IMG/VR virus record: IMGVR_UViG_3300028840_002431 | Coordinates: 1-64,000 of that record | Length of the DNA: 64,000 bases | Reading direction: 5' to 3' (one strand) | Shown here: positions 1-64,000 of the stretch, one piece after another | How the letters are laid out: each line of letters starts with the position of its first letter | How positions within the stretch are numbered: position 1 is the stretch's first letter | The notes under the pieces: model-generated | What the model was told of the DNA's origin: nothing | The model's database searches: none | The model's input: the letters and a program-made list of their open reading frames with translations, nothing else | Program-made: the position numbers and the translations under genes

Positions 1-5705
<5,705 letters not shown>

Positions 5706-5711
5706 CTACCT

Positions 5712-6344
5712 TTATCGAGGGAAAGCCAAGGTGAACGAAGCCGAAAACAATACATCGCCTCCAACTCCTTCGACCCAAAGCGAACCCAGCGCTCCGAGAT
5801 GGCCCATACTCTGTGTGCCAACCAGCGGTAAGAACGCAGTCATCGGGCCGCCGTTTTCGGTGCCAACCAAAAGATTGTTGGCTCCGTCTTCGTTTGTGAC
5901 CTGGAAGTCCTGCATTCTGCGAGGCAGGTCTATCTGCAAAGTCGAACCGTTCGGAGCCTCTCCTTTGATGGTTATGATATTTGTTCCATAGTGGGCCGCA
6001 TCCGGCATAACCAACGTCGGCGCTCCCGGTGTGCCCGGCACGCCGTCGGTCACAGGAGTGAACTGCAACCAGAACGGGTTGTTGTCGTTTATGGCGTAGG
6101 TAGCAGGATCGAAAACAATCCTGACATCCTTTCCGGTGGTCGGCTGAGTCTCGATCTTGCCCCTCGGGATGTTGCTGTCGTAGAACCCGGTATTGGGCGC
6201 TGTTATGAACGTGGCAAACGCCGCGTCGAAGTTGAGAGCGAACCCAAGACGATACTCGTCCACGACCCCCGCGTTCATGGCTTGCGGAGTCATAATGTCC
6301 ACAACGTTCTTCCGCCTACGCCTGATGCTAAATAGTCGGTCCAT
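5712..6344 (-). CDS. Hypothetical protein, probably virion-associated (directly upstream of the fibre gene)
   Basis: 210-aa ORF, SD-like GAGGA before ATG, tight operon spacing. Confidence 0.75.
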   Translation of the reverse strand: MDRLFSIRRRRKNVVDIMTPQAMNAGVVDEYRLGFALNFDAAFATFITAPNTGFYDSNIPRGKIETQPTTGKDVRIVFDPATYAINDNNPFWLQFTPVTDGVPGTPGAPTLVMPDAAHYGTNIITIKGEAPNGSTLQIDLPRRMQDFQVTNEDGANNLLVGTENGGPMTAFLPLVGTQSMGHLGALGSLWVEGVGGDVLFSASFTLAFPR

Positions 6345-6352
6345 ACGATCCT

Positions 6353-6793
6353 CTACTTAATAAGGGGGTCATAAGTTTTTGCGCTCTTAGACGCCGCTTC
6401 CGACGCCGCGCCAACTCCATGCTCACCCTTTACTTTTTCATAGGTAGACTTGTGCGCTAAATCCCGCGCCTCCTCCCAAGAAGAGGTCACTTGGCCCTGA
6501 AAATTGGGTTGCAAACGGTTCGGACTGACATGATCCCGTTGGCGTTGAGTCATGACGCGCCTACGGTCTGCGCGATAAGCGTTTTCTTTGGCGGCTTTCG
6601 ACACCCAACCACCTGACTCGCCGTCCTTGAGAACGAAGTCCACCCCGCCTGGATCGAACACTAACTGGACGTGGCCACCGCACGTGCAGTCCAGTATGAG
6701 ATCCCCGTCCTTCACGAGATCGTACTGCGCAAATGTCAGCTTGCGGTCTTCCCGCTTCTGACAATCCTTACATTCTGTGTTGTATACAGGCAT
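6353..6793 (-). CDS. FmdB-like zinc-ribbon protein
   Basis: MPVYNTECKDC...DCTCGG followed by FVLKDGESGGW resembles the MPxYxYxCxxC...CxxCG...FKGxGW pattern. Confidence 0.7.
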   Translation of the reverse strand: MPVYNTECKDCQKREDRKLTFAQYDLVKDGDLILDCTCGGHVQLVFDPGGVDFVLKDGESGGWVSKAAKENAYRADRRRVMTQRQRDHVSPNRLQPNFQGQVTSSWEEARDLAHKSTYEKVKGEHGVGAASEAASKSAKTYDPLIK

Positions 6794-6804
6794 TTTGATC
6801 CGAT

Positions 6805-7644
6805 CTATTTTTTAGCTACCGACCAATCCTTGGCGTGGGTTAGGACCGCTGCCACGTGCTTACACACACGATTGACGCCGGAAGGGTCTCTGATGATTGG
6901 AAAGCTCGCCGTCCCACGAGGTTTTCCATCGATATATTCTTCCGTCTTGGCGTGGTATTCCGGTCCCTGCCAACGCCAAGCCGGGCACGAACACTTTATA
7001 TCCAAGTCCATCTTGGAGAACTTCGTGATTCTCCCTTTACGAGACGCCTTGATCTTGACGACCTTGGCTCCGTTGCCGCAATCGACAGAGAAAACCCAAC
7101 GCAAATTCTTCTTGTCCACACGTTTGGTGCTCACAGCGCATCGGCTGGCACGCTCGACATACCGTGGGTTAAGGTTTTCCGTTATGGTGTCCATCCGAAG
7201 AGCGACCTTGACTCTGGCACCGCTTTTCAGACGGAGTGTCGGGGAGTTGTGTAATGTGTATAATCCGACAACAAATTCGGCAGACGCAGACTTTGTATTA
7301 GGAATCCCGTCGCGGTAAGGGTACTTCGTCTTAGGGCCTACCCACTTACCCTTGCCGAAGGCTCCGATACCGTCATTCTTGTCCTCGTTGTCGTCGTTAA
7401 TCTCCGGACGTTCTTGGTCTTTTAAAAGATCGTCGGCCTCGTCCACTCGATGGATAGACTCGTCCTCAGGTTTGTCAAAGTTACGAGTTTCGTCGAGAGG
7501 TTTCACATAGGTCTTGGTGCCGGGAATATCCGACTCAAGAGGTAGCCCCTTGTCGCGTGGCTCGCCCCCCGGCAACGCCGACTCTGCCACCGGTCGTCCG
7601 TACGCCGGTCTAGTGGTAAGAGGTTGTGTTAGCGAAGTCTTCAT
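6805..7644 (-). CDS. SWIM zinc-finger domain protein
   Basis: C-terminal CSCPAW...VCKHVAAVL (CxC-xn-CxH). Confidence 0.75.
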   Translation of the reverse strand: MKTSLTQPLTTRPAYGRPVAESALPGGEPRDKGLPLESDIPGTKTYVKPLDETRNFDKPEDESIHRVDEADDLLKDQERPEINDDNEDKNDGIGAFGKGKWVGPKTKYPYRDGIPNTKSASAEFVVGLYTLHNSPTLRLKSGARVKVALRMDTITENLNPRYVERASRCAVSTKRVDKKNLRWVFSVDCGNGAKVVKIKASRKGRITKFSKMDLDIKCSCPAWRWQGPEYHAKTEEYIDGKPRGTASFPIIRDPSGVNRVCKHVAAVLTHAKDWSVAKK

Positions 7645-7650
7645 CTCTTT

Positions 7651-8826
7651 TCAGGCTATGGCCGTTTTGAACTTGTCCTTGTTCTTCTGGTGTTCCTCAC
7701 GCCATTTCTTGGCGTCCTCAGGACTCATGTTCTTGGTCGGATCAGCGGGCTTACCCTCTTCAAATCGAGACTCTTTCTCTTCGGCTGTCTCGGCTGTCCG
7801 CTCCAACGGATCAAGACGATCATGACGGCCAAACTCCCGCTCCTCCGCTTCCAGAGAACGTGCGTCGCCTTCTATGTCATCGGCCAACCGTTGCATCCTG
7901 GTGGCCAACGACATCATCTGGTTGCCGATGGTGCTCTCGAAAGCGGCGGCCTTCTTGGCGGAACTGTGTAAAGTCTTTGGGAGTCCCCGTAGAGGCCCGG
8001 TCTCAGACCACCCGGCTATGGAGTCCTGTAGAAGTTGGGCTACGCCGCGTTGCTGGTCCAAGGTGGCCCAAAGGTTGTCAGCGCTTTGACGTAAGGCCGC
8101 ACAAAGATCCTCCGGGAACAACCCCTCCCCATGACGGCGACTCTTGATCCTAATTGGCCTGAACGCGGCCGTTGCCTCCATCGAGAAAGCTGCGATGTGG
8201 CGAAGCGACGACGCCAACGATAACCGACTGGGCCGTTCTTTCTCAGGATCGGCTTCCGTGATATCCGAAGCCAACTTCCGCAGAACACCAGCAATCTCAT
8301 CGCCATTTTTGGCAGCGGCTGTCTTGGAATCCCCTTCAAGATCATAAATAAGGGCTATCAAGTCCTGGGTTTTGAGGGTCCCCCCTTGTGCCGATGCTGC
8401 CAGCCTCTCTAACCGTTCCACGGCCTCTGGAATGTTCATAACTTTCTCCTCAGATTGTCTTTTGACTCGTCGAATTCGGACATCCTCTAGGGCGTTCTCA
8501 AGCTCCTCGACCTTCTCTGGGCGTAAGGTGTCCTTGATCTCTTCGTAATCCAGCTTCGACGCTGCCAAGGCGGCAGCGCTCAAAGCCTTGTCCATCCGCA
8601 TCAAAGTGTCCGGAATTCCGTGGATCAGGTGGGCGGCCACCTCGAAGAAGTGGTCCCGATGGTCTGATTTGTTGACGAGCGCTACAGCCTCGTCCACGTA
8701 CTTCCGGAGTTGGGCGCACCTCAACCTAGCGTCCCCCAACTCCTCAAGGAGAAACACGGATATACCGCTGGCATCTTTGGCAGCGGCGGCTTCTTTTTTA
8801 GGGCGTCGCAGACAGGAGTCTTCCAC
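7651..8826 (-). CDS. Hypothetical helical protein, putative head-associated
   Basis: 391-aa ORF, GGAG SD before GTG, several K/R-x-A motifs (SKTAA, ERTAE, FKTAIA). Confidence 0.7.
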   Translation of the reverse strand: MEDSCLRRPKKEAAAAKDASGISVFLLEELGDARLRCAQLRKYVDEAVALVNKSDHRDHFFEVAAHLIHGIPDTLMRMDKALSAAALAASKLDYEEIKDTLRPEKVEELENALEDVRIRRVKRQSEEKVMNIPEAVERLERLAASAQGGTLKTQDLIALIYDLEGDSKTAAAKNGDEIAGVLRKLASDITEADPEKERPSRLSLASSLRHIAAFSMEATAAFRPIRIKSRRHGEGLFPEDLCAALRQSADNLWATLDQQRGVAQLLQDSIAGWSETGPLRGLPKTLHSSAKKAAAFESTIGNQMMSLATRMQRLADDIEGDARSLEAEEREFGRHDRLDPLERTAETAEEKESRFEEGKPADPTKNMSPEDAKKWREEHQKNKDKFKTAIA

Positions 8827-8899
8827 CGTAAAATCTCTCCGAAACGAGCGTAGTCACGGGAGAGGTTTCACAAGAGAAAACCCAACCTTGAAACGGCTG

Positions 8900-10027
8900 T
8901 TAACTTTGGAAGACCTCTGGAAACTCCGCCATTAACTTAGCTTTGAACTCATCTGACTCGGCTACGAACACAGCCCTGATGACATCGGGGCGGTCGTCGA
9001 AGTCAGCTTGCAGCCGGGCCAGCTTCTTCTTTGGAGTAGCCGAAAAATCATAGGACTCCGGGAAATCATCACACATGCTGCGTGCGATCTGAATTCTGGC
9101 GTCCCCGGTACCGTCTTCCAACATTACAGCTTTCTTCTCTGCGGCTCTCGGATGAGGCTGCGCCCGTTTGGTCTTCTCGGAGACGTTCGTGGTCTTGAAC
9201 GTAATACCGTCTTCTTCCCGGACGGCCTCCTTGGCCTTGCCGTCACCGCTTGTGGGGTCCGCCACCGCAGTGCCGCCACCGACCTCCTGGGTAAGCTTCA
9301 TCCCCTCCTTCTCCTGCTTCTTCTTACCCTTGACCGTGGCCACCTTGGTAGGCTGGTCTTTGTCGGAAGTAATATACTGCGAGCGCAGAGAACGCTTCTT
9401 CTCCAGGTAAGCCTCCCGATCCTCTGGGGTCATACGTTCCAGGGCCTCTTCTTCTGAGATACCCTCGCCCGGATCGATCTGGACATTCTCCGCTTCCCTG
9501 AGGGCCGAACCAGCGGACTCTGCCGTCAACTGGCTCTTGGATTTAGCCGCTGTCTTCAAGGCTCGAACCGGAACCCCGTCCTGAGGCTCGACTACCTCCG
9601 TGCCCACCTTTGACTTACCGCCCATTTTGGACCGCGCCGCCTTGTTCTTCTTCTGAGTAGAAGAAGCGTGCTCAGCGGTGCTCATCACAACCTGTTCGTC
9701 CGAGTCAGTTGTAACAGGTTCGATGGGTTTGGCTTCCCCGTCATCACTCGTGGCTGGACGAACCTTGATGTTGGCCGAAACCGGCCTACCATAATCAGGG
9801 TTGTCTTCCTCATAGACCTCGGAAGGCACAATCCATTCAGCCGTGACAGCGCTCCGAAGTTGAGGGAAGTTATATTCCGCCCCAGCGTATTTAACGGTTG
9901 AGCCGTCGAACTCTACTTCCGAGTCCTTTGCGACAGTTATGTCGAAAGCACCTAAAGCAAAGCTACGAGTAGCTGTGAAACTATTGAAATCGCCTGATTT
10001 ATATTTGATCTCCATTGTAATCTCCAT
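8900..10027 (-). CDS. Hypothetical charged protein
   Basis: 375-aa ORF; shares a 33-aa segment with the 30136-31710 product. Confidence 0.75.
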   Translation of the reverse strand: MEITMEIKYKSGDFNSFTATRSFALGAFDITVAKDSEVEFDGSTVKYAGAEYNFPQLRSAVTAEWIVPSEVYEEDNPDYGRPVSANIKVRPATSDDGEAKPIEPVTTDSDEQVVMSTAEHASSTQKKNKAARSKMGGKSKVGTEVVEPQDGVPVRALKTAAKSKSQLTAESAGSALREAENVQIDPGEGISEEEALERMTPEDREAYLEKKRSLRSQYITSDKDQPTKVATVKGKKKQEKEGMKLTQEVGGGTAVADPTSGDGKAKEAVREEDGITFKTTNVSEKTKRAQPHPRAAEKKAVMLEDGTGDARIQIARSMCDDFPESYDFSATPKKKLARLQADFDDRPDVIRAVFVAESDEFKAKLMAEFPEVFQS

Positions 10028-10070
10028 TCGAGGTAAGAACCGCCCCTTCTGAAAAACGATAAATAAACTA

Positions 10071-10727
10071 TTAAAGACGCCAATCGATGGGCCGACCCCC
10101 GAACATTTCGAGGGCGACGTTCACCTTTGAAAAAGGCTTGCTTCCGAAGAATCCCTTGTTTGCGCTCATAGGACTTGGATGCGCTGACTCGACAACCACG
10201 TGTTTCTCGGCGTCAATAAGAGACGCCTTGTCTCTCGCGTAACGACCCCAAAGGACAAAGACCATCGGGCGGTCCCGGTCACTCAAGAGTCTGATCACCG
10301 CGTCGGTGAATGTCTCCCACCCCTGGTCTCGATGAGATCCGGCCGCGTGCGCTCTCACGGTCAAGACAGAGTTGAGGAGAAACACGCCCTGTTCAGCCCA
10401 CTTGAGTAGGTGGCCGTGGGTAGGGATAGGGCAACCAACATCGCTCCGAAGCTCCTTGAATATGTTTTGGAGACTAGGAGGAGCCAACGTTTCCGGTAGA
10501 ACAGAGAAGCACAAGCCGTGGGCTTGCTTCCGACCATGGTACGGGTCTTGCCCCAGGATAAGAACGCGGACCTCGTCGAGAGGCGTGGCGTTAAACGCTG
10601 CGAAAACAGCCCCGGACGGTGGGTATACGGTGGTTGTTGCTCGTTCTTGTCTTACGAAATTGACGAGAGCTTGGAAGTAGGGCTTCTTGAATTCGGAGCC
10701 TAAAGCGGTTTTCCAAGAGGGATGCAC
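10071..10727 (-). CDS. ung: Uracil-DNA glycosylase, family 1
   Basis: Motifs ILGQDPYH, HGLCFSV, GVFLLNSVLTV, VFVLWG, HPSPMS. Confidence 0.97.
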   Translation of the reverse strand: MHPSWKTALGSEFKKPYFQALVNFVRQERATTTVYPPSGAVFAAFNATPLDEVRVLILGQDPYHGRKQAHGLCFSVLPETLAPPSLQNIFKELRSDVGCPIPTHGHLLKWAEQGVFLLNSVLTVRAHAAGSHRDQGWETFTDAVIRLLSDRDRPMVFVLWGRYARDKASLIDAEKHVVVESAHPSPMSANKGFFGSKPFSKVNVALEMFGGRPIDWRL

Positions 10728-10735
10728 GTGCTGGA

Positions 10736-10742
10736 CTACACC
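10736..10742 (-). promoter_or_regulatory. GGTGTAG motif upstream of ung
   Basis: Start GTG begins 11 nt after the T of TA; no SD. Confidence 0.55.
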
Positions 10743-10745
10743 GTG

Positions 10746-11147
10746 CTATTGGAACTTGTCCCCCACATTCTTACTGGTCGTAAAACCCAAATACCACCCT
10801 TTGTCCCGGTTCTTTTTGACGACCTTGAGCATGTCCCGCTTACTGCCTTGTTCCTGAATGACATCGCTCTCATCCACGGCGCTGTATGCTTTGCTCTTAG
10901 GGATGGCCGCCTCCTTGCCCTTCTCCTTGTTCTTCTTCTGTTGCGCTAAGAACTGAGGCGGGATCTTTCCTTTACCTTTCTCTTTCTTCTTGCCGTCGTC
11001 TTTGTCGTCCTTCTTGCTGTCGTCTTTCTTACCGTCGTCCTTGCCCTTGGATTTTTCCTTCATCTTCTTCTGTTGCTCCAAGAACTCGGGGGGCAATCCC
11101 TTTGAGTATCGTTGAAGGACGCGCTCAGCGGAAATCTTGATAGTCAT
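10746..11147 (-). CDS. Lys/Asp-rich small protein with N-terminal SAERVLQRY motif (putative head internal protein)
   Basis: GGAG SD; two P-P-x-F-L-x-Q-Q-K-K repeats flank a K/D-rich stretch. Confidence 0.7.
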   Translation of the reverse strand: MTIKISAERVLQRYSKGLPPEFLEQQKKMKEKSKGKDDGKKDDSKKDDKDDGKKKEKGKGKIPPQFLAQQKKNKEKGKEAAIPKSKAYSAVDESDVIQEQGSKRDMLKVVKKNRDKGWYLGFTTSKNVGDKFQ

Positions 11148-11173
11148 ACCTATATGCTCCTATAAACCAAAAC

Positions 11174-11782
11174 CTACTCGACCTTGATAGAAGAGATGAG
11201 TTGGTAGATCAAATCCTTCTGGTCGCCCGTGAACTTCCATCTGACGTTCACGTTCTTGTCGGCCCACTTCTTCGGATCACTCTTCTTCTCTTCTGACATA
11301 GCCAACCAGTCGGCGCACATCTCTGCGACATCCAGGTCGGGCATCTTGGTCGCATCCACCATTTCAGACGGAGGCTTATCCCGGTCGTCGCGATTTATCA
11401 GATCCACTTTCTTGGTGCAGTGGAACTCGGGGTGGTGCCGGTTGTTTTTGACATGATGCTCCGTCGCAGCATTCATCTTGTCTTCAAGGCCCTCGGGAGT
11501 GTCGAAGTCCTTGCCGTCATCCTTACACTTGTACTGCCACGTGATCCAAATGTAAGGATCGATTTCCGGCTTCTTGAGTTTACTCTGGTCGTGGTCCTTG
11601 GCCTGATCAGTTAGACCCTTGAACTTCTTAGGGTCGTGCTTCTCGATCTTCCGGCAGTATTTCTGGACCCTCTTGATGTGCTCGCTGGTTCTCTTGTCAA
11701 ACCAGTCCTTCATCTCCTTAGTAGGGAGATCAGCGTCGGCGCGTAAGAATCGCGCCACAATACGTTTGGCTGAAACACCCAT
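11174..11782 (-). CDS. DUF5662-like / HD-type metal-binding protein with N-terminal SAKRIVARF motif
   Basis: Start reassigned to ATG 11782 (TAATG overlap with the upstream stop); motifs EHI..V, HDQSK, HHVKNNRHHPE, EMCADW. Confidence 0.65.
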   Translation of the reverse strand: MGVSAKRIVARFLRADADLPTKEMKDWFDKRTSEHIKRVQKYCRKIEKHDPKKFKGLTDQAKDHDQSKLKKPEIDPYIWITWQYKCKDDGKDFDTPEGLEDKMNAATEHHVKNNRHHPEFHCTKKVDLINRDDRDKPPSEMVDATKMPDLDVAEMCADWLAMSEEKKSDPKKWADKNVNVRWKFTGDQKDLIYQLISSIKVE

Positions 11783-12426
11783 TAGTGACCGTACAACGGG
11801 CTTGTTTGGTACAAGGGTTTGCCGCCCCACTTATGGGCGCTGGCGTAGCTGGTGATCTTAACAGAGTCGCCCGGCTTTACACGCTTCTTCATGGGCTTGG
11901 AGTTTCTGGCGTACCGACCTGGGATAGGTACTACATAATCAGCCGTCTGGTCCTGCCGGACTGTCTTTTGGGCAAGCCCACGGATTTCTACGAACTTGGG
12001 GCCAATGACCTTCGTGACTTCATAGAAGTCGATATTGGTCTGGTCGTACCCCCACGACGAGTAAAGAATATCCCCGACGTTAAGGCTGTGTTGAAACTTA
12101 AGCCTCTCCTGCCGCCTCTTCTCCTTGGCTTCCAACTGCTCTCTACGATCCTTGGCTCTCTCTTCTATCTCTCGCTCCCGATGCCTCTCGTCCCGGTAGC
12201 TGTAATGGAAAAGAGGCTTGTTCTGCTTGCCCACGAAACCTATGGCGAAGTACTTGATCTTGCTGCCCCTCGGAACTTCATAGGTCCAAACAGCCATGTC
12301 TGTCCCCTTGGGGATGTAGGGGTCGGTGCCCCGAACCTCCGGGGGTAGATAAGAGGAACGAGGTAATGTGATCCGCCCTCTGTAGGCGGCGACATACCGT
12401 TCGGCAACTCGACTGGCTGTAGGCAT
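11782..12426 (-). CDS. Hypothetical protein with N-terminal ASRVAERY motif and a VGDILYSSWGYDQTNIDFYEV domain
   Basis: 214-aa ORF; the SWGYxQTNxxFY signature is recalled from phage/plasmid hypothetical proteins (not searched). Confidence 0.7.
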   Translation of the reverse strand: MPTASRVAERYVAAYRGRITLPRSSYLPPEVRGTDPYIPKGTDMAVWTYEVPRGSKIKYFAIGFVGKQNKPLFHYSYRDERHREREIEERAKDRREQLEAKEKRRQERLKFQHSLNVGDILYSSWGYDQTNIDFYEVTKVIGPKFVEIRGLAQKTVRQDQTADYVVPIPGRYARNSKPMKKRVKPGDSVKITSYASAHKWGGKPLYQTSPLYGH

Positions 12427-12427
12427 A

Positions 12428-12718
12428 TTATTTCTCGACTAGCTTGAGGGCGTCCACGTTCACCGTGTCGCTCTCGGTCTCTTTATTCAGGTCCTCGACG
12501 CTCTTTTTCTTAAGCTCTTTCACATCCAAATAATCAGCCCCGTCTCCATCCCAACCGAACCGGACTTCACGGCTTGCGCCCCAGCCGCCAAGCATACTCA
12601 TCGTGACCATGACCTTCTCAAGTCGGTCGAGCATATCCGGAGCGCTAGTGACGGTATAGGTCCTGGTTTCCTTGGATTGTTGAGCAGTCAAGAACCTGTT
12701 TAGGACTCGCTGGCGCAT
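12428..12718 (-). CDS. Hypothetical protein with N-terminal QRVLNRF motif
   Basis: 96-aa ORF immediately after the capsid-gene terminator. Confidence 0.65.
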   Translation of the reverse strand: MRQRVLNRFLTAQQSKETRTYTVTSAPDMLDRLEKVMVTMSMLGGWGASREVRFGWDGDGADYLDVKELKKKSVEDLNKETESDTVNVDALKLVEK

Positions 12719-12752
12719 CTTGTCTTAGTCGAGAGATGAAAGGGTTAAATAC

Positions 12753-12780
12753 AAAGGCCGACCCCGGAGGATCGGCCTTT
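12753..12780 (-). terminator. Intrinsic terminator after the major capsid gene
   Basis: AAAGGCCGAT-CCTCCGG-GGTCGGCCTTT hairpin followed by GTATTT on the minus strand. Confidence 0.75.
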
Positions 12781-12803
12781 GAGGGAATGTTCCAGCCTTA
12801 CGA

Positions 12804-13682
12804 CTAGACGCGAGTGACCACGATCCTGGTGAGGCCACGCGGGTTGAAAGCACCGATGCCCAGATTCTCGAAGCACGAGAAGCCGATGGTACGGGCCTTC
12901 GGATCGTCCGCCGACAGAACGGTGATCTCGGTGCGAACCGGGATACGGCCGAACTGCTCAGGCTCGCAGCAAACATACGCGAAGCCGGACGGTACCAGCC
13001 TGGATGTGATGATCTGAGCACCCCACAGAACGGCCTGGAGACCGGTCTTGAGCAAGGTGGCCTGACTCTCGATATCCAGAATGTCACGACCGAACTTACG
13101 GATGTCCGCGTAATCGACGGCGTTCATGTAGATGCGAGCGACACGGAGATCGTGCCTCTCAACCTCTGCGAACGCATCAGCGAGCACTGCGGGCGAAATG
13201 GGCGCAACCACCGGTACGTCTGGGTTGGTCTGGCCCGGAAGTGTGTCGAAGCCCGAGACAGCGATGCTGTCAAGGATTGCAAACACACGCTCGTCCTCTG
13301 CCGCCTGAATCTGAGCCTTGGCCAGATCCTGAGCACGCTCGATGAGATCGAAACGACGCTCCTTGATCTGGGTCAGGGGGATTTCAGGGTTCGAGGCAAT
13401 CTCAAACAAGGGGAAGATCACGCGACGCGGCTTCTGAATGGCGAGAATGTTCTCACCCTCTTCACCCACGACGAACGCCGTGACATCCGGGTCCTTGTCA
13501 TAGATCGGCAACGCACCGTCGGGCAGTTGCTCGACGAGGAAGGTCTTGCGACCAACGGCCGAGTAGTCCCGACGAAGACGGAGCGGTTGAATCATGGAAG
13601 CGGCGAGCTTCGCACGTCCAGCGGCCGTCTTGATGTACTCGCTGATGACTTGTTGCTTGACTTGGTTAGAAACTTGACCCAT
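12804..13682 (-). CDS. Major capsid protein (HK97 fold)
   Basis: 292 aa; position after protease, scaffold and decoration genes; FEIASNPEI, AQIQAAEDERVF and C-terminal NPRG resemble the mycobacteriophage Bxz1-type MCP as recalled. Confidence 0.9.
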   Translation of the reverse strand: MGQVSNQVKQQVISEYIKTAAGRAKLAASMIQPLRLRRDYSAVGRKTFLVEQLPDGALPIYDKDPDVTAFVVGEEGENILAIQKPRRVIFPLFEIASNPEIPLTQIKERRFDLIERAQDLAKAQIQAAEDERVFAILDSIAVSGFDTLPGQTNPDVPVVAPISPAVLADAFAEVERHDLRVARIYMNAVDYADIRKFGRDILDIESQATLLKTGLQAVLWGAQIITSRLVPSGFAYVCCEPEQFGRIPVRTEITVLSADDPKARTIGFSCFENLGIGAFNPRGLTRIVVTRV

Positions 13683-13692
13683 GGCTATCCTC

Positions 13693-14331
13693 CTAGGCCC
13701 TCATGTCAAGCACGAGTAGCGAACTGTTGGCGTCTGGAGCGACCTTGACAACGCCCATCAGGGTGCAGAACTCGATGGCGTTCTGACCTGCGACGTTGTA
13801 CTCATAGGCGTCCGCGAGTTGGTTAGTGAGGTATCCGTTCGCGCTGGCCCAGAGCTTTTGGCCCGGAGCGTACGTGATCGGGTTTCCAGCACCACCGCCA
13901 AGTAGGACCTGCGTCTCGTAAATCGAGACCGCAACACAGGAGCCGCTACCGCACACATACGGCCCTCGTCCCGAAGCCACACCAGGGGTGTTCTCGAAGG
14001 GGTTTCCCAAGGAATCGTTGAGATAGACTCCAAGGGGCAAGAGCGTGGCGCTGTAATCGCCGCCGATCTTGACCGGTCCGCCATGATAGTTGTTGCCAAT
14101 ATCAGGGCGCGTAAAGGCAATCGAGGCACCAAGGATACCTACCTTGGAAATCCCCGAAAGCGTCGTGGAGACGGTGTTGGCTGCGGTGACGACAGGAGGA
14201 TTCGCTTGCGTGAACGCATCCGGCGTCAACATACCCACTGAATTGCGGGTCATGACGTGGAGGAGTTGCACGCGACCGGAAGTCTCCCGGAAATCACCCG
14301 AGCTTTGACCGCCGATGGCAAAAGATGTCAT
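13693..14331 (-). CDS. Head decoration/cement protein
   Basis: Directly upstream of MCP, strong AAGGAG SD, Gly-rich beta-type sequence (TYAPGQKLWASANGYLT, MGVVKVAP). Confidence 0.7.
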   Translation of the reverse strand: MTSFAIGGQSSGDFRETSGRVQLLHVMTRNSVGMLTPDAFTQANPPVVTAANTVSTTLSGISKVGILGASIAFTRPDIGNNYHGGPVKIGGDYSATLLPLGVYLNDSLGNPFENTPGVASGRGPYVCGSGSCVAVSIYETQVLLGGGAGNPITYAPGQKLWASANGYLTNQLADAYEYNVAGQNAIEFCTLMGVVKVAPDANSSLLVLDMRA

Positions 14332-14420
14332 ATTTGACCTCTCTCCTTTTTCACAGGCGTTTCACTAGGGTGCTTTACATTCGATCTGATCTAAGCACCT
14401 TAGACCCACACAGAGGTCAA
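14332..14420 (-). promoter_or_regulatory. Structured 5' UTR occluding the decoration-gene ribosome-binding region
   Basis: Perfect 9-bp inverted repeat TTGACCTCT/AGAGGTCAA (14334-14342, 14412-14420) plus inner GGTGCTT/AAGCACC stem (14369-14375, 14393-14399). Confidence 0.55.
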
Positions 14421-14436
14421 GGTGGGAAAGCGTTGA

Positions 14437-15642
14437 TTAGCGAGTTCCGAAAACGTCCCGAACGTCAGGGGCCGACTTCCAGAGCTTGGACAGCTTGTCG
14501 ATACCTTCGTCTCCACCAGCGGACGAAGCGCCGCCCAGCTTAGAGACACCCTCGGTAGGCTTGGTACCAACTGTCCGGGTGGAAGCGGTACGAACGGCCG
14601 CCTCCTTCTTCTCGCCCTCGTCCTCGTCCTTCTTCTCGTCCTCGCCCTGTTCAGCGGCGAAAAGCTGTTGAAGGACCTCGTCTTCTGGACCCAGGTCTTC
14701 GACGGTCACATCCATCTGGGCTGGCTCCATTTGGATATCCGTCTCAGCCGTCTGGCAACCAGCACCGGCCAGCATGTCGTCCAAAACCTGCTCGTCGGTC
14801 TGGATCACTTGCTCCTGGGGCTGAGCAGTCTGTGTCTGTTGCTGCAAAGCCTCCTGGATCATGTCCTGGACCTGTTGGCTGACTTGTTGAACGTCCTGGA
14901 CCTGGACCTGTTGGTCCTGGGCTTGCTGGGCCTGAGCTTGCTGGGCCTGGACCAGTTGCTGAATCTGCTCCTGGGCCTCTGTGAGATTCCCGGCCTGGAT
15001 GTTCTTGACCACCTCTTCGGCTGTCACATCCTTGGCTTTCTTCTCCTGGCCCTCCTCGTCGTCGTCCTTCTTCTCGCCTTCGTCTTCGGCGGCGGCTTTG
15101 TCACCCTCTTCGGCGGCGGCTTTGTCACCCTCGCCCTCGTCATCGGCCTTCTTGGACGACTGTTGATCTTGGTCCTGATCGCCACCCTGATCATCGTCAT
15201 CGTCATCGTCTTCATCGTCGCCCGCCAACCGCTTGTGGGTATCGATCAACTCTTGATCGGGCAGGTGCATGAGAGACACGGACTGATCTTCGATGGCTTC
15301 CTCAGAGGCGTCCTTCATCATGAGCTTCGCAACAGCGATGCACAGATCCGCCTTCTTGAGTAAGACCTCTTTCGACGCCGTCTTCTCCGGATGATTGAAG
15401 GTATCGCCCCTCATCTCAGGCATACCAATCTCATTCCGACGAACGTCGTCACCAGCGTACTCGGACTCCCAGGTGTTAGGAGTGTGTACGTCTTCAGCGA
15501 ACGTTGACGGATCGCCTGTGACATACTCATCCGCAGGGGGCTGGGTACGGGTCTGGTTCATGGTGTAAGGATCTGCCACTTTGTTTAGAGCAGCAGCCTT
15601 CTTCATTACTTCTTCTCGATTCCAGGTAGAACGCTCACGCAT
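14437..15642 (-). CDS. Capsid scaffolding protein
   Basis: Between protease and decoration/MCP; very acidic and Gln-rich low complexity; C-terminal LSKLWKSAPDVRDVFG candidate capsid-binding tail; many K/R-x-A sites. Confidence 0.75.
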   Translation of the reverse strand: MRERSTWNREEVMKKAAALNKVADPYTMNQTRTQPPADEYVTGDPSTFAEDVHTPNTWESEYAGDDVRRNEIGMPEMRGDTFNHPEKTASKEVLLKKADLCIAVAKLMMKDASEEAIEDQSVSLMHLPDQELIDTHKRLAGDDEDDDDDDDQGGDQDQDQQSSKKADDEGEGDKAAAEEGDKAAAEDEGEKKDDDEEGQEKKAKDVTAEEVVKNIQAGNLTEAQEQIQQLVQAQQAQAQQAQDQQVQVQDVQQVSQQVQDMIQEALQQQTQTAQPQEQVIQTDEQVLDDMLAGAGCQTAETDIQMEPAQMDVTVEDLGPEDEVLQQLFAAEQGEDEKKDEDEGEKKEAAVRTASTRTVGTKPTEGVSKLGGASSAGGDEGIDKLSKLWKSAPDVRDVFGTR

Positions 15643-15687
15643 GGCAGAGTTCCTTTGTTGTTATGTCTGTGTGTTTGTATAAAAGAT

Positions 15688-17163
15688 TTACGACCGTCCT
15701 AAGGCGTACAGCCGACCTTTTTCCAGCAATTGGGCAGCTTCGCTGCCTGTCACTGCCCGGCCGAGCACCTGACGACAAGCCGTCAGGTAGGTCTCTACAT
15801 CTTCATATGGGCCTGTCCCACCTACATTAAGAACGGCCCTATAAACTCTATTTTCGCCAGCCATTGAGGATTTCTTAGTCAGCAAGTCAAGAACTCTGGA
15901 TACAGCTAACACCTCTCTACCCGTAAACCCAGCTTTCCTAACTAAGGACCAACCTCCGTACCTATGTAGAATTACTCCGTGAAGAACCTTTCTAGCCTCT
16001 GTCTTTCCAACAAAAGAAATCACCATTTTGGCGACCTTACGCCATCCGGGGTTCTTCAAGGCTGACCGGATCAACGTCTCATTTTGTTGGTTAGGATCGA
16101 TAGCCCGGACCTTATCCACTTCTTGCTTGTTAAGTTCTTCTCTAATGTTTTCAACGACTTGGTCGCGGACCGCGTCCGTTAAGTCGGTAATAGCTTTTTG
16201 AAGAGGGGCCTCCTGTTTAGGCTCCTCTTTCGGGGCGACATCGTCGTCAGGCACGAACTGTTGTTGCTGACCCAGCCGGGCGGCCTTGGGCATATGGTTA
16301 GGATCAGCCACCGGAGACGGACGCGAGAAAGCTATGTTCATTCGTGTTTCAAGGCCCTCAAACCCGTCGGCCGAGAGAATGTTCCTGAGGACAGCGCCCT
16401 TGAACGCCGGGTTGGCAACCCACGAGGCTTCGATGAACTTAACAGAATCAGGGTCCGAAAAATGACCACATAGCTCAGCGATTATACGTTCGATGCCCTG
16501 TTCGTCCCTGAACTTATTACCCTTGAAGTATCGTACACAGGAACATAGCTGGGCTTCGTCCAGCGCCACGTTTCCACACTTCGTGCATGTGGTGGACGAA
16601 GTGGAGCATCCCATGGACAGGGTGCCCAACTGACCGCTCTTGATGGCCCGGATCAGAGGAGCGTGTCTAAGATCGTTAGCAATCAGGATGTCGATGTATA
16701 CAGAGTCTCCAACATCCCTGGCCGCAGCATCTATGATTCGACCTTTGGATAGCTCCGGGATCTGGACGTGCTCAACATAGGACTGAGCGCCTACAAACGT
16801 CTTGAAGCTGGCCAGTAAGAGCTTGCGCTCGAAAGCGTCGTTATTGTTGTTAACAAACGGGGCCGTCTTCGGGGTAATGTAATAATCGGTATACTTACGA
16901 TCCACCTCAAAGCCGTCCACAAAGTGGCGGCCGAGAGGAGCCGTTGCCTCATCAACATCCACTGACGCCACGATGGTCGCGTGGCTCAGCATGTACTTGG
17001 CCGGATCATACTCCTGTAGGATGACCTTGGCTGTACGCTTCTGAAAGTCTGGCGAAGGAATTACGGCGTTGCTGCGCAGAGCATCCCACTCCGAAAAACT
17101 TACGTCCGGCTTTTGAACAGTTGCTTTTGCGTACTTGAGAAAAGCCATCTGACCTTTAGCCAA
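15688..17163 (-). CDS. Prohead maturation protease with Cys cluster
   Basis: FVEHVQ...KGRIIDA...YIDILIA...IKSGQLGTLSMGCS then CTKCG...CSC, typical of herpes-like phage prohead serine proteases; sits between portal and scaffold. Confidence 0.75.
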   Translation of the reverse strand: MAKGQMAFLKYAKATVQKPDVSFSEWDALRSNAVIPSPDFQKRTAKVILQEYDPAKYMLSHATIVASVDVDEATAPLGRHFVDGFEVDRKYTDYYITPKTAPFVNNNNDAFERKLLLASFKTFVGAQSYVEHVQIPELSKGRIIDAAARDVGDSVYIDILIANDLRHAPLIRAIKSGQLGTLSMGCSTSSTTCTKCGNVALDEAQLCSCVRYFKGNKFRDEQGIERIIAELCGHFSDPDSVKFIEASWVANPAFKGAVLRNILSADGFEGLETRMNIAFSRPSPVADPNHMPKAARLGQQQQFVPDDDVAPKEEPKQEAPLQKAITDLTDAVRDQVVENIREELNKQEVDKVRAIDPNQQNETLIRSALKNPGWRKVAKMVISFVGKTEARKVLHGVILHRYGGWSLVRKAGFTGREVLAVSRVLDLLTKKSSMAGENRVYRAVLNVGGTGPYEDVETYLTACRQVLGRAVTGSEAAQLLEKGRLYALGRS

Positions 17164-17443
17164 CCCTACGCTTCAGTTCTAACACTAGCTGAGACAGCTT
17201 TTCGAACGACTGTCTAGCCTCTTTGCTGCTCTCGTAGGACTCTGACCACCCTTCGTCCAATAGAGGGTTCACACCTTTCAGATCCTTACCCAAATCTTTG
17301 AGGGACCCCTCAGTCTTACCTACAGAACGCGCTAAGTCCGTCATAGCTTTGTCGATATCACGGACCAACTCGTGTAAGCTCTTTCCAGCGCTTCTTGAAA
17401 GACCCCGACGGTCGTAAGTCGTATTTCCGCCTCTGCTCACCAC
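17156..17443 (-). CDS. Hypothetical coiled-coil protein
   Basis: 95-aa ORF overlapping both neighbours by a few nt. Confidence 0.55.
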   Translation of the reverse strand: MVSRGGNTTYDRRGLSRSAGKSLHELVRDIDKAMTDLARSVGKTEGSLKDLGKDLKGVNPLLDEGWSESYESSKEARQSFEKLSQLVLELKRRVG

Positions 17444-18159
17444 CCTAACGACTCCCCCTCAGGATTCAGAATGGAGTCAGATTTGATGAGGAACAAATCC
17501 TGCGGGCACGCAAAAAGCCGCACACATGCGCCATCCTTCATCTTGTAAGTGGTGCGACGCATCTGGGTTCCACACTTGGGGCAAGAGGGCTTCCCAGCAT
17601 CGATTTCCCTCTGGGTCGCCCGGTATGTGCGGTTCAGGGCAACCCAGTAGGCGGCGGTTTTCTCTACGTGTTGCTGAATCCTAAGGTCTCTCAGCCGCTC
17701 TGAGACGCGATAAAACTTCTCGACTTCATCGCGTAAGCTATCGTCCGAAACTCCGGAGGCGGCGTAACGATGCCACAGCGCATCGTAGGCTCCCACCTCA
17801 TTCGCGCCATCCTTCCAGAGTTTCGCCAACTCATGATAAAAACCAGCGGGTAATTCAGACCCTCTCCACGGGGAAGAGGATGCCCAACGTTTTCGAGCTT
17901 CGGCAATGTCGTAGCTCATGTAAGATTGATCGAACTCCGGAGGCATGTAACATGTGAGTTTGGGGTCCACCCGGATGATTTCGTCCGGCGACATCCGTTC
18001 GTTGCCATAAGGCCACTGAACGTCAACTTGCCCCAACCCACGGTGGACCGCTGTTACGCGGCCCACGAACGGAGAAAGCGTAGATCCAGACGCCGGGGCG
18101 AATCGTTCAACGACATCCCCGATGCTGTAATCCTTAACGAGTTTCCAGAAGTCGATCAA
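17437..18159 (-). CDS. Hypothetical protein with C-terminal zinc ribbon
   Basis: CPKCG...LFACPQD. Confidence 0.7.
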   Translation of the reverse strand: MIDFWKLVKDYSIGDVVERFAPASGSTLSPFVGRVTAVHRGLGQVDVQWPYGNERMSPDEIIRVDPKLTCYMPPEFDQSYMSYDIAEARKRWASSSPWRGSELPAGFYHELAKLWKDGANEVGAYDALWHRYAASGVSDDSLRDEVEKFYRVSERLRDLRIQQHVEKTAAYWVALNRTYRATQREIDAGKPSCPKCGTQMRRTTYKMKDGACVRLFACPQDLFLIKSDSILNPEGESLGW

Positions 18160-18176
18160 TTTGAATCCCGCTTACG

Positions 18177-21011
18177 TTATGGAGCGAGAGGGCGGCCGTT
18201 CTCTGCCTTGCCGTGATGCACGCCAGAGGAATCATCGTTCCCGTAGGCTTGCATATACGGCTCGTCAGCTTCCGTCTGATGCGGCTGCGACGGATTCTGG
18301 AAGGTGTCCATGTACGGCTCATCGCCGTCACGCTGAAGGACCTCCGCCTTCTTGTCGCTGGCTTGCAGAATCTGAGCTTGCCGAACGGTCATAGACTTCT
18401 CACCGTAGGCGGCGGTCTCGAAATCGTCAGCAACCCGATCGATCTCGTTCACGAGTTCCTTGGCTTCTTCGAACTTCATGCCCCACTTCTCGTGATTCTC
18501 CTGGATTGTGCTGGCAATACGATCCAGACGAGCCAGAACGCGGTCGGCAGCGCTTGTGTCAAACTCCACTTTGTTGGACATCTTTCTCCTCGCTAGTTTC
18601 TCTGTGGTTGTTAACAACGTCTCATCTTGAGGTTGTGGTTCTCCTGCAAGACGAGCTAACAAACTATTATAGGCGGTCGGATGGATTACACGGTCGTACC
18701 CCTCTGTCCGAATCGCCAAATCTAGAGCCGCCCGATACTGAGCGTCACGAGGCACTCCCTCGATGTTTACTGTCAACACCGGAGCCTGGAGCCATCTCTG
18801 AGCGGACGCCAAAATCTTGGAATACTCACGATCAGTTAGGTCTTGATCCCTAGGTTGTGACCACCCTCGATAAGGATCGACCGCGTTGGGTTCAACACCC
18901 CAATAGACAGCCTGACGATTTTTACCCATCGCAGAAGTATTGAAATAAATAGAAAAAGGATTGGCTGGCCTTAATTTTCCAGCGGCGTGAAGATGCCGGA
19001 CCACCACCCTGACCCTGGCCGAACTACTGGCAGTCCGACTCCTGAAAGAGTCCCAAAACTCTTTGGCCGTCGCTTCTAACTCCTGCGGCTCCTTGCCAAA
19101 CAAGTCATATCTAGGCGGTTTTCTAGGTTCTTGCGGCTCAGAAACACCCTGCTTCGCCAACCGATCTTCGGTGGACAGGGGCACTCTGGCTTTCTTACCC
19201 TCTGCTTTTCTTTCCCTATATCTGGCCATGGCTCTCTTGAACGCGCTCTTCGCTCGACTCAATCGTTTCTTATACGCACGCATCTCTTCTTGGTACTTTT
19301 TGAGGGCGGCTTCGTATTGGCGATTGTCTTCTTCGTCTAATAAATCTTGAATTTCCCTCTGTTTGTCGGGCACCAGGGCACCCAGGTTCCGCGTGATCCT
19401 TAGTTTAAAAAGTGTAGGAATATCGTTATCGACGCTGGGGTAATTTCCCTCTCGCTCCCTGAGGAAACGCATAGCCTTACCCAGTCTTGAAACGATTTCC
19501 TTTGGGGTTTGGTACTCAGATATATGTTCTTTGGAGTCCGGGTCTAAGAACCTCTTACGGGCGTCCTGGTAATCCATAGCCTGTAGATAACCCGTGGCCA
19601 CCTTCTGAGCGGCCGGGTCGGCCCCGAACCTCTTCAAAAGTTTCTTCACGGCTTCCGGTTCGACGGGCTTGTGATCGGTCTTTTCCAAGCCGCTATAAAA
19701 CAACACTTCGGACATTTTGGCGGCTCGTTGGGATCGAGCACTTGGGTTCTCGTCCTTCCCCGACAAAGTGAAACCAGCTAACTCTTCGGCCAAGTCAGGC
19801 GGGATTCCGTCTTTCTCTATACTTTTGGCTACTGCGTTTCGGGCCGCCAAATTCATGGCCACGGTCTGGACTTGATGCCGACGCTTGGCCTCTTCTTTTT
19901 CCTCCCCCTCAGGTAGCTCGTCATAACTGACACTTTTACCGTCGATCTCCACCATCTTGGGGTCCGGGACCTCGGAGGGGTCCATCGTGTAAGACTCCAA
20001 GTTCTCGCGAAGCTTGTCGAAATCCTCCGTCTCAACAGGAATCGACTTGGCGACGTTGAAGTCCGAGATCATCTTGTTAACTTCGTCCGGGTGGATCGGC
20101 GGCCTGATCAGCATCAAATCGAGCGCCACCTCCGGAGAAAACGTTCTCCGTAGCTGGTCACGAGAGTCCTTAAATTCAGCCTGAGTGTACGGACGAGTAG
20201 GAGAGCCAGGAGGAGGTGGAAGCTTCTTTTTCTTCGAAGGCTTCTTCTTAGGTTTTTCGTCCGAGACCTCCTCTGGAATTTCCTCTTCGCTCTCCTCGTC
20301 AGGAGCCTCCTCCTCGTCAGGAGCCTCTTCGGCCGGTACCTCGCCGGACGGTGGTGCGACCGGCTTCGTTGGCCCTTTCTTTTTCTTCGGCTTGAGCTTG
20401 AGGACACGCACCAAATCGCCCAATGTCTCAATTTCCTTGGGCAATGTACGGCCGTGGAAAACGTCTTTGACCTGATCTATGGAGGTCTCCGGGTTCGATA
20501 TAGCCCACGACCCCATGTCTTTCTTCGGGTTCAAGAAATCCTTGAGAAAATTGTCAAATTGGGCGTCGTTCGCCCGCATCGCGGCCAGAGACTTAGCCGC
20601 TTCAAGGTCCGTTTCCGGGGTTTTGACAGCCTTGGGTTTCGCTTCTTCCGGTTCCGCTTCTGGCTGTGGCTTCTCTTCCGGCTCTGGTTCCTCTTTCTTG
20701 ATCTCCTCGTATTTATGAGGCTCTTTCTTGAGCTTCTCTTTCGTGACCTGGACAGTCTTACTGGGGTCCTCCTTCAACCTAACAGTAATCAGGTCCTGCC
20801 TCTTCTTGGCCGTATGGACTGACCCGCCGACATCCTTATAATTATGAGAGAGGTCCTCGTCCTTCTGAGACAAGTCCTCGTCCTTATCAGGCTCTACCCG
20901 CTCACGACGCTTGTCGTGGCGAGGGGGCTTCACCTTGGGACTCTCTCGAACCAGACGCTCAGTCTCTTCGTCTTCGCGCTGAGAATCTGACTTGGTGGCG
21001 AACCGTTCCAT
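18177..21011 (-). CDS. Large head-module protein (944 aa) with probable internal in-frame starts
   Basis: Continuous ORF between portal and protease; internal ATGs at 18929 and at 18581 (the latter with GAGGAG SD). Confidence 0.75.
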   Translation of the reverse strand: MERFATKSDSQREDEETERLVRESPKVKPPRHDKRRERVEPDKDEDLSQKDEDLSHNYKDVGGSVHTAKKRQDLITVRLKEDPSKTVQVTKEKLKKEPHKYEEIKKEEPEPEEKPQPEAEPEEAKPKAVKTPETDLEAAKSLAAMRANDAQFDNFLKDFLNPKKDMGSWAISNPETSIDQVKDVFHGRTLPKEIETLGDLVRVLKLKPKKKKGPTKPVAPPSGEVPAEEAPDEEEAPDEESEEEIPEEVSDEKPKKKPSKKKKLPPPPGSPTRPYTQAEFKDSRDQLRRTFSPEVALDLMLIRPPIHPDEVNKMISDFNVAKSIPVETEDFDKLRENLESYTMDPSEVPDPKMVEIDGKSVSYDELPEGEEKEEAKRRHQVQTVAMNLAARNAVAKSIEKDGIPPDLAEELAGFTLSGKDENPSARSQRAAKMSEVLFYSGLEKTDHKPVEPEAVKKLLKRFGADPAAQKVATGYLQAMDYQDARKRFLDPDSKEHISEYQTPKEIVSRLGKAMRFLREREGNYPSVDNDIPTLFKLRITRNLGALVPDKQREIQDLLDEEDNRQYEAALKKYQEEMRAYKKRLSRAKSAFKRAMARYRERKAEGKKARVPLSTEDRLAKQGVSEPQEPRKPPRYDLFGKEPQELEATAKEFWDSFRSRTASSSARVRVVVRHLHAAGKLRPANPFSIYFNTSAMGKNRQAVYWGVEPNAVDPYRGWSQPRDQDLTDREYSKILASAQRWLQAPVLTVNIEGVPRDAQYRAALDLAIRTEGYDRVIHPTAYNSLLARLAGEPQPQDETLLTTTEKLARRKMSNKVEFDTSAADRVLARLDRIASTIQENHEKWGMKFEEAKELVNEIDRVADDFETAAYGEKSMTVRQAQILQASDKKAEVLQRDGDEPYMDTFQNPSQPHQTEADEPYMQAYGNDDSSGVHHGKAENGRPLAP

Positions 21012-21040
21012 CGGTAGAACAAATCTATCGAAAGACTAAT

Positions 21041-22834
21041 CTACCACCGCTCCTCTTCACCGCCGCCCTCGGGTTTCGGCACCTCTTTAAGCTTCAATGC
21101 CTTTTGGACCCTATCGACCACGTCTGTGTTTTCGATGATACGGTCTGCCACGCCATTGTAGATGCCCCGGAGAGCTTCGTTGAACAGGGCGTCGTTGACC
21201 GTAAACATGTCCTTCTCTAACTTGAGCTTGGTGTCGTCCGGATCGATGTTGAACATCTCCAAAATGAGACTGATGTCGATCGACCCCTTCTGGTAGAGAT
21301 TGAACAGGGCGTCATAAGTGTCCTGGGAGTCCCGCAGCGGTAGTCTCGTGAACGAGAGACGAGGGTATAACACCACCTCACCACCCCAGGCGTTCTTCTC
21401 CACAAACCCCTTGCGCCGGGCAATGGGCTTAAAGAGATAGTTCTCCACATATTCCTGAACCATCTCCCGCAAGAACATGTACCGGGTGTTTATGACTTCG
21501 AGCTTGAGCCTGTCTCCGGAGTACAACGTCTCTCCGGATAACAGGCTCTCAGTGACACCCAGACCCGCGTACAGTTGCTTGTCCGTGATGTCATATTCGC
21601 TCGACAAATCCAGAAGCCGGTCCCTGGCTCCGATTTCTTCCCAACGGACTTCATAGTTGGTGACAATCGAATAGTCAGGATCGACGAGGGCCAAATCGAC
21701 TTGCTCCCTCAAATCGTTAACATCCATCTCGGAAATTCTGTCGCCCCAGACGATACGCTTGGGCGTCATCGCCCTGGAAGCAATCTGGGTCTGAGCCTGA
21801 CGTAGCTTTTCCCGGTAGTACAACGTCCGGAGAACGCGGTCTAAGATGCTCTGCCCCAGGTCTTCGCCAGCACCACGTCGCCCGGCTAGGTAATAACAGA
21901 ATGACCCCTCATCCGGGTCTGTGCCCAAGGGAATGAGTTTACCGTTTTCAATATGATCCCGTACCTCTTCAGGCATCTCGCGGACCATCTCTTCCGCGAA
22001 CTCGTCACCGGACTTAGCCTGATTTATAAGAGCGCGGTCCCGCTCGGCCGGTATCAACTCAACACGTAGCTTATCCGTGAACGAATAAGTCGTGACTTTT
22101 ACCTGATCAATGGGCAGGAGGATGAGCCGATCCCATCCCTGATAGTACTCCTGGTAGTAAGATAGCTCCTGATCCTCACGGTCCTCTCGTTCGACCAGAC
22201 CTACCTCAGGCTCTTCTTTAGCCTCACCTGACTCCGTGACAATCGACTTAACACCAATAGCCTTCTCGTCATATCCGATGTCATCCGGAACCTTGACCTC
22301 GGAGTCTTCAGCAAACACGAAGACTCCGCCATCCAACCAGTAGTGGTGAACCATTGTGACGAGCCGCTGGAACAACTTTATACGGTCACACATGGTCGTG
22401 AAGAACCACAGAATGTAGTTGGCGTAGTCGTGAGGGTCTTTGAAGCCTTCCGGGCAAGTAGTTGGCTTCGGGGTAGCCAACCGGACCTTCGACAAGGGTA
22501 GTTCCGTATGCAGATCGATGGACTGCCCCACGATCGGGTCGGTGTTATAAAAGTGCCTGTAGATCTCCCGCTTCTCACGTAGAGACTGCGGCAACTCCAG
22601 AAAATCGGTAGACAACTGCGGGGAGAAGAACTGCCCGGCAGAAGCCATCGTCGTATTCCCGCTGCCGTAGCCGCCAAAGTCGCAATTGGCTATCTTCTGG
22701 AGCTTACGAGCCTCTAGCTCCTTTGGGGTCAAAGAACTGACCGGGCCTTTGGCAATGTACGGGGAAGGCATCGCCCGTGTGACCACGGTCGCGTAAGGAG
22801 CAGAAGTGGCGTTCGTGAACTTTCTAGTGGGCAT
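21041..22834 (-). CDS. Portal protein
   Basis: 597 aa downstream of terminase; YRHFYNTDPIVGQSIDLHTELP, SILDRVLRTLYYREKLRQAQ and LYAGLGVTESLLSG match large-phage portal patterns. Confidence 0.8.
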   Translation of the reverse strand: MPTRKFTNATSAPYATVVTRAMPSPYIAKGPVSSLTPKELEARKLQKIANCDFGGYGSGNTTMASAGQFFSPQLSTDFLELPQSLREKREIYRHFYNTDPIVGQSIDLHTELPLSKVRLATPKPTTCPEGFKDPHDYANYILWFFTTMCDRIKLFQRLVTMVHHYWLDGGVFVFAEDSEVKVPDDIGYDEKAIGVKSIVTESGEAKEEPEVGLVEREDREDQELSYYQEYYQGWDRLILLPIDQVKVTTYSFTDKLRVELIPAERDRALINQAKSGDEFAEEMVREMPEEVRDHIENGKLIPLGTDPDEGSFCYYLAGRRGAGEDLGQSILDRVLRTLYYREKLRQAQTQIASRAMTPKRIVWGDRISEMDVNDLREQVDLALVDPDYSIVTNYEVRWEEIGARDRLLDLSSEYDITDKQLYAGLGVTESLLSGETLYSGDRLKLEVINTRYMFLREMVQEYVENYLFKPIARRKGFVEKNAWGGEVVLYPRLSFTRLPLRDSQDTYDALFNLYQKGSIDISLILEMFNIDPDDTKLKLEKDMFTVNDALFNEALRGIYNGVADRIIENTDVVDRVQKALKLKEVPKPEGGGEEERW

Positions 22835-23244
22835 TAGCCTTCGCTACCCGTGCCGGTTGGCACTTGCGTAAGGGACTCCTCTACATAGGTTCTAATCAAA
22901 GATTCCATAGGGCTGCTTGTCGCCAGTCGTCTTTCCTCCCGCTGTTGCTGCCGTTGCTGCTTATGTTGCCGCTCACGTTCACGGTCGGCTGATTCAGCCC
23001 GTACCTCGGATAACCGGTCTAACACCTTCGAGGTCCGTATGGTCCGGTTCGAAACCTGCCGAACAGCGCCCGCGTACCTTATTACGGCGTTGGCGTAAGT
23101 CATGTAAATCGTTGTGCTATCGTCCACCGGGCTTCTCCTAACACGACGGTACAATGAGTCTGCCAAGGCGTGTACCCGGAAAGCCCGCGTCTTGATCTCA
23201 TCCTGGAGAGTGGCGACCTCCGAGACCACTTCTTCGTTACTCAT
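22834..23244 (-). CDS. Hypothetical helical protein
   Basis: Start reassigned to ATG 23244 (the longer ORF overlaps the upstream gene); TAATG coupling to the portal gene. Confidence 0.65.
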   Translation of the reverse strand: MSNEEVVSEVATLQDEIKTRAFRVHALADSLYRRVRRSPVDDSTTIYMTYANAVIRYAGAVRQVSNRTIRTSKVLDRLSEVRAESADRERERQHKQQRQQQREERRLATSSPMESLIRTYVEESLTQVPTGTGSEG

Positions 23245-23261
23245 ATGGTCAGGATTGCGAT

Positions 23262-23825
23262 TCACAGAGTGACCTGGATACCTAAGAAATGCTGATTGAC
23301 GGGCTGTGGCTTTTGTGCCGTCCGCCCAACGTTGAGTGCTGGAGCGAGAGGACTTCCAGAAAGGGTCAACTCGTCCTCCTTGGTCCACAGACCGCGCAAC
23401 GAGAAATACAAAGTATCGTTGACGTTATACACCAGTGGAACGAGCGGGCCGCCGCCTGTCCGAGACGCATACGTGTAATGCTCGTACGAAGAAGTCGATA
23501 TTAAGGCGCTCCCTCCACACAAGACAGCGTCCCCGTAGACAAGTTGTTGGCGGGTCATGGCCGTGTACTGGTCGGCCGACTCGTCCGATCCCCACAATAA
23601 GAACCCACCGAACTGCCCAGAGGAATACGTTACCACGAACTCGTCGGCGTCTGAGTTCACCCACTGGACCCCTTGGCCTCCCGGCCAACCGCCTTGTAAC
23701 ATCGCGTCGTCTACGCGAACCATGAAGGTGTCATCCTTCATGAACATCACGCAATCTCGGCCCCGGATTATATCAAACCCGTGAAAATCGACTTGAAACG
23801 AACCTATGGGCGGTGGAAAAGGCAT
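23262..23825 (-). CDS. Decoration-protein-like paralog 3 of 3
   Basis: GWPGGQGV.W, GFLLWGSDES, YEHYTY, YFSLRGLWT shared with two upstream neighbours. Confidence 0.75.
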   Translation of the reverse strand: MPFPPPIGSFQVDFHGFDIIRGRDCVMFMKDDTFMVRVDDAMLQGGWPGGQGVQWVNSDADEFVVTYSSGQFGGFLLWGSDESADQYTAMTRQQLVYGDAVLCGGSALISTSSYEHYTYASRTGGGPLVPLVYNVNDTLYFSLRGLWTKEDELTLSGSPLAPALNVGRTAQKPQPVNQHFLGIQVTL

Positions 23826-24343
23826 CAGATCAACGGTTGAACCATAAGGTATTGTTTGTTGTCAGCACTGGGAGCGTGAATCACGGTCCCCACGAAAATA
23901 GTGTTCGGCGCTCTCGGGTCCCCACTGATGGTCCACTCATCCTGGGGTGTGAAATACCCTCTCAGAGAGAAATGAAGCCGGGTTCCCGGCACATAAGCAT
24001 TCTCCACCAAAGGAGGAACCAGCCGGGACTGCAATGTGTAACGTTCGTACGTTAACGTTGAGATGATCCAGGTCCCAGCGCCTATAACCCCGAAGTTGTA
24101 CTTCGTCTGGTTCCCGGTATAGGAGATGAACTGATCACTGTCTTCATTGGAACCCCACAGCAAAAAGCCAGCGGCTTCTCCGTCCGAGAAGGTCACGGTG
24201 AAATTATCCGACCCGCTGTCGAACCATTTGACCCCCTGGCCACCGGGCCAGCCAGCTTGTGACATCGCCGCAGACAGATTGACCGGGACGGCCAAATCCT
24301 TGACGAATATAATCACATCTCGTTCGCGGACAATTTCTGTCAT
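23825..24343 (-). CDS. Decoration-protein-like paralog 2 of 3
   Basis: Same motifs; TGATG translational coupling. Confidence 0.75.
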   Translation of the reverse strand: MTEIVRERDVIIFVKDLAVPVNLSAAMSQAGWPGGQGVKWFDSGSDNFTVTFSDGEAAGFLLWGSNEDSDQFISYTGNQTKYNFGVIGAGTWIISTLTYERYTLQSRLVPPLVENAYVPGTRLHFSLRGYFTPQDEWTISGDPRAPNTIFVGTVIHAPSADNKQYLMVQPLI

Positions 24344-24864
24344 CAGAGAATAGCCTGTACAGTCAAATAATTATTACGAGATGGGACAGGACGTTGCACG
24401 ACTGATCCCACGAAGTTCCTGTTTGGCGCTCTAGGATCTCCCGAAAGCGTCCATTCGTCCTCGTTCGTCCAATAGCCTCTGAGCGAGAAAAGAAGACGGT
24501 CACTCGCGTTGTAGACGATTGGCACAAATGGACCACCCCCTGCCCTCGAAGCGTAGGTGTAACGTTCGTATGTTGAGGTCGTCATGAGCCAACCACCGAC
24601 ACCCAGAACAACGAACCTATACGTCGGCATGTTCCTGGTCATGGCTGTAAACTCGTCGGAAGATTCGTCAGAACCCCACAAGGCAAACCCGCCAAAACCG
24701 CCGTCGGTGATCGTGGTCAAGAAGTTGTCCTGTGTGGGTGGCACCCAGTTAAAACCCTGACCCCCAAGCCATCCAGCGGTGGCCACGCTTTCGGGCACTT
24801 CCGCCGTGAAGGTGAGAGCCTTCTGGAAAACGACAACATCACGTGAACGGAAAATTTCGGGCAT
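24343..24864 (-). CDS. Decoration-protein-like paralog 1 of 3
   Basis: Start reassigned to ATG 24864 (MPEIFRSRD, aligns with paralog N-termini). Confidence 0.75.
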   Translation of the reverse strand: MPEIFRSRDVVVFQKALTFTAEVPESVATAGWLGGQGFNWVPPTQDNFLTTITDGGFGGFALWGSDESSDEFTAMTRNMPTYRFVVLGVGGWLMTTSTYERYTYASRAGGGPFVPIVYNASDRLLFSLRGYWTNEDEWTLSGDPRAPNRNFVGSVVQRPVPSRNNYLTVQAIL

Positions 24865-24866
24865 CG

Positions 24867-25121
24867 TTATACCAGTTGATCCGACTTCTTCTTGCGTTCG
24901 GGCATCTGCCCCCAACCAGTGACAATCTCTTTCAACAGTTCAATATGAACCTGATCACCATTTACAATCTTCTCCCAAGAGCCAGCGCACCTCCTAAACA
25001 CCGATCGTATTGCCGAATAATCACGGAACCCCACCACGGTGTCGTCCGACACCATGTGCTTCACCATCTCCTTGATGACCTTATTGGCAAATACCTTCGG
25101 TTTTTTAGCTTCTTTGTACAT
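24867..25121 (-). CDS. Hypothetical protein
   Basis: 84-aa ORF filling the gap between terminase and paralog 1. Confidence 0.6.
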   Translation of the reverse strand: MYKEAKKPKVFANKVIKEMVKHMVSDDTVVGFRDYSAIRSVFRRCAGSWEKIVNGDQVHIELLKEIVTGWGQMPERKKKSDQLV

Positions 25122-25123
25122 AC

Positions 25124-27166
25124 CTATCTCACACCACGAAGACGTAACCCCAAACGGCGCGGGTCTACACGATCCGTGAAACCTCCATGCTTGCGTGCTC
25201 GCATCATTTGATAGCGACCCGGCGTCATGCCCGCGCCCATGTGGCGGGCACCCTCCTTGCCGTACACGAATTTCTCATCGCGCATACGCTCCGAAGTTAA
25301 CCATACCGCTCGCACAAAAGCGTCACTACGGTCGTCGTGGTGGCCCACGGTCTGCGGAGCCTCCACGACCACGATGTTCCTGGACATCTGTTGCGCTTGA
25401 AGTTCCAGTAGCTCCTCAATGAACGCCGAATGCCTACTACCTTGTTTGACTGGGAAATCGTACAAACGGAGACTCTCGTCGAACATCAGCATCTTCGTGT
25501 TCTGGTAGATACGTGACGTGAGGTCCCTCTGGAAGTACTCGCTCTTGAACTGTGTCAGCCCCTTCTTGAGAAGAGCCTGTTCCAACGGAATCCCGTTCCA
25601 ACGGTCAAAAAGACCGTGTGTTATGTGGAACCTCTTTGTTAGAACGTCGATCCAGTGGCCGATTTCGTCGAAGTCTAGACGGCTCGCGTCGCCCAAGAGT
25701 TTGCAGTACGGGGTTGTGAAATTATTACCCAGGTGTGGGTTCGACTCGCGCCAGTCAACACCGGCTTGCCAGTATTCGTGGTAAGCCAGCACAATCTTGT
25801 TGTTTTCGGCGCATGTTATCGCGATGGCCGTGCCGTCTCCCATCAACCCGATATCTATACCCATCTGGTAAGGGTAACGCGGAATCCCGACGACCTGAGG
25901 ACGCAAGTTGGGATCTACACATGAAACAAGATCCTCTTCCCGCTCGATCCAACCACGCACACGATCCGAGAACTGCGCTCCATGCTCTGTCATGAACACG
26001 TTGGCGTCCTCGTGGTACTTCTGCTTGTAGTAAGACTTCGGGATTGTCGGGTTCACCTCCCAGGTAGGGGCCTGGATTGCCAAAATGTTCTCAGACCCGA
26101 CACCCCTGCTCATCGCCAGATGGAATAGATCGTAGAACTTACCCACCTTATTGAGCGGAGACGAAATTGTGATGATTCGAGACTCGACAGGGTACATTTC
26201 CCCGTCGGACATCTTCATCGGCATCCCGTCGTCTCCCTTGGGAGAGAAGGCAGCCGTGCTGGGCGTTACAGCGTCGTATATGTCCTTGGCCGACGACTGG
26301 CCCGTGTCCTGGTAGTGGGCCATCTCGTCCATAATCACGACGATATTACCCGACCCACGAAGGCCCTTGGCTATACAACTCTTGAAGGTGACACGTAGAG
26401 TTGCCTTACCATTGAAACTGACGAACTTGCCGTCTTGGTGACGAAGCGTGGGTCCGTAGCGATCCAGGTCGTAGGGGGTCCTGAACTGAATGTGTGACAG
26501 GGTGTTGTTGGCGATATACGGCTTGAAGTAGTCACACTTCGCTAAGTGTGTAGTCACCTCGTTGAAAAGAATACCCGCCTGATCCTTATCGGTGGCCACC
26601 GACGTGATCTGGATGCGGTTCCCGTTAGGTAGCCCGTAATACTCCTGGGGGTTGAATAAATTTAGTAAACGGTAGACTTCGTAGCTGGCGAATATACCAC
26701 TGAGTGTTGTCTTCCCGGCACGACGGCCGATGGCCAAAACTAACTCGCGCCGTTCGTGATCTTGCTCCCCGATGTTACAACGACCCTCGTTGTACAGATA
26801 ATGGAGATACTCTTTCTCGGTGAACTCGTAGAGGAGATCCTCACCGAACATGTCGGTGACTCTTATGGTCTTTTCTTCGTCGTCTAACGGAAGATGGTAG
26901 TAGAGCTTGACGATAAAGCGCTGGGCCGGGAACAACTTCATCCCGATTCCCCAGGCTTGCTCGATGTACTCTATGATATTAAAAATACGGGGCTGAAACG
27001 GACGTACCTCGTCCTCGTCAAAACCGTCCGGGTCGAGTTCCCCGTCCGCTATCTTGTTCTGTAGCTGGATATCAAGCTGTTTTTGCTCTACAGCTTGCTT
27101 GGCGCGAACTCCAGCATCTCTAATGAGTGCTGAAACCCCTGCTCCGGATCGCTTTCTCTGTGCCAC
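25124..27166 (-). CDS. terL: Terminase large subunit
   Basis: Walker A IGRRAGKT, Walker B IVVIMDE, RNase H-like MGIDIG...D and HHDDRSDA. Confidence 0.92.
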   Translation of the reverse strand: MAQRKRSGAGVSALIRDAGVRAKQAVEQKQLDIQLQNKIADGELDPDGFDEDEVRPFQPRIFNIIEYIEQAWGIGMKLFPAQRFIVKLYYHLPLDDEEKTIRVTDMFGEDLLYEFTEKEYLHYLYNEGRCNIGEQDHERRELVLAIGRRAGKTTLSGIFASYEVYRLLNLFNPQEYYGLPNGNRIQITSVATDKDQAGILFNEVTTHLAKCDYFKPYIANNTLSHIQFRTPYDLDRYGPTLRHQDGKFVSFNGKATLRVTFKSCIAKGLRGSGNIVVIMDEMAHYQDTGQSSAKDIYDAVTPSTAAFSPKGDDGMPMKMSDGEMYPVESRIITISSPLNKVGKFYDLFHLAMSRGVGSENILAIQAPTWEVNPTIPKSYYKQKYHEDANVFMTEHGAQFSDRVRGWIEREEDLVSCVDPNLRPQVVGIPRYPYQMGIDIGLMGDGTAIAITCAENNKIVLAYHEYWQAGVDWRESNPHLGNNFTTPYCKLLGDASRLDFDEIGHWIDVLTKRFHITHGLFDRWNGIPLEQALLKKGLTQFKSEYFQRDLTSRIYQNTKMLMFDESLRLYDFPVKQGSRHSAFIEELLELQAQQMSRNIVVVEAPQTVGHHDDRSDAFVRAVWLTSERMRDEKFVYGKEGARHMGAGMTPGRYQMMRARKHGGFTDRVDPRRLGLRLRGVR

Positions 27167-27169
27167 ACG

Positions 27170-27781
27170 TCACCGAACCAAATTTTCTGCTTTCTCTTCC
27201 CAACCCTCCATCTCGGTCTGGAGTTTGTTGAAGAAGAGATCAAGCTGCTCAGGGGCTAAGGTTTCCTCGGCGGCGACACGAATCATATCGGTCCACAGTT
27301 TGAAAATCTTTTGGAACTTCTCGCTGTAGATATCCACCTGATCGAAGCCGATCTTACGCATCTCCATTTCAATGTCAGCGATTTTCTTCATCGCATCGAT
27401 ACGACGCGCCGAGATCCTGGTGATGTCCTTCCCCATTATCTCGTTCTGTTTACGCTGATAATGCAAAGCCGCTGCTTCGCGGGCGACCTCTGCCTTAAGG
27501 GTCGCCAACAGCTTTATAGGATCGGCTTCTGCCGCGCTCTTAACGACCGGGTCATCCGCGATGAACTCTTCCCGCTCCTCAGAAGTCTCCTCGTAGTAGT
27601 CCAACTGATCCTGGCTCGGCTTGTTGAACTTGCTGCCAGGGGGACGAGTGCGTTGCCCGGCCGCTCGACCGCCAGCCGGTACCTTGTCCTTGTTGTTCGC
27701 GGCCAGGAACAGCTTCGGACGCGGTTTCTCCTCTGTCCCCTCTTCCGGTACCTTTCCTTCTTCGTCTGGCATATTAGTCAT
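27170..27781 (-). CDS. Candidate terminase small subunit
   Basis: 203-aa helical protein immediately upstream of terL; positional inference only. Confidence 0.45.
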   Translation of the reverse strand: MTNMPDEEGKVPEEGTEEKPRPKLFLAANNKDKVPAGGRAAGQRTRPPGSKFNKPSQDQLDYYEETSEEREEFIADDPVVKSAAEADPIKLLATLKAEVAREAAALHYQRKQNEIMGKDITRISARRIDAMKKIADIEMEMRKIGFDQVDIYSEKFQKIFKLWTDMIRVAAEETLAPEQLDLFFNKLQTEMEGWEEKAENLVR

Positions 27782-28178
27782 TACCTTCTACCGGAGGAGT
27801 CCCACCCCCGCCTTCCGTTTCGATCAGGTATTGGCTCAGGTTGCTTACAGTGTCGTACCCCTTGTCTTTGGGGACCTGTTTGTCCAACACCTTCTCCATG
27901 TCCGTGTAGTCGTCAGCGTCTCCCGGCCACCCCTTGGTAACGTAATTGTATACGCTGACCTGAGAGGGTAACGGTTTGAAAACGTCTTTCGGACGGACAT
28001 CGTCTTTGTCTGGTTTCACCGTATCTTCACGCTCGTCCGTCGAGCCGTAATCCTCAACGACCTCGCGAGAAAGATCCTTTGGCTTGTTTACAGGCTGGGT
28101 AGAATCCCGCGCCTCTTCGCGGGCACTTTCCGCGATTTGAAAACGAGCCGCGACACGTAATGTTAAAGGAGATGTCAA
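27774..28178 (-). CDS. Hypothetical acidic protein with N-terminal LRVAARFQIA motif
   Basis: 134 aa; ATGA overlap with the upstream gene. Confidence 0.7.
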   Translation of the reverse strand: MTSPLTLRVAARFQIAESAREEARDSTQPVNKPKDLSREVVEDYGSTDEREDTVKPDKDDVRPKDVFKPLPSQVSVYNYVTKGWPGDADDYTDMEKVLDKQVPKDKGYDTVSNLSQYLIETEGGGGTPPVEGND

Positions 28179-30133
28179 AGCTTGACCTTCCCGGTTCCGA
28201 GTTGCACATCCACGATGTTAGGGTCCGGAGCCTCGTTAACAGAAACATCCATACCCTGTTGCATCTGGAACTCAGCCAAAGCAGAAGCCCCGTTGTTGAC
28301 CAATGAACCATATGAAACGTCCGTCGAGCGGCCGGACGCCAAGACTTCGCGCTGTTGGGCGGCCTTGTCCACATACGGAGGCTCGTCCACCAGACGCTTG
28401 TTGAGCTTTGAGCAGACTCCGGTGTTGACCTGATGGATACAACTTTCGCACTTCGAGCCTTGCTTCACATACCCGACCATACGAGTCCGGTGGAGACGGA
28501 CAGCTTCTTCACAACCCTTGCCGTAGTCGTCGTAAACCGACGGGTCCACGTAGAAGACGCCCTGTAGTCCTTGTTCGGCTACAACCTTCTTGAGTTCGTC
28601 CTTCGCGGCGACGAGATCCCGAACCTCAAACCGCGTCTTGAGAGCATCCAAAAGGTCGTTGCCGTACAAACCCTCGTTCATGTATTTTGACGCTTGTTTT
28701 GCCACGTCCTTCCGGGTCAAACCACTGGTCACATGGCCAACCTCCTGACCATGAAAACCTTCCATGAAACCCATACGGGTCGGGGCCACTTGAGAGTACG
28801 AAGCCTTCTTGGTCGCTTCGTGGATGGTCCTAAGCGCTTGTGCGGGGGTGTCGCCCCACTTTCGAGGAACGGCTTCCCATGGCGGCAACCGGCCAGCGGT
28901 TCGGTGTTCCTGGAGAACGGCATCTACTGTGTCCTGAGTAACGACCTCAGACGCATCCTTAATTAAAGGCTTGCCGTAAAGGAGGCATCGAGTCTTGTTG
29001 TAGATACACGAGGCACACTTGTCCCCGGCCACAATCGCCCTGACACCAGGGTTGTGTTTGGCCAGGAAATCAGCACCCGTGTGACAGTCGGCAAAACTGG
29101 CTTGCTTCGAGTAGACCACACCGTAGAGGCCAGACTCCTTGAACGTAGGTCCCCAGTAAGTGTGGGTGCGAGTCAGGAGGTCGGTATCAAAAGCCAACTT
29201 GAGCGAGCGCACCAACTCCTCGTGAGACAACCCCTTCACCATCTCCCGGTGAAGGAAAGCCACAACAGGACGGCCCTCTGCCGCCTGTTTGTCCCCCACG
29301 GGCTGGGACAACTGCTTTCGCACCTCTTGTTCGGGAACGGTGGCCTTGACCGTCCGGTCGAGACCCTGGCCCTCGTAATCATCCGTGCTCGACGTTTTCG
29401 GGGCAAGGAACGCTTGTCTGATCCGCTCTTTCGGGTCCGACGCCGAAGCTTTTACAGAACATCCGCAACCCTCTTGGTTACGCTCGATCGCTTCGGCCAA
29501 TTCATCAGAATACGGGATCTCGAACTGGATCTCTTTGTGGAAGACACCACAGTGCTTCCCGGTAGCTGTCTGACAGGCGTGAGAACAACCTTCGCACGCT
29601 TCTTTGCCCAAAATATACAGGGCCTTGTCCGCGTACCGTCGGACAAACTCCACCTGTTTGCCGCCTTGGGCACAGGCCGGGAAATCAGCGGCCGAAACGT
29701 AAAGGTCGCCCAAAAGCCCTCTCTCTTGCATGACTTCGGCAAGAACTTCACGATGATTGTGTAAATCGTCCATCGCGAAACGCTTTGTGAGTTCATCCCG
29801 AATCCGCCGAGAGTCGCTCGACTGCATCAAGGTAAACCGGGCGATCCTACGGATGGTATCGGCCTCTTCCCTGAGACGCCCGTGAGCCTGAGACATATCC
29901 CCCATGGTCCTCGGATCGTCGATGCCAGGGTTGGGAAGCGAAGAATTTGGGGTCAGATACGCGGAAGGGGACTCTCCTTCCCTGGCCCACAGAGCTTCAA
30001 GATCGGGCTGGATGTCCAAATTTTGTTTGGGCAACGTATCCATCTCACGATACGAGGTCTCGTCCACGTCGAGCCAATCCAAATTGGACACAGACGAGTC
30101 TTTCAAGAAATTATCGAGATCAAACGCTGACAT
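28175..30133 (-). CDS. Protein with three internal Cys-rich repeats
   Basis: Three E.GL.G..Y...C...CxxC...C...K.[IL] units. Confidence 0.75.
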   Translation of the reverse strand: MSAFDLDNFLKDSSVSNLDWLDVDETSYREMDTLPKQNLDIQPDLEALWAREGESPSAYLTPNSSLPNPGIDDPRTMGDMSQAHGRLREEADTIRRIARFTLMQSSDSRRIRDELTKRFAMDDLHNHREVLAEVMQERGLLGDLYVSAADFPACAQGGKQVEFVRRYADKALYILGKEACEGCSHACQTATGKHCGVFHKEIQFEIPYSDELAEAIERNQEGCGCSVKASASDPKERIRQAFLAPKTSSTDDYEGQGLDRTVKATVPEQEVRKQLSQPVGDKQAAEGRPVVAFLHREMVKGLSHEELVRSLKLAFDTDLLTRTHTYWGPTFKESGLYGVVYSKQASFADCHTGADFLAKHNPGVRAIVAGDKCASCIYNKTRCLLYGKPLIKDASEVVTQDTVDAVLQEHRTAGRLPPWEAVPRKWGDTPAQALRTIHEATKKASYSQVAPTRMGFMEGFHGQEVGHVTSGLTRKDVAKQASKYMNEGLYGNDLLDALKTRFEVRDLVAAKDELKKVVAEQGLQGVFYVDPSVYDDYGKGCEEAVRLHRTRMVGYVKQGSKCESCIHQVNTGVCSKLNKRLVDEPPYVDKAAQQREVLASGRSTDVSYGSLVNNGASALAEFQMQQGMDVSVNEAPDPNIVDVQLGTGKVKL

Positions 30134-30135
30134 AG

Positions 30136-31710
30136 TTATCCTTCTCTCTCGTAAGGACCTTCTTCAACCTCTCTCTGATATACATAGTCACATTCCATGT
30201 TGCGGGTGTCTGAGTCCCACTTGATGTACGGCTGGTTCCCCTGGTCGTAGCTGTACGCAGTCCCAGGTATCATGTCTCTCGGGGTTTCAACGGGAGCGCT
30301 CTCGACCTCAGGCACCTCACTGGTGGCGTTTACCTCATTGTCGGCCTTGTCTCCCTCGTAATAGTCCGAACGGGCGACAGAAGGCATGACATCAAGAGGG
30401 AGCATAGAACAAGCGGTCTTCCACTTCGCGTTACGACCGCCTACAGCCAGTTCAACGGTCGGTGTCGTGTCATCACGCTCTGTCGATCCGCCATCCAGGT
30501 CGCCGGGTAGTTCCGAAGACGGCCCATAAACACCACCATCAGAGTCAACAGTCCCATAACCTCCCGCGCCCTGGCCATGAGCATCGTTGCCATCGCCGTA
30601 CCCGATTCCGAAGTCGTAGCCTTTTGTGGGAGTGGGGTCGGTGTCCTTGTCCGGGAGATTTGAGGCCGCGCTTCGCATTGGTTCGATCTGAACACCTTCC
30701 GCAGCCTCAAGTTCCGCCTCTACCGATCCCGGCGTTACCAGGGTCTTAGACTTGGTCGAAGTCTTCAGGGTGCGGACAGTAGTACCCCGCACGCTGGCCG
30801 CTAACTCCCGATCCCGCTCCGCTGTCTTGTCCAACAGGTTGTTGTCCCACTCGCTTTGATAGAGGTACTCGTTCGGGACGCCGTCAGTCCGGCTCCATTC
30901 GTCGTGTGTGGACATCGGCTCTTCTGTGTTATGAGAGCCAAAAGGGCCAGTCTGATCCACATCGGCCCGGTCCAGGTGTTGGACACGAGGTCCAGGCAAC
31001 GTCTGGGTTGGAAGGGAACTACCCCGTCGATCGTAACCATACTCAGAAGCCTGTTTGACGTGCTGCCCGGACTCGACGACCTCCGCAGCGTCCGGCAGGT
31101 TAGCGTTATCAGGTAGCTGGGATTTCGGCTCCCCCTCCCCTTCTTCCATCTCCGCCCGCTCACCGCTCTGCTCTGCCTCCTCCATACCTTCTTCGACTTC
31201 TTCTTCCGGGTTCTCCATGATTTGCTCGGCCTCGCCCACGAGCCTTTCCACGCTTTCGATGTCGTTTCTTTCCAACTCTGCGAGCTTCGGCTTCCAGTGA
31301 GGGGCGTTGATCTCATCGTGAATGGTGTCGGAAATCGAAGACAACCCTTCAGCGGCGTTATAGAGCGCCTTACGTACCTCCTTGATGGACATCACATAAC
31401 CCTGGCCGCCGATGAGGCCGTCAGGGGATACTGTAGAAGACTTGATCTTGGACAACTGCCGATGAGCCGTCAGTGTGTGGCCCAGAGCAACGCTCATCGC
31501 CCAGAGTGTCTGGGCCAACGGCTTGAGAGCCTTGGGATCATAAGGAAAGTTCTTTGGGATCGCACGCTTCATGAAGCTGCCACCGCCGAAGTCATCCTTA
31601 GACTTGAACTGGTCTGGATCGAACTCCGCGACCTTTATTCGAGGTTCGAGGTGAGCCTCTCGCAAATGGCGGTCCAGAACGGCCTTTGTCTTTTCATACG
31701 CTTGCGGCAT
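30136..31710 (-). CDS. Hypothetical acidic protein, putative head-associated
   Basis: Start reassigned to ATG 31710, just after the upstream stop; repeated K/R-x-A-S-x-L-P units. Confidence 0.7.
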   Translation of the reverse strand: MPQAYEKTKAVLDRHLREAHLEPRIKVAEFDPDQFKSKDDFGGGSFMKRAIPKNFPYDPKALKPLAQTLWAMSVALGHTLTAHRQLSKIKSSTVSPDGLIGGQGYVMSIKEVRKALYNAAEGLSSISDTIHDEINAPHWKPKLAELERNDIESVERLVGEAEQIMENPEEEVEEGMEEAEQSGERAEMEEGEGEPKSQLPDNANLPDAAEVVESGQHVKQASEYGYDRRGSSLPTQTLPGPRVQHLDRADVDQTGPFGSHNTEEPMSTHDEWSRTDGVPNEYLYQSEWDNNLLDKTAERDRELAASVRGTTVRTLKTSTKSKTLVTPGSVEAELEAAEGVQIEPMRSAASNLPDKDTDPTPTKGYDFGIGYGDGNDAHGQGAGGYGTVDSDGGVYGPSSELPGDLDGGSTERDDTTPTVELAVGGRNAKWKTACSMLPLDVMPSVARSDYYEGDKADNEVNATSEVPEVESAPVETPRDMIPGTAYSYDQGNQPYIKWDSDTRNMECDYVYQREVEEGPYEREG

Positions 31711-31711
31711 T

Positions 31712-31996
31712 TTATCCCTTGAGAGGTTCACCGTTATCGTCAAACAAGCGCTCGATGAAGAAGCTGCCGTCGCCCTCCTTCTTGAGCGCCCAGAGGTCGC
31801 GGTCGCTCTTATGGATCAGAGTGTCCGACGACAACCGAACGAAGTTGTGCAAATCCTTGATCGAGGCGACCTTAGCCCGCCCTGTCATGGTTTGCGGACG
31901 TAAGATGTGTTCTTCGCGCTTGAACAGAGCATCCAAGCCCGTGGCACCCGATACTTCCATTTGACCAAGATCAAAATCTGCCATCCCTAACCTCAT
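31712..31996 (-). CDS. Hypothetical protein
   Basis: 94 aa; ATGA overlap (alternative start 31984, MADFDLG). Confidence 0.65.
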   Translation of the reverse strand: MRLGMADFDLGQMEVSGATGLDALFKREEHILRPQTMTGRAKVASIKDLHNFVRLSSDTLIHKSDRDLWALKKEGDGSFFIERLFDDNGEPLKG

Positions 31997-32910
31997 GTGA
32001 TATTGAGCGTCACCGGCACGTCTACGCTCATGTTAGAACTATATCCTGTGAATCTGAGAGTCTCATTGTAAGAACCGGAGGCCAGACTAGCGGACGGCGC
32101 TACCGTTACCGTAATCGGTTGAGAAGCACCTCCATTAAGAGACCCGTAAACAGGTGAATAACTGGTCAGCCATGTGGACCCCACCAACTGACGGATCTGA
32201 TAGTCGAGAACCGACGTTGGCGGACCGGAGTTCGTGAGATTAATTTGTTGTGACGGAATCGGCGGGTATGGTCCCGTCAGGGGCTTTGCCACATTGAACG
32301 TCAAACTCGTCGGCAACACCGTGATTTCGGAAAGCGGGCGCACGACAATGTTAACAGCCACCGTTTGCGGGCTGTTTGTGGCCGACGAACTCTGTACCGT
32401 CAATGTAGCCGAGTAAGGGCTGTTTATGGCCAGAAGGCTGGCGCTATCCACCGAAACATCGAAACGACCCGACTCGTTGGAAGCCAGACCACCTATGTTT
32501 GCCGGTAAGGCGGCCACATACGCGGCCGACGATGTAATCGTGACCGCCAGAAGCGAACCTAAGATTCCGTTGTTAGTGACCGTTACCGACTTGGCTTCCG
32601 AGACACCCCGACCTTCGTCTACGACGAAATCCAGAGTTAGAGGCGCGAGTAAGATGCTGGGCCGGTAAGCTAACAACATCTCCACAATGGAGTCGGCCAT
32701 CGCCTGGACGACCTCTCCTGGGATCGGTATGGAATCTCGCAAAAGGCCGTACGGCGAGACTATGTCCCTGACTTCCGTCGATACCGTTGACTGGGACACG
32801 TCGATGCGAGTCACCCACTTCCACGCACCGCACGGCAGCGAAACCTGAAATTGGTAATCTTGGTATTGGAGTGTAGACAAGGGAATAGTCCTCGTCTGAT
32901 CCCACTCCAT
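31993..32910 (-). CDS. Ig-like (BACON-type) tandem-domain protein
   Basis: Two repeats of P.TL.F......S..[IV].[LV]TN.G...L.Y.[IV]....W[LV]...P..G.L......V.V....L....Y...L........[VI].V.L.[VI]. Confidence 0.7.
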   Translation of the reverse strand: MEWDQTRTIPLSTLQYQDYQFQVSLPCGAWKWVTRIDVSQSTVSTEVRDIVSPYGLLRDSIPIPGEVVQAMADSIVEMLLAYRPSILLAPLTLDFVVDEGRGVSEAKSVTVTNNGILGSLLAVTITSSAAYVAALPANIGGLASNESGRFDVSVDSASLLAINSPYSATLTVQSSSATNSPQTVAVNIVVRPLSEITVLPTSLTFNVAKPLTGPYPPIPSQQINLTNSGPPTSVLDYQIRQLVGSTWLTSYSPVYGSLNGGASQPITVTVAPSASLASGSYNETLRFTGYSSNMSVDVPVTLNIT

Positions 32911-32922
32911 AAAAGAAAACCC

Positions 32923-32932
32923 TATAATTATA
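32923..32932 (-). promoter_or_regulatory. TATAATTATA palindrome containing a consensus -10 hexamer at the head of the structural operon
   Basis: Intergenic and AT-rich; TATAAT reads on both strands; no good -35 at 17 bp. Confidence 0.4.
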
Positions 32933-32940
32933 CGACTTGT

Positions 32941-33087
32941 TCAGTCCGCTCGAACCAATGTGTAGGCGGTCCGGGACTCGTCAAGTTCCCGCTTATAGGT
33001 CTCTTCTAACTCCTTCTCGGCCGCTTCCATCGCCGCGAGTGCGTCACTCTCAGCCTCTATTATAGGGAGCGGCTCCTTCTCACACAC
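32941..33087 (-). CDS. Small acidic protein (48 aa), not in the ORF track
   Basis: GTG TGT GAG AAG...GAC TGA gives MCEKEPLPIIEAESDALAAMEAAEKELEETYKRELDESRTAYTLVRAD; start overlaps the upstream stop. Confidence 0.5.
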   Translation of the reverse strand: MCEKEPLPIIEAESDALAAMEAAEKELEETYKRELDESRTAYTLVRAD

Positions 33088-33721
33088 AGCGGTCCACGCC
33101 CCTATCACTCCACTGCGGTAGGCTCACGGCCCTGAGAATATTGAAATTCTTGGATGCGATTGAGGAGAATATCTTATGGTATGGTTGGAACTGGTCATCA
33201 CCCTCGGCCGCATCCTTAAGAACCTCAACGGCCTTGAAAAACCGATGGCGGACACGTCCTTGTGTTAACTTCAACTTGGACGCCACTTCTGATTGGCACG
33301 TTGTCTGCCACATCCCCACCAAAATATTGATGTCGATTTGCTCAAAGATCTCGGCAAGATCCTTCCGCATGTCCTCTTCCGTGACCGTAGGAATGGACAG
33401 CAAGAACTTGATGCGTTGAATCCCCCGGTCCAGCCGGTAACTGATAGCCGCCTGGGTTACATCGAAGATTTCGGCTATGTCGGCTTGGCGTTTCTTACAG
33501 ACGTAATAGAGATATATAAGATCTGCCTCGCGTTCTGGTATCCGGTCAAGAAGGGGCGCGACAATCGTTTCATAGTCATCAGTGGAGAACAACGCCTCCA
33601 TCTCAGCCTCTTCTTCTTCCCTCTCTAGTCTCTCTCTTTCGTCTATAGGTGTTGGATCAGGTGCTGCAAAACGGTTAGCTAACTCAGCGGGATCGACCGG
33701 AATAACATAGCCACTTGACAT
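33080..33721 (-). CDS. Sigma-70 region 4-like protein with two HTH units
   Basis: LDRIPEREADLIYLYY...QADIAEIFDVTQAAISYRL is a canonical r4 HTH; second unit QSEVASKLKLTQGRVRHRF; AAGGAG SD. Confidence 0.75.
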   Translation of the reverse strand: MSSGYVIPVDPAELANRFAAPDPTPIDERERLEREEEEAEMEALFSTDDYETIVAPLLDRIPEREADLIYLYYVCKKRQADIAEIFDVTQAAISYRLDRGIQRIKFLLSIPTVTEEDMRKDLAEIFEQIDINILVGMWQTTCQSEVASKLKLTQGRVRHRFFKAVEVLKDAAEGDDQFQPYHKIFSSIASKNFNILRAVSLPQWSDRGVDRCV

Positions 33722-33770
33722 CGACTCGACTCCTTGTAACGGCCATCGTAGCCGTATCAGAGGCTCTCCT

Positions 33771-35555
33771 CTAAGGTTGTTTTGGGAAGAACGCAGCTAG
33801 AATAGACTTAGGCTTTACCTCAATACCCTCTAGCTCGGCTTCTGCCCTACTCTGATCTGGATTCGATTCGATCTGTCTGAATGGTACGTCTTTCAGAGCT
33901 AACAAGTCAATGTTTTTAATAACCCGATCCTCGTTAGCACGCAATTTGGAAACCTGACTTTTTCCTAACCCGGCCAAATTAGATCCTAACAGGGCCTCGA
34001 CTGAACCATACAGTTTGATGAGTTTGGAGGCTGTCTTAGGACCAAAGCCGGGGACTCCGGGTATATTATCTGAGGTGTCTCCGCTCAACGCCCGTAGGTG
34101 GATCATACTCTCCGGAGCCACTCCATACTCCCTCTTGACGAGCGCCGGGTTGTATAACCTTTCCTTACCCATCCCCACCTTTGGGCACAACTGGTGAGTG
34201 AACTCCGATACCAACTGTAACAGATCCCTGTCCGTGGAAATCAGCACGTTTGGGCGGCCTTCGAGCGGCCCTCTCACCAGGGCGGCCATAACATCGTCAG
34301 CCTCTTCGTCTGGATTAAACGCCTGAATGACGCCGAATGACGGCAAATTATCTCGAAGCCAATCCATCTCGAAGGTGTTGGCCGCTGCCCCGGACCGCGA
34401 AATCCGGTTGGCCTTGTAGTCAGGGAACATAGCCTTCCGCCGTTGCGACGAACCATCCCAACACACGAAAACCCGCGCCTTCGGGAATCTCTTTTTGTAG
34501 GAGCCAAGGCTTCTTAGAAACCCAACGATGGCACCGGTCGGTCGGCCCTGAGAGTCCGTGAGGTCGCTCAAGCCGGGAGCGGAAAGACATCGAATGTATA
34601 ATTGGGTGCCGTCCACGACCAAATTCATAGGAGTAGGTTCTGTCATTTCTCTTACGTCCGAGTATATCGTAAAGATCTTGGCGCAAGCTTCTGATAGAAA
34701 CCGCACCTCCTGGTGTTTCTGAGACATGAAGCTTAGGTCCGGGAGAGGAGCGCTAACAGTATGAATCTGACTCCGTAAAGAAACCCCTGTCTGTAGGTTT
34801 CGTAGCTCCTGGAACTTGGCCCACAAGGGGTCAAAATCTATCCGGGAATGGTACGCTCTTATAAAATGGTACGTGGCCCGGCTCTTTTCGATCCAACCAT
34901 CCATACGACCGAGATTCCGATGGCCTTCCCGGACCCCTTCCAACTCGGAACCGGACCAGCGGGCTAACATAAGAGCACCCCGCGCCCACTCCGTTAGCTT
35001 TTCCAACTTCGTCCGGTGGACCACGTGAGGAGGTTTTGATTTCAACCTCAAGAACGCTCTGGGTAATGTTACCAACCGATCTGTGGATCTTAATTGAATG
35101 TGGACCGTCACCGAATCGTGCTCATGAATCTCCTCCCGCACGACAGCTTCGATGTTTTTGTAAGGGCCTGAGGTTATAACTACGATGTCGTCAACCTCTA
35201 TGCCCTGATCCACCTCAACCTTTATCTGCTTACGCAGTTGGTCTATCTGCTCCGGGGAGACAGTCGCCAGACGCTTGTCCTTCTTAACTCCGGTCGGAAC
35301 GTATAAAGGTCCCTGGACGTATTTCGTGTCTACCAGCCGGGCGTAGTGGGTCTCCGTGTGCCTGTGTTGAACGAAGGCGTACCCGTCCACAAGGTAATGG
35401 AAAACCCTCTGCTCCCCACGTTGAACCACTGACGCCGGTACGAAAACTTCGGCGTCCCGGATATGATGACGGATCGAATTCCGTACCATATCCGGATCTT
35501 CATTTTCTGCTTTAGAGGTAAGCTCTAATACTACCCACTGGTTTTCCGTACCCAT
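33771..35555 (-). CDS. NusG-like (NGN+KOW) domain fused to a Pol I-type 5'-3' exonuclease / flap endonuclease
   Basis: N-term WVVLEL...EVFVPA...DGYAFV and IEVDDIVVITSGPYKNIEAVV (KOW); C-term VVDG, VCWDG, YKANR, EEADDV, STDRDLLQL, GDTSDNIPGVPGFGPKTA. Confidence 0.85.
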   Translation of the reverse strand: MGTENQWVVLELTSKAENEDPDMVRNSIRHHIRDAEVFVPASVVQRGEQRVFHYLVDGYAFVQHRHTETHYARLVDTKYVQGPLYVPTGVKKDKRLATVSPEQIDQLRKQIKVEVDQGIEVDDIVVITSGPYKNIEAVVREEIHEHDSVTVHIQLRSTDRLVTLPRAFLRLKSKPPHVVHRTKLEKLTEWARGALMLARWSGSELEGVREGHRNLGRMDGWIEKSRATYHFIRAYHSRIDFDPLWAKFQELRNLQTGVSLRSQIHTVSAPLPDLSFMSQKHQEVRFLSEACAKIFTIYSDVREMTEPTPMNLVVDGTQLYIRCLSAPGLSDLTDSQGRPTGAIVGFLRSLGSYKKRFPKARVFVCWDGSSQRRKAMFPDYKANRISRSGAAANTFEMDWLRDNLPSFGVIQAFNPDEEADDVMAALVRGPLEGRPNVLISTDRDLLQLVSEFTHQLCPKVGMGKERLYNPALVKREYGVAPESMIHLRALSGDTSDNIPGVPGFGPKTASKLIKLYGSVEALLGSNLAGLGKSQVSKLRANEDRVIKNIDLLALKDVPFRQIESNPDQSRAEAELEGIEVKPKSILAAFFPKQP

Positions 35556-35581
35556 CCCACTTTTCGACTACACTGCGAAAA

Positions 35582-36988
35582 TTACTTTAGCAACGGAGAC
35601 TGTATCTTTTTTCGTAAAAGGGCTTCGAATTTCCTACGCCACTCAGCCGGTGACATCACCTTGTGTTCCCGGTTTCTCGGTGGCCGCGCTGTCATATCTG
35701 ACTCTCTGCTTCGGGGCATCTCCGCGTTAACGACGTGCTTCTCGATGTCCGTTGGTACAGTAGGGTCCGCGAACTCGTCAACAATTTGAGGAGGCGGATC
35801 TGACTTTTTAACGGTCTCGGCCTTCACTTGTTCTTGCTCTTGAGGCTTAGGCTGCTCCTGTTCTTTGGGTTTGGGTTGCTCTGGCTCTGGCCCGTTGGAT
35901 TGCTTCTTACTGCCCGAGAAGACCACAGGAGGCGACGGTTTGTCTGTTGGAAGGTTGCCTGGGAGTTGAGAAAAAACGACGGCGTCTCTGACGAGACTTA
36001 ACTTGGTCGTGTACTTAGAACCCAAGAACCAGTAAGCAAAGCGGACAACATCTGAGCCGTATTTGGCGTGAACCTTCTCAGCTAACCCTTTATCAACGAA
36101 CGAGAAATCAGCGTAAATGCCACTGGCCACCCGGTACGTGTTCATGGCCGCTTCGGCTATACCCGCAGACACTTCTTCCGGCGTCACCATCTCACACGCC
36201 TGATCGATTAGCTCTATGGTTTGCTTGGGATCGTCCAGATGTAACAGGATCTGGTAGTAGAGGGTAACAACAGACAAGTGGAGATAGGACCGCACGTTGT
36301 CTATCGTCACGTCGCCCAACTGCGAAATCATCTCCAGCTTGTTTATTACGTCCCGGACATGGCCGTCAGAATGGTCGATGACGATGTAGACAGCGTCATC
36401 CTCGAACTTGACCTCCTCCTTCTCCAGAATCATACGCATCCGTTGGAGGACCTCGTCCCTTGTGACCTTACGGATCGTGTACTCCTCGCAACGAGACCGG
36501 ATCGCACCACGGATCTTTTCCGCCTCCGTGGTGCAAAACATCCCGATCATCTTCTTGTCCTCGATCGGTTTCAGGAGCACATCTTGAGCCGCCACGCTCA
36601 TCCGGTGGGACTCGTCAAAGAGGTAGATACGCTTTGGGGCGTTCTCCAAAACGTAAGGCAATTCCTCTATGATTTTACGAACGTGCTCGACGGTACCGTG
36701 GCTCGCAGCATCCCGCTCCGTGAACGGCCCCGGCTGTTCTTCCAGGATCGTGGTGCAATTATCACACTTGTTACACGGCTCAGGATCGCTGGTATCCAGG
36801 TCTTGACAAAGCATCGCCCTCGCGTGAATCCGGCTTACGGTGGTCTTACCCCGGCCGAAAGCTCCCGCGAAGATATAGCTTGTGTCGAAAGCCGTCCCGT
36901 TCTTTAGGCGAGCCTTCAGGAGACGGACGTTACCGTCTTGACCTAGGACATCAGCAAACCGTAAAGGTCTGTAAACAGTATCCCACAA
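35582..36988 (-). CDS. dnaX: DNA polymerase III gamma/tau subunit
   Basis: YRPLRFADVLGQ, GAFGRGKTT, Zn cluster CQD...PCNKCDNC, YLFDESH, IRSRC. Confidence 0.92.
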   Translation of the reverse strand: MWDTVYRPLRFADVLGQDGNVRLLKARLKNGTAFDTSYIFAGAFGRGKTTVSRIHARAMLCQDLDTSDPEPCNKCDNCTTILEEQPGPFTERDAASHGTVEHVRKIIEELPYVLENAPKRIYLFDESHRMSVAAQDVLLKPIEDKKMIGMFCTTEAEKIRGAIRSRCEEYTIRKVTRDEVLQRMRMILEKEEVKFEDDAVYIVIDHSDGHVRDVINKLEMISQLGDVTIDNVRSYLHLSVVTLYYQILLHLDDPKQTIELIDQACEMVTPEEVSAGIAEAAMNTYRVASGIYADFSFVDKGLAEKVHAKYGSDVVRFAYWFLGSKYTTKLSLVRDAVVFSQLPGNLPTDKPSPPVVFSGSKKQSNGPEPEQPKPKEQEQPKPQEQEQVKAETVKKSDPPPQIVDEFADPTVPTDIEKHVVNAEMPRSRESDMTARPPRNREHKVMSPAEWRRKFEALLRKKIQSPLLK

Positions 36989-37005
36989 CCCCTTGGTCCC
37001 CCGGT

Positions 37006-37488
37006 CTACTGTTCTTGCGTGTCTACTGTGGAATCGACAACCTCTTGAACGCGCTCTTCGATGTTGAGCCGCTGGGCGACCTCCACCATACCCATCAAGG
37101 TGTCGGTCCAGGCCCCATGCCGATGAAGGATACTCGTGAACTCCCTTACATCCGGCTCACGCATAGACCACTTGAACTCTCCGGTATCCTCATCTTCGTC
37201 CCCGGTGCAACACTCCAGAAGGTGGTCCACAAGGGCCGTTTGCTGACGCTCAGTCATCTCGTTCCAGACCTCAAGAGCCACCTCGATAATGAAATCCTTC
37301 TCAAGTAGGAACTCCATCGCGCCAGTGACCTTTTTAGACTTCCCGCCGACAGGAACCCCGTTTTTCTTGCTGGCCACGTCCACACAAATGTATTGAATTC
37401 GGGCGGTCGCCAGTTCCGGGTGGTACGACGGAATCAGTTTTTTAGCGATCTCTTCCACCATCTCGGCGGGGCCATACAGTTTTGGCAT
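37006..37488 (-). CDS. Phage metallopeptidase-like protein with degenerate HExxH
   Basis: DFIIEV...W......ALVDHLLECC...W....PDVREF..I..RHGAW matches the phage putative metallopeptidase pattern, but HELxH reads HLLEC. Confidence 0.6.
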   Translation of the reverse strand: MPKLYGPAEMVEEIAKKLIPSYHPELATARIQYICVDVASKKNGVPVGGKSKKVTGAMEFLLEKDFIIEVALEVWNEMTERQQTALVDHLLECCTGDEDEDTGEFKWSMREPDVREFTSILHRHGAWTDTLMGMVEVAQRLNIEERVQEVVDSTVDTQEQ

Positions 37489-37499
37489 GTTACTCTCTC

Positions 37500-38207
37500 C
37501 TAAAAAGGGTTTTCGCGTTCTATTGCGGACCGGATGAAAGGAATAATTTGCCTGTCACCCCATTCTTCCCATAACTCGCCTGGGTCTTTTACTCGCTCCC
37601 CGTTCGCCTTGAGCACTTTGGGGTACTCCACTATATACACCTCAAAGTCACGCTTATTTTTCGAACGGAAGATTTCGCACCCTTTTCTTCCCGGCCCGTC
37701 CATGTCGTAACCTACCCAGACCCGTTGGACGAGGCGACGGAGAAGCCGCACCGTGGCCTTGTTCGTGAAAGCCGTCATCGTGGAGACCACGAACGGGGCC
37801 GCCCTCTGGATTGGCGGAAGGTCAAAAGGCCCCTCAACCAACCAGACAGACCTGGACTCCCACATGGCCTCAATGGCTTGGGCCAGCCCAAAAAGACAAG
37901 GTTCCCGACGATCTAACAGAAAGTCCGTGTACCCTGTACGTTCTTTGACCACATGCCGAAACTCGAAGCCCCGCACCTCCCCCAAGGTTGTGGTCAAAGG
38001 GAAGACGAAAACATCGTCCAGCTTGTCCCCGAATTTGGACCACTCAAGAAAATGACTCGGGAGACCGCCCGGCAGCACCCGATTTAGATGGCCGATCTGA
38101 TACGTCTCGATCTGGGCGTCGGACACCCCTCTGGTTAACAGGGCCTTCCGCTCCCGCTCAGAGAGCCGGTCCGCTGCGAACCGGGCCAGATCGTCCGCCC
38201 ACGTCAC
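37500..38207 (-). CDS. dnaG: DnaG-type primase catalytic core (TOPRIM), no zinc-binding domain
   Basis: RG......YQIG, FVFPL...GEVRGFEFR, LFGL, VWLVEGPFD, YDMDGPG, KDPGE. Confidence 0.8.
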   Translation of the reverse strand: MTWADDLARFAADRLSERERKALLTRGVSDAQIETYQIGHLNRVLPGGLPSHFLEWSKFGDKLDDVFVFPLTTTLGEVRGFEFRHVVKERTGYTDFLLDRREPCLFGLAQAIEAMWESRSVWLVEGPFDLPPIQRAAPFVVSTMTAFTNKATVRLLRRLVQRVWVGYDMDGPGRKGCEIFRSKNKRDFEVYIVEYPKVLKANGERVKDPGELWEEWGDRQIIPFIRSAIERENPF

Positions 38208-38734
38208 GTGACCACCACAAACGCCCTATCAACACTCTGGGCCAGTATTGAGACGTGCCCCCCGATCCTGACGTAAGAACCAGCATCCTTGGGGTCAGCG
38301 ACAACGAGAGCCTTACAAGGTAGGGCAGAAATAACTACCCGAAGGCCCTCCGGAGGGTCGAGAAGCTCCTCCGGGACCACCACTACAGCCGGGGTAAGAC
38401 CCGCTCGCCTCATCCTTTCCAAGGCACCCTGGATGGAGTCGGAGGTGTTGTCCCACCCGGCTCGTGATCCTTCTTTAACTAGGGTCCGGCAGAACTCGCT
38501 AAGGAGTAACGTCTCCTGATCCAGGGGGCACTCATAAAACCCATGACGCGCATACCCTTCCCCGGACACCCGCGTCAGTAGAAAATTACCCCCCATATTG
38601 GTTGTCAACAACGGCTCGACGGAAGCGTCCTCCGGAACCTGACATTCCCCCATTGCCGGAACCGAGAAGCCAACGTTCGCGGCTCGTTGCCGGTGACGTT
38701 CTACGATGAACAACTGAGAGAGAGCAGACAACAT
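38204..38734 (-). CDS. Hypothetical protein
   Basis: 176-aa ORF coupled to both neighbours. Confidence 0.65.
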   Translation of the reverse strand: MLSALSQLFIVERHRQRAANVGFSVPAMGECQVPEDASVEPLLTTNMGGNFLLTRVSGEGYARHGFYECPLDQETLLLSEFCRTLVKEGSRAGWDNTSDSIQGALERMRRAGLTPAVVVVPEELLDPPEGLRVVISALPCKALVVADPKDAGSYVRIGGHVSILAQSVDRAFVVVT

Positions 38735-38736
38735 AA

Positions 38737-39249
38737 CTACTCCGAAGGCAAAGTTGGGGTTGTTATTTTCACGAGAGGGTCCGGCCGAATTCTAAGGAAC
38801 CAGAACCAAATAGCTTTCCACCAGGGGAGTGACGGCATCGTCTCAGATCCTAACGCCCAGAGAAGACCGTAAACTTCGGCCATGTTCTCGGCCACCCAAT
38901 CGAGATCGGTTATCTGACGGTAAAACTCCTCGCTGATAGACTCCCGTGTGGAAGCCAGATCGAAGTAGGGGCACCGTTGAGCATCAATCGGATCTTCGCA
39001 GATTGTCCCTCCCCACTCCGCTGGGTCAGACGAATTAAGCATACACAACCCGATGACAGGCGAGGAAACGGATGTCCGGTTGTAATTTTCGTTTGGCTCC
39101 CCCGCCACCTCCTTACGCAAATCCAACGGCTGCCGATGGTTGTGTATGCAGTTGTACGGCACACGGGCACACGCCTGAGACACCCTACGATCTAACTCCT
39201 CCGACAACAGGTGTCGGATTCGGTTCTGGATTTCAGATTCAGACCGCAC
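38737..39249 (-). CDS. Hypothetical Cys/His-containing protein
   Basis: NCIHNH...CML...ICED...RCPYF; Trp-rich hydrophobic segment near the C-terminus. Confidence 0.65.
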   Translation of the reverse strand: MRSESEIQNRIRHLLSEELDRRVSQACARVPYNCIHNHRQPLDLRKEVAGEPNENYNRTSVSSPVIGLCMLNSSDPAEWGGTICEDPIDAQRCPYFDLASTRESISEEFYRQITDLDWVAENMAEVYGLLWALGSETMPSLPWWKAIWFWFLRIRPDPLVKITTPTLPSE

Positions 39250-39916
39250 GTGTTTCCCGTTGTAGTTTCAGATAACGCTGCCCGTCGTCTGTGGTGATCT
39301 CGGAGCCTTTGTAGCCAATCACAGCATGTTCAAGGAAAGCCGCCTTGTGGGTCACAAGCAAAACCTCTATCCCAGTCTTGGTGGCCAACTGTTTCAGAAA
39401 CAGACCCGTCCGATCGATGTACTCATCCGACACGGCAGCAAGAGTCTCGTCGAGCGCCAATAAAGGCCACTTGTTGAGACGCCGCAAAGCTAACACTCTC
39501 AAGATAAGCGACGCGATACTCGCCGGGCCTCCCCCAAACGCTTCCAGCGGGTGGCCCTTAATCTCTGCCTTCTGGTCGGCCTGTTTCAGACAGAAGTCTA
39601 TGGCCAGTTTGTTGTAACGCTGCCCTACTTCGGCCTCAAAGGATAAGTTTTGGTCCACGAAAATGGTGCGTAAACCCTCCGTGATCACACTCTCTATTGA
39701 ACGCACGTGATCCATGACGAGTTGATCCATCAATACCCGGAACAACTCGCCAACCTTTGACAAAACGTCTATCTTCCACGCGAGATCCTTGACCTCCTGT
39801 TCCCGCGTGTCCAGGTCCCGTTGAGTCTGGTCCCGCAGGGCCTGAAGACCGGAAGCGGTTTCCCTAAGCGCCTTGACCCTTAATCTATTCCCGGCGTGAA
39901 GCGTGTCACATTGCAT
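39239..39916 (-). CDS. SbcC/Rad50 ATPase, C-terminal half
   Basis: Short coiled coil, signature variant AFGGG, Walker B LALDE, H-loop VTH; no Walker A. Confidence 0.85.
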   Translation of the reverse strand: MQCDTLHAGNRLRVKALRETASGLQALRDQTQRDLDTREQEVKDLAWKIDVLSKVGELFRVLMDQLVMDHVRSIESVITEGLRTIFVDQNLSFEAEVGQRYNKLAIDFCLKQADQKAEIKGHPLEAFGGGPASIASLILRVLALRRLNKWPLLALDETLAAVSDEYIDRTGLFLKQLATKTGIEVLLVTHKAAFLEHAVIGYKGSEITTDDGQRYLKLQRETRAV

Positions 39917-41136
39917 ACGTGTACCCCTTCCGCCACGTTCTCTGCCCCGCTCCCACCAGCAATGGTGCCGTCGTCGCTCAGAAGGAACTCATCGATCGTT
40001 CGGAACATGTAGAGGTCCTTCGGCCGCTTCTCACCGGCTTCCAGAATATAGATTCTGAATTCCACCCACTCGCCCTTCACATTCTCGAAGAGGTGAAGCA
40101 TGTGGTTGACGTTGACGTTGGCCGCGAGTTCCTCTTTTACCTGGGACTCTATGACTTGGTCGATGTTGACCGGGAGACTCTTTATGGTGTTACCCTCATC
40201 AACACTTGAGAACCAGAACTTTTCCGATGACGGATCGAAATGAAGACGGATCTTCTTCTTCTCCTTGTGCAAACCAGCCCTCATGAATTGCAACTGGTAG
40301 TGCATCCTCTTACAGTTGACCTTCACAACAACCTGATCGGTCTTTGAGTAGTATCCGAACTTCTTCCACGTGTCCTCGTGGTGCGGCCAACCGATAACGT
40401 CCTCCTTCTCGTTAACGGCGTACGTACACTTGGCCGTCTTGTATGCCTTAATACTTCCAGACGACTGGCCCATGAAGGATTCTAACAACGGGAGGTGTTG
40501 GCCCGGCGCTACCAACCCCTTTCCCAAAAACGCCTCACTGTAAAAGTAAAAGGCTTCGGTGCCGTTGGACGAAAAGAGAAACCCATTAGCCTTCTTGGCT
40601 AGTTCCGGCTCGCCGTCGTCCCCGAATATCTGGATGGTTTTATAGAACTCGTTTGAGACCGCCTCATTGGGCTTGGCCGCGAAGTTCTTAGCCATCCCAA
40701 TGGCCATTTGTAAGGTCTTTATGTTGTAGACCTTAGGCTCGTCGGACATGGCGTTCTGGATGTCCTTCTCAAACAAGTTCATCGAGCGTGGATCGAACGA
40801 GGCGCGAACCGTCTCACCGGAAGAACCGAAAGTGTACTTGACTTTGAAAGTCTCTCCCTCAGACGTGGCCGTGAACGTAATAGGTTCCGACACGAACGCG
40901 AACTCGCCTATATAATCGGCGGGGTACATGAACGAGCCTTCGCCTTCCACGTCCGTAACAGGGAAGCTGGTCCGGACTTCGTGGCCGCCATTCTTAGAAT
41001 AGATCTTGCACACGTCCCCGCTCACCACGAAGAGAAATCCCCTCTCCTGTTCCGCAGTCATCTGCGGACTGATGATAGAGGACATCTTGAGTGCTTTGTT
41101 CAGTTGCTCAGCATCAACCGTAAATTTGATTTCCAT
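39880..41136 (-). CDS. dnaN: DNA polymerase III beta-type sliding clamp
   Basis: 418 aa; IKFTVDAEQLNKALK N-terminus, three-domain periodicity, ANVNVNHMLHLF...WVEFRI C-terminal pattern; clamp-loader genes in the same module. Confidence 0.7.
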   Translation of the reverse strand: MEIKFTVDAEQLNKALKMSSIISPQMTAEQERGFLFVVSGDVCKIYSKNGGHEVRTSFPVTDVEGEGSFMYPADYIGEFAFVSEPITFTATSEGETFKVKYTFGSSGETVRASFDPRSMNLFEKDIQNAMSDEPKVYNIKTLQMAIGMAKNFAAKPNEAVSNEFYKTIQIFGDDGEPELAKKANGFLFSSNGTEAFYFYSEAFLGKGLVAPGQHLPLLESFMGQSSGSIKAYKTAKCTYAVNEKEDVIGWPHHEDTWKKFGYYSKTDQVVVKVNCKRMHYQLQFMRAGLHKEKKKIRLHFDPSSEKFWFSSVDEGNTIKSLPVNIDQVIESQVKEELAANVNVNHMLHLFENVKGEWVEFRIYILEAGEKRPKDLYMFRTIDEFLLSDDGTIAGGSGAENVAEGVHVCNVTRFTPGID

Positions 41137-41143
41137 GTGTTCC

Positions 41144-41413
41144 TCATTTCTGTTGGAATTGCGCGAGAGCCTCTTCGACCTCGGTCAAAGACTCATCCAG
41201 TCTCGTGATCATATCCTCCAACTCCTTCTTCGCCTGATCACGTTCCTGGGCAATTTTCTTAGGGTCATACCCGGCGTCTTTTATCTCCTGGACAATGGCA
41301 GCCAACTCTTGTTTCTTGGCTTCCAGTTGGCCAGACAGACTCGCCTTTTTCTGGACAACGTCGTTGTATCTTCGTTGTAAGTCCTCGATTCTCTTTTTAA
41401 CAGTATCGGCCAT
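41144..41413 (-). CDS. Small coiled-coil protein
   Basis: 89 aa with continuous heptads broken once by GYDP; GAGGTG SD. Confidence 0.75.
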   Translation of the reverse strand: MADTVKKRIEDLQRRYNDVVQKKASLSGQLEAKKQELAAIVQEIKDAGYDPKKIAQERDQAKKELEDMITRLDESLTEVEEALAQFQQK

Positions 41414-41446
41414 AGATGTCGCACCTCGTGGTTTATCCCAAGGGGG

Positions 41447-42346
41447 TCAGAAACTGACCTCCCCCTCCTCTACACCACGATTCCGGTCTTCCAGAATCTG
41501 GGTTTTAGTATTATCGGACAACACTCTTGTGCCCTCCGGACAGACGGCCTGGAAATCACAAAGACGGCAATTGGAACCCGGCGAAGCCAGAAAACACACG
41601 CCCGGCTCACTTCCCCGGAGCTTCCGTTTCGCCCCCTCAATCTTGCCGATGGCTTCCAGCGCCGCGTTTTTAAGGTCGTCCAATTGCTTCTGGGTCGCGT
41701 CAACCCAATCCAGGCACTCCTTTGGCTCGAAACGCCAGTAAAGGAACGCCAGCCGGTCGGGGACCACACCCTTCTTCATCTGGTACAACATGGCGTACCA
41801 CCGCAATTGGCGCTCGTCTGTGTACCTATCCCGCCAGCGGGACCCCTTCCCATCCAGGAGGACCAAATCGTTATGAGGTTTGATGCGACGAATTATGAAG
41901 TCAGCCCGACCAGCAAGGGTGTGCCCTCGGACAGAAGTATTTAGAACAACCTCGGCGTGTGCCTCTACCCCCATGAGCCGGTGTGCTTTGATGCCCCGAA
42001 TCCCTCTAGGAATGGTCTCTCTGACCTCTTGTTCTACCTCCTCTATCGACCTCGAACCCGGTTTCAGACCCGGTTCGTTCCAATCGAAGACACCGCCCCT
42101 CCGAATCTCCTGGACGACAACCTTGTTCAACACAGGCCGCACAAGATCCAACATATGGAGTGCGGCGTTGCGCTTAGTCCAGATCCTATCCTCGTAATAC
42201 TTTTCGAAGAGCTTTCCGACCACGTCCCCATAGAGCATGTGTACACGATTACCCGGCTCCGGGAGTTTCGGTTTACCGATATACCGGTAGTAGTAGGCTC
42301 TTGCGCACTGTCTAAAGACAGAGAAACCGGAGTAAGATAAATACAC
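41447..42346 (-). CDS. PD-(D/E)XK nuclease (RecB-like)
   Basis: YLSYSGFSVFRQC, LAGRADFI, LLDGKGS, QLRWYA, C-terminal CRLCDFQAVC. Confidence 0.85.
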   Translation of the reverse strand: MYLSYSGFSVFRQCARAYYYRYIGKPKLPEPGNRVHMLYGDVVGKLFEKYYEDRIWTKRNAALHMLDLVRPVLNKVVVQEIRRGGVFDWNEPGLKPGSRSIEEVEQEVRETIPRGIRGIKAHRLMGVEAHAEVVLNTSVRGHTLAGRADFIIRRIKPHNDLVLLDGKGSRWRDRYTDERQLRWYAMLYQMKKGVVPDRLAFLYWRFEPKECLDWVDATQKQLDDLKNAALEAIGKIEGAKRKLRGSEPGVCFLASPGSNCRLCDFQAVCPEGTRVLSDNTKTQILEDRNRGVEEGEVSF

Positions 42347-43324
42347 TTAGTCCTCTCCGCGAGCGCGTTTCAGGTAGACCAGGGCCATCTCCCTGACTTC
42401 GGCGGCGAAATCAAGAGACTTCACATTGTCCTCGATAGTCGCAGTTGGGTCGAACGATGCGTCCTCTTGCAACCGTTCGATGAAACCCTCGATGCTACGG
42501 CTTTCACCTTCCATCCGCTCTTTCTTCTCGAAATCGAACACCTCCTCAGGCGGTAACACATCCAACGGGAACGTCTCGATGTTGATCCCCTCTGGTTTGA
42601 ACTCCAACAACGCCACTTGAGGCGTCCGTTTGATGTTCTCGTGTATGAGAGCGCCTCGTGAAACAGCCCCCTGGTTCACGAAATGCTTGCCGCCTATGTG
42701 AGAGACGCCCTGATCTTGGTGCCAGTGCCCAAACGCCCAAACATCTGGCCCGTCGGGTGTTATAAGATCTGCGTACTTGAACACCGGTTCCTTGAAGAAC
42801 CCTTCTACATTAGGAGGCGGGGCCTCCCCCGCCAAGGCGTGAACCACCGCTACTAGAAAATCGTCCCCCGGTTGTTTCTGGACAGCACGAAGCTCATCTA
42901 CCGTTCGCTTCAGGCTGTAAGGAACTCCGACGACTCTGACCTGAAACCCTTCGTCTTGAAACACCTCTTCCCGCAGTCTCCGGAAAGCGTTGAAGACATA
43001 CAGGACCCCAAGAGGTTGTTTCTCAATGCTGTCGAGATTGTTATATGTGATGTCGTGGTTGCCTTCCACACAATAAACAGGGCAGCCGTACTGGCCATGG
43101 ATCAAGCCCGTCCGGATATTCAAAGCATGAGGGTTCTTACTCGGCGTCTTTATATGGAAGTAGTCCCCGCCGTCCAGAACGGCGTCAACCTTGTGTTCGT
43201 TGGCCAGCGCTCCTATCTGTTCCAGGTTGGACCAAATCTCTGCCGGATAGTCGCCCTTCCACGACGCGGGCGTCTTATCCGTCAGATGCACATCCGTGCG
43301 AAAAATGAAAGCTACTCTTGACAT
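42347..43324 (-). CDS. sbcD: SbcD/Mre11-like metallophosphoesterase nuclease
   Basis: DVH, GGDYF, GNHD, VVH, FGHWH motifs. Confidence 0.9.
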   Translation of the reverse strand: MSRVAFIFRTDVHLTDKTPASWKGDYPAEIWSNLEQIGALANEHKVDAVLDGGDYFHIKTPSKNPHALNIRTGLIHGQYGCPVYCVEGNHDITYNNLDSIEKQPLGVLYVFNAFRRLREEVFQDEGFQVRVVGVPYSLKRTVDELRAVQKQPGDDFLVAVVHALAGEAPPPNVEGFFKEPVFKYADLITPDGPDVWAFGHWHQDQGVSHIGGKHFVNQGAVSRGALIHENIKRTPQVALLEFKPEGINIETFPLDVLPPEEVFDFEKKERMEGESRSIEGFIERLQEDASFDPTATIEDNVKSLDFAAEVREMALVYLKRARGED

Positions 43325-44517
43325 TCATGCCCCGAATCAAAAGGCCGTTCACAAAAGGGACATATACCCAACTCTGCTTCCAACTGGCGCTTCTCTTGGA
43401 TAGCGTCTTTCAATTCCTTTTTCACCTGGAGCAGTGCCCGAGACACTTCGTACACACGAGTCGCCCACGAATCGAGACGAAGGTAAGACTCCTTGTTCTC
43501 TTTCAGCGGCTCGATGTCCGGGACCACAATAAGTTCAACAGGCTGGAACTTGCCGAAGAACTCTCGCAACAGTTCGACCTTGGAGGCCCACTCAACGAGT
43601 TTGTCGTGCGCGGCATCTGATGACAGGACTTGGAAGCTCGGAAGCTCGATAACATCCACCCCCTCCAAAGCGAGGACCGCCGCCGCCCTGTTTTCATGAT
43701 CCTCTACGAACTCCTCCAAGGCGAAGAAGGCTTCTCCCCCGTTTGTTAGGGAGTCGATGCTTGGAATCTTGACCAAATTTACGTCCTTGAGGTCCCGGAT
43801 TTGCTGGCCCACACTGAGCACAGAAAACAGGAACCGCTCTAATTTCTCGGATTTAACACGAACGCTTTCGGCCTTCCGGTCAAGCTCTTCGAGTTCCACC
43901 ACGCGCTCGACGACCCCGTCCAACCCGTCATAACCAGCCAGGGTCATCCGCAGATCCAGAACGTCCTTCTCTCGGACCTTACGGGTCGCTTTGGCCTCCC
44001 TCCGATCCTTGTCCGCCAGCCGGATGGCAGAGTTGATTTGATCCAACTTCGCCACATCCGACAAAATATCAGCGGCCACAGTGCCCGGTTTGTTCAAGAT
44101 GAAGATGGGCTTGAACTGATCTGACACCTGCAAGATTTCCTTCTCGTCGCCCAGCTTGACCGGGCCGAAGTCTTCCAGGAGGAAATCGGGAGTCCCCCTC
44201 CCTACGACGGTGTGTTCCGTCCCGTTGTACTCATATCGGTTAACCGCGTCGCCCTTTTCCCACAGGAGGTCCAGGCCCTCAGTCTCGATGTGGACCAAAC
44301 AAGAGCATTTACAGGTCTTGGCACCCCGTAGCAATCGGAGACAGTTGGGAGAGTGCCTCACATAGTTGTCTACCGGAGAGCCGGTCAAAGCCGCCTTGAC
44401 GGCCCTGACGATAGCACTCTTGCCGATGTTACTTCTCCCAGCCAAGGCCGAGAAGCCGTCCACCTCGACGACTTCATGGGCCACAGACTGGAAATTCCTG
44501 ATCTCTATCCGAACCAT
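43312..44517 (-). CDS. SbcC/Rad50 ATPase, N-terminal half ending in the zinc hook
   Basis: IEIRNFQS, Walker A GRSNIGKS, Q-loop VSDQF, long coiled coil, terminal CPFC. Confidence 0.85.
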   Translation of the reverse strand: MVRIEIRNFQSVAHEVVEVDGFSALAGRSNIGKSAIVRAVKAALTGSPVDNYVRHSPNCLRLLRGAKTCKCSCLVHIETEGLDLLWEKGDAVNRYEYNGTEHTVVGRGTPDFLLEDFGPVKLGDEKEILQVSDQFKPIFILNKPGTVAADILSDVAKLDQINSAIRLADKDRREAKATRKVREKDVLDLRMTLAGYDGLDGVVERVVELEELDRKAESVRVKSEKLERFLFSVLSVGQQIRDLKDVNLVKIPSIDSLTNGGEAFFALEEFVEDHENRAAAVLALEGVDVIELPSFQVLSSDAAHDKLVEWASKVELLREFFGKFQPVELIVVPDIEPLKENKESYLRLDSWATRVYEVSRALLQVKKELKDAIQEKRQLEAELGICPFCERPFDSGHECQE

Positions 44518-45812
44518 TAAGCACCGCTGTCTTCGGCGCTCTCTATCTCTATTTCGGTCTCGGTCTCGGAGATAGCTTCTTGAACCTCTGCGACGATTTC
44601 ATCGTCCACGCTATCGCTCTCCAAGTCGAACCCTTCCATCAGTTCGTCTTCTTCGTCGAGGTCGGACCCAGCATCCACGCCCGAAGCGTTAACGGCCTGA
44701 GCCAACTTATCCCTTAGCGCCGTGAAAACCTTGGGGTTGTCGATCAGGAACTGGCGGAACTTCTCCTTACCCTGGAACCTCTGTTCTCCCAGAGTGTAAT
44801 AAGCTCCTTGCCGTTTAATCAGCTTCTGGACGACCCCTGTCTCAATGATCGAAAGGTAATCGTCGATGCCGACGCCGAACCGAATGAACATCTGGGTCGA
44901 GTGTCCCTGTTTCGCGTCGAGCTTGGACTTGACCACTTTGACATCCGTGACGTTACCGTAAGGGAACCGCCGCTTCTTACCACTAAGCTGATCCTTACGC
45001 TCGACGAATTCGGACTTGATACGGGCCGTACGCAAACGCAGATACGCGAAGAACTTGATAGCCTTGCCTCCGCTTGTGTTCTCAGAGTCACCGCCACCGC
45101 CCCAACCCCCACTCGTCTGAATCAACGCACGGGTCTGGTTGACAAGGATCAGGGCTGTGCCTGGATGATCAGGGTTTGGTGTGTCCTTATCGTCAGGCAA
45201 ACGGGGGTACTTCCGCAGCCACATGACAAACTTCGGCAGAGCGTTGGAGAACTTGGCCGCGACAGCGCCGATTTTAGCTGCATCGTCGAAGCCCTTCACA
45301 ATCTCGTCCTTGGGGACCATCGAAGCCACAGAGTCCACCCCGACGACATCCATGCCCGCCACGATGCCCACGAACATCATTTTGAAGCCCTCTTCCATGG
45401 AGTCCGGCTGGTAGACCAACAACTTGTCCTCGTCGTAGTCCAGACCCAAGGCTTTGGCGTAGCTGTGGTCCAGAGAGTGCTCGAAATCGATGAACATGGC
45501 CGAACCACCAGCCTTTTGCGCCTCGATCATACTATGGATAAGGAGTGTGGTTTTGCCGCTGGACTCAGGACCATATAACTCCGTGATCCGACGCCGGGGG
45601 AAACCAGGACAAATCAGGCCCTTCCCATCCTTGGTCGGAGTGCCTCCGATCAACATATCCACAGGGAAAGAACCCGTAGACACATAGGGTAACGGCTCAT
45701 CGGTAGGTGACAACGGCTTCTGCTTAGTCGCCTTGAGGATGGTCCTTCTGGCTTTGGCTACCGCCTCCGCCGTCGGATTAACAAGCTTTTTCTTACTGGC
45801 TTTCTTTGCCAT
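44517..45812 (-). CDS. recA: RecA recombinase
   Basis: STGSFPVD, GPESSGKTT, FIDFEH, VDSVASMVP, VNQTR, SGGKAIKFFA; acidic tail. Confidence 0.95.
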   Translation of the reverse strand: MAKKASKKKLVNPTAEAVAKARRTILKATKQKPLSPTDEPLPYVSTGSFPVDMLIGGTPTKDGKGLICPGFPRRRITELYGPESSGKTTLLIHSMIEAQKAGGSAMFIDFEHSLDHSYAKALGLDYDEDKLLVYQPDSMEEGFKMMFVGIVAGMDVVGVDSVASMVPKDEIVKGFDDAAKIGAVAAKFSNALPKFVMWLRKYPRLPDDKDTPNPDHPGTALILVNQTRALIQTSGGWGGGGDSENTSGGKAIKFFAYLRLRTARIKSEFVERKDQLSGKKRRFPYGNVTDVKVVKSKLDAKQGHSTQMFIRFGVGIDDYLSIIETGVVQKLIKRQGAYYTLGEQRFQGKEKFRQFLIDNPKVFTALRDKLAQAVNASGVDAGSDLDEEDELMEGFDLESDSVDDEIVAEVQEAISETETEIEIESAEDSGA

Positions 45813-45818
45813 AATTCC

Positions 45819-46463
45819 TCACTTTGGAAGTAGCGAGAACCTAAAGTACCTCTGGTTCTCTTTAAACATTGCGCCCTTCATGATGGTTTGCCCCTTACGC
45901 TTGCCACGTTTGAACGTGTGGATCTTGGCAAAAGCCTGATACTCGGACGGAGTTAAGTCGTCTACACCAATCTCACCCCGCAACAATTTCCAAAATCTGG
46001 CGGCGAACCGGGCGACATGGTAGGCGTCCGCCACGTCAGAGTTCCACCTTGTGATCCCCGTATCCGCTCTGGCAGCTTCGACCATATCGGACTTGAACAT
46101 CTTTCCTTTTCGTATCTTGGGGTCTTCTTTCGCCAGCATCTTGAGAGTACCGGGATCGAAGTACACCACGTCCTTGCGCCGACTCCAGATAGCCTCGTTG
46201 ACCACCAGGAACAGGGCGTAAAGCCCCTCACTCCACAATTCTCCGAAGGGAGGGGACTCCACGCCCACGTTCTCGATTAACAGATACTGGTCCAACAAGT
46301 CCTGTAGCTCCCGGCGCAAGGTCACGTAACGTTCTACCCAAATGGTCTTCGGTGACGTGGACCAACGGCCTTTCGCGAAAACACGATCCTTACCCACAAC
46401 CACAGAGTTGTGGATACACCAGCCGAAGCCGGTAAGGGACGGATCAAGACCTAACGTGATCAT
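45819..46463 (-). CDS. ruvC: RuvC-like Holliday junction resolvase
   Basis: Start reassigned to ATG 46463; LGLDPSLTGFG, VGVES, KSDMV, DVADA. Confidence 0.85.
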   Translation of the reverse strand: MITLGLDPSLTGFGWCIHNSVVVGKDRVFAKGRWSTSPKTIWVERYVTLRRELQDLLDQYLLIENVGVESPPFGELWSEGLYALFLVVNEAIWSRRKDVVYFDPGTLKMLAKEDPKIRKGKMFKSDMVEAARADTGITRWNSDVADAYHVARFAARFWKLLRGEIGVDDLTPSEYQAFAKIHTFKRGKRKGQTIMKGAMFKENQRYFRFSLLPK

Positions 46464-46492
46464 GAGCAAATGACGGGAAAACCCGCCCCCGA

Positions 46493-47383
46493 TCACACTT
46501 GGTCGAGCATGTCCTGGAAGCTATCCGACGAAATGTCTTCGGTAGCGGAGCCGCCAAGCCCCAGCTTGGTCCGAAGCTGATCCGTGGTCATCTCACGGAA
46601 CGGGATCAACTTCTCGTACATGGGAAGCGCCTGGGCCAACACGGCGTTCTTGAACGTATCGTTCTTCTGCCAAATGGCCGGTCCGGCAGCGGACGGCGAG
46701 ATGTTCTGGAACTCCACAACCTTACACTCCAGCCTGATGTCCTGGGAAGCCAGGGAAAGGTTGTTCTCCCGGAGACCGTCGTTGAGCTTCCAGATATCGT
46801 CATAGACGCGAGTGCTGAAACGCCACGGGATGAGCTTCAGCTTCCCGTCCTTGATCTGCTTTCCAAGAGCCTCCTTGTTGAGTTGGCCCTCGTCCGTCGT
46901 CGGGTAGATCAACAGAAGGGTGGTGAAATACGTCTTGGGTTCCGGCAGCCGCTTCCAGATGGCGTCGTCTTCCGGGCCATCCTTACCCAGACGAGAAAGT
47001 ACGTACCCAAGACCCTCTTGGTAGTGGGCCTTCATGACCTTGAAGTGCGAGACGGAGACATCCAACAACTCAGTCGGAGATAGCTCGTCCACACTCTTGC
47101 TCAGTTCCTTGGCGCGGGCTTCTACCGCCTTCTTACCCACAGCCACTATCTCTTCACGAGTCGGCTTCTTGTCGCCCTCCTCCTTACGAGCCGCCTTGAT
47201 GGCAGCGCGAATGGCGTTCGACTCGTAAGTGTAGAAGTAGACAAAAGCACATCGAATGGTCTGACCCTTGGAGGTCATTTTCAACCACTCTTGTTTGGTC
47301 CCCGCAACGTCTCTCTCGTCAGCGTCGAGAGCAACATCGTCCTCGTACGAATACCCATCAATATCAAATATATCGTCTGACAT
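46493..47383 (-). CDS. Single-stranded DNA-binding protein (gp32-like), putative
   Basis: Start reassigned to ATG 47383 (GAGGA SD); aromatic-rich core, QDIRLEC...FQN, acidic/hydrophobic C-tail DSFQDMLDQV; next to ruvC/recA. Confidence 0.6.
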   Translation of the reverse strand: MSDDIFDIDGYSYEDDVALDADERDVAGTKQEWLKMTSKGQTIRCAFVYFYTYESNAIRAAIKAARKEEGDKKPTREEIVAVGKKAVEARAKELSKSVDELSPTELLDVSVSHFKVMKAHYQEGLGYVLSRLGKDGPEDDAIWKRLPEPKTYFTTLLLIYPTTDEGQLNKEALGKQIKDGKLKLIPWRFSTRVYDDIWKLNDGLRENNLSLASQDIRLECKVVEFQNISPSAAGPAIWQKNDTFKNAVLAQALPMYEKLIPFREMTTDQLRTKLGLGGSATEDISSDSFQDMLDQV

Positions 47384-47541
47384 GGCTTTCCTCTTTTTTA
47401 GGGTCGCTCCAACCACAAATTATCAAGTAGGAGGTTAGAAACGACAGTTTCGTTAGCTGACAGACTTGAGGACCATCTCCAGAGGTATCTATATGAGCCT
47501 AATGGTATAGGGTTTCCAAGCCTGTCAGGAGCCTCTACACC
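47384..47541 (-). promoter_or_regulatory. GGTGTAG promoter motif plus structured leader of the SSB gene
   Basis: Motif at 47535-47541; 12-bp stem 47517-47528 / 47457-47468; small hairpin AACGA-AACTG-TCGTT. Confidence 0.55.
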
Positions 47542-47557
47542 AGGGATACAAAACAAT

Positions 47558-48385
47558 TCACAGTTCCTCCAAAAGAGACAAAACGTCTTCCACTTTTTCG
47601 GCATCGCCGTTACCCGTAGTGTCAGACGACTTCTCTTCCACTACGGGTTGTGGTTCCCCTTCTGCGGGGGAGTCGAGAAATTGGGCGACATCTTCTTCTG
47701 TTACCTCCGAAGTCTCCTCGCTCTCGGGTTCTTTTTCTGACTCTTTTACATCCGGCTCTGGCTCGCCCGACTCTTCTTCCCCTTCATCGGCCTCCTCGTC
47801 AGGCTCGTCCAACATGTTCGCCAGTTCCTCTTCGTTCAAATCATCCAGGGCCATCCCGCCAGAAGGCGATCGAATCCCTTTCGCCTTTGTTCGACCCGTC
47901 CGCTCGTCCCCGTAAAAAGACCCGGAATCGATTTCGATCTGGATCAACCGACGCTGGTCCTTGATGGCGGTCATCGTCGCGTGTAACTCTTTGTTGCGGT
48001 AATTCACCACCTTGTAGACCGCGTCCAACTGGTGCATCCGGTCCTTCAGTTTGTTGATTTCTTGTTGTTCCTCACGGAGCATGAAACCGACAGTGGCCTT
48101 ACGGTCTTCCACGCTGGCAAGAAACCGAACGCGCTCGTTATTAGCCAACAGATTGTCGTGCTCTAGAGCGTAGGCTGCTTCTAACTTCCGAAGCTCGCTA
48201 CTGACCTCTAGCTTCTCCCGGTTCAATTCAGAAATTACCAAACCAACCGCGTTCAGGTAATTCCGGCACGTGGCTATGACGTTTTGAAAATACTGGGGAC
48301 CCAGAGATGCCGGGTCGCTTTCCAACTCCAAGATATAGGAATCCATCTCCTTGAAGATGGCGTCTACACGATCCTCGGTGAGCAT
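47558..48385 (-). CDS. Coiled-coil protein with acidic tail (possible recombination mediator)
   Basis: 275 aa, helical N-terminal two thirds, E/D-rich tail. Confidence 0.7.
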   Translation of the reverse strand: MLTEDRVDAIFKEMDSYILELESDPASLGPQYFQNVIATCRNYLNAVGLVISELNREKLEVSSELRKLEAAYALEHDNLLANNERVRFLASVEDRKATVGFMLREEQQEINKLKDRMHQLDAVYKVVNYRNKELHATMTAIKDQRRLIQIEIDSGSFYGDERTGRTKAKGIRSPSGGMALDDLNEEELANMLDEPDEEADEGEEESGEPEPDVKESEKEPESEETSEVTEEDVAQFLDSPAEGEPQPVVEEKSSDTTGNGDAEKVEDVLSLLEEL

Positions 48386-48393
48386 CCCCCCAT

Positions 48394-48400
48394 CTACACC
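48394..48400 (-). promoter_or_regulatory. GGTGTAG motif upstream of the 47558-48385 gene
   Basis: ATG 11 nt after the T of TA. Confidence 0.55.
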
Positions 48401-48409
48401 ACCGATGAC

Positions 48410-49138
48410 TCACACTGGTGCTTTTATGGGCGTTGTTTGCAAACGAAAAAGAAGTTGATCCACGGACATATCGGCGTCGCGCCACTCTTTCACCGCCTGG
48501 ATAAGCTGTAGCCGGGTCGCGGTCTCGACTTGTTTGTCGCGTCTGCTCTTCTCACCCCCCACCGCGATTAGCTCCTTGGCGACGGGGGCACAAACCTCCA
48601 TTATCCGGCAGAATAAGGCTCCTTGTTCGATCGCGTCGTCCACGGCTTTGTGGGTATGTTTTGGTAAACCCTCGAACCACTCTTTCGGCATATTTCTTTT
48701 GCTCGTCTCTCGAAAGGGTTTCCGAAGAACGGCCATGGCCAGGGTCTTGATATCGAGAGCCTGAAAACCAAAAGGGCTTTTCCCCGTAAATTTGATCAGG
48801 TACCAATACACGAAAGTGAAATCGTACCCCGCCGGGTAACAAACACAAACAGGTTTTCCAGGCAAACGATTTAACCACTCGGTAAAACGTAGCATGACCG
48901 ATTGAGGGGCTACTGGGTTGCTTCTACACGCCTTCCAGGCTTCGGGTTGTGTTTCCCACCAAGCCATCGTTTCAGGGTTCCCGGACGCCCCCTCCAAGGT
49001 CTTCAAGTTGGCTGAAAAGGTGTCCACCAGAGTTTCATCCAACTGGTATGCAGCGGCTCCCAAGCTCAACATAGAGTTAGGACCCGGAATAGGCCCATCT
49101 GACTCCACGTCAACGCTTACATAAATTTCCCTAGCCAT
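48410..49138 (-). CDS. DEDDh 3'-5' exonuclease
   Basis: Start reassigned to ATG 49138; [24 protein letters not shown]. Confidence 0.85.
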
Positions 49139-51311
49139 TTTCACTCCCCACCAGATCACGAAAGATGGTGTTGCGTTGAACCACCTTGTCGTTCGCTACA
49201 GCCTTTAACACAGCGTCTGACTGTCCTAACAACCACACCTTATTCCTGGCCCGTGTTATTGCCGTATAGAACAGATTTCTTTGCAACATACGCCCCTGTC
49301 TCCGTACTAGGGGTAAGATTATGGTCTCGAACTCTTCTCCCTGGCAACGGTGTACCGTTACCGCGTACGCCAACTTGAGCATCAATCTAGCTTCGTCCTT
49401 GGGGACTTCAACGTTCGTGTCCGGAGTGTTCCCAACCCCATGGATTCGAAGGGTGAGACTATCCTTTTTGATAGCCACTAACTTGCCAATGTCTCCGTTA
49501 TAGACATTGAGTTCGTAGTTGTTCTTGATAACCATGAGCCGGTCGCCCACCCGTGTTTGAAACTCGGGGAGGCTCCACCGCGCCTGACCTTTGTCCGGGT
49601 TTAACTCGTCTCGCAAAAGATTGTTCAGATTGTTGACCCCGACAACGCCTTCGTACTTAGGAGACAACACCTGAAAATTGGCGTCGCGCCCCTTGAGCTT
49701 GGCGGCCATCTTAACGATAAGCCCCGCAATCTGGCGCTCCTCGGATATCTCCCGGAATTGGAACTCAGTTTGTTCCTTGACCGGAAGGTCTAAAGGCGTC
49801 TTTCCGGCTCTGATCCGGTGGGCAGCCTTTACAATGTCACTCGTCTCAGCTTGTCGGAACACGTGCTCCAACCTGACGTGGGAGACGGCCTCACACAACA
49901 GTAGTTCTCTCAACACATTTCCAGGTCCGACGGACGGAAGCTGTGCGTCGTCTCCGACCAGGACAATCATCGTCTCCGACTCCAAAGCGTCCAGGAGACG
50001 ATAAAACAAACCTTGGTCAACCATCGAGCATTCATCGACGATAATAGCTTGAGTCCGTAACGGTTCGTGCCTGTTGTGCCACCACTGGAAGCCGTCGTAT
50101 TTTAATGCCCGATGGATAGTTGAGGCGCTGTCTTCCGTCACAGCCGCCAGACGCTTTGCGGCGATCCCCGTGGGTGCCATAAGGTTGTAACTTACCCCCA
50201 ACTGTCTGAACAGATGGACAAAGGCACGGATCAACGTCGTCTTCCCCGTCCCCGGTGCCCCTGTCACAACCAACACCCTGTTTGCTATGAGCCTTTCTAT
50301 GGCTTCTCGCTGTCTGTCGGATAACGTTATACTGTTGACGGACTCATAGTTCCGAAGAAAGATTCCGACATCGATAACCAACTCAGACGGGGACAAGAAC
50401 TGTGTGAGTAACGACGCCCCCTCCCGCTCATAAAGATACATATCCGGCAAGTAGACACCCACACCAGGGTCCACCTTTACCTTCTCATCCCTTTCCAGTT
50501 CCTCTATAGCCTTGGTAACTTCGCGGGGGAGATCCGTAGCATCGAATGGCGCTACACCATTAGAGGCGGCTACGACGTTCATGAGTTCCGCGATATCACC
50601 ACGCCTCGCGAATAGGTGTCCCTGGTAAGTCTGTTCTCGAAGAGTCCAAAGAACACCACCCTTGATGCGCCTGGGGTCGCCAAGTTGAAAACCTCTTTTC
50701 ATGGCCAGAGTGTCAACTTGCCGGAAGGGGAAACCCTCGATCTCCATCAAGCGGTACGGATCGTCCCGGATGATATCTATCGAGTCTTCTCCAAACTTCA
50801 TGAATATCTGGGCCACCATCGTTGCCGACAGGCCGTGTTTGCGAAGGAACTCGGCCAGCGTGGCTTCACCGCGAATCCGCCGCCAACGGGTACACGCCAG
50901 TCTCAACACCTCCTCTTCTTCTTCGTCCGCGCTCAAATCATGCCCGTTCAACAGGGCATCATAGGTTTCGGTTCCAAACACCTGGACTGTTTTGCTCAGA
51001 ACCTTCCAGTTATCGAACACCTTGACACAATTACCCAAGAAGAAGCGGACCTCGTTTTCGTCTCTGGCCCAAGGTTGCCAACCCGACGCCTTGTATTGCA
51101 AGCCATACTTCTGGTGGATTTCCCATTCCCCTGAAATTTCCAGAACCGCTCCTTCGATCAACTTCTCGATACCGAAGAAGTACCCCGACACTTTGACATT
51201 ACGGGGACGACGCTCCTCGCCCTTGGCCTCCAAGACCTTAAAGGAGAAGGCGTGGTAGGGAGAGTCCCCGCCGAAGAACACCTTTTTGATACAGCCACGG
51301 TAGTATCCCAC
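49131..51311 (-). CDS. recD2: RecD2-like SF1B helicase
   Basis: DPYRL, HhH region, [49 protein letters not shown]. Confidence 0.93.
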
Positions 51312-51320
51312 CGGGCTTAT

Positions 51321-51327
51321 CTACACC
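51321..51327 (-). promoter_or_regulatory. GGTGTAG motif upstream of recD2
   Basis: GTG 12 nt after the T of TA; no SD. Confidence 0.55.
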
Positions 51328-51330
51328 AAC

Positions 51331-53247
51331 CTACCCTTCGAGGATAGCCAAAAACTCGGCCTCCGAGATGCATTTGGTGTTATTTTTACGCGCCGCCTGA
51401 GCTTTTGAGGTATTGGAGTTAGGATCGGCCATAACCAGATAGCTCAGTCTCTTGCCAACCGACTTCTTCACCTCTCCGCCAGCGTCCTTGACCATCTTCT
51501 CGAACGTGGGACGAGGCTTGCTCAACGCGCCAGTGAAACAGAAACTCTTACCGGTAAGGGTGCCCTGGATCTTCGCCTCGATCTCGACGCCAAGTGAAAG
51601 GAGTCTGTCAACGACCTCACTCTCCTCTTGGAGCCACGTGTGAAGAGCCTGAGCCTTCACCGGCCCCAACCCTTCGACACCCGACAACTGGCTCATGCTG
51701 GCCGCCTTGAGCTTGTCGAAGGTGTCGTACCCGGCGTCCATAGCCATCTTGATAGTGCTCGAAGCACACAGGGGGATAGACAGAGAGCCAAGAAGCGTCT
51801 CCAGCGGAACCTTCTTCTTGACCCAGAGGGTCTTGATGACCTTGGCAGCCGATTTCTTACCCATCCGCTCGACATTGGTTAACTGCATATCCGTCAGCCG
51901 GTAGAGATCGGACACGTCCTTGACCAGACCCGAAGAGACCAGTTTCTCGATAAGAGTCTCGCCCCACTCCTTGATGTCCATAGCCGCCACGTAACGTTTG
52001 ATCCGGCCGACCGACTGAGCGGGGCACCCGTCCGCGTTGGGGCAGATCAAATACTCCCCGGCCGCTTCCGTTAACGTACCACAAGCGGGACACTCGGAGG
52101 GTGGGTTGGCGATCGTACCCACTCCTTTCACCACCTCAGTAACACGTGGAATCACATCCTGAGCACGAGACACGATAATGGTTGCGCCCACGTCCAGGCC
52201 CAGCGACCGGATGTAGGCCACATTGTAAAGACTGGCGTTCGTGATCTCGGCCCCCAGAATGTTGACCGGCCGGAAGATGGCAACGGGCGTAATACGGCCG
52301 GTTCCCCCGACCTGCCACTCGATACGCTGAAGGACCGACTCCCTGGTCGTCGCCGCGAACTTGAAAGCGACCGCGCCTCTCGGACAGTTGTCTTTCTCTC
52401 CAAGAGCCAGTTGCGCGGCCATGTTATTGATGCGGACCACGAGACCGTCGATGTCGTAATCGAGTTCGTCTCGCTTGAACTGTTGATACTCCAACCACAG
52501 ATCCTGAGGCGTCCTTACGCCCGGCACCATGGCGGTCACGTACCAGTTGGGGGTATCGAAACCGTGGTCTTCGAGCCACTTGAACTGGTCGGCCTCAGTC
52601 TCGAAGTCCTGTCCGTCGGCCACCTGATAAAACTTGACGCTCAAGTGTTCGCAACCCTGGCCGTCGTAGCGTCTTGCAATACCGCTGGCGGCGTTTCTGG
52701 GGTTGGCCTTCTCCGGGAAATACTTGGCGTGGTAGCTTCTCTTCAAGATGATCTCACCACGCAACGTCCCCGTGAAGCTTCTGGGTAGTTTCCCCCTGAC
52801 ACCCTCCATCTTGGAGACGTTGACCGTGATATCCTCTCCGATGTTACCATCGCCACGAGTCGCCGCCTTGTCCAACTCGCCTTTGACGTAGTCCACGGCG
52901 ATCGAGATGCCGTCGAGCTTCTCCGAAGTCATCAACGGAGCGGTCTGGGACTCGCCAGTGCCCGAAAGCCAGGAGGTCAGTTCGTCGATGGTCTTGACGT
53001 TGTCCAGGGACCCCATGGGGATCGAGTGCTCGACCTTCTCCCATTCAGAGACCGGGGTAGCTCCAACGGCGGTTACGGCGTCGCTGTCGGGTTTGACTTC
53101 GGCTAACTCGGCTACCCAGGCGTCGTAAACATCGTCCGAGACTGTCGGAGTTCCATTGTAATAATCGTGCCGCGCCTTCTTGATCTTGGCCTCTAACTCG
53201 GAGGCACGTTCGGCGGACGGTTGAGAAATTAGATCAAAAAAGTCCAT
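51331..53247 (-). CDS. ligA: NAD-dependent DNA ligase
   Basis: Start reassigned to ATG 53247 (the 102-aa extension overlaps another gene); SEKLDG, IDGLVV, AVAFKF, CPACG...C...C zinc finger, BRCT (FCFTG...VGKRLSYLV). Confidence 0.95.
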   Translation of the reverse strand: MDFFDLISQPSAERASELEAKIKKARHDYYNGTPTVSDDVYDAWVAELAEVKPDSDAVTAVGATPVSEWEKVEHSIPMGSLDNVKTIDELTSWLSGTGESQTAPLMTSEKLDGISIAVDYVKGELDKAATRGDGNIGEDITVNVSKMEGVRGKLPRSFTGTLRGEIILKRSYHAKYFPEKANPRNAASGIARRYDGQGCEHLSVKFYQVADGQDFETEADQFKWLEDHGFDTPNWYVTAMVPGVRTPQDLWLEYQQFKRDELDYDIDGLVVRINNMAAQLALGEKDNCPRGAVAFKFAATTRESVLQRIEWQVGGTGRITPVAIFRPVNILGAEITNASLYNVAYIRSLGLDVGATIIVSRAQDVIPRVTEVVKGVGTIANPPSECPACGTLTEAAGEYLICPNADGCPAQSVGRIKRYVAAMDIKEWGETLIEKLVSSGLVKDVSDLYRLTDMQLTNVERMGKKSAAKVIKTLWVKKKVPLETLLGSLSIPLCASSTIKMAMDAGYDTFDKLKAASMSQLSGVEGLGPVKAQALHTWLQEESEVVDRLLSLGVEIEAKIQGTLTGKSFCFTGALSKPRPTFEKMVKDAGGEVKKSVGKRLSYLVMADPNSNTSKAQAARKNNTKCISEAEFLAILEG

Positions 53248-53254
53248 ACCGGTA

Positions 53255-53277
53255 CTACACCCATGCCCGGCTACACC
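53255..53277 (-). promoter_or_regulatory. Tandem GGTGTAG motifs upstream of ligA
   Basis: Copies at 53271-53277 and 53255-53261; ATG 10 nt after the proximal TA; no SD. Confidence 0.6.
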
Positions 53278-53522
53278 TAAGACTTTTTGAGCACAGGAGC
53301 CAATTCGGGAGGAATTTCGCCGCTTTCCACCATCTCGGCTATCTCGGCTATCGTCCGGAGAGGTGTCAAGATGAACCGAACCTCCTCTCCCTTGTATGTC
53401 TCCAAGCGTTCCTGGATATCGACGAACTCGTTCGTACCATCCTCCTGGGGAACCCGGAGAACCATACGCCCCGTCATCGGGTCCAACTCGATGACGCCTT
53501 CTAAGAGAGTCCCTAAATCCAT
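53277..53522 (-). CDS. Hypothetical protein
   Basis: 81-aa ORF filling the RNR-ligase gap. Confidence 0.65.
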   Translation of the reverse strand: MDLGTLLEGVIELDPMTGRMVLRVPQEDGTNEFVDIQERLETYKGEEVRFILTPLRTIAEIAEMVESGEIPPELAPVLKKS

Positions 53523-53525
53523 TTC

Positions 53526-55844
53526 CTATATGGAACAGGTACCGCCCGCACAAGCCGGTTCCATCTTCACATCAGTGGTGTCGTCGATCTCTATCAAAGA
53601 CTTGTAATCGACTGGCTCGTACTTCCGCAGAATGTTGTTCCACCTTCTCTCGTTTGCCGGTGTGGTGATGGCCTCGTTGGGGCTGAATGCGTAGTCCTTG
53701 TCCCCGCTGACCGGGAGTAAGGAAACGCCCGTGAAGAAGTTACGGTGCGTCCATAGGTAATCAGCGATACCGTCCCATTCCTCTGGGCAGACTGTGACCG
53801 TGTTAGAAACGTTGTGATTCAAGCCTGGGGAGACGGCCTCCTCTGCCGTGCCAGGGATGACCCAGTTCTGTTGAGTGGACTTCACCATGTCGAGGAACTG
53901 AACGGCGGTAAGGTCCTCTTTGATAATAGCCTGAGGAGGAGCTTCAACCGGGAACTCCACAACCCACTTGCCGTCCGGCTTGCGGACACACATATGAGGA
54001 TTGACGGCCTTGAAGGCTTGGAAGACTGGCTCCAACTCGTCAGCCACCACACGGCGGAAATACCTACGCGCATGGTGAGCATGGTGCCCGGAGCCGACGC
54101 ACCCCAACTCAAGAGAAGTTGTACCGGAGGGTTTCACACAAGTCGTCCTGGCAGCGGAATTGATTCCAAGACGTTTGGCGTACTCAGCGTTCCACTTCTT
54201 GATCTTGAGCGCCACCTTCTTCTGGTACTCCGGGTTACAGGCGACATCCGGAGCGTCCAGCATACCGGTCATACCAATTCCCAGAAGAGCTTCGCGTTTC
54301 GAGAGTTGTTCCGAGACCCAGCCCAAATAAGGCATCTCCGTGTAAGTAGCCTGTAAGGTTCCAATGAGTGTGGCTGCTTTCGCTGCCGTCTCGAAGTCCT
54401 CGTAACACGTGAACTCGGCAGCGTTGATTTCACAAAGGTTGCAAAAAGCCCAGCCGGTGTAAACGTCGCCTACCTTGACGAAGACACCTTGCTTCTTGAG
54501 TCGCGCCCTCAACTTAGAATCGACTTCGAGCTTCGGGTTCATCCCTATCTCGCCACACGGATTCGTACCGTAGTCGTAATCGTTCGTGAAATAGAACCCA
54601 GGCTCACCCCACTGTTTGGTCATCTGGAAGATTCGCTTGAACTGCTTTTTACGAACCTCGTCACGCTTCAAGGCCACGGAGATGTTAACGTTAGCAAACC
54701 AAGGGTCTTTCTCGTACCAGTTTCCGGTCTTGGAGTACATCATTTCACTGTCGTCCAAAGAGAACAGACAGATCATGGCCGACCGACGGATACCACCCGA
54801 CAACACAGCGTCGGCGGAGTGACATAAAATCCTATGACATTCGATGGGCCGAAGCTTACGACCTTGGGCGGCCGATAGCACAGAGCGGACACATTCCAAG
54901 GACTCTTTGAGCTTCAAGTGCCCTGGAGCACGACCCCCGGAAGTTGCGAGCGGCGAACCAGCCGGACGGATCAGGTGATAACTAAACTCGATGTTCACAC
55001 CATCCTGGTAACTTTGTAATAGAGCCTTCAGAGCGTTGGCCCACCCCTCGATGCTGTCTCCTATCACATGATGGACCACCTTCTTCGCGTCTATATACTT
55101 GACGGACGGCAACCTCTCGATGTGATCAAACTGGACGGAGTAGCCCACACCACACCCAGACAGGAGTAGGAACAGGGCCTCCGAGAAAGCGTCGAAACGG
55201 TCGATCAACGTGAAACTACAGTTGTAGATACGGTTGTTGTTAGCTAACACCGCCTTGCCGCCGAACTGCATCGACCTCATCGACGGAAGAACTTTCTTTT
55301 TACGAACAAGGTCGAATGCCTCTTTGATCTCCTCACGCATCTCCGGGAACCGGTCGTGGTGCATCTTCTCGACTCTCGCCACGGTCTCTGAGAACACCTC
55401 ACGCCGTTTCTTGTTAGGCAGGTACCGGGCATACTTGCTGGCATGGATATAATCAGCCAACCCTCGTGGGTCCACCGCCTTGGCTCGTAGCTCTCTAAGC
55501 TCTTGCCTCTGATGGCGATAGAGAATGTACGCCTTGGCTACGGCGAACTCCTTATGCCTCATAAGAGAGGTCTCAACAGCGTCCTGGACGATTTCAACGT
55601 CCACAACCTCTTCCCCTATGGTGTTTAAAACTGTCTTAACCACCCCCGAAATAGACCTTGTGTCCGAAGAGGGTAGTTCCCCGTTCTCAGGAGTTTTGAC
55701 ACTCACCCAGGCTGAATGAATGGCGCTACGTAGTTTACCCTCGTCAAAAGACTGGAGTGTTACGCCGTCCCTCTTTCTAATGTATTTGATATCAACTGGC
55801 ATATACAAAACTCGGGGCTGAGCTTCCTGAGTTTGGGCTTGCAT
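53526..55844 (-). CDS. nrdJ: Class II (B12-dependent, monomeric-type) ribonucleotide reductase with N-terminal ATP cone
   Basis: IRKRDG ATP cone; YNCSF, GCGVGYS, DSIEGW, GGIRRSA, TNPCGEI, VKPSGT, C-terminal CAGGTC; no C-terminal YY pair and no nrdB nearby. Confidence 0.85.
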   Translation of the reverse strand: MQAQTQEAQPRVLYMPVDIKYIRKRDGVTLQSFDEGKLRSAIHSAWVSVKTPENGELPSSDTRSISGVVKTVLNTIGEEVVDVEIVQDAVETSLMRHKEFAVAKAYILYRHQRQELRELRAKAVDPRGLADYIHASKYARYLPNKKRREVFSETVARVEKMHHDRFPEMREEIKEAFDLVRKKKVLPSMRSMQFGGKAVLANNNRIYNCSFTLIDRFDAFSEALFLLLSGCGVGYSVQFDHIERLPSVKYIDAKKVVHHVIGDSIEGWANALKALLQSYQDGVNIEFSYHLIRPAGSPLATSGGRAPGHLKLKESLECVRSVLSAAQGRKLRPIECHRILCHSADAVLSGGIRRSAMICLFSLDDSEMMYSKTGNWYEKDPWFANVNISVALKRDEVRKKQFKRIFQMTKQWGEPGFYFTNDYDYGTNPCGEIGMNPKLEVDSKLRARLKKQGVFVKVGDVYTGWAFCNLCEINAAEFTCYEDFETAAKAATLIGTLQATYTEMPYLGWVSEQLSKREALLGIGMTGMLDAPDVACNPEYQKKVALKIKKWNAEYAKRLGINSAARTTCVKPSGTTSLELGCVGSGHHAHHARRYFRRVVADELEPVFQAFKAVNPHMCVRKPDGKWVVEFPVEAPPQAIIKEDLTAVQFLDMVKSTQQNWVIPGTAEEAVSPGLNHNVSNTVTVCPEEWDGIADYLWTHRNFFTGVSLLPVSGDKDYAFSPNEAITTPANERRWNNILRKYEPVDYKSLIEIDDTTDVKMEPACAGGTCSI

Positions 55845-55853
55845 GTGGACTCC

Positions 55854-56816
55854 CTAACGAGCTATAGACAATATTGCCAACTCGACCAGGGTTCTTTTTG
55901 ATCGAGATGGGCCTTTCACATCTACATCTAATCTGCACAGCCGCCTCATGTAGTCCACTAACGATTTAGGATCATGTTTACGCGCTATGGGTGCCGCAAT
56001 GTTCTTGTACGGCCACTCCTTCATTCCCACGGTGGCCGCTATATTTGATTCTTCTACACCTCTATCTTGAAGGTTTCGAATAACTACCGTTTTTTCTACC
56101 TGCTTCATGATCGAGCGTACGACCGGGATGAGAGCATCATCCCCTGAGTTCCTGTACAACACCGAAAACAAGCTTAGCGCCCCCTTCAAATTCTTTGCTA
56201 TTACTTGCTCGGCCACCTGGAACGGTTCGGCCTTCGGGGTCGGGCTTGTTATTAACTTTATATGCTCCTTTTTGACGCTTCCCGCCTGACCCACATAGAT
56301 TGCGAGTTTCCGCAATTCGTTTTCCAACCGATATAGGTCCGGGCCAACGTATTGATACAGTGTTGAAGCTACGTCCTTGTCGATCGCCACACGAAGACGG
56401 GTCGCCTCCGTCTTGACGAACTTCACATAGTTATCCGTCTCCCACGGCTTGAATCTACGCCGTTCGACTTTCTTACCCTTAGAGGCAGCGAGTTCCCACA
56501 CGTCCGGAAGCTTGGAACTCCGGACGACCGCCATGAGAATGAGGGATTTGTCAGAACGGTCTCGGGTGCCTACAAACGTGCGTAAAGCGTCGTTCGCCCT
56601 TATTTTCTGGGCGTTATCTAAGATTATGGTACGCGGGATCTCTGAGTAAGCCTCGCACAGGTCAACGAGTTGAACAGGCTTTAGATCCCCGCCGTCAACA
56701 CGAAGGATATCTCTCTTACCTTGACGTGCTCGTTCTATGTCACGGTCAAGATAGAAATCCTCATCACCAAAGGCGATCACAAAGGGATTGAATGAGGATG
56801 ACTTAGAGGAGGCCAT
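55854..56816 (-). CDS. holA: DNA polymerase III delta subunit-like
   Basis: AFGDEDFYLDR N-terminus, VGPDLYRLENELRKLAIY, C-terminal LDVDVKG...LVELAIL. Confidence 0.8.
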   Translation of the reverse strand: MASSKSSSFNPFVIAFGDEDFYLDRDIERARQGKRDILRVDGGDLKPVQLVDLCEAYSEIPRTIILDNAQKIRANDALRTFVGTRDRSDKSLILMAVVRSSKLPDVWELAASKGKKVERRRFKPWETDNYVKFVKTEATRLRVAIDKDVASTLYQYVGPDLYRLENELRKLAIYVGQAGSVKKEHIKLITSPTPKAEPFQVAEQVIAKNLKGALSLFSVLYRNSGDDALIPVVRSIMKQVEKTVVIRNLQDRGVEESNIAATVGMKEWPYKNIAAPIARKHDPKSLVDYMRRLCRLDVDVKGPSRSKRTLVELAILSIAR

Positions 56817-56822
56817 GTCCCA

Positions 56823-57767
56823 CTAAAAGGTTTCAACAAGAGTTGTCTTGAAATGGAAGGGGAGGTTTATCCGAGTTATCCGATACCGGCTCTGTAGATC
56901 TCTCGTTTTTTTGGTTAACTCGTTCCATGTTTGTAGAGAGGCTCTCTTCCCTATCTTCTCCAGATCATCAGAACGATCCGCATGAATAACTCGGGTAGTA
57001 TCTACACGGCCTACAAATATATCGTGGACGATTTGTTCCAGAAATTTCAGAGCTAGTAGCAAATCCTTGTCCATAGCATCCACGGCCGCAAACAACGTCG
57101 AAAGATCCTTGTCCAAGGCTGCCTGGAGAACAGCCACGACTTGATCTCGAAGGGCCAATCGACCCGAACCCCAGTAGCGGAGAGCGTTGCCTACCGAACC
57201 CTCTCCCATTCGCGTATAGACAAGAGCTTTAGCGCTCGTATCGTATTGCTGAACTACCGATAAAACGAACTCTTCGGGAAGCGGAAGGTATTGTACGCGC
57301 CCGCACCTCGAACGAATTGTAGGCAACACACGATCGATATCTTCAGCGATCAAGAAAAAACGTGACCGGGCTGGCGGCTCTTCAAGAGTCTTTAAAAAAG
57401 CGTTGGCGGCCGGTCCCGTGAACCGGTCCGCCCCGTCGATGACGAAGCATCGAACCGAAGCGACCGACGGATAGCTCTTGGCCTCACTGATCAATCGACG
57501 TATGTCGTCGATACCAATGTCTTTTTCGCTGGCGTCCAGCGTGAGGATATCCGGGTGGATGTTTTTCGTTATCTGGTAGCAAGACGAGCACGGACAGTCC
57601 GGTTCTCGATTCTCCTGGCAGAAAGCCTCTTGTGCGGCCTTGAGCACAGAAAACTTCCTACCAACCCCCGCAGGACCAACCAGCAAAATCGGTGACACCA
57701 GACGCCCTTCAACAAAGCGTCTAAGGAACTTCACCCCCTCCGTCTGGTGCTGAATCTCCTGTAGCAT
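56823..57767 (-). CDS. holB: DNA polymerase III delta' subunit
   Basis: GPAGVGRK, CPCSSC, HPDIL, IGIDDIR, AANAFLKTLEEPP, VLPTIRSRC; start probably ATG 57767. Confidence 0.9.
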   Translation of the reverse strand: MLQEIQHQTEGVKFLRRFVEGRLVSPILLVGPAGVGRKFSVLKAAQEAFCQENREPDCPCSSCYQITKNIHPDILTLDASEKDIGIDDIRRLISEAKSYPSVASVRCFVIDGADRFTGPAANAFLKTLEEPPARSRFFLIAEDIDRVLPTIRSRCGRVQYLPLPEEFVLSVVQQYDTSAKALVYTRMGEGSVGNALRYWGSGRLALRDQVVAVLQAALDKDLSTLFAAVDAMDKDLLLALKFLEQIVHDIFVGRVDTTRVIHADRSDDLEKIGKRASLQTWNELTKKTRDLQSRYRITRINLPFHFKTTLVETF

Positions 57768-57936
57768 TTCCTGGCCCAAGCAGATCTTTCGTACGCTCCA
57801 CAGGATCTACCGGGACAAATTGGAGCACCCCATGATAATGCTGACCGCAGTCCTGGCAGATGTATCTGTGGACCTCTACACCACTGGGTGCCAGACGGCC
57901 CTCGCACTTGAGGCACTTGATGAAGTCTTCTGTCAC
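57721..57936 (-). CDS. Small zinc-ribbon protein
   Basis: GTGA overlap start at 57936; CLKC...CQDC. Confidence 0.55.
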   Translation of the reverse strand: MTEDFIKCLKCEGRLAPSGVEVHRYICQDCGQHYHGVLQFVPVDPVERTKDLLGPGNATGDSAPDGGGEVP

Positions 57937-58145
57937 AATTCGACAGAACCCCCGACGGGAATACCCCACGATCGCTTACACTTGCAACACTGGTACAAAC
58001 GTCTCCCGCCCGCTTGACCGGCTACCTTCAATTCGATCGCGAGAATGGAATCACAATCGGCGTCTTTACAGCGAATATGAACCTTCTTGGGTTCTTCTTC
58101 TTTTTCTTTAAGGCCGGGAACCGTTCCCGCTGGATCGATAGGCAT
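57933..58145 (-). CDS. Small zinc-ribbon protein
   Basis: CKDADC...CCKC. Confidence 0.6.
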   Translation of the reverse strand: MPIDPAGTVPGLKEKEEEPKKVHIRCKDADCDSILAIELKVAGQAGGRRLYQCCKCKRSWGIPVGGSVEL

Positions 58146-58152
58146 TGTTACC

Positions 58153-58749
58153 TCAATAGGTTGTTGGGTAATCTACAGGGAAAAGTTGTTGGAGAATTTT
58201 CACGAGTTGGTTGTAAAGAAAAGTGCTCGTGAACGATGAGAAGTCCGCACGGTGTTCCGGGGAAATTAATGAAGACCCGTCCGGACGCGGGTTCGGAGTT
58301 GACGCCTTGGACCAACTTGAAGGTCTGCCAAAAGCATCGACTCGTAATGTCGTTAGCAATTTTTGAATCTTACTATACTCGTCAAACGGCAACCCATCTA
58401 AGAAGGACTTTATACCCCCAGCCGGATTCTCAGGCGGCTGCTTCATCGTACGGTTAGGTTGCGGAGACATTACAGGAGGAGGCTCGTTCTCCGGAGGAAC
58501 GACAGGCTGGTACCTCTTGGTGCTGTACCGAAAGACCGGGAAAATCTTACGCCAGTCGTCCCCTCGGATAACTACAGTGTAAGCTTGATCCCTCACGATC
58601 TCGACATACGGTGTGTCATGAGACTGGCCTGATAACACTCTCGCTCGGCCGTCGGCGGCATCCACAATGGCCTGAGCGACCCTAGGAGCGTCAGAATATC
58701 TCAAATGGGTCAGCCGCGTTCCGCCTACTCTTTGAAGTCGTGAGTCCAT
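58153..58749 (-). CDS. Hypothetical protein
   Basis: 198 aa with central Pro-rich linker. Confidence 0.65.
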   Translation of the reverse strand: MDSRLQRVGGTRLTHLRYSDAPRVAQAIVDAADGRARVLSGQSHDTPYVEIVRDQAYTVVIRGDDWRKIFPVFRYSTKRYQPVVPPENEPPPVMSPQPNRTMKQPPENPAGGIKSFLDGLPFDEYSKIQKLLTTLRVDAFGRPSSWSKASTPNPRPDGSSLISPEHRADFSSFTSTFLYNQLVKILQQLFPVDYPTTY

Positions 58750-58774
58750 CCCATATAGGTATCCGACAAAGACT

Positions 58775-60807
<2,033 letters not shown>

Positions 60808-60824
60808 CTTTTCTCCGTTACACC

Positions 60825-60859
60825 AAAAAATAAGGGAGATGGTCTGAGACCATCTCCCT
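60825..60859 (-). terminator. Intrinsic terminator after the vWA gene
   Basis: Perfect 12-bp stem AGGGAGATGGTC-TCA-GACCATCTCCCT then TATTTTTT. Confidence 0.85.
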
Positions 60860-60929
60860 CGAATTGACTCATGCTATCAGTTCAGCCAGCGCCTACGACT
60901 CTAACGCCCTGGCCTCTTAATGGCAACAG

Positions 60930-62510
60930 TTACCACCGCTTTGACTTCTGGGCGATCTTACGCTTCTTGGGCTTCTCGACCGGCTTCTCCTCAGGTTGGC
61001 CTGGGATGGTGATCGGACTTGGCACCACCACCGAATCCGGGCTGGTCAGCGTGTCGGGATTGGCGGTCCACGTCAGAGGCTGATTATCGCCCGCCTCGAT
61101 GTACAGGTCGGAGCTATCCACCGATGAGTTCCCACCCGAAGAGATAGAACCGTCTCCTGTACCATCCGCAGAGAAGGCGTCGGCCGTGGCGTCTTGGGCG
61201 GCGTTGGAGAGTGTTACGCCCGCGTTGGCGAGATCCTCCGCTGCCGACACCTCGTAGGTGCCTCCCATACCCCGCGTGGCTCCACGAGTGACGCTGGCGA
61301 AGTACGCGGCGTTGGCCGTGTAAGAAGTCCGGCTACCCATCCGCGAGCTAATCCCCTTGGACATCGCCGCAGCACCGATCAGGCCACGAGTCTTGAATTC
61401 GTCGCCAATGTCGTTCATGTGCTGGACAGCGTAGTCGTAGTTGCCCGCTTTGGCGTGCTCTTCGGCCTCGATCTGCGCTCGAACAAGCTGGGCCAGCCCC
61501 ACGATGTTGTCCAATTCCTCGTCCGGCTTCTCCTGGTGCTCACCGGCCTTCACGAACTGGACCTTGGCCTTGGCTTCGACCTGTTTGTGCTCCTTCCGGA
61601 GGTTTGCGTCCAGGGTGTCATAACCTGCCTTGACCTCGAAGACATTCATCTCACGAGGAAAGGCGTTCTTCTGGGCCTTCAACTTGACAGCCAAAACGAT
61701 GTTCCGGACCTCGTCAGACAGGATATCCGGGATCTTGATAGTCACTTGGCCCAGATCCCCTTCGTCGGCGTCCACGTCCGAAACCACCTGAGCGATCTCG
61801 TGACCGGCCAGCGGGTTCACGTCGATTATCAGGTTGGTGGCGTAGGTGCTGAGCAGACCGCCCAGTTCCTTACCGAAGGCCGACAGCGCGTCGTCAGGGT
61901 TTTGCACGAAGGCATAATTGCCTTTGCCTCTCTTGGACATATCGAGAAGCATGTCTTGACGAACGTCCGACCCGTAGCCGAAAGCGCTAACAGTGCTCGT
62001 CTCCATGTTGGACCCAACCAACTCCACGAGATCTTCCGGCTCTGTGGCGGGACCCCTGTTGGCGTTGCCATCCGTGAAGAGAATGACCCTTAGGATGACC
62101 TCCGACGACAGGTCCGCCTCTTGGGCAAGTTCAAAACCCTTGAGAAGCGCGTCGGCAATGTTGGTGGACCCTCTCGTCTGAAGATCGCTAACCTTACGTT
62201 TCAGATCCTCCTTGGCTTCGGCGGTACAAGGTACGGGCCTTGAGATCACCTGGGCAGATTCGGAGAAGTCGATCAGGCCGCAGTAATCGTTCGGTGAGAG
62301 GTGCTCGATCAACTTGGTCAGCGAGCGTTTCGCGTAGACGAGCTTTGACCCCATCATAGAGCCGGACACGTCCACGAGCGGTATGATGCACAACCGGGGT
62401 CGCTTGTCTTCGACCGACACCGACGGTGCTGACAGCCCTAGGACAAGGTGGGCTTCGTTTTCCAGGTCAAACTGGACTTTATCAAATGTGAGTTTCGCAC
62501 TAATTTCCAT
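60930..62510 (-). CDS. von Willebrand factor A domain protein
   Basis: Start reassigned to ATG 62510 (GGAGG SD); MIDAS DVSGS, TRGSTN, ILFTDG, SAFGYG; low-complexity tail. Confidence 0.88.
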   Translation of the reverse strand: MEISAKLTFDKVQFDLENEAHLVLGLSAPSVSVEDKRPRLCIIPLVDVSGSMMGSKLVYAKRSLTKLIEHLSPNDYCGLIDFSESAQVISRPVPCTAEAKEDLKRKVSDLQTRGSTNIADALLKGFELAQEADLSSEVILRVILFTDGNANRGPATEPEDLVELVGSNMETSTVSAFGYGSDVRQDMLLDMSKRGKGNYAFVQNPDDALSAFGKELGGLLSTYATNLIIDVNPLAGHEIAQVVSDVDADEGDLGQVTIKIPDILSDEVRNIVLAVKLKAQKNAFPREMNVFEVKAGYDTLDANLRKEHKQVEAKAKVQFVKAGEHQEKPDEELDNIVGLAQLVRAQIEAEEHAKAGNYDYAVQHMNDIGDEFKTRGLIGAAAMSKGISSRMGSRTSYTANAAYFASVTRGATRGMGGTYEVSAAEDLANAGVTLSNAAQDATADAFSADGTGDGSISSGGNSSVDSSDLYIEAGDNQPLTWTANPDTLTSPDSVVVPSPITIPGQPEEKPVEKPKKRKIAQKSKRW

Positions 62511-62694
62511 GGCTTTGGTCCTCCCGTAGCCGTCTGGCCTAGCAACTTCCCCTGGTGCGGGCCTGGACTGACCCCAAAACCAAAGGACCGCTAAGCGGTC
62601 ACAGAACGTCCACCGCCTTTCCAAACCTCGGATTTTCCTTAGGCGCGATCAGCGGCACGAGAGACCCAACCCGGAGGCGCGGCCTCACGCTTAC

Positions 62695-62745
62695 CATGAT
62701 ATACACCGGAAAAGGGAAGTCAAGTTCTTATTTGTGCCGGTGTAA
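62695..62745. promoter_or_regulatory. Divergent promoter region with inverted TACACCGG/CCGGTGTA repeats
   Basis: GGTGTA on minus (62702-62707) and plus (62739-62744); minus strand also reads TTGACT-N16-TATCAT. Confidence 0.55.
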
Positions 62746-62753
62746 GATCCAAG

Positions 62754-63065
62754 ATGAGCCTCCCGGATAAATTCTTCGCTGGGTTCCCGGATGAAACTCA
62801 GGCTTCAAGATCCACGGTCCTCGACTACATCTACGACACCTTGGACGATTGGATGTTGGAAGGGAACGGGACCGCCGTTGACGAGGTGCTCGACCGAGTA
62901 GATGTGGACTCTTGCGAACTCGTGTACCTGATCGGGTACCTCACGATCACGGGACAATGGAAACATAAGCTGACCAAACGGGACGAGTTCTACAACCGGG
63001 TAAGGAGCAGAGTCTTGCAGGAGGAACCAGAACGAGTCATTCCCCTCCTGCAAGGACTACGCTAA
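62754..63065 (+). CDS. Hypothetical protein (only plus-strand gene)
   Basis: 103-aa ORF in otherwise non-coding space; GGTGTAA motif 11 nt before ATG. Confidence 0.7.
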   Translation: MSLPDKFFAGFPDETQASRSTVLDYIYDTLDDWMLEGNGTAVDEVLDRVDVDSCELVYLIGYLTITGQWKHKLTKRDEFYNRVRSRVLQEEPERVIPLLQGLR

Positions 63066-63220
63066 TCCGACAGTTGAGCCTGAATCTCGGCCTTAGCTCG
63101 ACGACGAACCCGCGTTTCGATAGCCTTTTCAGCGGCGTTCGGAGCACGCTTCGGGGCATGACCATGACGGACAACCCAAGACTTGCGCCCACCCGCCTTA
63201 CGATATGATCCGTTCCTCAT
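63062..63220 (-). CDS. Small basic protein (52 aa)
   Basis: MRNGSYRKAGGRKSWVVRHGHAPKRAPNAAEKAIETRVRRRAKAEIQAQLSD; start placed after the terminator rather than at 63358. Confidence 0.5.
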   Translation of the reverse strand: MRNGSYRKAGGRKSWVVRHGHAPKRAPNAAEKAIETRVRRRAKAEIQAQLSD

Positions 63221-63250
63221 GTTTGGTCTACCGCTGGGGTCCCAAAAACC

Positions 63251-63288
63251 TAAATAAAACGCCCACGAACCTAAGCTCGTGGGCGTTT
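63251..63288 (-). terminator. Intrinsic terminator after the HNH gene
   Basis: AAACGCCCACGAGC-TTAG-GTTCGTGGGCGTTT then TATTT. Confidence 0.85.
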
Positions 63289-63294
63289 GAGGGT

Positions 63295-63834
63295 TTATCC
63301 AGCCGCCAACATGTGCCGGGGCGTGCCTCCCAGATAGAAGGACCACTCCTCCGGACACATCTCGATCGGAATCGCTGGCATGGGAAGCGGTAGAGACTTG
63401 GGCCTGTACGGTTTCCTAAGCAACCTCATCTTGGCTTGCCTGGGAGTACGACCGGCCTTACGGGCATTACAGGCGTAGCACGCCGTGACAATGTTGATCC
63501 AGTTAGTCTTACCGCCCTGGTTCCTCGGGGTCACGTGATCGTAGTTCAACTCACGACGCGGAAGCCGATTCCCACAGTACTGGCAGGTGAAGTTGTCACG
63601 AGTCAGAACGTTGATCCGCGAGAACTTGACACCCTTCTTGTGGGTCGGGATTTTGGACGTAAGTCTAGCTACGGACGGAATCTGGTAGGTCACACTCGGA
63701 GACGACACGGTCTCGTCGTAAGACTCCAAGACCTCGATCTCTCCCATGTAGAGCCGACAGATAGCGTCCTGCCAAGGAACGATTCGGTGTGGTTGCATCC
63801 ACGGGGTCAGTAATAGTGTATGGAACTCAGACAT
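63295..63834 (-). CDS. HNH endonuclease (McrA-like)
   Basis: FSRINVLTRDNFTCQYCG...DHVTPRNQGG...NIVTACYACNARK. Confidence 0.92.
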   Translation of the reverse strand: MSEFHTLLLTPWMQPHRIVPWQDAICRLYMGEIEVLESYDETVSSPSVTYQIPSVARLTSKIPTHKKGVKFSRINVLTRDNFTCQYCGNRLPRRELNYDHVTPRNQGGKTNWINIVTACYACNARKAGRTPRQAKMRLLRKPYRPKSLPLPMPAIPIEMCPEEWSFYLGGTPRHMLAAG

Positions 63835-63894
63835 TGTCCTAACGCCTCATCAGCGCCTCCTTGTTAAGGTTATTCTCTGGGCCTCTCACACCCG

Positions 63895-64000
63895 CTAATC
63901 TTTATCAGACATCTTTACGACGATCTCATCATGGACCAACTGAGCCAGATGGGAGAAGATCTCTACAACGTCGCAGTGCCTGAAAGCGTCTTCTAACTCG
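63895..64000 (-). CDS. 3' end of a gene entering from the right edge
   Basis: Open frame ELEDAFRHCDVVEIFSHLAQLVHDEIVVKMSDKD* ending with TAG at 63895. Confidence 0.5.
   Translation of the reverse strand, partial: ELEDAFRHCDVVEIFSHLAQLVHDEIVVKMSDKD

What the first reader, a model, noticed from the sequence alone, without database searches (positions are those of the whole stretch)
33771..35555. NusG-like transcription factor fused to a 5'-3' exonuclease / flap endonuclease
Seen: one uninterrupted 594-aa ORF with NGN+KOW (~aa 1-170), a ~135-aa helical linker with ~33-aa periodicity, and an intact Pol I-type 5' nuclease with all acidic motifs and HhH but no polymerase domain. Known: NusG-family proteins bind elongating RNAP, and 5' nucleases remove RNA primers, flaps and RNA in R-loops. 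I do not know of this fusion. Inference: a nuclease tethered to RNAP that could clear R-loops or transcription-replication conflicts, process RNAP-made primers, or couple late transcription to nicked replicating DNA. A possible internal start (34646 or 34628) could also give the free nuclease.
Basis: partly seen in the sequence, partly recalled or inferred. Interest (0 to 1): 0.8.

Follow-up and report, generated by a model that had tools for sequence, protein, structure and literature searches.

The report
Phage NusG-like factor fused to flap nuclease
A 416-kb phage encodes one protein that joins a NusG-type RNA-polymerase-riding module to an intact DNA flap nuclease through a variable helical spacer; the fusion is real, conserved in a whole clade of huge phages and apparently undescribed, but what the tethered nuclease does at the polymerase is still inference.

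Summary
Window 33771-35555 (-) is one 594-aa ORF with four parts:
- NGN + KOW, aa 1-175.
- A spacer of tandem helical repeats, aa 176-305.
- A Pol I-type 5' nuclease with every catalytic carboxylate invariant, aa 306-594.
- No polymerase domain.

The NusG assignment rests on profile, NCBIfam and fold matches. It is not an assembly artefact: more than 160 colinear homologs exist, and 55 of 56 IMG/VR loci have both halves in one ORF. The module was not found in 185,579 cellular genomes.

Context changes the emphasis. The conserved unit is the NusG-like gene plus the next gene, a sigma-region-4-only protein. They sit between the DnaX-like clamp loader and the late (terminase, portal) genes. In a sister clade (70/70 loci) the NusG-like protein stands alone in that slot, with no FEN within 10 kb. 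In a subclade it carries a different extension. The nuclease is therefore a clade-specific cargo on a phage NusG paralog.

My best reading is an RNAP-tethered 5' nuclease acting on RNA:DNA hybrids or flaps where late transcription meets replication. That activity is inferred, not shown. The proposed internal start is not supported. I found no paper describing this. I rate it a new variant of a known kind, interest about 0.68.

The parts
33771..35555 (-). Whole gene: 594-aa NusG-like / helical-repeat spacer / 5' flap nuclease fusion
   Evidence: ORF. (more than 120 full-length homologs at 41-72% identity). (one ORF in 55/56 loci).
35226..35555 (-). NGN domain (aa 1-110), with the family motifs WVVLEL, VFVPA and LVDGYAFV
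   Evidence: NusG profile hits. (alpha/beta fold; Foldseek hit to E. coli NusG). (invariant residues).
35031..35225 (-). KOW domain (aa 111-175), predicted five-stranded beta-barrel
   Evidence: KOW hit in 30/34 members. (aligned to the NusG KOW). (strands 124-173).
34641..35030 (-). Spacer (aa 176-305): four long helices built from tandem repeats of about 35-45 aa. Copy number varies between relatives, giving spacers of about 65 to 220 aa.
   Evidence: helices. (identity 0.23; length 64-175 aa in A1). (multimodal lengths in 163 proteins). (repeat by hhalign: 98%, E=3e-13). (no look-alikes).
34122..34622 (-). 5'-3' exonuclease N-terminal (PIN-like) catalytic domain, aa 312-478, including the arch region with invariant Y380, K381 and R384
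   Evidence: 87.4 bits. (invariant acidic residues). (FenA, Taq and Pol I 5' nuclease matches).
33888..34121 (-). H3TH / SAM-fold DNA-binding domain of the nuclease, aa 479-556, with invariant D493 and D496
   Evidence: 67.2 bits..
33771..33887 (-). C-terminal segment (aa 557-594 plus stop) with the conserved helix motif [IL]xP[DE]x[IL]LxAFF, followed by a variable tail
   Evidence: Its function is not tested. The idea that it binds a sliding clamp is speculation only.
33080..33721 (-). Invariant downstream partner gene: a 213-aa protein with a sigma region-4 domain plus a second HTH and no region 2
   Evidence: region 4 only. (TM 0.8-0.87 to isolated sigma-4 domains). (adjacent in 70/70 stand-alone loci and all 57 loci). 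(P0072 is a NusG-FEN-sigma4 fusion).
35582..36988 (-). Invariant upstream neighbour: DnaX-like (gamma/tau) clamp-loader ATPase. Its stop lies 26 nt before the fusion gene. The two genes overlap in L001 and L002.
33054..33069 (-). Sequence CTCCCTATAATAGAGG, 11 nt after the partner gene's stop. It resembles a CCTAT-containing element found at the same place in many related loci. It is a possible promoter or loading site for the first late operon.
   Evidence: 6-mers present in 12-13 of 55 loci against 0-2 of 53 controls. (it does not recur elsewhere in the window). Weak evidence.

Best explanation
The gene encodes a two-function protein of a huge (416-kb) phage.

The N-terminal NGN+KOW module is a phage-specific, specialised NusG paralog. 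Like all NGN domains, it is expected to sit on the upstream face of the elongating host RNA polymerase, on the beta' clamp helices. It works together with the sigma-region-4 protein encoded immediately downstream. Both genes lie at the head of the long co-directional late (structural and packaging) gene block.

In this clade the KOW end of the factor carries a cargo: a catalytically intact Pol I-type flap endonuclease / 5'-3' exonuclease. It hangs on a length-variable spacer of tandem helical repeats.

The most likely consequence is that the nuclease is held at transcribing polymerase. There it would remove the 5' RNA of RNA:DNA hybrids and 5' flaps (R-loops, or transcripts taken over as primers) that arise where late transcription and replication share the template.

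Shown here: the architecture, the conservation, the intact active site, the synteny and the clade-specific nature of the fusion.
Inferred: RNAP binding, cooperation with the sigma-4 protein, and the substrate of the tethered nuclease.
For: Architecture and fold:
-.
- The active site is complete and invariant and aligns to the FenA catalytic aspartates.

The fusion is under selection:
- Both domains keep 56-64% mean identity while the spacer drifts to 23% and changes repeat number.
- It is one ORF in 55/56 IMG/VR loci, down to 39% identity.

The NusG module behaves as an adaptor platform in one syntenic slot. It occurs stand-alone in 70/70 loci, with FEN, or with a different extension of about 220 aa.

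Links to transcription:
- The sigma-4 neighbour is invariant.
- P0072 is a NusG-FEN-sigma4 fusion and P0174 is a sigma-NusG-like fusion.
- Terminase, portal and protease genes follow on the same strand.

Established knowledge:
- All NGN domains contact the clamp helices and gate loop on the upstream face of the elongation complex (PMC7819879; bioRxiv 10.1101/324400).
- Specialised NusG paralogs are encoded at or next to the operons they control (PMC11685472).
- Flap-superfamily nucleases are the presumed RNA-primer-degrading enzymes of jumbo phages (PMC7824862).
- Precedents for NusG-family-dependent recruitment of 5'-3' nucleases to RNAP are Spt4/5-FttA (PMC11616081) and Spt5-Xrn2 (PMC11695829).
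Against: - No experiment or structure shows that this NGN binds RNAP. It scores far below the cut-offs of every named NusG subfamily.
- The sister clade manages without a tethered FEN, so tethering is not essential to the NusG/sigma-4 function.
- I could not inventory whole genomes. The fused FEN may simply be the phage's only replicative primer-removal nuclease.
- Pol I-type FENs need a duplex with a 5' end, and nothing shows such substrates arise at this polymerase.
- AF2 gives no confident inter-domain geometry (pTM 0.52).
Confidence: 0.4

Rival explanations
1. The fusion is a convenience. The NusG-like factor and the FEN each do their usual separate jobs (late-transcription elongation or antitermination, and Okazaki primer or flap removal at the replisome). 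They are joined only for co-expression or stoichiometry, and the nuclease has no function at RNA polymerase.
For: - The gene lies at the junction of the replication and late modules, where fusion of neighbouring genes could happen.
- The sister clade has the NusG-like protein alone.
- The spacer is poorly conserved and has no recognisable domain.
- One locus (L113) has the halves in different frames.
Against: - The fusion is kept in one ORF in 55/56 loci across deep divergence.
- No FEN gene is adjacent in any of 70 stand-alone loci, so simple read-through of existing neighbours is not visible.
- The spacer is not random. It is a maintained helical repeat array whose copy number varies.
- A second, different cargo on the same platform suggests the tether itself is used.
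Confidence: 0.25
2. The protein is a replication-coupled late-transcription activator, comparable to T4 gp33/gp55/gp45. The FEN domain (and perhaps its C-terminal LxAFF helix) recognises nicks, flaps or the sliding clamp on replicating DNA. The NGN (on the beta' clamp helices, the sigma region-2 site) and the sigma-4-only partner (on the beta flap) then load host RNAP at late promoters.
For: - The gene order clamp loader, NusG-like, sigma-4 is strictly conserved immediately upstream of the late genes.
- The partner has region 4 but no region 2.
- Sigma/NusG-like fusions exist: P0174 and P0072.
- A conserved CCTAT-type element follows the partner gene.
- Established knowledge: NGN and sigma region 2 use the same clamp-helix site. 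T4 late transcription is clamp-dependent (my own knowledge).
Against: - All steps are inferred.
- The stand-alone clade lacks the FEN, so replication coupling cannot depend on it there.
- The full catalytic site is invariant, which a mere DNA-structure sensor would not need.
- The tail motif is not always terminal and may simply be the last helix of the FEN fold.
- The DNA motif does not recur in the window.
Confidence: 0.15
3. The NusG-like module has been repurposed and does not bind RNAP. It anchors the nuclease to a replisome or recombination partner, so the protein is purely a replication or repair enzyme.
For: - It scores far below every curated NusG subfamily cut-off.
- From the alignment, read by eye, the KOW position that is Phe165 in E. 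coli NusG (the Rho/S10 contact, from my own knowledge) is an invariant Arg156 here.
- It is embedded in a replication gene block next to the clamp loader.
Against: - The invariant neighbour is a sigma-4 protein, and fusions to sigma domains occur.
- The NGN signature motifs are retained.
Confidence: 0.1
4. The protein is a torpedo-type terminator or RNA-processing nuclease. The tethered 5'-3' nuclease degrades the nascent transcript from its 5' end, as in Spt5-Xrn2 or Spt4/5-FttA.
For: - NusG-family factors recruit 5'-3' ribonucleases in archaea and eukaryotes (PMC11616081, PMC11695829).
- From my own knowledge, the FEN and XRN catalytic domains belong to the same PIN-like superfamily.
Against: - From my own knowledge, Pol I-type FENs are structure-specific for duplexes with 5' flaps or ends, not single-stranded RNA.
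- A terminator at the head of a late operon more than 30 kb long would be counter-productive.
Confidence: 0.05
5. The fusion is an artefact: a missed stop, a frameshift or a chimeric assembly joining two genes.
For: One related locus (L113) shows the halves in different frames.
Against: - The identical protein is found on 5 contigs.
- More than 160 colinear homologs come from independent samples.
- It is one ORF in 55/56 loci.
Confidence: 0.01

Closest known systems
Specialised bacterial NusG paralogs (RfaH, LoaP, UpxY, ActX/TaA)
   Same: - NGN+KOW architecture.
- A divergent copy dedicated to a few long operons.
- Encoded at or next to the operon it is expected to control.
- Weak but consistent profile similarity: LoaP E=2.6e-6, UpxY E=2.4e-4.
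   Different: - Phage-encoded and not found in 185,579 cellular genomes.
- Far below each subfamily's cut-off.
- Always paired with a sigma-4-only protein.
- Carries a C-terminal enzymatic cargo, which none of the known paralogs has.
- No recruitment element (ops-like DNA or leader RNA) was identified.
Stand-alone Pol I-type flap endonucleases (M. smegmatis FenA, E. coli ExoIX/Xni, phage T5 D15) and the 5' nuclease domain of Pol I/Taq
   Same: - Same fold: TM 0.77-0.83 normalised to the target.
- Same two Pfam domains above threshold.
- Same catalytic carboxylates.
   Different: - Preceded by about 305 aa of NusG-like module and helical repeats.
- No polymerase domain.
- Below the equivalog cut-offs for Xni and the named 5'-3' exonucleases.
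Spt4/5-FttA (archaea) and Spt5-Xrn2 (eukaryotes)
   Same: A NusG-family factor brings a 5'-3' nuclease to the elongating polymerase (PMC11616081, PMC11695829).
   Different: - Those are non-covalent complexes with ribonucleases of other families, and they act in termination.
- Here the link is covalent, the nuclease is a DNA-structure-specific FEN, and the setting is a bacterial virus.
Phage T4 late-transcription machinery (gp55, gp33, gp45 clamp, gp44/62 loader)
   Same: Small phage-encoded sigma-fragment-like factors act on host RNAP. They are functionally tied to the clamp and clamp loader and to replicating DNA (my own knowledge). The gene neighbourhood here juxtaposes a clamp loader, an RNAP factor and a sigma-4 protein.
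   Different: - No sequence relationship was tested or found.
- T4 uses no NusG fold and no nuclease.
- Replication coupling here is conjecture.
Stand-alone huge-phage NusG-like proteins of the sister clade (for example P0196 in L004; loci L008-L077)
   Same: - Same family: 30% identity and shared motifs.
- Same syntenic slot and same sigma-4 neighbour.
   Different: - They are 165-190 aa and end right after the KOW, with no spacer and no FEN.
- A subclade instead adds about 220 aa with weak winged-helix resemblance.

Membership tests
NusG/Spt5 family | N-terminal NGN domain (alpha/beta fold with the WY.V and PGY.FV-type motifs) | tested here: met
   - Family profile against the PDB: T. maritima NusG E=3.4e-9.
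- NCBIfam nusG E=2e-7 over positions 1-155 of 172.
- Foldseek to E. coli NusG E=7e-10.
- Motifs WVVLEL and LVDGYAFV are conserved.
NusG/Spt5 family | KOW beta-barrel following the NGN | tested here: met
   - Pfam KOW in 30/34 members, best E=4.5e-5.
- Aligned to the NusG KOW.
- Five predicted strands at aa 124-173.
NusG/Spt5 family | Binds the RNAP beta' clamp helices / beta gate loop and modifies elongation | not testable with these tools
   Inferred only, from the universality of NGN-RNAP contacts (PMC7819879; bioRxiv 10.1101/324400).
Housekeeping NusG (TIGR00922 equivalog) | Score at or above the curated cut-off of 135.7 bits | tested here: not met
   30.9 bits.
LoaP / UpxY antiterminators (NF033641, NF033644) | Score at or above the curated cut-offs (125 and 100 bits) | tested here: not met
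   27.7 and 21.1 bits. No RfaH model was hit.
Specialised NusG paralog (functional class) | Encoded at or next to the long operon it controls | tested here: inconclusive
   The position fits. The gene pair lies directly upstream of about 33 kb of same-strand late genes (terminase, portal, protease), and this is conserved in 127 loci. Control of that operon is not shown.
Pol I-type 5'-3' exonuclease / FEN (PF02739 + PF01367) | Both domains above the Pfam gathering scores | tested here: met
   87.4 bits against 34.3, and 67.2 bits against 40.
Pol I-type 5'-3' exonuclease / FEN | Complete set of metal-binding carboxylates | tested here: met
   Ten acidic residues are invariant in 39 sequences. 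D420, D444 and D496 align with FenA D125, D148 and D208.
Pol I-type 5'-3' exonuclease / FEN | Nuclease activity on flaps or 5' ends | not testable with these tools
   Needs an enzyme assay.
DNA polymerase I | Polymerase (and 3'-5' exonuclease) domains C-terminal to the 5' nuclease | tested here: not met
   The protein ends at aa 594. The Pol I models match only profile positions 4-245 of 889.
Xni / ExoIX (NF007017) | Score at or above 261 bits | tested here: not met
   87.4 bits.
Sigma-70 family (for the partner gene 33080-33721) | Region 2 (clamp-helix and -10 binding) plus region 4 | tested here: not met
   Only region 4-like segments are found (aa 30-105, and a second HTH at 112-178). No region 2 hit appears in Pfam, NCBIfam, the PDB profile search or Foldseek.

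The most novel reading that the evidence does not exclude
The NusG-like NGN and the sigma-region-4-only neighbour together form a two-piece substitute for a sigma factor on host RNAP. The NGN takes the beta' clamp-helix site normally used by sigma region 2, and the partner takes the beta flap. In the FEN-bearing clade, this factor is loaded from nicks, flaps or the sliding clamp of replicating phage DNA. That would be an independent reinvention of T4-style replication-coupled late transcription, built on a NusG fold.
Probability: 0.12. Interest if true: 0.9.

Novelty: new variant of a known kind. Interest (0 to 1): 0.68.

Why it matters
NusG/Spt5 is the only transcription factor family conserved in all life. 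Its KOW end is known as a docking platform that couples RNAP non-covalently to Rho, ribosomes or nucleases.

Here a virus has hard-wired a DNA flap nuclease to that platform. The same platform exists naked, or with another cargo, in sister phages, and it is always paired with a sigma-4-only protein at the replication/late-gene border.

If the NGN binds host RNAP, this gives three things:
- A natural, genetically tractable example of a nuclease delivered to elongation complexes.
- A handle on how very large phages reconcile transcription with replication.
- A previously unrecognised family of phage NusG paralogs.

It also suggests that the protein could serve as a tool for targeting activities to transcribing polymerase.

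Tried and rejected
- **Internal start for a free nuclease (34646/34628).** Met304 is conserved in 12/39 relatives and Met310 in 4/39. There is no SD-like sequence upstream. Not supported, though not excluded without transcript or proteome data.
- **C-terminal LxAFF as a sliding-clamp motif.** It is conserved, but often followed by variable tails, and it is modelled as the last helix of the FEN fold. Left as speculation.
- **Known domain in the spacer.** Pfam, PHROGs and the ESM Atlas gave nothing.
- **Stand-alone copies of this exact N-terminal module by word search.** Only one fragment was found. The exhaustive profile search was needed to find the sister clade.
- **The search for related loci with the broad alignment A3.** It failed for lack of conserved stretches. 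It was repeated with the narrower A4.
- **Cellular homologs.** None in genome contigs.
- **GenBank phages.** Only the nuclease half matches, at 37% identity or less.
- **RNA element or structure in the leader after the partner gene.** No Rfam hit with E<=1 in 31500-37200. The fold z-score is only -2.1.
- **Recurrence of the CCCTATAAT-type motif in the window.** Not above chance.
- **Sigma-70 promoter and terminator scans.** At the level of shuffled sequence.
- **P0215, a 3,604-aa hit with nine 'NGN-like' stretches.** It is an Ig/RTX repeat protein, so the match is spurious.
- **Literature.** Seven full-text searches and three targeted reads found no description of a NusG-FEN fusion or of huge-phage NusG paralogs.
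Full report
**1. The observation**

Window 33771-35555 (minus strand) is one uninterrupted ORF of 594 aa with an ATG start.

The C-terminal half is a Pol I-type 5' nuclease:
- Pfam 5_3_exonuc_N covers aa 312-478 at 87.4 bits. Pfam 5_3_exonuc covers aa 479-556 at 67.2 bits. Both are above the gathering scores.
- PHROG 'exonuclease' gives E=3e-31.
- NCBIfam Pol I models are matched only over their first ~245 positions.
- There is no polymerase domain. The protein ends about 40 residues after the H3TH domain.

On the single sequence the NusG and KOW hits are sub-threshold (16.7 and 15.5 bits), so I tested them separately:
- A profile of 34 family N-termini hits T. maritima NusG with E=3.4e-9 over both NGN and KOW. 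Further NusG, Spt5 and uL24 KOW hits follow.
- 27 of 34 members hit Pfam NusG and 30 of 34 hit Pfam KOW individually.
- NCBIfam nusG gives E=2e-7.

An AlphaFold2 model built on 39 homologs has mean pLDDT 86. It shows:
- an alpha/beta NGN (aa 1-110);
- a five-stranded KOW barrel (aa 120-173);
- four long helices (aa 176-305);
- a FEN fold (aa 311-594).

Foldseek against the PDB returns:
- M. smegmatis FenA (E=6e-20, TM 0.77 normalised to the target), ExoIX, Taq and T5 FEN for the C-terminal half;
- E. coli NusG from the lambda antitermination complex (6gov_G, E=7e-10) for the N-terminus.

**2. Is the nuclease intact?**

In an alignment of 39 family members at 43-72% identity, D315, D367, E417, E418, D420, D421, D442, D444, D493 and D496 are invariant. 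So are Y380, K381 and R384 in the arch region.

The phmmer alignments to wild-type FenA and to its D125N mutant chain differ exactly at the residue aligned with D420. Counting along the same alignment places D444 and D496 opposite FenA D148 and D208, the other two residues mutated in PDB entries 6c35 and 6c36. The active site is therefore complete and under purifying selection.

**3. Is the fusion real and how widespread is it?**

- The identical protein occurs on five contigs. The longest is 416,539 bp, identified as IMGVR_UViG_3300028840_002431.
- The word-indexed search lists its 120 best hits, nearly all colinear and full-length (536-690 aa, down to 41% identity), on contigs up to 549 kb.
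- In 57 IMG/VR loci found with the N-terminal profile, 56 contain the FEN. In 55 of those, both halves lie in one ORF without a stop, down to 39% identity.
- The exception is L113, whose halves overlap by about 160 nt in different frames. This is either a frameshift or a true split.
- No relative was found in one genome each of 185,579 bacterial and archaeal species.
- GenBank phages match only the nuclease half.

The fusion is not an artefact, and it is a feature of uncultivated huge phages.

**4. The spacer**

- It is the least conserved part: mean pairwise identity is 0.23, against 0.57 (NGN), 0.64 (KOW) and 0.56 (FEN).
- Its length is multimodal across 163 proteins, with main modes near 97, 132, 147, 167 and 177 aa.
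- Profile-profile comparison of consecutive segments gives 98% probability (E=3e-13, 34 columns) for one pair. Two other pairs give 74-80%.
- It has no look-alikes.

It is a tandem array of helical repeats of about 35-45 aa whose copy number changes.

**5. Context**

All genes in the region lie on the minus strand.

Upstream lies a replication and recombination block:
- GroEL-like chaperonin;
- clamp-loader delta and delta' subunits;
- ribonucleotide reductase;
- NAD-dependent ligase;
- RecD2-type helicase;
- RecA;
- SbcCD-like proteins;
- a PD-(D/E)XK nuclease;
- a Toprim primase-like protein;
- a 'phage metallopeptidase'-family protein;
- a DnaX-like clamp-loader ATPase.

Downstream come a 213-aa sigma-region-4 protein, an Ig-like protein, and then the terminase large subunit, portal and head protease.

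The order Toprim, metallopeptidase-like, clamp loader, NusG-FEN, sigma-4, Ig-like is kept in 45 of 57 IMG/VR loci. It is truncated only by contig ends in most of the others. It is also kept in three loci at 43-57% identity.

**6. The sister clade and other architectures**

An exhaustive profile search with the N-terminal module found 377 proteins. About 70 are strong hits, mostly fusions. A second tier consists of 165-190-aa stand-alone proteins sharing the family motifs.

- In IMG/VR, 70 of 70 loci of this stand-alone form have the same order: clamp loader, NusG-like, sigma-4. None has a FEN within 10 kb.
- A maximum-likelihood tree of the modules splits, with 99/93 support, into two clades. 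One holds the stand-alone forms plus four 383-406-aa proteins. The other holds all 41 sampled fusions plus a few short forms.
- The 383-406-aa proteins occupy the same slot and add about 220 aa with only weak winged-helix resemblance.
- Short forms inside the fusion clade are genuine stand-alones next to sigma-4 genes (L080, L082).
- P0174 is a sigma (regions 2+4)-NusG-like fusion, 43% identical to the window's module.
- P0072 is a NusG-FEN-sigma-4 triple fusion.

The invariant unit is therefore the NusG-like module plus a sigma-4 protein. The FEN is one of at least two cargos hung on the KOW end.

**7. The partner**

- The sigma-4 protein is more conserved than the fusion in the same genomes: 67-89% identity against 43-72%.
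- Its profile hits only sigma region 4 in the PDB (SigF 1.2e-7, FliA).
- NCBIfam sees two region-4-like segments and no region 2.
- Its AF2 model superposes on isolated sigma-4 domains with TM 0.8-0.87.

**8. How it most likely works**

Established knowledge:
- All NGN domains bind the clamp helices and gate loop on the upstream face of the elongation complex (PMC7819879; bioRxiv 10.1101/324400).
- Specialised paralogs are encoded at the operons they serve (PMC11685472).
- KOW domains are docking platforms.
- Flap-superfamily nucleases are the presumed primer-degrading enzymes of jumbo phages (PMC7824862).

Putting this together with sections 2-7, I read the protein as a phage NusG paralog for late transcription by host RNAP. 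In this clade it carries an active FEN on a tunable tether.

The committed mechanism is that the nuclease is kept at the upstream side of transcribing polymerase. There it removes 5' RNA from RNA:DNA hybrids and 5' flaps (R-loops, or transcripts used as primers) on a template that is being replicated at the same time.

Architecture, conservation, active-site integrity and synteny are shown. RNAP binding, cooperation with the sigma-4 protein and the substrate are inferred. My confidence is about 0.9 for the architecture and family assignment, and about 0.4 for the mechanism as a whole.

**9. Rivals**

- Independent functions merely fused (0.25).
- A T4-like replication-coupled late-transcription device, in which the FEN senses nicks or the clamp and the NGN plus sigma-4 substitute for a sigma factor (0.15).
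- A repurposed NusG fold that binds a replisome partner (0.10).
- A torpedo-type RNA nuclease like Spt5-Xrn2 or Spt4/5-FttA (0.05; PMC11695829, PMC11616081).
- An artefact (0.01).

**10. Comparison and membership**

- The protein is a member of the NusG/Spt5 superfamily by fold and profile. It is not a member of housekeeping NusG, LoaP or UpxY: it scores 30.9, 27.7 and 21.1 bits against cut-offs of 135.7, 125 and 100.
- It is a member of the Pol I-type 5' nuclease family by domain scores and catalytic residues. It is not Pol I and not Xni.

**11. Novelty**

JGI's pipeline already names many of these proteins '5'-3' exonuclease/transcription antitermination factor NusG', so the domain pair has been machine-noticed.

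Full-text searches found no paper describing it:
- No paper in the library holds both 'NusG' and 'jumbo phage'.
- The huge/jumbo-phage papers listed have no occurrence of 'NusG', including the 2026 review.
- The huge-phage survey does not mention NusG or antitermination.
- The jumbo-phage comparative overview does not mention KOW, Spt5, NGN or antitermination.
- The 2021 NusG review mentions no phage-encoded paralog, fusion or nuclease.

I class it as a new variant of a known kind: a new NusG paralog family with a new, covalently attached enzymatic cargo.

Noticed in passing
window 33080-33721 (-): The downstream partner is a sigma-region-4-only protein with a second HTH (TTCQSEVA..L..TQG.VRHRF) and no region 2. 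It is more conserved than the NusG-FEN itself. It is adjacent to a NusG-like gene in every one of the 127 IMG/VR loci examined. It deserves study as a family in its own right.
   Followed up: partly
window 33054-33069 (-) and 32920-32928 (+); L008-L077, just after the sigma-like gene: In the related loci, a conserved DNA element follows the partner gene's stop: (C)GGTTTTC..CCTAT(C/G), then about 15 nt, then GGTAG(A/G)AG. The window has CTCCCTATAATAGAGG there, and an inverted CCCTATAAT copy just before the next gene's ATG. This may be a late promoter or a factor-loading site.
   Followed up: partly
L007:3612-5237 (P0174) and P0072: Two other fusions involve the same module. P0174 is a full sigma factor (regions 2+4) followed by a NusG-like module, in a different phage context (helicase, Ku). 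P0072 is an 840-aa NusG-FEN-sigma-4 triple fusion.
   Followed up: partly
L078:5009-6196, L079:5028-6248: These are NusG-like proteins of 383-406 aa in the same slot. Their extra ~220 C-terminal residues match neither the spacer, the FEN nor the sigma-like protein. They give only weak winged-helix leads.
   Followed up: partly
L113:5989-8017: This is the only related locus where the NusG+spacer and FEN parts are in different frames, overlapping by about 160 nt. The cause could be a sequencing error, a programmed frameshift or a real split.
   Followed up: no
L008, L010, L011, L035, L037, L042, L049-L052 (clamp-loader gene upstream of the NusG-like gene): The clamp-loader match is broken into two pieces 0.4-1.5 kb apart in several stand-alone-clade loci. 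This suggests an intein or another insertion in the ATPase gene. L078 also has a 1,144-aa neighbour with intein and LAGLIDADG domains.
   Followed up: no
window 37006-37488 (-): A 'putative phage metallopeptidase' family protein (PF18894, E=1e-25) is conserved between the Toprim primase-like gene and the clamp loader in nearly all loci. This is an odd companion for replication genes.
   Followed up: no
window 1-64000: Nearly all long ORFs lie on the minus strand, and GC skew is negative in nearly all 2-kb bins across the window. This is consistent with one very long co-directional transcription and replication unit.
   Followed up: no
P0215: A 3,604-aa Ig-like/RTX repeat protein scored E=2e-21 against the NusG-module profile through nine repeated stretches. 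It is a repeat-driven false positive, worth remembering when the profile is reused.
   Followed up: yes

What the first reader, a model, noticed from the sequence alone, without database searches (positions are those of the whole stretch)
39239..44517. SbcC/Rad50 split at the zinc hook, with a candidate third coiled-coil subunit
Seen: the N-half (Walker A, ~220-aa coil with repeated V.[IL]P.[IF]..L units, terminal CPFC hook) and the C-half (only ~60-70 aa of coil, AFGGG signature, Walker B, H-loop) are separated by sbcD, a PD-(D/E)XK nuclease, an 89-aa pure coiled-coil gene and the clamp. Known: Rad50 needs an antiparallel coil of equal arms joining the two ATPase halves. Inference: the arms are unequal, so the 89-aa protein (41144-41413) may supply the missing return strand, making a three-chain Rad50. 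The signature also deviates from LSGG.
Basis: partly seen in the sequence, partly recalled or inferred. Interest (0 to 1): 0.7.

Follow-up and report, generated by a model that had tools for sequence, protein, structure and literature searches.

The report
Three-piece SbcC/Rad50 in phages
This huge phage encodes its Rad50-type DNA-end-processing ATPase as three separate proteins (a front half ending at the zinc hook, a roughly 90-residue helical strand, and a back half), and the same three-gene layout recurs in hundreds of phages and prophages without, as far as I could find, having been described.

Summary

The split is a stable family architecture, not decay. The N-half ends 10-30 residues after CxxC and the C-half stands alone at about 210-240 aa. 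Both were seen in 59+ huge-phage contigs, in isolated Bacillus and other phages, and in 44 of 301 sampled genomes of one bacterial class.

The 89-aa gene belongs to a conserved family of small proteins built as helix, G(Y/V)(D/T/K)P turn, helix:
- 556 clusters matched it, nearly all of 83-104 aa.
- It accompanies the split in every lineage where it could be traced.
- Its order is always N-half, small coil, C-half. In Bacillota prophages the three are adjacent, often overlapping ORFs next to sbcD.
- Where the halves are far apart, it stays beside the N-half.
- A complex prediction gave only weak support (0.39; best control 0.00).

So a three-chain SbcC is well supported by comparative genomics. 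The idea that the small protein equalises the arms is not. The N-half coil (about 240 aa here) exceeds 89 aa plus about 65 aa. It also varies in steps of about 45 aa while the small protein stays constant.

Verdict: a new variant of a known kind; the geometry is unresolved.

The parts
43312..44517 (-). SbcC/Rad50 N-half (401 aa): ABC ATPase lobe I, a long helix at 144-250, three proline-linker repeats, a terminal helix and the CPFC hook
   Evidence: Family hits: AAA_23 1.8e-5, Rad50_zn_hook 0.017 (below cut-off), phrog_16465 6.5e-18. AF2 model pLDDT 81. Foldseek top hits are Rad50 heads, 3av0_B at 1.8e-3; VIA Z 9-10.6 to SMC and Rad50 heads. 383 homologues of about 400-450 aa.
44416..44439 (-). 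Walker A, GRSNIGKS (aa 27-34)
   Evidence: Located. G27, G32 and K33 are invariant.
43747..43782 (-). Repeat linker 1, VNLVKIPSIDSL (aa 246-257)
   Evidence: Located. P252 is at least 90% conserved.
43624..43659 (-). Repeat linker 2, VDVIELPSFQVL (aa 287-298)
   Evidence: Located. P293 is at least 90% conserved. AF2 pLDDT is below 50 at 290-298.
43504..43539 (-). Repeat linker 3, VELIVVPDIEPL (aa 327-338)
   Evidence: Located. P333 is at least 90% conserved.
43351..43362 (-). CPFC zinc-hook motif (aa 386-389), 12 residues from the C-terminus
   Evidence: C386 and C389 are invariant in 64-66 sequences. All 35 prophage N-halves end 10-30 aa after CPxC.
42347..43324 (-). SbcD/Mre11 nuclease (325 aa); its start overlaps the N-half stop by 13 nt
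   Evidence: Metallophos 1.6e-10, phrog_100 7e-10. NCBIfam Mre11 and SbcD hits lie below their cut-offs. Coordinates.
41447..42346 (-). Cas4/RecB-like PD-(D/E)XK nuclease (299 aa). It is part of the syntenic block in huge phages but is not part of the split SbcC.
   Evidence: PDDEXK_1 6.7e-19; Cas4 TIGR00372 1.8e-4. It is absent from the compact prophage operons.
41144..41413 (-). 89-aa small coil protein: helix 2-46, AGYDP turn, helix 54-88. Candidate third chain of SbcC.
   Evidence: AF2 pLDDT 88, pTM 0.45. The model is an extended, kinked rod. The family has 556 clusters, nearly all of 83-104 aa. Co-occurrence and gene order. Complex prediction gave weak support.
41261..41272 (-). Conserved turn GYDP (aa 48-51) of the small coil protein
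   Evidence: G48 is invariant and P51 is at least 90% conserved in 48 sequences. The equivalent turn in prophages is G(V/Y/I)(K/E/D/T)PE.
39880..41136 (-). Beta sliding clamp homologue (418 aa), interposed between the small coil gene and the C-half in huge phages
   Evidence: Profile hit to 1vpk_A at 1.4e-12 over 2-359. No Pfam or PHROG hit.
39239..39916 (-). SbcC/Rad50 C-half (225 aa): about 65 aa of coil plus ABC lobe II. Its start overlaps the clamp gene by 37 nt.
   Evidence: phrog_15167 3.6e-17. 397 homologues, the 120 listed of about 160-240 aa. Profile hits to SMC and Rad50 heads.
39527..39538 (-). Signature motif FGGG (aa 127-130), in place of LSGG
   Evidence: Invariant in 70 sequences; aligned to the LSGG of SMC3.
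39446..39463 (-). Walker B, LLALDE (aa 152-157)
   Evidence: Located. D156 and E157 are invariant.
39347..39355 (-). H-loop, VTH (aa 188-190)
   Evidence: Located. T189 and H190 are at least 90% conserved.

Best explanation
The locus encodes a tripartite SbcC/Rad50.

Chain 1 (N-half) carries ATPase lobe I, the whole ascending helix system and the CxxC hook. It stops just past the apex.

Chain 2 (89 aa) is an extended two-helix strand. I infer that it takes up the descending strand next to the hook and lies antiparallel along the N-half helices.

Chain 3 (C-half) supplies the last approximately 65 residues of descending coil and ATPase lobe II.

The three chains assemble non-covalently with SbcD into an Mre11-Rad50-type nuclease. 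This enzyme serves the phage's recombination and replication module (RuvC, RecA/UvsX, Cas4-like nuclease, clamp, primase).

The 40-45-aa proline-linker repeats of the N-half are surplus to the paired core. They vary in number without any compensation in the other chains, so they probably form a mid-arm insertion rather than paired coil.

Shown: the split, the motifs, the family-wide conservation, the co-occurrence and the gene order.

Inferred: physical binding of the small protein, its orientation, and the fate of the repeats.
For: 1. The split is conserved. There are 383 N-half and 397 C-half homologues; the 120 listed of each are about half-size. The catalytic residues are invariant. The genome has no second SbcC.

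2. The small protein is a real family: 556 clusters, 110 of them at E<=1e-10, almost all of 83-104 aa and matched end to end.

3. Independent lineages carry it.
- A profile built only from the window's clade gives a single six-frame hit in the whole 0305phi8-36 genome (gp7, 2.1e-6) and a single hit in phBC6A51 (BC1854, 6.6e-6). Each hit lies between the N-half and C-half genes.
- The same profile hits LR745208 at 2.4e-14 and vB_BboS-125 gp34 at 3e-9.

4. Gene order is always colinear.
- 35 of 35 bacterial loci have N-half, small coil, C-half in that order, mostly as an sbcD-N-coil-C operon with junctions of -26 to +38 nt.
- 10 of 10 N-seeded loci have the coil gene immediately downstream.

5. 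Where the halves are dispersed, the coil stays beside the N-half (Tunturi_5 gp181/gp180; L082).

6. Complex prediction:
- Score 0.39 against a best of 3 controls of 0.00.
- That mark was reached by 58 of 80 solved complexes and 2 of 110 mismatched pairs. At 0.60 or under it was reached by only 7 of those 80 and by both mismatches, so the tool rates it weak support.
- The runs agree in at least 97% of contacts and the partner's pLDDT is at least 77.
- Replacing the N-half drops the score to 0.00.

7. The AF2 model of the small protein is an extended, kinked rod rather than a tight hairpin.

8. Length bookkeeping by my own reading of the sequences:
- Window: conserved ascending core of about 105 aa (helix 144-250) plus about 48 aa (336-383), about 153 aa in total. 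Descending: about 80 helical residues of the small protein plus about 65 aa of C-half coil.
- Microcystis phage Mvi-JY20 has no extra repeat helices: about 138 aa ascending against about 131-144 aa descending.
Against: - The complex score is weak by the tool's own calibration, and no contacts were returned.
- No natural fusion of the small protein to either half was found among the best 150 family members.
- Counted in full, the arms stay unequal. N-half length varies in steps of about 45 aa with no change in the small protein (r = -0.14, n = 46; rho = -0.08, n = 34).
- Profile-profile similarity of the small protein to the coils of either half is low (16% and 39% probability), so descent from the ancestral descending coil is not shown.
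- In huge phages three unrelated genes sit between the pieces.
- Magritte has both halves but no detectable small coil, and its N-half has no CxxC.
- The small ORFs in Tunturi_5 and Mvi-JY20 are matched only weakly (7e-4 and 0.01 in a small set). The whole-genome search found none in either.
Confidence: 0.6

Rival explanations
1. The small protein binds the split SbcC but is not a hook-to-head return strand. It covers only the proximal long helix, or acts as a collar or regulator there. The distal N-half (repeats, last helix and CxxC) pairs with the same region of a second N-half as a parallel homodimer, stapled by zinc. That arrangement needs no return strand.
For: - It explains why the repeat number can change by single units with nothing compensating in the other chains.
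- It explains why the hook can sit at a chain end.
- The long helix 144-250 (about 105 aa) is roughly matched by the C-half coil plus one helix of the small protein.
- The predicted binding depends on the N-half.
Against: - Parallel homodimeric Rad50 arms are not known (own knowledge).
- The prophage N-half tails after CPxC look like the start of a canonical descending helix, for example CPLCGTDLTPEHVEK.
- Mvi-JY20 has almost equal ascending and descending lengths.
- No dimer model was run.
Confidence: 0.22
2. The 89-aa protein has nothing to do with SbcC. It would be a generic coiled-coil protein that works with its neighbours in the huge-phage block (the Cas4-like nuclease or the clamp), or an unrelated small factor kept there by synteny.
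For: - In the window's clade it always lies between the PD-(D/E)XK nuclease and the clamp.
- Coiled-coil profiles attract nonspecific hits.
Against: - Bacillota prophages have no clamp or Cas4-like gene in the operon, yet keep the small gene exactly between the N-half and the C-half in 35 of 35 loci.
- The whole-genome searches gave one hit per genome, at that position.
- In dispersed genomes it follows the N-half.
Confidence: 0.06
3. The halves are remnants of a decayed or mis-assembled sbcC gene and are not functional.
For: None beyond the unusual layout. An AP2-domain gene, possibly a mobile endonuclease, lies between the pieces in vB_BboS-125, which hints that insertion of mobile elements accompanied the fission.
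Against: - Hundreds of homologues of each piece exist, with invariant Walker A, Q-loop, signature, Walker B and H-loop residues and intact ORFs.
- The layout is present in isolated, viable phages.
- It is present in 44 of 301 sampled genomes.
Confidence: 0.01

Closest known systems
SbcCD / Mre11-Rad50 (E. coli SbcCD, phage T4 gp46-gp47, archaeal Rad50-Mre11)
   Same: - A bipartite ABC ATPase head with Walker A and Q-loop on one lobe, and signature, Walker B and H-loop on the other.
- A helical arm topped by CxxC.
- An adjacent, translationally coupled calcineurin-like nuclease.
- A position inside a recombination module.
- The N-lobe model matches Rad50 and SMC heads best.
   Different: - It is encoded as three polypeptides instead of one, cut just after the hook and again about 80-95 residues later.
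- The ascending part carries 40-45-aa proline-linker repeats in variable number.
- The signature is FGGG rather than LSGG.
- The counted arm lengths are unequal.
Engineered two-chain Rad50 catalytic domains used for crystallography (N and C segments co-expressed; for example PDB 1f2u and 1ii8, matched)
   Same: They show that lobe I and lobe II on separate chains can form an active ABC head (own knowledge of those studies). Here nature uses the same cut principle.
   Different: Those constructs delete the arm and the hook. Here the whole arm is kept and is shared among three natural chains.
Mre11-Rad50 fusion proteins (Mimivirus R555, Bacillus phage 0305phi8-36 gp8; Yoshida et al. 2011, PMC3175470)
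   Same: 0305phi8-36 gp8 is an SbcD plus N-half fusion of the same family. A Paenibacillus plasmid copy has the same fusion (L107).
   Different: That paper reported that one P-loop segment 'was not observed' in the Bacillus phage. It is in fact encoded separately as gp5, with the small coil gp7 in between.
Fragmented ribonucleotide reductase NrdA described in PMC3045599 (abstract seen)
   Same: An essential enzyme gene is fragmented and the product is reassembled from separate polypeptides. An AP2-domain gene lies between the pieces in vB_BboS-125.
   Different: It is a different enzyme. Here the fission is ancient, widespread and into three parts, and most loci have no mobile element at the junctions.

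Membership tests
Rad50/SbcC (SMC-like ABC ATPase of the Mre11-Rad50 complex) | ABC head with Walker A and Q-loop (lobe I) and signature, Walker B, D-loop and H-loop (lobe II) | tested here: met
   All motifs are present and conserved, but on two chains. The signature is FGGG, aligned to LSGG.
Rad50/SbcC (SMC-like ABC ATPase of the Mre11-Rad50 complex) | Fold of lobe I like that of Rad50/SMC heads | tested here: met
   Foldseek top hits are Rad50 (3av0_B 1.8e-3, 3auy, 1f2u). VIA Z is 9-10.6 to SMC and Rad50 heads. This does not separate Rad50 from SMC, RecN or RecF.
Rad50/SbcC (SMC-like ABC ATPase of the Mre11-Rad50 complex) | CxxC zinc hook at the apex of the arm | tested here: inconclusive
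   CPFC has invariant cysteines at the end of the helical region. Pfam Rad50_zn_hook scores 0.017 and NCBIfam Rad50 PRK03918 scores 0.0019, both below their cut-offs. Zinc binding and dimerisation cannot be tested here.
Rad50/SbcC (SMC-like ABC ATPase of the Mre11-Rad50 complex) | One polypeptide whose two coil strands are of equal length and fold back intramolecularly | tested here: not met
   There are three ORFs. The N-half has about 240 coil residues against 89 aa plus about 65 aa. N-half length varies independently of the other two.
Rad50/SbcC (SMC-like ABC ATPase of the Mre11-Rad50 complex) | Cognate Mre11/SbcD nuclease partner | tested here: met
   The SbcD gene overlaps the N-half stop by 13 nt. 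Metallophos 1.6e-10 and phrog_100. SbcD is adjacent in nearly all related loci. Physical interaction was not tested.
Rad50/SbcC (SMC-like ABC ATPase of the Mre11-Rad50 complex) | ATP-dependent nuclease and DNA-end-processing activity | not testable with these tools
   This needs biochemistry.
Pfam DUF7491 (coiled-coil region of unknown function), the best Pfam hit of the 89-aa protein | Score above the Pfam gathering threshold | tested here: not met
   22.7 bits against a cut-off of 30. The 89-aa protein is treated as not a member.
Bacterial beta sliding clamp (DnaN), for the 418-aa neighbour | Full-length profile similarity to solved beta clamps | tested here: met
   1vpk_A 1.4e-12 and 8dt6_A 2.5e-11, over about 360 profile positions.

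The most novel reading that the evidence does not exclude
The arm of this Rad50 is held together only non-covalently at its apex, because the chain ends at the hook and a separate 90-residue strand continues it. If so, the ring could be opened or re-closed by exchange of that strand. That would give a built-in gate or regulator of DNA entry that single-chain Rad50 lacks. The variable proline-linker repeats would form a new mid-arm module.
Probability: 0.15. Interest if true: 0.8.

Novelty: new variant of a known kind. Interest (0 to 1): 0.6.

Why it matters
Rad50/SbcC is one of the most studied DNA-repair machines, and how its long arm and hook transmit signals to the head is still debated. 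A natural, widespread version cut exactly at the hook, with a separate strand of about 90 residues, offers several things.

- Ready-made material to test which parts of the arm must be covalently continuous.
- An explanation for 'missing' ATPase halves in phage annotations. The 0305phi8-36 case in PMC3175470 is one example.
- A function for a family of at least 556 clusters of unannotated small proteins.
- Better annotation of huge phages and Bacillota prophages, where the pieces are now labelled 'exonuclease', 'hypothetical protein' and 'chromosome segregation ATPase'.

Tried and rejected
I rebuilt the alignments without them and did not send those sequences again.
- I looked for natural fusions of the small protein to either half. 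None was found among the best 150 family members. The two longer hits, P0295 and P0307, carry unrelated C-terminal extensions.
- profile-profile comparison of the small protein with the N-half gave 16% probability (helix 346-388 plus hook). Comparison with the C-half coil gave 39%. Both are too weak to claim homology or duplication.
- the PDB profile, Pfam and NCBIfam searches with the small protein returned only generic coiled coils.
- tblastn of 0305phi8-36 gp7 against phages found only itself.
- the N-half profile's best PDB sequence hit is a Leptospira leucine-rich-repeat protein (4u08_A, 1.3e-6, residues 181-338). I rejected this as pattern mimicry of the L/P-rich linkers, because AF2 predicts helices there.
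- I considered that the YDGLD kink at 196-200 makes a hairpin. I rejected this because 144-250 superposes on straight helices of about 105 residues.
- I considered that the HxH after the hook gives each chain its own zinc finger. It is common in the huge-phage clade (86 of 99) but not in prophages (11 of 35), so it is clade-specific and not defining.
-, and passages read: no paper describing a split SbcC/Rad50 was found. The library is incomplete.
- Contact-level geometry could not be obtained. The complex tool gave no contacts, and model coordinates are not exposed.


Full report
**What is there.** The window is the first 64 kb of a 416,539-bp IMG/VR virus record. Between 47.4 kb and 37.5 kb, one tightly packed minus-strand block encodes:
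- a RuvC-like resolvase;
- RecA/UvsX;
- a 401-aa ABC ATPase N-half;
- SbcD;
- a Cas4-like PD-(D/E)XK nuclease;
- an 89-aa helical protein;
- a 418-aa protein;
- a 225-aa ABC ATPase C-half;
- then two unknown proteins and a 235-aa ORF that is weakly similar to an annotated phage DNA primase.

A profile of 31 homologues of the 418-aa protein hits solved beta clamps (1vpk_A, 1.4e-12). The genome has no other convincing SbcC.

**The two halves.**
- The N-half has an invariant Walker A and Q-loop, and an invariant C386/C389 pair 12 residues from its end.
- Its AF2 model (pLDDT 81) has an ABC lobe I whose best structural matches are Rad50, SMC and RecN heads.
- Residues 144-250 form one straight helix of about 105 residues. 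Helices 255-284, 301-328 and 336-383 follow, separated by three conserved V.[IL]..[IL]P.[IF]..L linkers spaced 40-41 residues apart.
- The C-half has about 65 residues that align with SMC coil, followed by lobe II. The invariant FGGG aligns to LSGG, and Walker B DE and the H-loop are present.
One refinement applies: the N-half 'coil' is segmented and repetitive.

**The split is a family trait.**
- Searches returned 383 N-half and 397 C-half homologues. The 120 listed of each are about half-size, many from contigs of 100-550 kb.
- PHROGs already holds separate families for the two pieces.
- Among 68 IMG/VR loci fetched with the C-half, most keep the block RuvC, RecA, N-half, SbcD, PD-(D/E)XK, small coil, clamp, C-half. 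The small coil is detected in 59 of them. The nine without it are one truncated contig (L034) and eight distant loci, L065-L072.
- Split halves also occur in isolated phages: vB_BboS-125, phBC6A51, 0305phi8-36, Microcystis phage Mvi-JY20, Tunturi_5 and Magritte.
- A sample of 301 genomes of one bacterial class gave 44 with a split-type N-half, with open frames of about 470-780 aa.

**The 89-aa protein.**
- It aligns without gaps to relatives as far away as Bacillus phages. The architecture is helix, turn (A/M)G(Y/V/F)(D/T/N)P, helix.
- An exhaustive profile search found 556 clusters (110 at E<=1e-10). Nearly all are 83-104 aa and are matched end to end.
- A profile built only from the window's clade gave exactly one six-frame hit in the whole 219-kb 0305phi8-36 genome (gp7, 2.1e-6). 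It gave exactly one in phBC6A51 (BC1854, 6.6e-6). Both hits lie between the N-half and C-half genes.
- The same profile hits the LR745208 ORF between the nuclease and the clamp at 2.4e-14, and vB_BboS-125 gp34 at 3e-9.
- In 37 bacterial-genome loci fetched with a Bacillus-type C-half, all 35 that hold both halves have the order N-half, small coil (75-96 aa), C-half. Usually this is a compact sbcD-N-coil-C operon with junctions of -26 to +38 nt. Six divergent coils missed by the HMM were found by position and show the same YGVKPEEL turn.
- Ten of ten loci seeded with the N-half instead also have the coil gene immediately downstream.
- Where the halves lie tens of kilobases apart, a weakly matching small coil sits beside the N-half. 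Examples are Tunturi_5 gp181/gp180, and L082 in the genome of L072.
- Magritte, whose N-half has no CxxC, has no detectable coil gene.
- This pattern excludes a link to the clamp or the Cas4-like nuclease, both of which are missing from the prophage operons.

**Does it bind, and how?**
- The mark was reached by 58 of 80 solved complexes and 2 of 110 mismatched pairs. At 0.60 or under it was reached by only 7 of those 80 and by both mismatches. The tool rates this 'weak support'.
- The runs agree in at least 97% of contacts and the partner's pLDDT is at least 77. Replacing the N-half by an unrelated protein gave 0.00. No contacts were released.
- Alone, the small protein is modelled as two helices (2-46 and 54-88; pLDDT 88, pTM 0.45). 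Over residues 1-89 the model superposes on single long coiled-coil helices. It is therefore an extended, kinked rod rather than a tight hairpin.

**Length bookkeeping.**
- Counted in full, the arms are not equal: about 240 helical and linker residues in the N-half against 89 aa plus about 65 aa.
- N-half length is quantised: 386-414 versus 445-468 in huge phages, and about 430, 475 and 525 in prophages. The steps equal one repeat of about 45 aa.
- Meanwhile the small protein stays at 88-92 aa (75-96 in prophages) and the C-half at 210-249 aa. There is no correlation.
- The parts of the N-half arm present in all lineages are the long helix (about 90-105 aa) and the last helix before the hook (about 45-50 aa). 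By my reading of the sequences these sum to about 138-153 residues. That is close to the two helices of the small protein plus the C-half coil (about 131-145). Mvi-JY20, which has no extra repeat helices, is nearly balanced.
- The prophage N-half tails after CPxC look like the first turns of a canonical descending helix.
- Together with the invariable gene order, this favours the following picture. An ancestral sbcC was cut just past the hook and again about 80-95 residues later. The small protein continues the descending strand. The repeats are an unpaired insertion.
- This remains inference. A rival geometry fits the repeat-number variation equally well: distal N-half arms pairing in parallel and stapled by zinc, with the small protein confined to the proximal helix.

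**Comparison with what is known.**
- By head motifs, lobe I fold, hook motif and the coupled SbcD partner, this works like SbcCD/Mre11-Rad50.
- It fails the single-chain, equal-arm criterion and has a non-canonical signature.
- Five literature searches found no description of a split SbcC/Rad50.
- Yoshida et al. (PMC3175470) noted that one P-loop segment 'was not observed' in the 0305phi8-36 Mre11/Rad50 fusion. It is gp5, with the small coil gp7 in between.
- I therefore file the finding as a new variant of a known kind.

**Verdict.**
The three-chain architecture is strongly supported by comparative genomics. Physical binding is only weakly supported. The 'equal arms' idea is contradicted as stated.
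- Interest is 0.6. This is a widespread, apparently overlooked way of building a central repair machine, and it makes questions about arm continuity directly testable.

Noticed in passing
window 44305-44355 (N-half aa 55-71): The ATPase lobe I of the N-half carries an insertion with H55, C59, C69 and C71 at least 90% conserved in the huge-phage clade. This may be an extra metal site. The Bacillus-type N-halves lack the segment.
   Followed up: no
window 43315-43350 (N-half aa 390-401) and homologues: After CxxC, 86 of 99 huge-phage N-half tails carry two or more further His/Cys, typically CPTC-x6-8-HxH. Only 11 of 35 prophage N-halves do. This is a clade-specific second ligand pair next to the hook.
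   Followed up: partly
window 39880-39916: The C-half start overlaps the clamp gene's 3' end by 37 nt, and the same overlap recurs in related loci (for example 10001-10037 in L005-L014). The N-half and SbcD genes overlap by 13 nt.
   Followed up: partly
window 41447-42346: The PD-(D/E)XK nuclease is Cas4-like (TIGR00372, 1.8e-4, below its cut-off). It has a C-terminal CRLCDFQAVC cysteine cluster plus an N-terminal cysteine, as in iron-sulfur Cas4/AddB nucleases.
   Followed up: no
window 38737-39249: A 170-aa Cys-containing protein of unknown function follows the C-half. ORFs that look similar by eye follow the C-half in distant loci (L052, L058, L061 and L065-L072), and BLASTP matches Tunturi_5 gp21 at 4.6e-5, next to its primase.
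   Followed up: no
L074 2474-4783 (0305phi8-36 gp8); L107 4588-6906 (Paenibacillus plasmid): SbcD is fused to the N-half in one ORF of about 770 aa, while the small coil and the C-half remain separate. This is fusion on one side and fission on the other.
   Followed up: partly
L002 4584-5156 and 6424-7404 (vB_BboS-125, NC_048735): An AP2-domain gene, possibly a mobile endonuclease, sits between the N-half and the small coil. A 326-aa SbcD ORF at 6424-7404 has no feature in the RefSeq record.
   Followed up: no
L083 4339-5391 (Magritte gp155) and L004 284-934 (gp2): Microbacterium phage Magritte has an N-half without any CxxC. Its C-half lies about 93 kb away in the linear record, at the left genome end. 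No small coil was detected anywhere in its genome.
   Followed up: partly
N-half aa 181-338: The N-half profile's best sequence hit in the PDB is a Leptospira leucine-rich-repeat protein (4u08_A, 1.3e-6). This is probably mimicry by the periodic L/P linkers, but the linker motif does resemble the LRR 'L..LP..I..L' segment.
   Followed up: partly
L065-L072 (IMG/VR): A distant C-half clade (27-31% identity) keeps a clamp-like gene a few ORFs upstream. Its N-half lies roughly 30-40 kb away in the two contigs where it was found (G001 and G003). Several homing-endonuclease-like ORFs (GIY-YIG-like and Cys-rich) are interspersed.
   Followed up: partly

What the first reader, a model, noticed from the sequence alone, without database searches (positions are those of the whole stretch)
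47384..47541. Structured ~145-nt leader on the SSB gene, starting where the GGTGTAG promoter predicts
Seen: the largest spacer in the replication module. GGTGTAG (47535-47541) is followed ~10 nt later by a 12-bp stem CTGACAGGCTTG/CAAGTCTGTCAG enclosing an inner ACCAT/ATGGT stem, then a small hairpin, then an A/U-rich stretch to the SD. Known: T4 gp32 represses its own translation through a structured nucleation site plus an unstructured operator. Inference: an analogous autoregulatory leader, or a separate small RNA.
Basis: partly seen in the sequence, partly recalled or inferred. Interest (0 to 1): 0.6.

Follow-up and report, generated by a model that had tools for sequence, protein, structure and literature searches.

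The report
Conserved structured leader on phage SSB gene
The 174-base gap before a T4-gp32-like single-strand-DNA-binding protein gene of an uncultivated 416-kb phage encodes a two-hairpin RNA leader kept by compensatory mutations in dozens of related huge phages and absent from Rfam; it most likely controls how much of the protein is made.

Summary
The spacer 47557-47384 is non-coding. GGTGTAG (47541-47535) is followed by a long irregular hairpin P1 (47528-47457).

The "small hairpin" and "A/U-rich stretch" belong to a conserved 12-bp hairpin P2 (47445-47403). P2 ends a median 19 nt before the AUG.

Both helices are kept across relatives by compensatory changes. About 88-94% of cells pair, against 69-80% in shuffles and 30-52% in slid controls. 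G.U outnumbers A.C 85 to 14, so the structure is sense-strand RNA.

A P2 covariance model hits only the place just upstream of this gene: 36 relatives, once in the 416-kb genome, and nothing elsewhere in 257 kb of relatives' flanks. Rfam has no match.

The downstream protein has no Pfam or PHROG hit but folds like the T4/RB69 gp32 core (Z 8.9).

GGTGTA(A/G) behaves as a -10-only promoter. 52 genes start exactly 8-9 nt after it without a Shine-Dalgarno. The same spacing puts the leader's 5' end at the base of P1.

SSB autoregulation is plausible but untested. The T4 operator's pseudoknot and UUAAA repeats are absent. I rate it a new variant of a known kind.

The parts
47558..48385 (-). Upstream gene (275 aa): helical N-terminal domain and a long acidic tail. 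There is a weak lead to UvsY. Its stop codon is TGA 47560-47558.
   Evidence: ORF list and translation. No Pfam or PHROG hit. ESM Atlas lead to a UvsY cluster at 0.90, a lead only.
47535..47541 (-). GGTGTAG, a -10-only promoter-like element.
   Evidence: Of 265 GGTGTAN sites in the genome, 52 are followed at exactly 8 or 9 nt by an ORF-opening ATG/GTG. Only 4 of those 52 spacers hold an SD. GGTGTA is kept just after the upstream stop in most relatives.
47525..47526 (-). Predicted transcription start: the 9th or 10th nt after the motif, inside the first pairs of P1.
   Evidence: Inferred from the 8-9 nt rule of the leaderless genes. In relatives the long P1 helix begins at nt +7 to +12 after the motif, most often +9. 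It has not been mapped; no RNA run was listed.
47457..47528 (-). P1: a long irregular hairpin with a 13-bp basal helix (47528-47516 with 47469-47457), then short helices separated by small internal loops.
   Evidence: Folds. z is -3.3 here and the median over 26 relatives is -4.1. 7 of 12 basal pairs show compensatory changes and 93.5% of cells pair.
47446..47456 (-). A-rich linker between P1 and P2.
   Evidence: Alignments A2 and A3.
47403..47445 (-). P2: a conserved 12-bp hairpin with one bulged U. 5' strand 47445-47433, 18-nt apical loop 47432-47415, 3' strand 47414-47403. The loop starts with the conserved UCC and ends with UUUGU.
   Evidence: RNAalifold. Covariance models R1 and R2. 11 of 12 pairs are compensatory and 88% of cells pair, against 69-72% in shuffles. 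G.U 85 against A.C 14.
47386..47402 (-). Conserved CC directly after P2, an A-run, and the Shine-Dalgarno AGAGGAAAG (47394-47386). This is the putative operator/RBS tract.
   Evidence: Alignments A5 and A7. The distance from P2 to the AUG is 16-26 nt (median 19), with A 45% and U 9%.
46493..47383 (-). Gene for a 296-aa gp32-fold SSB candidate, starting at ATG 47383.
   Evidence: AF2 model with pLDDT 76. Foldseek's top 6 hits are all gp32. VIA gives 1gpc Z 8.9 over 169 residues, with the next unrelated fold at 5.3. The family has at least 288 members on huge-phage contigs. No PF08804 or PF00436 match anywhere in the genome.

Best explanation
The spacer is the 5' untranslated leader of the mRNA for a gp32-fold single-strand-DNA-binding protein.

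Transcription is predicted to start 9-10 nt after a phage-specific -10-only promoter element, GGTGTA(A/G). The first transcribed bases would then already be paired in P1. P1 would act as a 5'-terminal protective hairpin, giving a long-lived message for a protein needed in bulk.

P2 has a conserved UCC...UUUGU loop and a conserved CC flank, and it ends about 19 nt before the AUG. Together with the short A-rich tract that carries the Shine-Dalgarno, it is a translational operator. Most likely free SSB binds there once ssDNA is saturated and blocks the 30S subunit, so the protein limits its own synthesis.

Shown here: the RNA structure, its conservation, its exclusive link to this gene, the fold of the protein, and the fixed promoter-to-start spacing.

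Inferred: the transcription start, the stabilising role of P1, and the identity of the repressor.

The confidence given (0.45) is for the full statement including SSB autoregulation. That this is a conserved, cis-acting structured RNA leader of the SSB message I hold at about 0.9.
For: - Structure: P1 and P2 are kept by compensatory changes. In 14 sequences, 18 of 24 pairs change on both sides, with 93.9% of cells paired against 79.5% in shuffles and 30-47% in slid controls.
- P2 in 36 distinct sequences: 88.1% paired against 68.7% in shuffles, 97 double-change cells, and 0 of 500 shuffles as high on four of the five measures (3 of 500 on the count of pairs with a change on both sides).
- Sense-strand RNA: G.U 85 against A.C 14.
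- Non-coding: 27 of 28 long leaders have stops in all three frames.
- Specificity: models R1 and R2 hit only the place ending at the SSB start codon. That covers 36 relatives, one hit in the 64-kb window, one in the 416-kb genome, and none elsewhere in 257 kb of flanks.
- Fixed geometry next to the RBS: 16-26 nt from P2 to the AUG.
- Protein: gp32 fold within a helicase / exonuclease / RuvC-like / UvsX-like module. No other SSB was detectable.
- Promoter: 52 genes start 8-9 nt after GGTGTAN without an SD. The same arrangement occurs in 37 of 71 related loci. The P1 helix starts at the equivalent position.
- Precedent: T4 and RB69 gp32 repress their own mRNAs through a structured element followed by the RBS (PMC535899).
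Against: - There are no expression data; no RNA run was listed, so the transcription start is only predicted.
- The T4 operator's defining parts are absent. There is no supported pseudoknot. The single-stranded tract is about 19 nt, not more than 40. A single UAAA occurs in only 6 of 36 leaders and none has two.
- The protein's N-terminus is acidic. From my own knowledge, T4 gp32 has a basic N-terminal segment needed for cooperative binding, so T4-style cooperative spreading may not apply.
- The SD tract is only about half unpaired in predicted ensembles.
- One lineage (L045) has the gene with no leader at all.
- Nothing here identifies the trans-acting factor.
Confidence: 0.45

Rival explanations
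1. The leader has no feedback role. P1 protects the 5' end, and P2 merely spaces or presents the strong SD as a standby site or enhancer. In a phage whose other messages are mostly leaderless, this makes the SSB message unusually stable and well translated.
For: The predicted start lies at the base of P1. A second GGTGTAG at 41476 is also followed by a hairpin near the predicted start and then an SD-led gene. SSB is needed in stoichiometric amounts (general knowledge).
Against: This does not explain the conserved unpaired UCC, UUUGU and CC nucleotides, or the tight 16-26 nt distance between P2 and the AUG. Distant clades keep P2 and drop P1 (by eye), so P2 is the core of the element.
Confidence: 0.25
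2. P2 is the operator for some other trans-acting factor: another phage RNA-binding repressor, a host protein, a small RNA or a small molecule.
For: The conserved loop and flank nucleotides imply recognition by something. The identity of the ligand is not constrained by the data.
Against: There is a single copy per genome, always on the SSB gene. That pattern is typical of autogenous control rather than a regulon. The conserved core is too small and simple for a typical metabolite riboswitch.
Confidence: 0.15
3. P1 is an RNase III-type processing site, or P1 with P2 is released as an independent small RNA.
For: P1 is a rod of roughly 25 bp with small internal loops. From my own knowledge this resembles the intergenic RNase III sites of T7.
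Against: There is no terminator after P1 or P2. P2 always sits at a fixed distance from the SD and AUG. There are no off-gene copies.
Confidence: 0.06
4. It is a DNA-level element: a replication origin, R-loop primer site or recombination hotspot next to the recombination genes.
For: It lies inside the replication/recombination module beside a possible UvsY-like gene. From my own knowledge, T4 has an origin at uvsY that uses a promoter transcript.
Against: The strong G.U over A.C asymmetry (85 against 14) means only the sense strand can fold. Double-stranded DNA elements do not show this pattern of compensatory change. There is no AT-rich unwinding tract.
Confidence: 0.03

Closest known systems
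Translational operator of T4/RB69 gene 32 (autogenous repression by gp32)
   Same: It is a structured element in the 5' leader of a gp32-fold SSB gene, followed by a purine/A-rich single-stranded tract carrying the RBS. It occurs once per genome and is specific to that gene.
   Different: The T4 operator is a roughly 28-nt H-type pseudoknot plus more than 40 nt of unstructured RNA with UUAAA/UAAA repeats (PMC535899). Here there are two hairpins supported by covariation, no supported pseudoknot, only about 19 nt of single strand, and almost no UAAA. There is no detectable sequence relation. The protein lacks a Pfam gp32 match. Against T4 gp32 as I know it, it also has only two cysteines where T4 has a Cys3-His zinc site, and an acidic rather than basic N-terminus.
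T4 gene 43 (DNA polymerase) translational operator; my own knowledge
   Same: A hairpin with conserved loop nucleotides lies directly 5' of the SD. A replication protein binds it and thereby occludes its own RBS. Geometrically this is closer to P2 than the gene 32 pseudoknot is.
   Different: The regulator there is the polymerase, and its hairpin is much smaller (5-bp stem). No homology was tested or expected.
5'-terminal stabilising stem-loops (for example E. coli ompA, and the T4 gene 32 leader's stabilising effect); my own knowledge
   Same: The hairpin begins at, or within a few nucleotides of, the predicted 5' end.
   Different: The 5' end here is predicted, not mapped. P1 is far longer and more elaborate than a minimal protective hairpin.
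Promoters of leaderless mRNAs and -10-only phage promoters (such as the T4 late TATAAATA promoter; my own knowledge)
   Same: A single short conserved element with no -35 box sits at a fixed short distance from the start codon, with no SD. GeneMarkS-2 models such signals (PMC6028130, title and abstract only).
   Different: The motif GGTGTA(A/G) matched no description I could find. No sigma-70 region 2 or RNAP beta domain was found in the phage, so the enzyme that reads it is unknown.

Membership tests
T4-type gene 32 translational operator | Located in the 5' leader of the gene for a gp32-type SSB | tested here: met
   The leader ends at ATG 47383 of a protein whose model matches the gp32 core: Foldseek's top 6 hits, and VIA Z 8.9 over 169 residues.
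T4-type gene 32 translational operator | 5'-terminal H-type RNA pseudoknot of about 28 nt as the nucleation site (PMC535899) | tested here: not met
   Covariation supports two nested hairpins. Pairing of the P2 loop with the downstream tract was no better for a leader's own tract than for other leaders' tracts: -3.57 against -3.33 kcal/mol for the 5' side of the loop, and -1.79 against -1.85 for the 3' side.
T4-type gene 32 translational operator | More than 40 nt of unstructured RNA with repeated UUAAA/UAAA, including the RBS | tested here: not met
   The distance from P2 to the AUG is 16-26 nt. Composition is A 45% and U 9%. 6 of 36 leaders have one UAAA and none has two.
T4-type gene 32 translational operator | The SSB binds the operator and represses its own translation | not testable with these tools
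   This needs binding and translation assays.
gp32 protein family (Pfam PF08804) | Sequence-level match to the family profile | tested here: not met
   No Pfam or PHROG hit for the protein. No PF08804 match in the genome. A profile of 22 homologues finds no gp32 chain in the PDB sequences. The similarity is at fold level only.
Known RNA families (Rfam 15) | Covariance-model match at or near the gathering score | tested here: not met
   No hits at gathering score over the whole window. A permissive scan of 47300-47650 gave only three matches (E 0.49-4.9, 11-14 bits), all far below their gathering scores of 50-90 bits.
Intrinsic terminator / independent small RNA | GC-rich hairpin followed by a U-tract at the 3' end | tested here: not met
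   No terminator-like site in 47200-47800. P1 and P2 are followed by A-rich sequence.
Promoter for leaderless mRNAs | Conserved motif at a fixed short distance from start codons that lack an SD | tested here: met
   52 of 265 GGTGTAN sites have an ORF-opening start at +8 or +9, against 1-7 at each other offset that has any (within 40 nt). Five control motifs (three one-base variants, a two-base variant and the reverse complement) show no such peak. 4 of 52 spacers hold an SD.
5'-terminal protective stem-loop | Helix begins within a few nucleotides of the mapped 5' end | tested here: inconclusive
   The P1 helix begins at nt +7 to +12 after the motif, and the predicted start is +9 or +10. No 5' end has been mapped.

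The most novel reading that the evidence does not exclude
This is a previously undescribed, widespread class of cis-regulatory RNA in uncultivated huge phages. A gp32-fold SSB would gauge its own free concentration through a hairpin operator (P2) rather than the T4 pseudoknot, which would be an independent solution to the same control problem. The leader is launched from a clade-wide -10-only promoter, GGTGTA(A/G), that otherwise makes leaderless mRNAs.
Probability: 0.4. Interest if true: 0.7.

Novelty: new variant of a known kind. Interest (0 to 1): 0.6.

Why it matters
- SSB autoregulation is a textbook case known essentially from T4-like phages. A structurally unrelated but positionally equivalent leader, conserved across a large uncultivated huge-phage clade, would show that the control logic is general while the RNA solution is not.
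- It gives a defined RNA-protein pair that can be tested in vitro without culturing the phage.
- The covariation-supported motif is a ready candidate for a new RNA family.
- The GGTGTA(A/G) promoter and leaderless rule improves gene-start calling in these genomes. It also points to an unidentified transcription specificity factor.

Tried and rejected
- Rfam and tRNA scans found nothing.
- The phage GenBank collection has no relative by DNA or by protein.
- The motif-plus-stem pattern scan of IMG/VR found the three known lineages plus two chance hits inside coding sequence, L007 and L008.
- The 68-aa ORF 47398-47604, which spans the spacer, is rejected as coding. Relatives have stops in all frames, and leader lengths are not multiples of three.
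- A pseudoknot or three-way junction pairing the P2 loop strands (UCC, UUUG) with the CAAAGGA-like SD tract looked attractive by eye. It got no support from own-versus-cross duplex energies or shuffles.
- A 2-3 bp helix between the CC flank and the GG of the SD is predicted in about half of the leaders. It cannot be tested because both sides are invariant.
- RNAalifold on a MAFFT alignment of the short leaders from distant clades returned no pairs. The P2-like hairpin there was seen only by eye.
- No sequencing run of RNA was listed.
- No sigma-70 type promoter was found in the spacer.
- Sigma-70 region 2 and RNAP beta searches of the phage genome were blank.

Full report
**Setting.** The window is the first 64 kb of a single 416,539-bp viral contig, estimated 87% complete. 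Nearly all genes in the window lie on the minus strand.

Around the finding sits a replication/recombination module:
- ribonucleotide reductase
- NAD ligase
- RecD2-like helicase (49131-51311)
- an exonuclease (48410-49159)
- a 275-aa acidic protein (47558-48385)
- the spacer
- a 296-aa protein (46493-47383)
- a RuvC-like resolvase
- a UvsX/RecA-like recombinase
- an SbcC-like ATPase

**Observation.** On the minus strand the upstream gene stops at 47560-47558 and GGTGTAG lies at 47541-47535. A 13-bp helix pairs 47528-47516 with 47469-47457 and closes an irregular hairpin, P1. The SD AGAGGAAAG is at 47394-47386 and the ATG at 47383.

The whole spacer folds only marginally better than shuffles (z -1.37). 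The P1 domain alone is clearly non-random: z is -3.3 here, and the median over 26 distinct relatives is -4.1, with 23 of 26 below -2.

**The downstream gene.** The gene has no Pfam or PHROG match. It belongs to a family of at least 288 unnamed proteins (all 120 listed are 278-323 aa), found on metagenomic contigs of up to 549 kb.

An AlphaFold model built on 22 homologues (pLDDT 76; disordered residues 1-32 and 278-296) finds T4/RB69 gp32 as Foldseek's six best PDB matches. By VIA-align, the gp32 core 1gpc scores Z 8.9 with 169 aligned residues. The next unrelated fold scores 5.3.

Sequence profiles do not reach gp32, and no classical SSB domain occurs anywhere in the genome. So 'SSB gene' is supported at fold and context level only. 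The protein has acidic termini at both ends and only two cysteines. From my own knowledge, T4 gp32 differs: it has a basic N-terminal segment and a Cys3-His zinc site.

**Relatives and conservation.** Protein-guided scans returned 58 metagenomic and 23 IMG/VR loci. In most of them the spacer begins with GGTGTA just after the upstream stop codon.

RNAalifold on 14 full-length leaders predicts two helices, the base of P1 and a second hairpin P2. 18 of the 24 pairs change on both sides. On that alignment 93.9% of cells pair, against 79.5% in column shuffles and 30-47% when partners are slid. 7 of 12 P1 pairs and 11 of 12 P2 pairs are compensatory.

In the window, P2 has these parts:
- 47445-47440 pairs with 47408-47403.
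- There is one bulged U.
- 47438-47433 pairs with 47414-47409.
- Together they enclose an 18-nt loop.

**P2 models.** I built two covariance models of P2 plus the tract down to the AUG. Each found 36 matches, and every match ends at the SSB start codon. There was one hit in the window, one in the whole 416-kb genome, and none elsewhere in 257 kb of relatives' flanks.

On the 36 distinct sequences of the second search, 88.1% of cells pair, against 68.7% in shuffles and 36-52% in slid controls. There are 97 double-change cells. That alignment was fitted to the model, so it leans towards the structure. The independent MAFFT/RNAalifold result agrees.

G.U pairs outnumber A.C mismatches 85 to 14, so only the sense strand can fold. 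27 of 28 long leaders carry stops in all three frames. The element is therefore a structured, non-coding sense-strand RNA.

**Conserved unpaired nucleotides.** These are:
- UCC at the 5' side of the P2 loop;
- a small GCC/GGC helix inside the loop in most relatives (GUC/GAC in two of them; absent in the window);
- UUUGU before the 3' strand;
- CC directly after P2.

P2 ends 16-26 nt (median 19) before the AUG. The tract between them is A-rich (A 45%, U 9%) and carries the SD.

More distant clades have leaders of only 85-100 nt. By eye these consist of the motif plus a P2-like hairpin with the same CC, YUUG and CC landmarks. One lineage, L045, has no leader at all. P2 is therefore the core of the element, and P1 is an addition in the clade that includes this phage.

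**The GGTGTAG motif.** Genome-wide, 52 of 265 GGTGTAN sites are followed at exactly 8 or 9 nt by an ATG or GTG that opens an ORF of at least 60 aa. Every other offset scores 1-7. Five control motifs (three one-base variants, a two-base variant and the reverse complement) show no peak. Only (C)GGTGTA(A/G) is conserved, with no -35 box, and 4 of the 52 spacers hold an SD. The same arrangement recurs in 37 of 71 related loci.

The simplest reading is a -10-only promoter whose transcripts begin at the start codon, giving leaderless mRNAs. A ribosome-binding role cannot explain the motif's conservation 150 nt upstream of an SD-led gene.

Applying the same spacing to the spacer puts the 5' end at 47526 or 47525. 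In relatives the long P1 helix begins at nt +7 to +12 after the motif, most often +9. The transcript would therefore start already paired. This start is predicted, not observed; no RNA run was listed. No sigma-70 type promoter or intrinsic terminator lies in 47200-47800. No sigma region 2 or RNAP beta domain was found in the phage.

**Mechanism.** What is shown is a gene-specific, single-copy, covariation-supported leader whose conserved hairpin sits at a fixed short distance from the RBS of a gp32-fold SSB gene. This is the usual signature of an autogenous translational operator.

The only well-studied precedent for this protein fold is T4/RB69 gene 32. There a pseudoknot nucleates cooperative gp32 binding over an unstructured UUAAA-rich RBS tract (PMC535899).

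I therefore favour SSB binding at P2 and its flank, with occlusion of the RBS, and P1 acting as a 5' protective hairpin. The T4 details do not carry over:
- No pseudoknot is supported.
- The single-stranded tract is short.
- UAAA repeats are lacking.

A possible 2-3 bp helix between the CC flank and the SD is predicted in about half of the leaders but cannot be tested.

The rivals are a pure stability or expression element, an operator for another factor, an RNase III site or small RNA, and a DNA-level element. They are listed with their evidence in the Rival explanations section. The last is disfavoured by the G.U asymmetry.

**Novelty.** Rfam 15 has no match. The phage GenBank collection holds no relative. 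Three literature searches found no description of the motif or the promoter.

The kind of element, an autoregulatory leader on a phage SSB gene, is known. This architecture, and its spread through an uncultivated huge-phage clade, appear to be new.

Noticed in passing
whole genome G000; in the window for example 48400-48394, 51327-51321 and 10742-10736 (minus strand): GGTGTA(A/G) followed at exactly 8-9 nt by a start codon without an SD occurs at 52 genes genome-wide. It looks like a -10-only promoter producing leaderless mRNAs, and it also occurs in 37 of 71 related loci. No sigma-70 region 2 or RNAP beta domain was found in the phage.
   Followed up: yes
window 53277-53245 (minus strand): Two GGTGTAG motifs sit 16 nt apart. 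An in-frame ATG at 53247 lies 7 nt after the second motif, so the NAD ligase probably starts there (638 aa) rather than at the TTG at 53553. Homology to ligases begins only around residue 114 of the long ORF. An ORF of about 80 aa fills the gap after the RNR gene, and its TAG stop overlaps the first motif.
   Followed up: partly
window 41476-41411 (minus strand): A second GGTGTAG is followed by a hairpin (GGTCAG-TTT-CTGACC) starting about 11 nt after the motif. An SD (ACGAGGTG) and an ATG at 41413 follow. This is another case of a promoter motif, a 5'-proximal hairpin and an SD-led gene.
   Followed up: partly
window 47558-48385 (minus strand): The upstream 275-aa protein has a helical N-terminal domain with a weak ESM Atlas lead to UvsY (0.90). 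Its roughly 100-residue acidic tail ends in LSLLEEL. This resembles the conserved acidic, leucine-rich C-terminal tail of the SSB candidate, which may mean a shared partner-binding tail.
   Followed up: partly
window 47398-47604 (minus strand): A 68-aa ORF runs from inside the upstream gene across the whole spacer. It is not conserved: relatives have stops in all frames. It should not be annotated as a gene.
   Followed up: yes
genome G000 about 77,000-81,500 (outside the window): Some GGTGTAG occurrences there sit in sequences that look like tRNA 5' and 3' ends (GGTGTAGCTCAATGG..., ...GGTTCGATTCCA), suggesting a tRNA cluster. No tRNA lies in the window itself.
   Followed up: no

What the first reader, a model, noticed from the sequence alone, without database searches (positions are those of the whole stretch)
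48394..53277. GGTGTA(G/A) element at fixed distance from SD-less start codons: phage promoter making leaderless mRNAs
Seen: the start codon begins 10-12 nt after the T of TA for ligA (10), ung (11), the 48385 gene (11), the plus-strand 62754 gene (11) and recD2 (12), and for a GCGGTAGA variant before 63220 (10). None of these has a convincing SD, while most other genes do. Further copies precede the SSB leader (47535), the vWA leader (62702), the 60807 gene (60818, right after a terminator) and NusG-FEN (AGTGTAG, 35568). About 30 chance GGTGTA hits are expected in 128 kb from base composition, so the signal is the positional clustering in very short spacers. Known: a -10 element ~11-12 nt before the start codon is the hallmark of leaderless transcripts. 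Inference: a -35-independent early/middle promoter class with an unusual GGTG extension directly abutting TA, read by a phage factor or an alternative host sigma.
Basis: partly seen in the sequence, partly recalled or inferred. Interest (0 to 1): 0.8.

Follow-up and report, generated by a model that had tools for sequence, protein, structure and literature searches.

The report
Conserved GGTGTAR promoter-like element before start codons
A seven-base signal, GGTGTA(G/A), sits 11-12 bases in front of the start codons of a set of replication and repair genes in this ~416-kb phage and is kept there across its relatives, so it is most likely a compact promoter that makes mRNAs beginning at the start codon.

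Summary
GGTGTA occurs no more often than chance in the window (23 vs 21 expected). However, it is the top-ranked of all 6-mers for sitting at a fixed distance before ORF starts, both in the window and in relatives.

The window is the first 64 kb of a 416-kb uncultured phage. In 21 distinct relatives (47-67% protein identity), the six motif bases before one gene are 100% identical, while flanking bases are at random identity (~0.25). The element is also kept before ligA, ung and a fourth gene. In two relatives it is replaced by a GGAG ribosome-binding site.

A distant 485-kb phage (LR745208.1) independently gives GGTGTAA as its top 7-mer at the same distance (consensus GGnGTAR).

Three contexts point to a promoter. 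Copies directly follow the two strong terminators. One lies in the strand-switch region. One lies 11-12 nt before the first base of a covarying 5' stem in the SSB leader.

The element has no -35 and no T at hexamer position 6, so it is not a sigma-70 -10 element. The factor that reads it is unknown, and no transcript 5' ends were available.

Verdict: a new variant of a known kind, namely a leaderless-mRNA promoter.

The parts
53255..53261 (-). GGTGTAG, proximal copy before ligA (ATG 53247-53245). T at 53257, distance 10.
   Evidence: ligA orthologues in about 14 relatives carry GGTGTA[GA] at T+11/12.
53271..53277 (-). GGTGTAG, distal copy 16 nt upstream of the first. Its first G is the last base of the TAG stop (53279-53277) of the conserved 81-aa gene.
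   Evidence: The 81-aa ORF is conserved at 59-76% identity in relatives.
51321..51327 (-). GGTGTAG 3 nt after the ligA stop and 12 nt (T to G) before the recD2 GTG at 51311.
   Evidence: Present before recD2 in only some relatives (L026, L028, L033) and absent in L004, L005, L009, L012.
48394..48400 (-). GGTGTAG 9 nt after the stop of the exonuclease gene and 11 nt before ATG 48385 of a 275-aa phage-specific gene.
   Evidence: Across 21 distinct relatives the six motif columns are 100% identical, while flanks are about 0.25 identical.
47535..47541 (-). GGTGTAG before the ~150-nt SSB leader. No start codon follows at the usual distance.
   Evidence: Conserved in L004, L005, L009 (and as GGTGTAC in L010). 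The first base of a covarying stem lies at T+11/12.
47384..47530 (-). Structured SSB 5' leader. Its 5' stem (GACAGGCTTGG pairing with CCAAGTCTGTC) starts at the predicted transcription start.
   Evidence: RNAalifold gives 24 pairs, 14 of them with compensatory changes. No Rfam family matches.
10736..10742 (-). GGTGTAG 3 nt after the upstream stop and 11 nt before the GTG (10727) of a uracil-DNA glycosylase gene.
   Evidence: Kept at T+12 in L061, L063 and L064 (as GGTGTAC). Replaced by GGAG in L062.
60818..60824 (-). GGTGTAA directly abutting the T-run of a 13-bp-stem terminator (60832-60860), 13 nt before ATG 60807. This is the first gene of the unit that continues into GroEL.
   Evidence: The same hairpin, T-run, motif, ATG (T+13) arrangement is seen in L004.
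62739..62745 (+). GGTGTAA 11 nt before ATG 62754, in the only strand-switch intergenic region (62625-62753).
62701..62707 (-). GGTGTAT facing the vWA gene. It overlaps a sigma-70-like promoter (TTGACT, 16 nt, TATCAT; 62723-62696) whose -10 hexamer starts 2 nt after the motif's TA.
63228..63234 (-). GCGGTAG variant, 22 nt after a 14-bp-stem terminator (63257-63288) and 10 nt before ATG 63220 of a 52-codon basic ORF.
35562..35568 (-). AGTGTAG 15 nt before the ATG of the NusG-FEN gene. A weak, unverified variant.
   Evidence: No orthologous comparison was available.

Best explanation
GGTGTAR (GGnGTAR across the wider clade) is a compact, -35-less promoter element.

Proposed mechanism:
- RNA polymerase, directed by a specificity factor that is not the host primary sigma, opens DNA at the GTA core.
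- It starts at the purine 11-12 nt downstream of the T.
- In most copies that purine is the A or G of the start codon. The mRNA then has no leader (or 1-2 nt) and no Shine-Dalgarno, and is translated by the leaderless route.
- In the SSB copy the same start point is the first base of a structured leader.

The element marks a class of non-structural genes: ligase, RecD2, UDG, the GroEL unit and SSB here; clamp loader, NAD synthase, RtcB and a methylase in LR745208.1.

Shown: the motif, its spacing, its conservation and its contexts.
Inferred: that it acts on DNA as a promoter, that transcription starts at the start codon, and the nature of the reading factor.
For: 1. Positional enrichment. GGTGTA is the top 6-mer before starts in the window and in 16 relative loci (31 of 148 copies, p = 4e-43). 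Distances T to start are 11 (16 cases) and 12 (13 cases), with few others.

2. Purifying selection on the element alone. Before the 275-aa gene in 21 distinct phages, pairwise identity is 1.00 in the six motif columns and 0.22-0.29 in the flanks and most spacer columns, rising to 0.43-0.50 in the last two columns shown. The element is also kept before ligA (about 14 genomes), ung (4 of 5) and the 126-aa gene.

3. Independent genome. In LR745208.1 (485 kb; terminase 48% identical), GGTGTAA is the top 7-mer at T+10..12 (12 of 58 copies, p = 5e-16). 29 of 572 genes carry GnGTAR, against about 4 expected by my own composition estimate. 25 of those 29 start with ATG, versus 55% overall.

4. Promoter contexts.
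- The motif follows each of the two long-stem (13-14 bp) terminators on the gene strand within 8-22 nt, and the same holds in L004.
- One copy precedes the plus-strand gene in the strand-switch region, and a GGTGTAT copy faces the vWA gene there.
- In the SSB leader, the spacer varies in sequence in five phages, but the covarying stem starts at T+11/12, the same distance as the start codons.

5. Alternation with an SD. L040 and L062 lack the motif and have GGAG 4-7 nt before the ATG. 0 of 36 motif-preceded starts in relatives have an SD core.

6. Start-site features. The predicted -1/+1 positions are pyrimidine/purine in 13 of 19 T+11 cases, with a G+C-rich stretch between motif and start.

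7. Precedent. A -10 motif next to the ORF producing leaderless mRNA is an established expression mode (PMC12340547), and phage transcripts are often leaderless (PMC5312081).
Against: - No RNA 5'-end data exist for these uncultured phages.
- There is no T at hexamer position 6 and no -35, so the known sigma-70 recognition logic does not apply.
- No candidate reader was found. There is no sigma-2-like, gp55-like, T7-like or beta/beta'-like protein in the window or in LR745208.1 by single-sequence phmmer. That search is weak and misses divergent proteins.
- Internal sense and antisense copies in LR745208.1 are not depleted relative to Markov expectation. Either seven bases alone are not sufficient, or spurious starts are tolerated.
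- recD2 orthologues often lack the element.
- No motif sits at a fixed distance before tRNA genes in LR745208.1.
Confidence: 0.6

Rival explanations
1. RNA-level translation signal. GGUGUAR in a polycistronic mRNA acts as a non-canonical ribosome-binding element. It would work either by GGUG pairing with the CACC part of the 16S 3' tail, or through a phage-encoded or ribosomal protein, and would position the 30S subunit on a start codon 11-12 nt downstream.
For: - The spacing is fixed relative to start codons.
- The element alternates with GGAG in two relatives.
- Internal copies are not depleted, as expected if a copy matters only when a start codon follows.
- GGUG can pair with the anti-SD, and the duplex energies reflect this.
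Against: - The spacer from GGUG to the start is 11-12 nt. SD-bearing genes in the same window use about 5-9 nt from GGAG/GAGG. A GGUG duplex would need an even shorter spacer (established SD geometry, own knowledge).
- The invariant TA and the R are unexplained by pairing. Only 4 of 7 bases can pair.
- In LR745208.1 the third base is any of T, C, A or G.
- The SSB copy is followed by a structured leader, not by a conserved ORF.
- The copies sit immediately after terminators.
Confidence: 0.14
2. ops-like loading or pause site. The element is read in the non-template strand of an elongating polymerase by the phage NusG-like protein (N-terminus of the NusG-FEN fusion). That protein then helps ribosomes engage SD-less start codons, as RfaH does through S10.
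For: - The ops sequence is GGCGGTAGCGTG, with G5 and T6 read base-specifically. RfaH targets lack an SD (PMC5995543).
- The motif shares G, GTA and G with ops positions 2-8. The variant at 63228-63234 (GCGGTAG) equals ops 2-8 exactly.
- The window encodes a NusG/LoaP/UpxY-like domain.
Against: - The C3:G8 pair needed for the ops hairpin cannot form. The corresponding positions here are G and G/A.
- There is no conserved T-G pause signal 5-6 nt downstream.
- ops sites are not at a fixed distance from start codons and occur once per operon.
- Copies immediately downstream of terminators, and the stem starting at T+11/12, are not predicted by this model.
Confidence: 0.08
3. Binding site of a phage regulator on double-stranded DNA. 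This could be a repressor in the manner of mycobacteriophage L5 'stoperators', or an activator, for example the tandem sigma-4-like protein. In this reading the element is not itself the -10-type element.
For: - The site is short, asymmetric and orientation-specific, and lies in short intergenic spacers, as stoperators do (own knowledge).
- A conserved protein with two sigma-4-type HTH domains is encoded in the window and in LR745208.1.
Against: - Spacing to the start codon, or to the leader stem, is held to +/-1 nt across about 25 genomes. A binding site alone does not require this.
- No second promoter-like signal is conserved next to it.
Confidence: 0.08
4. RNA processing site. An endonuclease cuts polycistronic RNA at or near GGUGUAR, producing monocistronic messages with very short leaders.
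For: The location just after the upstream stop codons.
Against: - A cut at the motif would leave a leader of roughly 8-12 nt with no SD, which gives no obvious benefit.
- The copies after terminators and in the divergent region need a promoter in any case.
- No hairpin is conserved around the motif: mean MFE is -5.8 vs -5.5 +/- 0.3 in permutations.
Confidence: 0.04

Closest known systems
The '-10 motif adjacent to the ORF' leaderless expression mode of Deinococcus-Thermus (PMC12340547). Also the -35-less middle/late promoters of Thermus phage phiYS40 that give leaderless mRNAs (Sevostyanova et al. 2007; recalled from memory, the paper could not be opened).
   Same: A short promoter element at a fixed distance of about 11-12 nt before SD-less start codons. 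ATG/GTG starts. SD-bearing and leaderless genes coexist in one genome.
   Different: Those elements are TANNNT, read by the primary sigma. Here the conserved bases are GG-n-GTA-R, with no T at position 6, and four of the conserved bases lie upstream of the TA.
-10 elements of ECF (group 4) sigma factors: 'CGT', CGTA for sigma-W, CGTC for sigma-M/X (PMC5758882).
   Same: A GTA/GTC core about 10-12 nt before the start site rather than TAnnnT. The GCGTAA variants in LR745208.1 contain CGTA.
   Different: ECF promoters depend on an 'AAC' -35 element at 14-17 bp, and none is conserved here. The base before GTA is mostly T here. No protein with a sigma-2 domain was found.
Late promoters of jumbo phages read by phage multisubunit RNA polymerases: AR9 AACA-(6N)-T(A/G), phiKZ TATG (PMC5312081).
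   Same: A very short motif about 10 nt upstream of a purine start, no -35, many copies including intragenic ones that are tolerated.
   Different: A different sequence. AR9 5' UTRs are 26-491 nt, not leaderless. No split beta/beta' genes were detected here, though the search was weak.
The RfaH ops element GGCGGTAGCGTG (PMC5995543).
   Same: Sequence resemblance (G..GTAG). Association with genes lacking an SD. A NusG paralogue is encoded nearby.
   Different: No hairpin-forming pair, no pause signal, a fixed distance to start codons, and many copies per gene array.
T4 late promoters (TATAAATA, read by gp55 with gp33 and the sliding clamp; own knowledge).
   Same: A single -10-region element with no -35 defines a temporal class. 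A phage factor is presumed.
   Different: A different sequence. T4 late mRNAs have leaders with an SD. No gp55 homologue was found.

Membership tests
Sigma-70-type (primary sigma) -10 / extended -10 promoter | T-12 and A-11 conserved | tested here: met
   TA is invariant in all copies.
Sigma-70-type (primary sigma) -10 / extended -10 promoter | T at hexamer position 6 (-7) | tested here: not met
   At T+5 the counts are A4 C7 G10 T2 in 23 copies, A19 C16 G21 T22 in LR745208.1, and A7 C4 G4 T4 in the T+11 class.
Sigma-70-type (primary sigma) -10 / extended -10 promoter | -35 hexamer 16-18 bp upstream, or TG one base before the hexamer | tested here: not met
   No conserved upstream column or positional k-mer. 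The TG abuts the TA with no intervening base. The only exception is the 62701-62707 copy, which overlaps a separate TTGACT-16-TATCAT promoter.
Leaderless-mRNA promoter (-10 motif adjacent to the ORF) | Promoter-like motif at a fixed short distance before the start codon | tested here: met
   In relatives, T to start is 11 in 16 cases and 12 in 13 cases, with a range of 9-14. In LR745208.1 the peak is at 10-11.
Leaderless-mRNA promoter (-10 motif adjacent to the ORF) | No Shine-Dalgarno between motif and start; ATG/GTG start | tested here: met
   0 of 36 in relatives and 1 of 7 in the window have an SD core. ATG is used in 32 of 36 and in 25 of 29.
Leaderless-mRNA promoter (-10 motif adjacent to the ORF) | Primary transcript 5' end at the start codon | not testable with these tools
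   No transcript data are available. Indirect support: the covarying SSB leader stem begins at T+11/12.
ECF sigma promoter | -10 'CGT(A/C)' element | tested here: inconclusive
   The GTA core is invariant. The preceding base is T in the window lineage, and T 27, G 22, A 15, C 14 in LR745208.1.
ECF sigma promoter | 'AAC' -35 element 14-17 bp upstream, and a sigma-2 + sigma-4 protein | tested here: not met
   There is no AAC enrichment. Only sigma-4-like domains are found in 33080-33721 and in its two LR745208.1 homologues.
RfaH ops element | G5-T6 loop closed by the C3:G8 pair, and a T11-G12 pause | tested here: not met
   GT is present, but the positions equivalent to C3 and G8 are G and G/A. 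No conserved TG lies at T+5/6 (definition from PMC5995543).
Shine-Dalgarno sequence | At least 4-5 nt complementary to the 16S 3' tail, 5-9 nt before the start | tested here: not met
   Only GGUG can pair, and the spacer is 11-12 nt. The 16S tail sequence was taken from general knowledge because the host is unknown.
T4-type late promoter / gp55 system | TATAAATA element and a gp55 homologue | tested here: not met
   The sequence differs. phmmer with T4 gp55 found nothing at E <= 10 in the window or in LR745208.1.

The most novel reading that the evidence does not exclude
GGnGTAR is read, probably in the melted non-template strand, by a phage-encoded specificity factor with no detectable similarity to sigma-2, gp55 or known phage polymerases. 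The NusG-like domain of the NusG-FEN fusion or the tandem sigma-4 protein could be part of this system. It would define a dedicated leaderless regulon, conserved across a clade of 400-485-kb phages, that bypasses the host's promoter and Shine-Dalgarno logic together.
Probability: 0.2. Interest if true: 0.8.

Novelty: new variant of a known kind. Interest (0 to 1): 0.6.

Why it matters
Huge phages known only from metagenomes have almost no experimentally grounded regulatory annotation. This work supplies a sharply defined seven-base signal, conserved across a whole clade, with a testable start-site prediction (+1 at T+11/12).

It has three practical uses:
- It corrects start-codon calls. It picks ATG 53247 for ligA, and the second ATG in L033.
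- It defines a co-regulated set of replication, repair and metabolic genes.
- It shows that these phages run two translation-initiation modes side by side.

Because the element breaks the TAnnnT rule, finding its reader could reveal a new promoter-specificity factor.

Tried and rejected
1. Hairpin with the motif in the loop (N4-like promoter or RNA operator). Several G+C-rich copies fold well. However, re-pairing upstream and spacer halves at random gives the same mean energy: -5.8 vs -5.5 +/- 0.3, with 32 of 200 permutations at least as low. The motif also sits at different places in the folds. Rejected.

2. Motif TAR as the stop codon of the upstream gene (termination-reinitiation). The real stops lie 3-9 nt upstream, and TAR is in no consistent frame. 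Rejected.

3. SD strength by duplex energy. The result is confounded because the GGTG of the motif itself pairs with the anti-SD. Replaced by counting SD cores.

4. Terminator association in LR745208.1. My strict finder saw only 2 terminators in 543 upstream regions, so this was uninformative.

5. Motif before tRNA genes in LR745208.1, which would have proved a transcriptional role. No fixed-distance association was found.

6. Depletion of internal copies. None was found.

7. A -35 element. There is a weak ATT/TTCC signal about 31 nt upstream in 8 of 29 LR745208.1 copies, which is not significant after multiple testing.

8. The reader of the motif. phmmer with E. coli RpoB, RpoC, RpoD and RpoE, T4 gp55 and T7 RNAP found nothing.

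9. Host inference from GroEL. The only hit was a 41% match to a Paceibacterota MAG, which is uninformative.

10. DNA-level search of cultured phages. No match.

11. Other checks. The phiYS40 paper is not held. A literature search for the motif gave nothing relevant. The internal conserved copy at 57877 is coding (S-G-V-E-V of a small zinc-ribbon protein).

Full report
**What the window is.** The window is the first ~64 kb of IMGVR_UViG_3300028840_002431, a 416,539-bp uncultured phage contig.
- Nearly all genes lie on the minus strand from 5.7 to 62.6 kb.
- The region 33-62 kb is a replication and repair module. It holds clamp-loader subunits, RecA, SbcCD-like and PD-(D/E)XK nucleases, SSB, a 3'-5' exonuclease, RecD2, NAD-dependent LigA, an RNR-like protein, GroEL, a vWA protein, a NusG-like domain fused to a flap endonuclease, and a protein with two sigma-4-like domains.
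- 5.7-33 kb looks structural, with a weak terminase hit.
- There is no DNA-level match among cultured phages.

**Checking the observation.** GGTGTA occurs 23 times on both strands, against 21.2 +/- 4.6 in shuffles, so abundance is not the signal. From the T of TA to the first base of the start codon:
- 11 nt for ung (10727), the 275-aa gene (48385) and the plus-strand gene (62754)
- 12 nt for recD2 (51311)
- 10 nt for ligA (53247) and for the GCGGTAG variant before 63220
- 13 nt for the 126-aa gene (60807)
- 15 nt for AGTGTAG before NusG-FEN

I tested position without using the motif to choose starts.
- Starts were picked only by ORF length and non-overlap with the upstream gene. GGTGTA was then the most enriched of all 6-mers in the 24 nt before genes: 6 vs 0.35 expected, p = 2e-6.
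- In a scan of all 6-mers against every start codon near an ORF 5' boundary, it is the only 6-mer with at least 4 hits at one distance: 5 of 23, p = 3e-8.

The start codons are supported by domain boundaries and by orthologue N-termini that align from residue 1.

The statement that 'most other genes have an SD' is too strong. 21 of 54 other genes have a GGAG/GAGG/AGGA core at -16..-5, against 1 of 7 motif genes.

**Comparative evidence.** Relatives at 47-67% protein identity were fetched from IMG/VR and JGI metagenomes.
- Before the 275-aa gene, 21 distinct phages all carry GGTGTA. Pairwise identity is 1.00 in those six columns, 0.55 at the next base (G > A > T), 0.50 at the base before (T/C), and 0.22-0.29 everywhere else, including most of the spacer to the ATG.
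- The same element precedes ligA in about 14 genomes, ung in 4 of 5, and the 126-aa gene in L004.
- In 16 relative loci an unbiased 6-mer scan again puts GGTGTA first: 31 of 148 copies at one 3-nt distance window, p = 4e-43. These copies are not phylogenetically independent.
- The distances are 11 nt (16 cases) and 12 nt (13 cases), with a few at 9-10 or 13-14. 32 of 36 starts are ATG, and none has an SD core.
- Where the element is missing, a GGAG sits 4-7 nt before the ATG instead: L040 for the 275-aa gene and L062 for ung.
- recD2 carries the element only in some lineages.

**An independent genome.** LR745208.1 is a 485-kb uncultured phage. Its terminase is 48% identical to the window's, and its homologue of the 275-aa protein is 28% identical. 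I read it completely.
- Without any prior, GGTGTAA is its top 7-mer before ORF starts: 12 of 58 copies at T+10..12, p = 5e-16. GTGTAA, GCGTAA and GAGTAA are among the top 6-mers, alongside the SD-type AGGAGA.
- Anchoring on GTA[AG] gives the consensus GG-n-GTA-A, often with an A-tract upstream.
- 29 of 572 called genes carry it, against about 4 expected from base composition (my own estimate). 25 of the 29 start with ATG, versus 55% of all calls.
- Those tested are enzymes, not structural proteins: a clamp loader with an intein, NAD synthase, RtcB, a methylase, a cytidylyltransferase-like protein and an ATP-grasp protein.

**What kind of element it is.** It is not a primary-sigma -10 element.
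- The base at hexamer position 6 is not T in any data set.
- The TG abuts the TA rather than being separated by one base.
- No -35 or other upstream column is conserved.

Several contexts argue that it acts on DNA as a promoter.
- The two strong intrinsic terminators on the gene strand between 46 and 64 kb (60860-60832 and 63288-63257) are each followed within 8-22 nt by the element and then a start codon. The hairpin, T-run, motif, ATG arrangement is kept in L004.
- The only strand-switch region (62625-62753) holds one copy directly before the plus-strand gene and a GGTGTAT copy facing the vWA gene.
- The copy at 47535-47541 is followed by a ~150-nt SSB leader, not by a start codon. In five phages the 9-10-nt spacer differs in sequence. 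In each, the first base of a stem with compensatory changes (GACAGGCTTGG paired with CCAAGyCTGTC and its covariants) lies at T+11 or T+12.

That is the same distance as the start codons elsewhere, and it is what a common transcription start predicts. The predicted -1/+1 positions are mostly pyrimidine/purine, and the stretch between the element and +1 is G+C-rich.

**Rivals.**
- *Ribosome-binding element.* This reading is weakened by the 11-12-nt spacer (SD genes here use about 5-9 nt), by the invariant TA that cannot pair with the 16S tail, by the free third base in LR745208.1, and by the SSB and post-terminator copies. In its favour, internal copies are not depleted.
- *ops-like site for the phage NusG paralogue.* The sequences resemble each other (ops is GGCGGTAGCGTG; the 63228-63234 variant equals ops 2-8), and RfaH targets lack an SD (PMC5995543). 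However, the hairpin-closing pair and the pause signal are absent, and ops sites are not at fixed distances from start codons.
- *Regulator binding site (stoperator-like) or RNA processing site.* Neither explains the +/-1-nt spacing.
- *Hairpin model and termination-reinitiation model.* Both were tested and rejected.

**Who reads it.** This is unresolved.
- The sigma-r4 protein (33080-33721) consists of two sigma-4-like domains and has no sigma-2. It has two homologues in LR745208.1, also without a recognisable sigma-2.
- Single-sequence searches with E. coli beta, beta', sigma-70 and sigma-E, T4 gp55 and T7 RNA polymerase found nothing in the window or in LR745208.1. This is weak negative evidence.
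- The presence of NusG-like and sigma-4-like proteins suggests the phage works through a bacterial-type polymerase.
- The GTA core about 11 nt before +1 resembles ECF -10 elements (CGTA/CGTC, PMC5758882), but the obligatory AAC -35 is missing.
- In style it also resembles jumbo-phage late promoters, which are a short motif about 10 nt before a purine start (PMC5312081).

**Verdict.** The most likely function is a compact, -35-less promoter that yields leaderless or near-leaderless mRNAs for a class of non-structural genes (confidence 0.6). Its consensus departs from the TAnnnT rule. It is a new variant of a known kind, and proof needs transcript 5'-end mapping.

Noticed in passing
window 47384-47530 (minus strand): The SSB gene has a ~150-nt conserved leader with two stems supported by compensatory changes in five phages. 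No Rfam family matches. It could be an autoregulatory operator of the kind known for T4 gene 32 (own knowledge).
   Followed up: partly
window 3-5705 (minus strand): A single open frame of at least 1901 codons encodes a collagen-like Gly-X-Y repeat protein (GPTGPTGAT...) and runs off the left end of the window. All the long plus-strand ORFs between 586 and 5688 are shadows of it.
   Followed up: partly
window 33771-35555 (minus strand): An unusual fusion. A NusG/LoaP/UpxY-like NGN-KOW region (about residues 7-165) is joined to a Pol I-type 5'-3' flap exonuclease (residues 312-556).
   Followed up: partly
window 33080-33721 (minus strand); LR745208.1 153886-154695 and 419691-420284: A protein made of two tandem sigma-70 region-4-like HTH domains with no region 2. 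It is conserved in the distant relative, in two copies.
   Followed up: partly
window ~57731-57916 (minus strand): A small conserved zinc-ribbon ORF (CxxC...CxxC) overlaps the start of the clamp-loader delta' gene by about 50 nt in another frame. The true delta' start is probably the ATG near 57767 (MLQEIQHQTEGVKF), not TTG 57779. The GGTGTAG at 57877 inside it is coding.
   Followed up: partly
L005, L010, L012, L020, L023, L026, L034, L036-L038, upstream of the 275-aa gene: A second semi-conserved box, TTGAAGGACTATC, lies 10-24 nt upstream of the motif at variable spacing. It is absent from the window. It may be the end of the upstream gene or another signal.
   Followed up: no
LR745208.1 (L042 7629-7705; L044-L046): This relative carries about 36 tRNA genes, including one with anticodon TTA (a TAA suppressor). 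It also has an intein in its clamp-loader gene and a LAGLIDADG insert in a methylase gene.
   Followed up: no
window 62696-62723 (minus strand): A good sigma-70-type promoter (TTGACT, 16 nt, TATCAT; 10 of 12 matches) overlaps the GGTGTAT copy facing the vWA gene. This suggests two promoter classes may be stacked at that site.
   Followed up: no
window 63062-63220 (minus strand): An unannotated 52-codon, very basic ORF (MRNGSYRKAGGRK...) lies between a terminator and the convergent end of the 62754 gene. It is preceded by the GCGGTAG variant.
   Followed up: no
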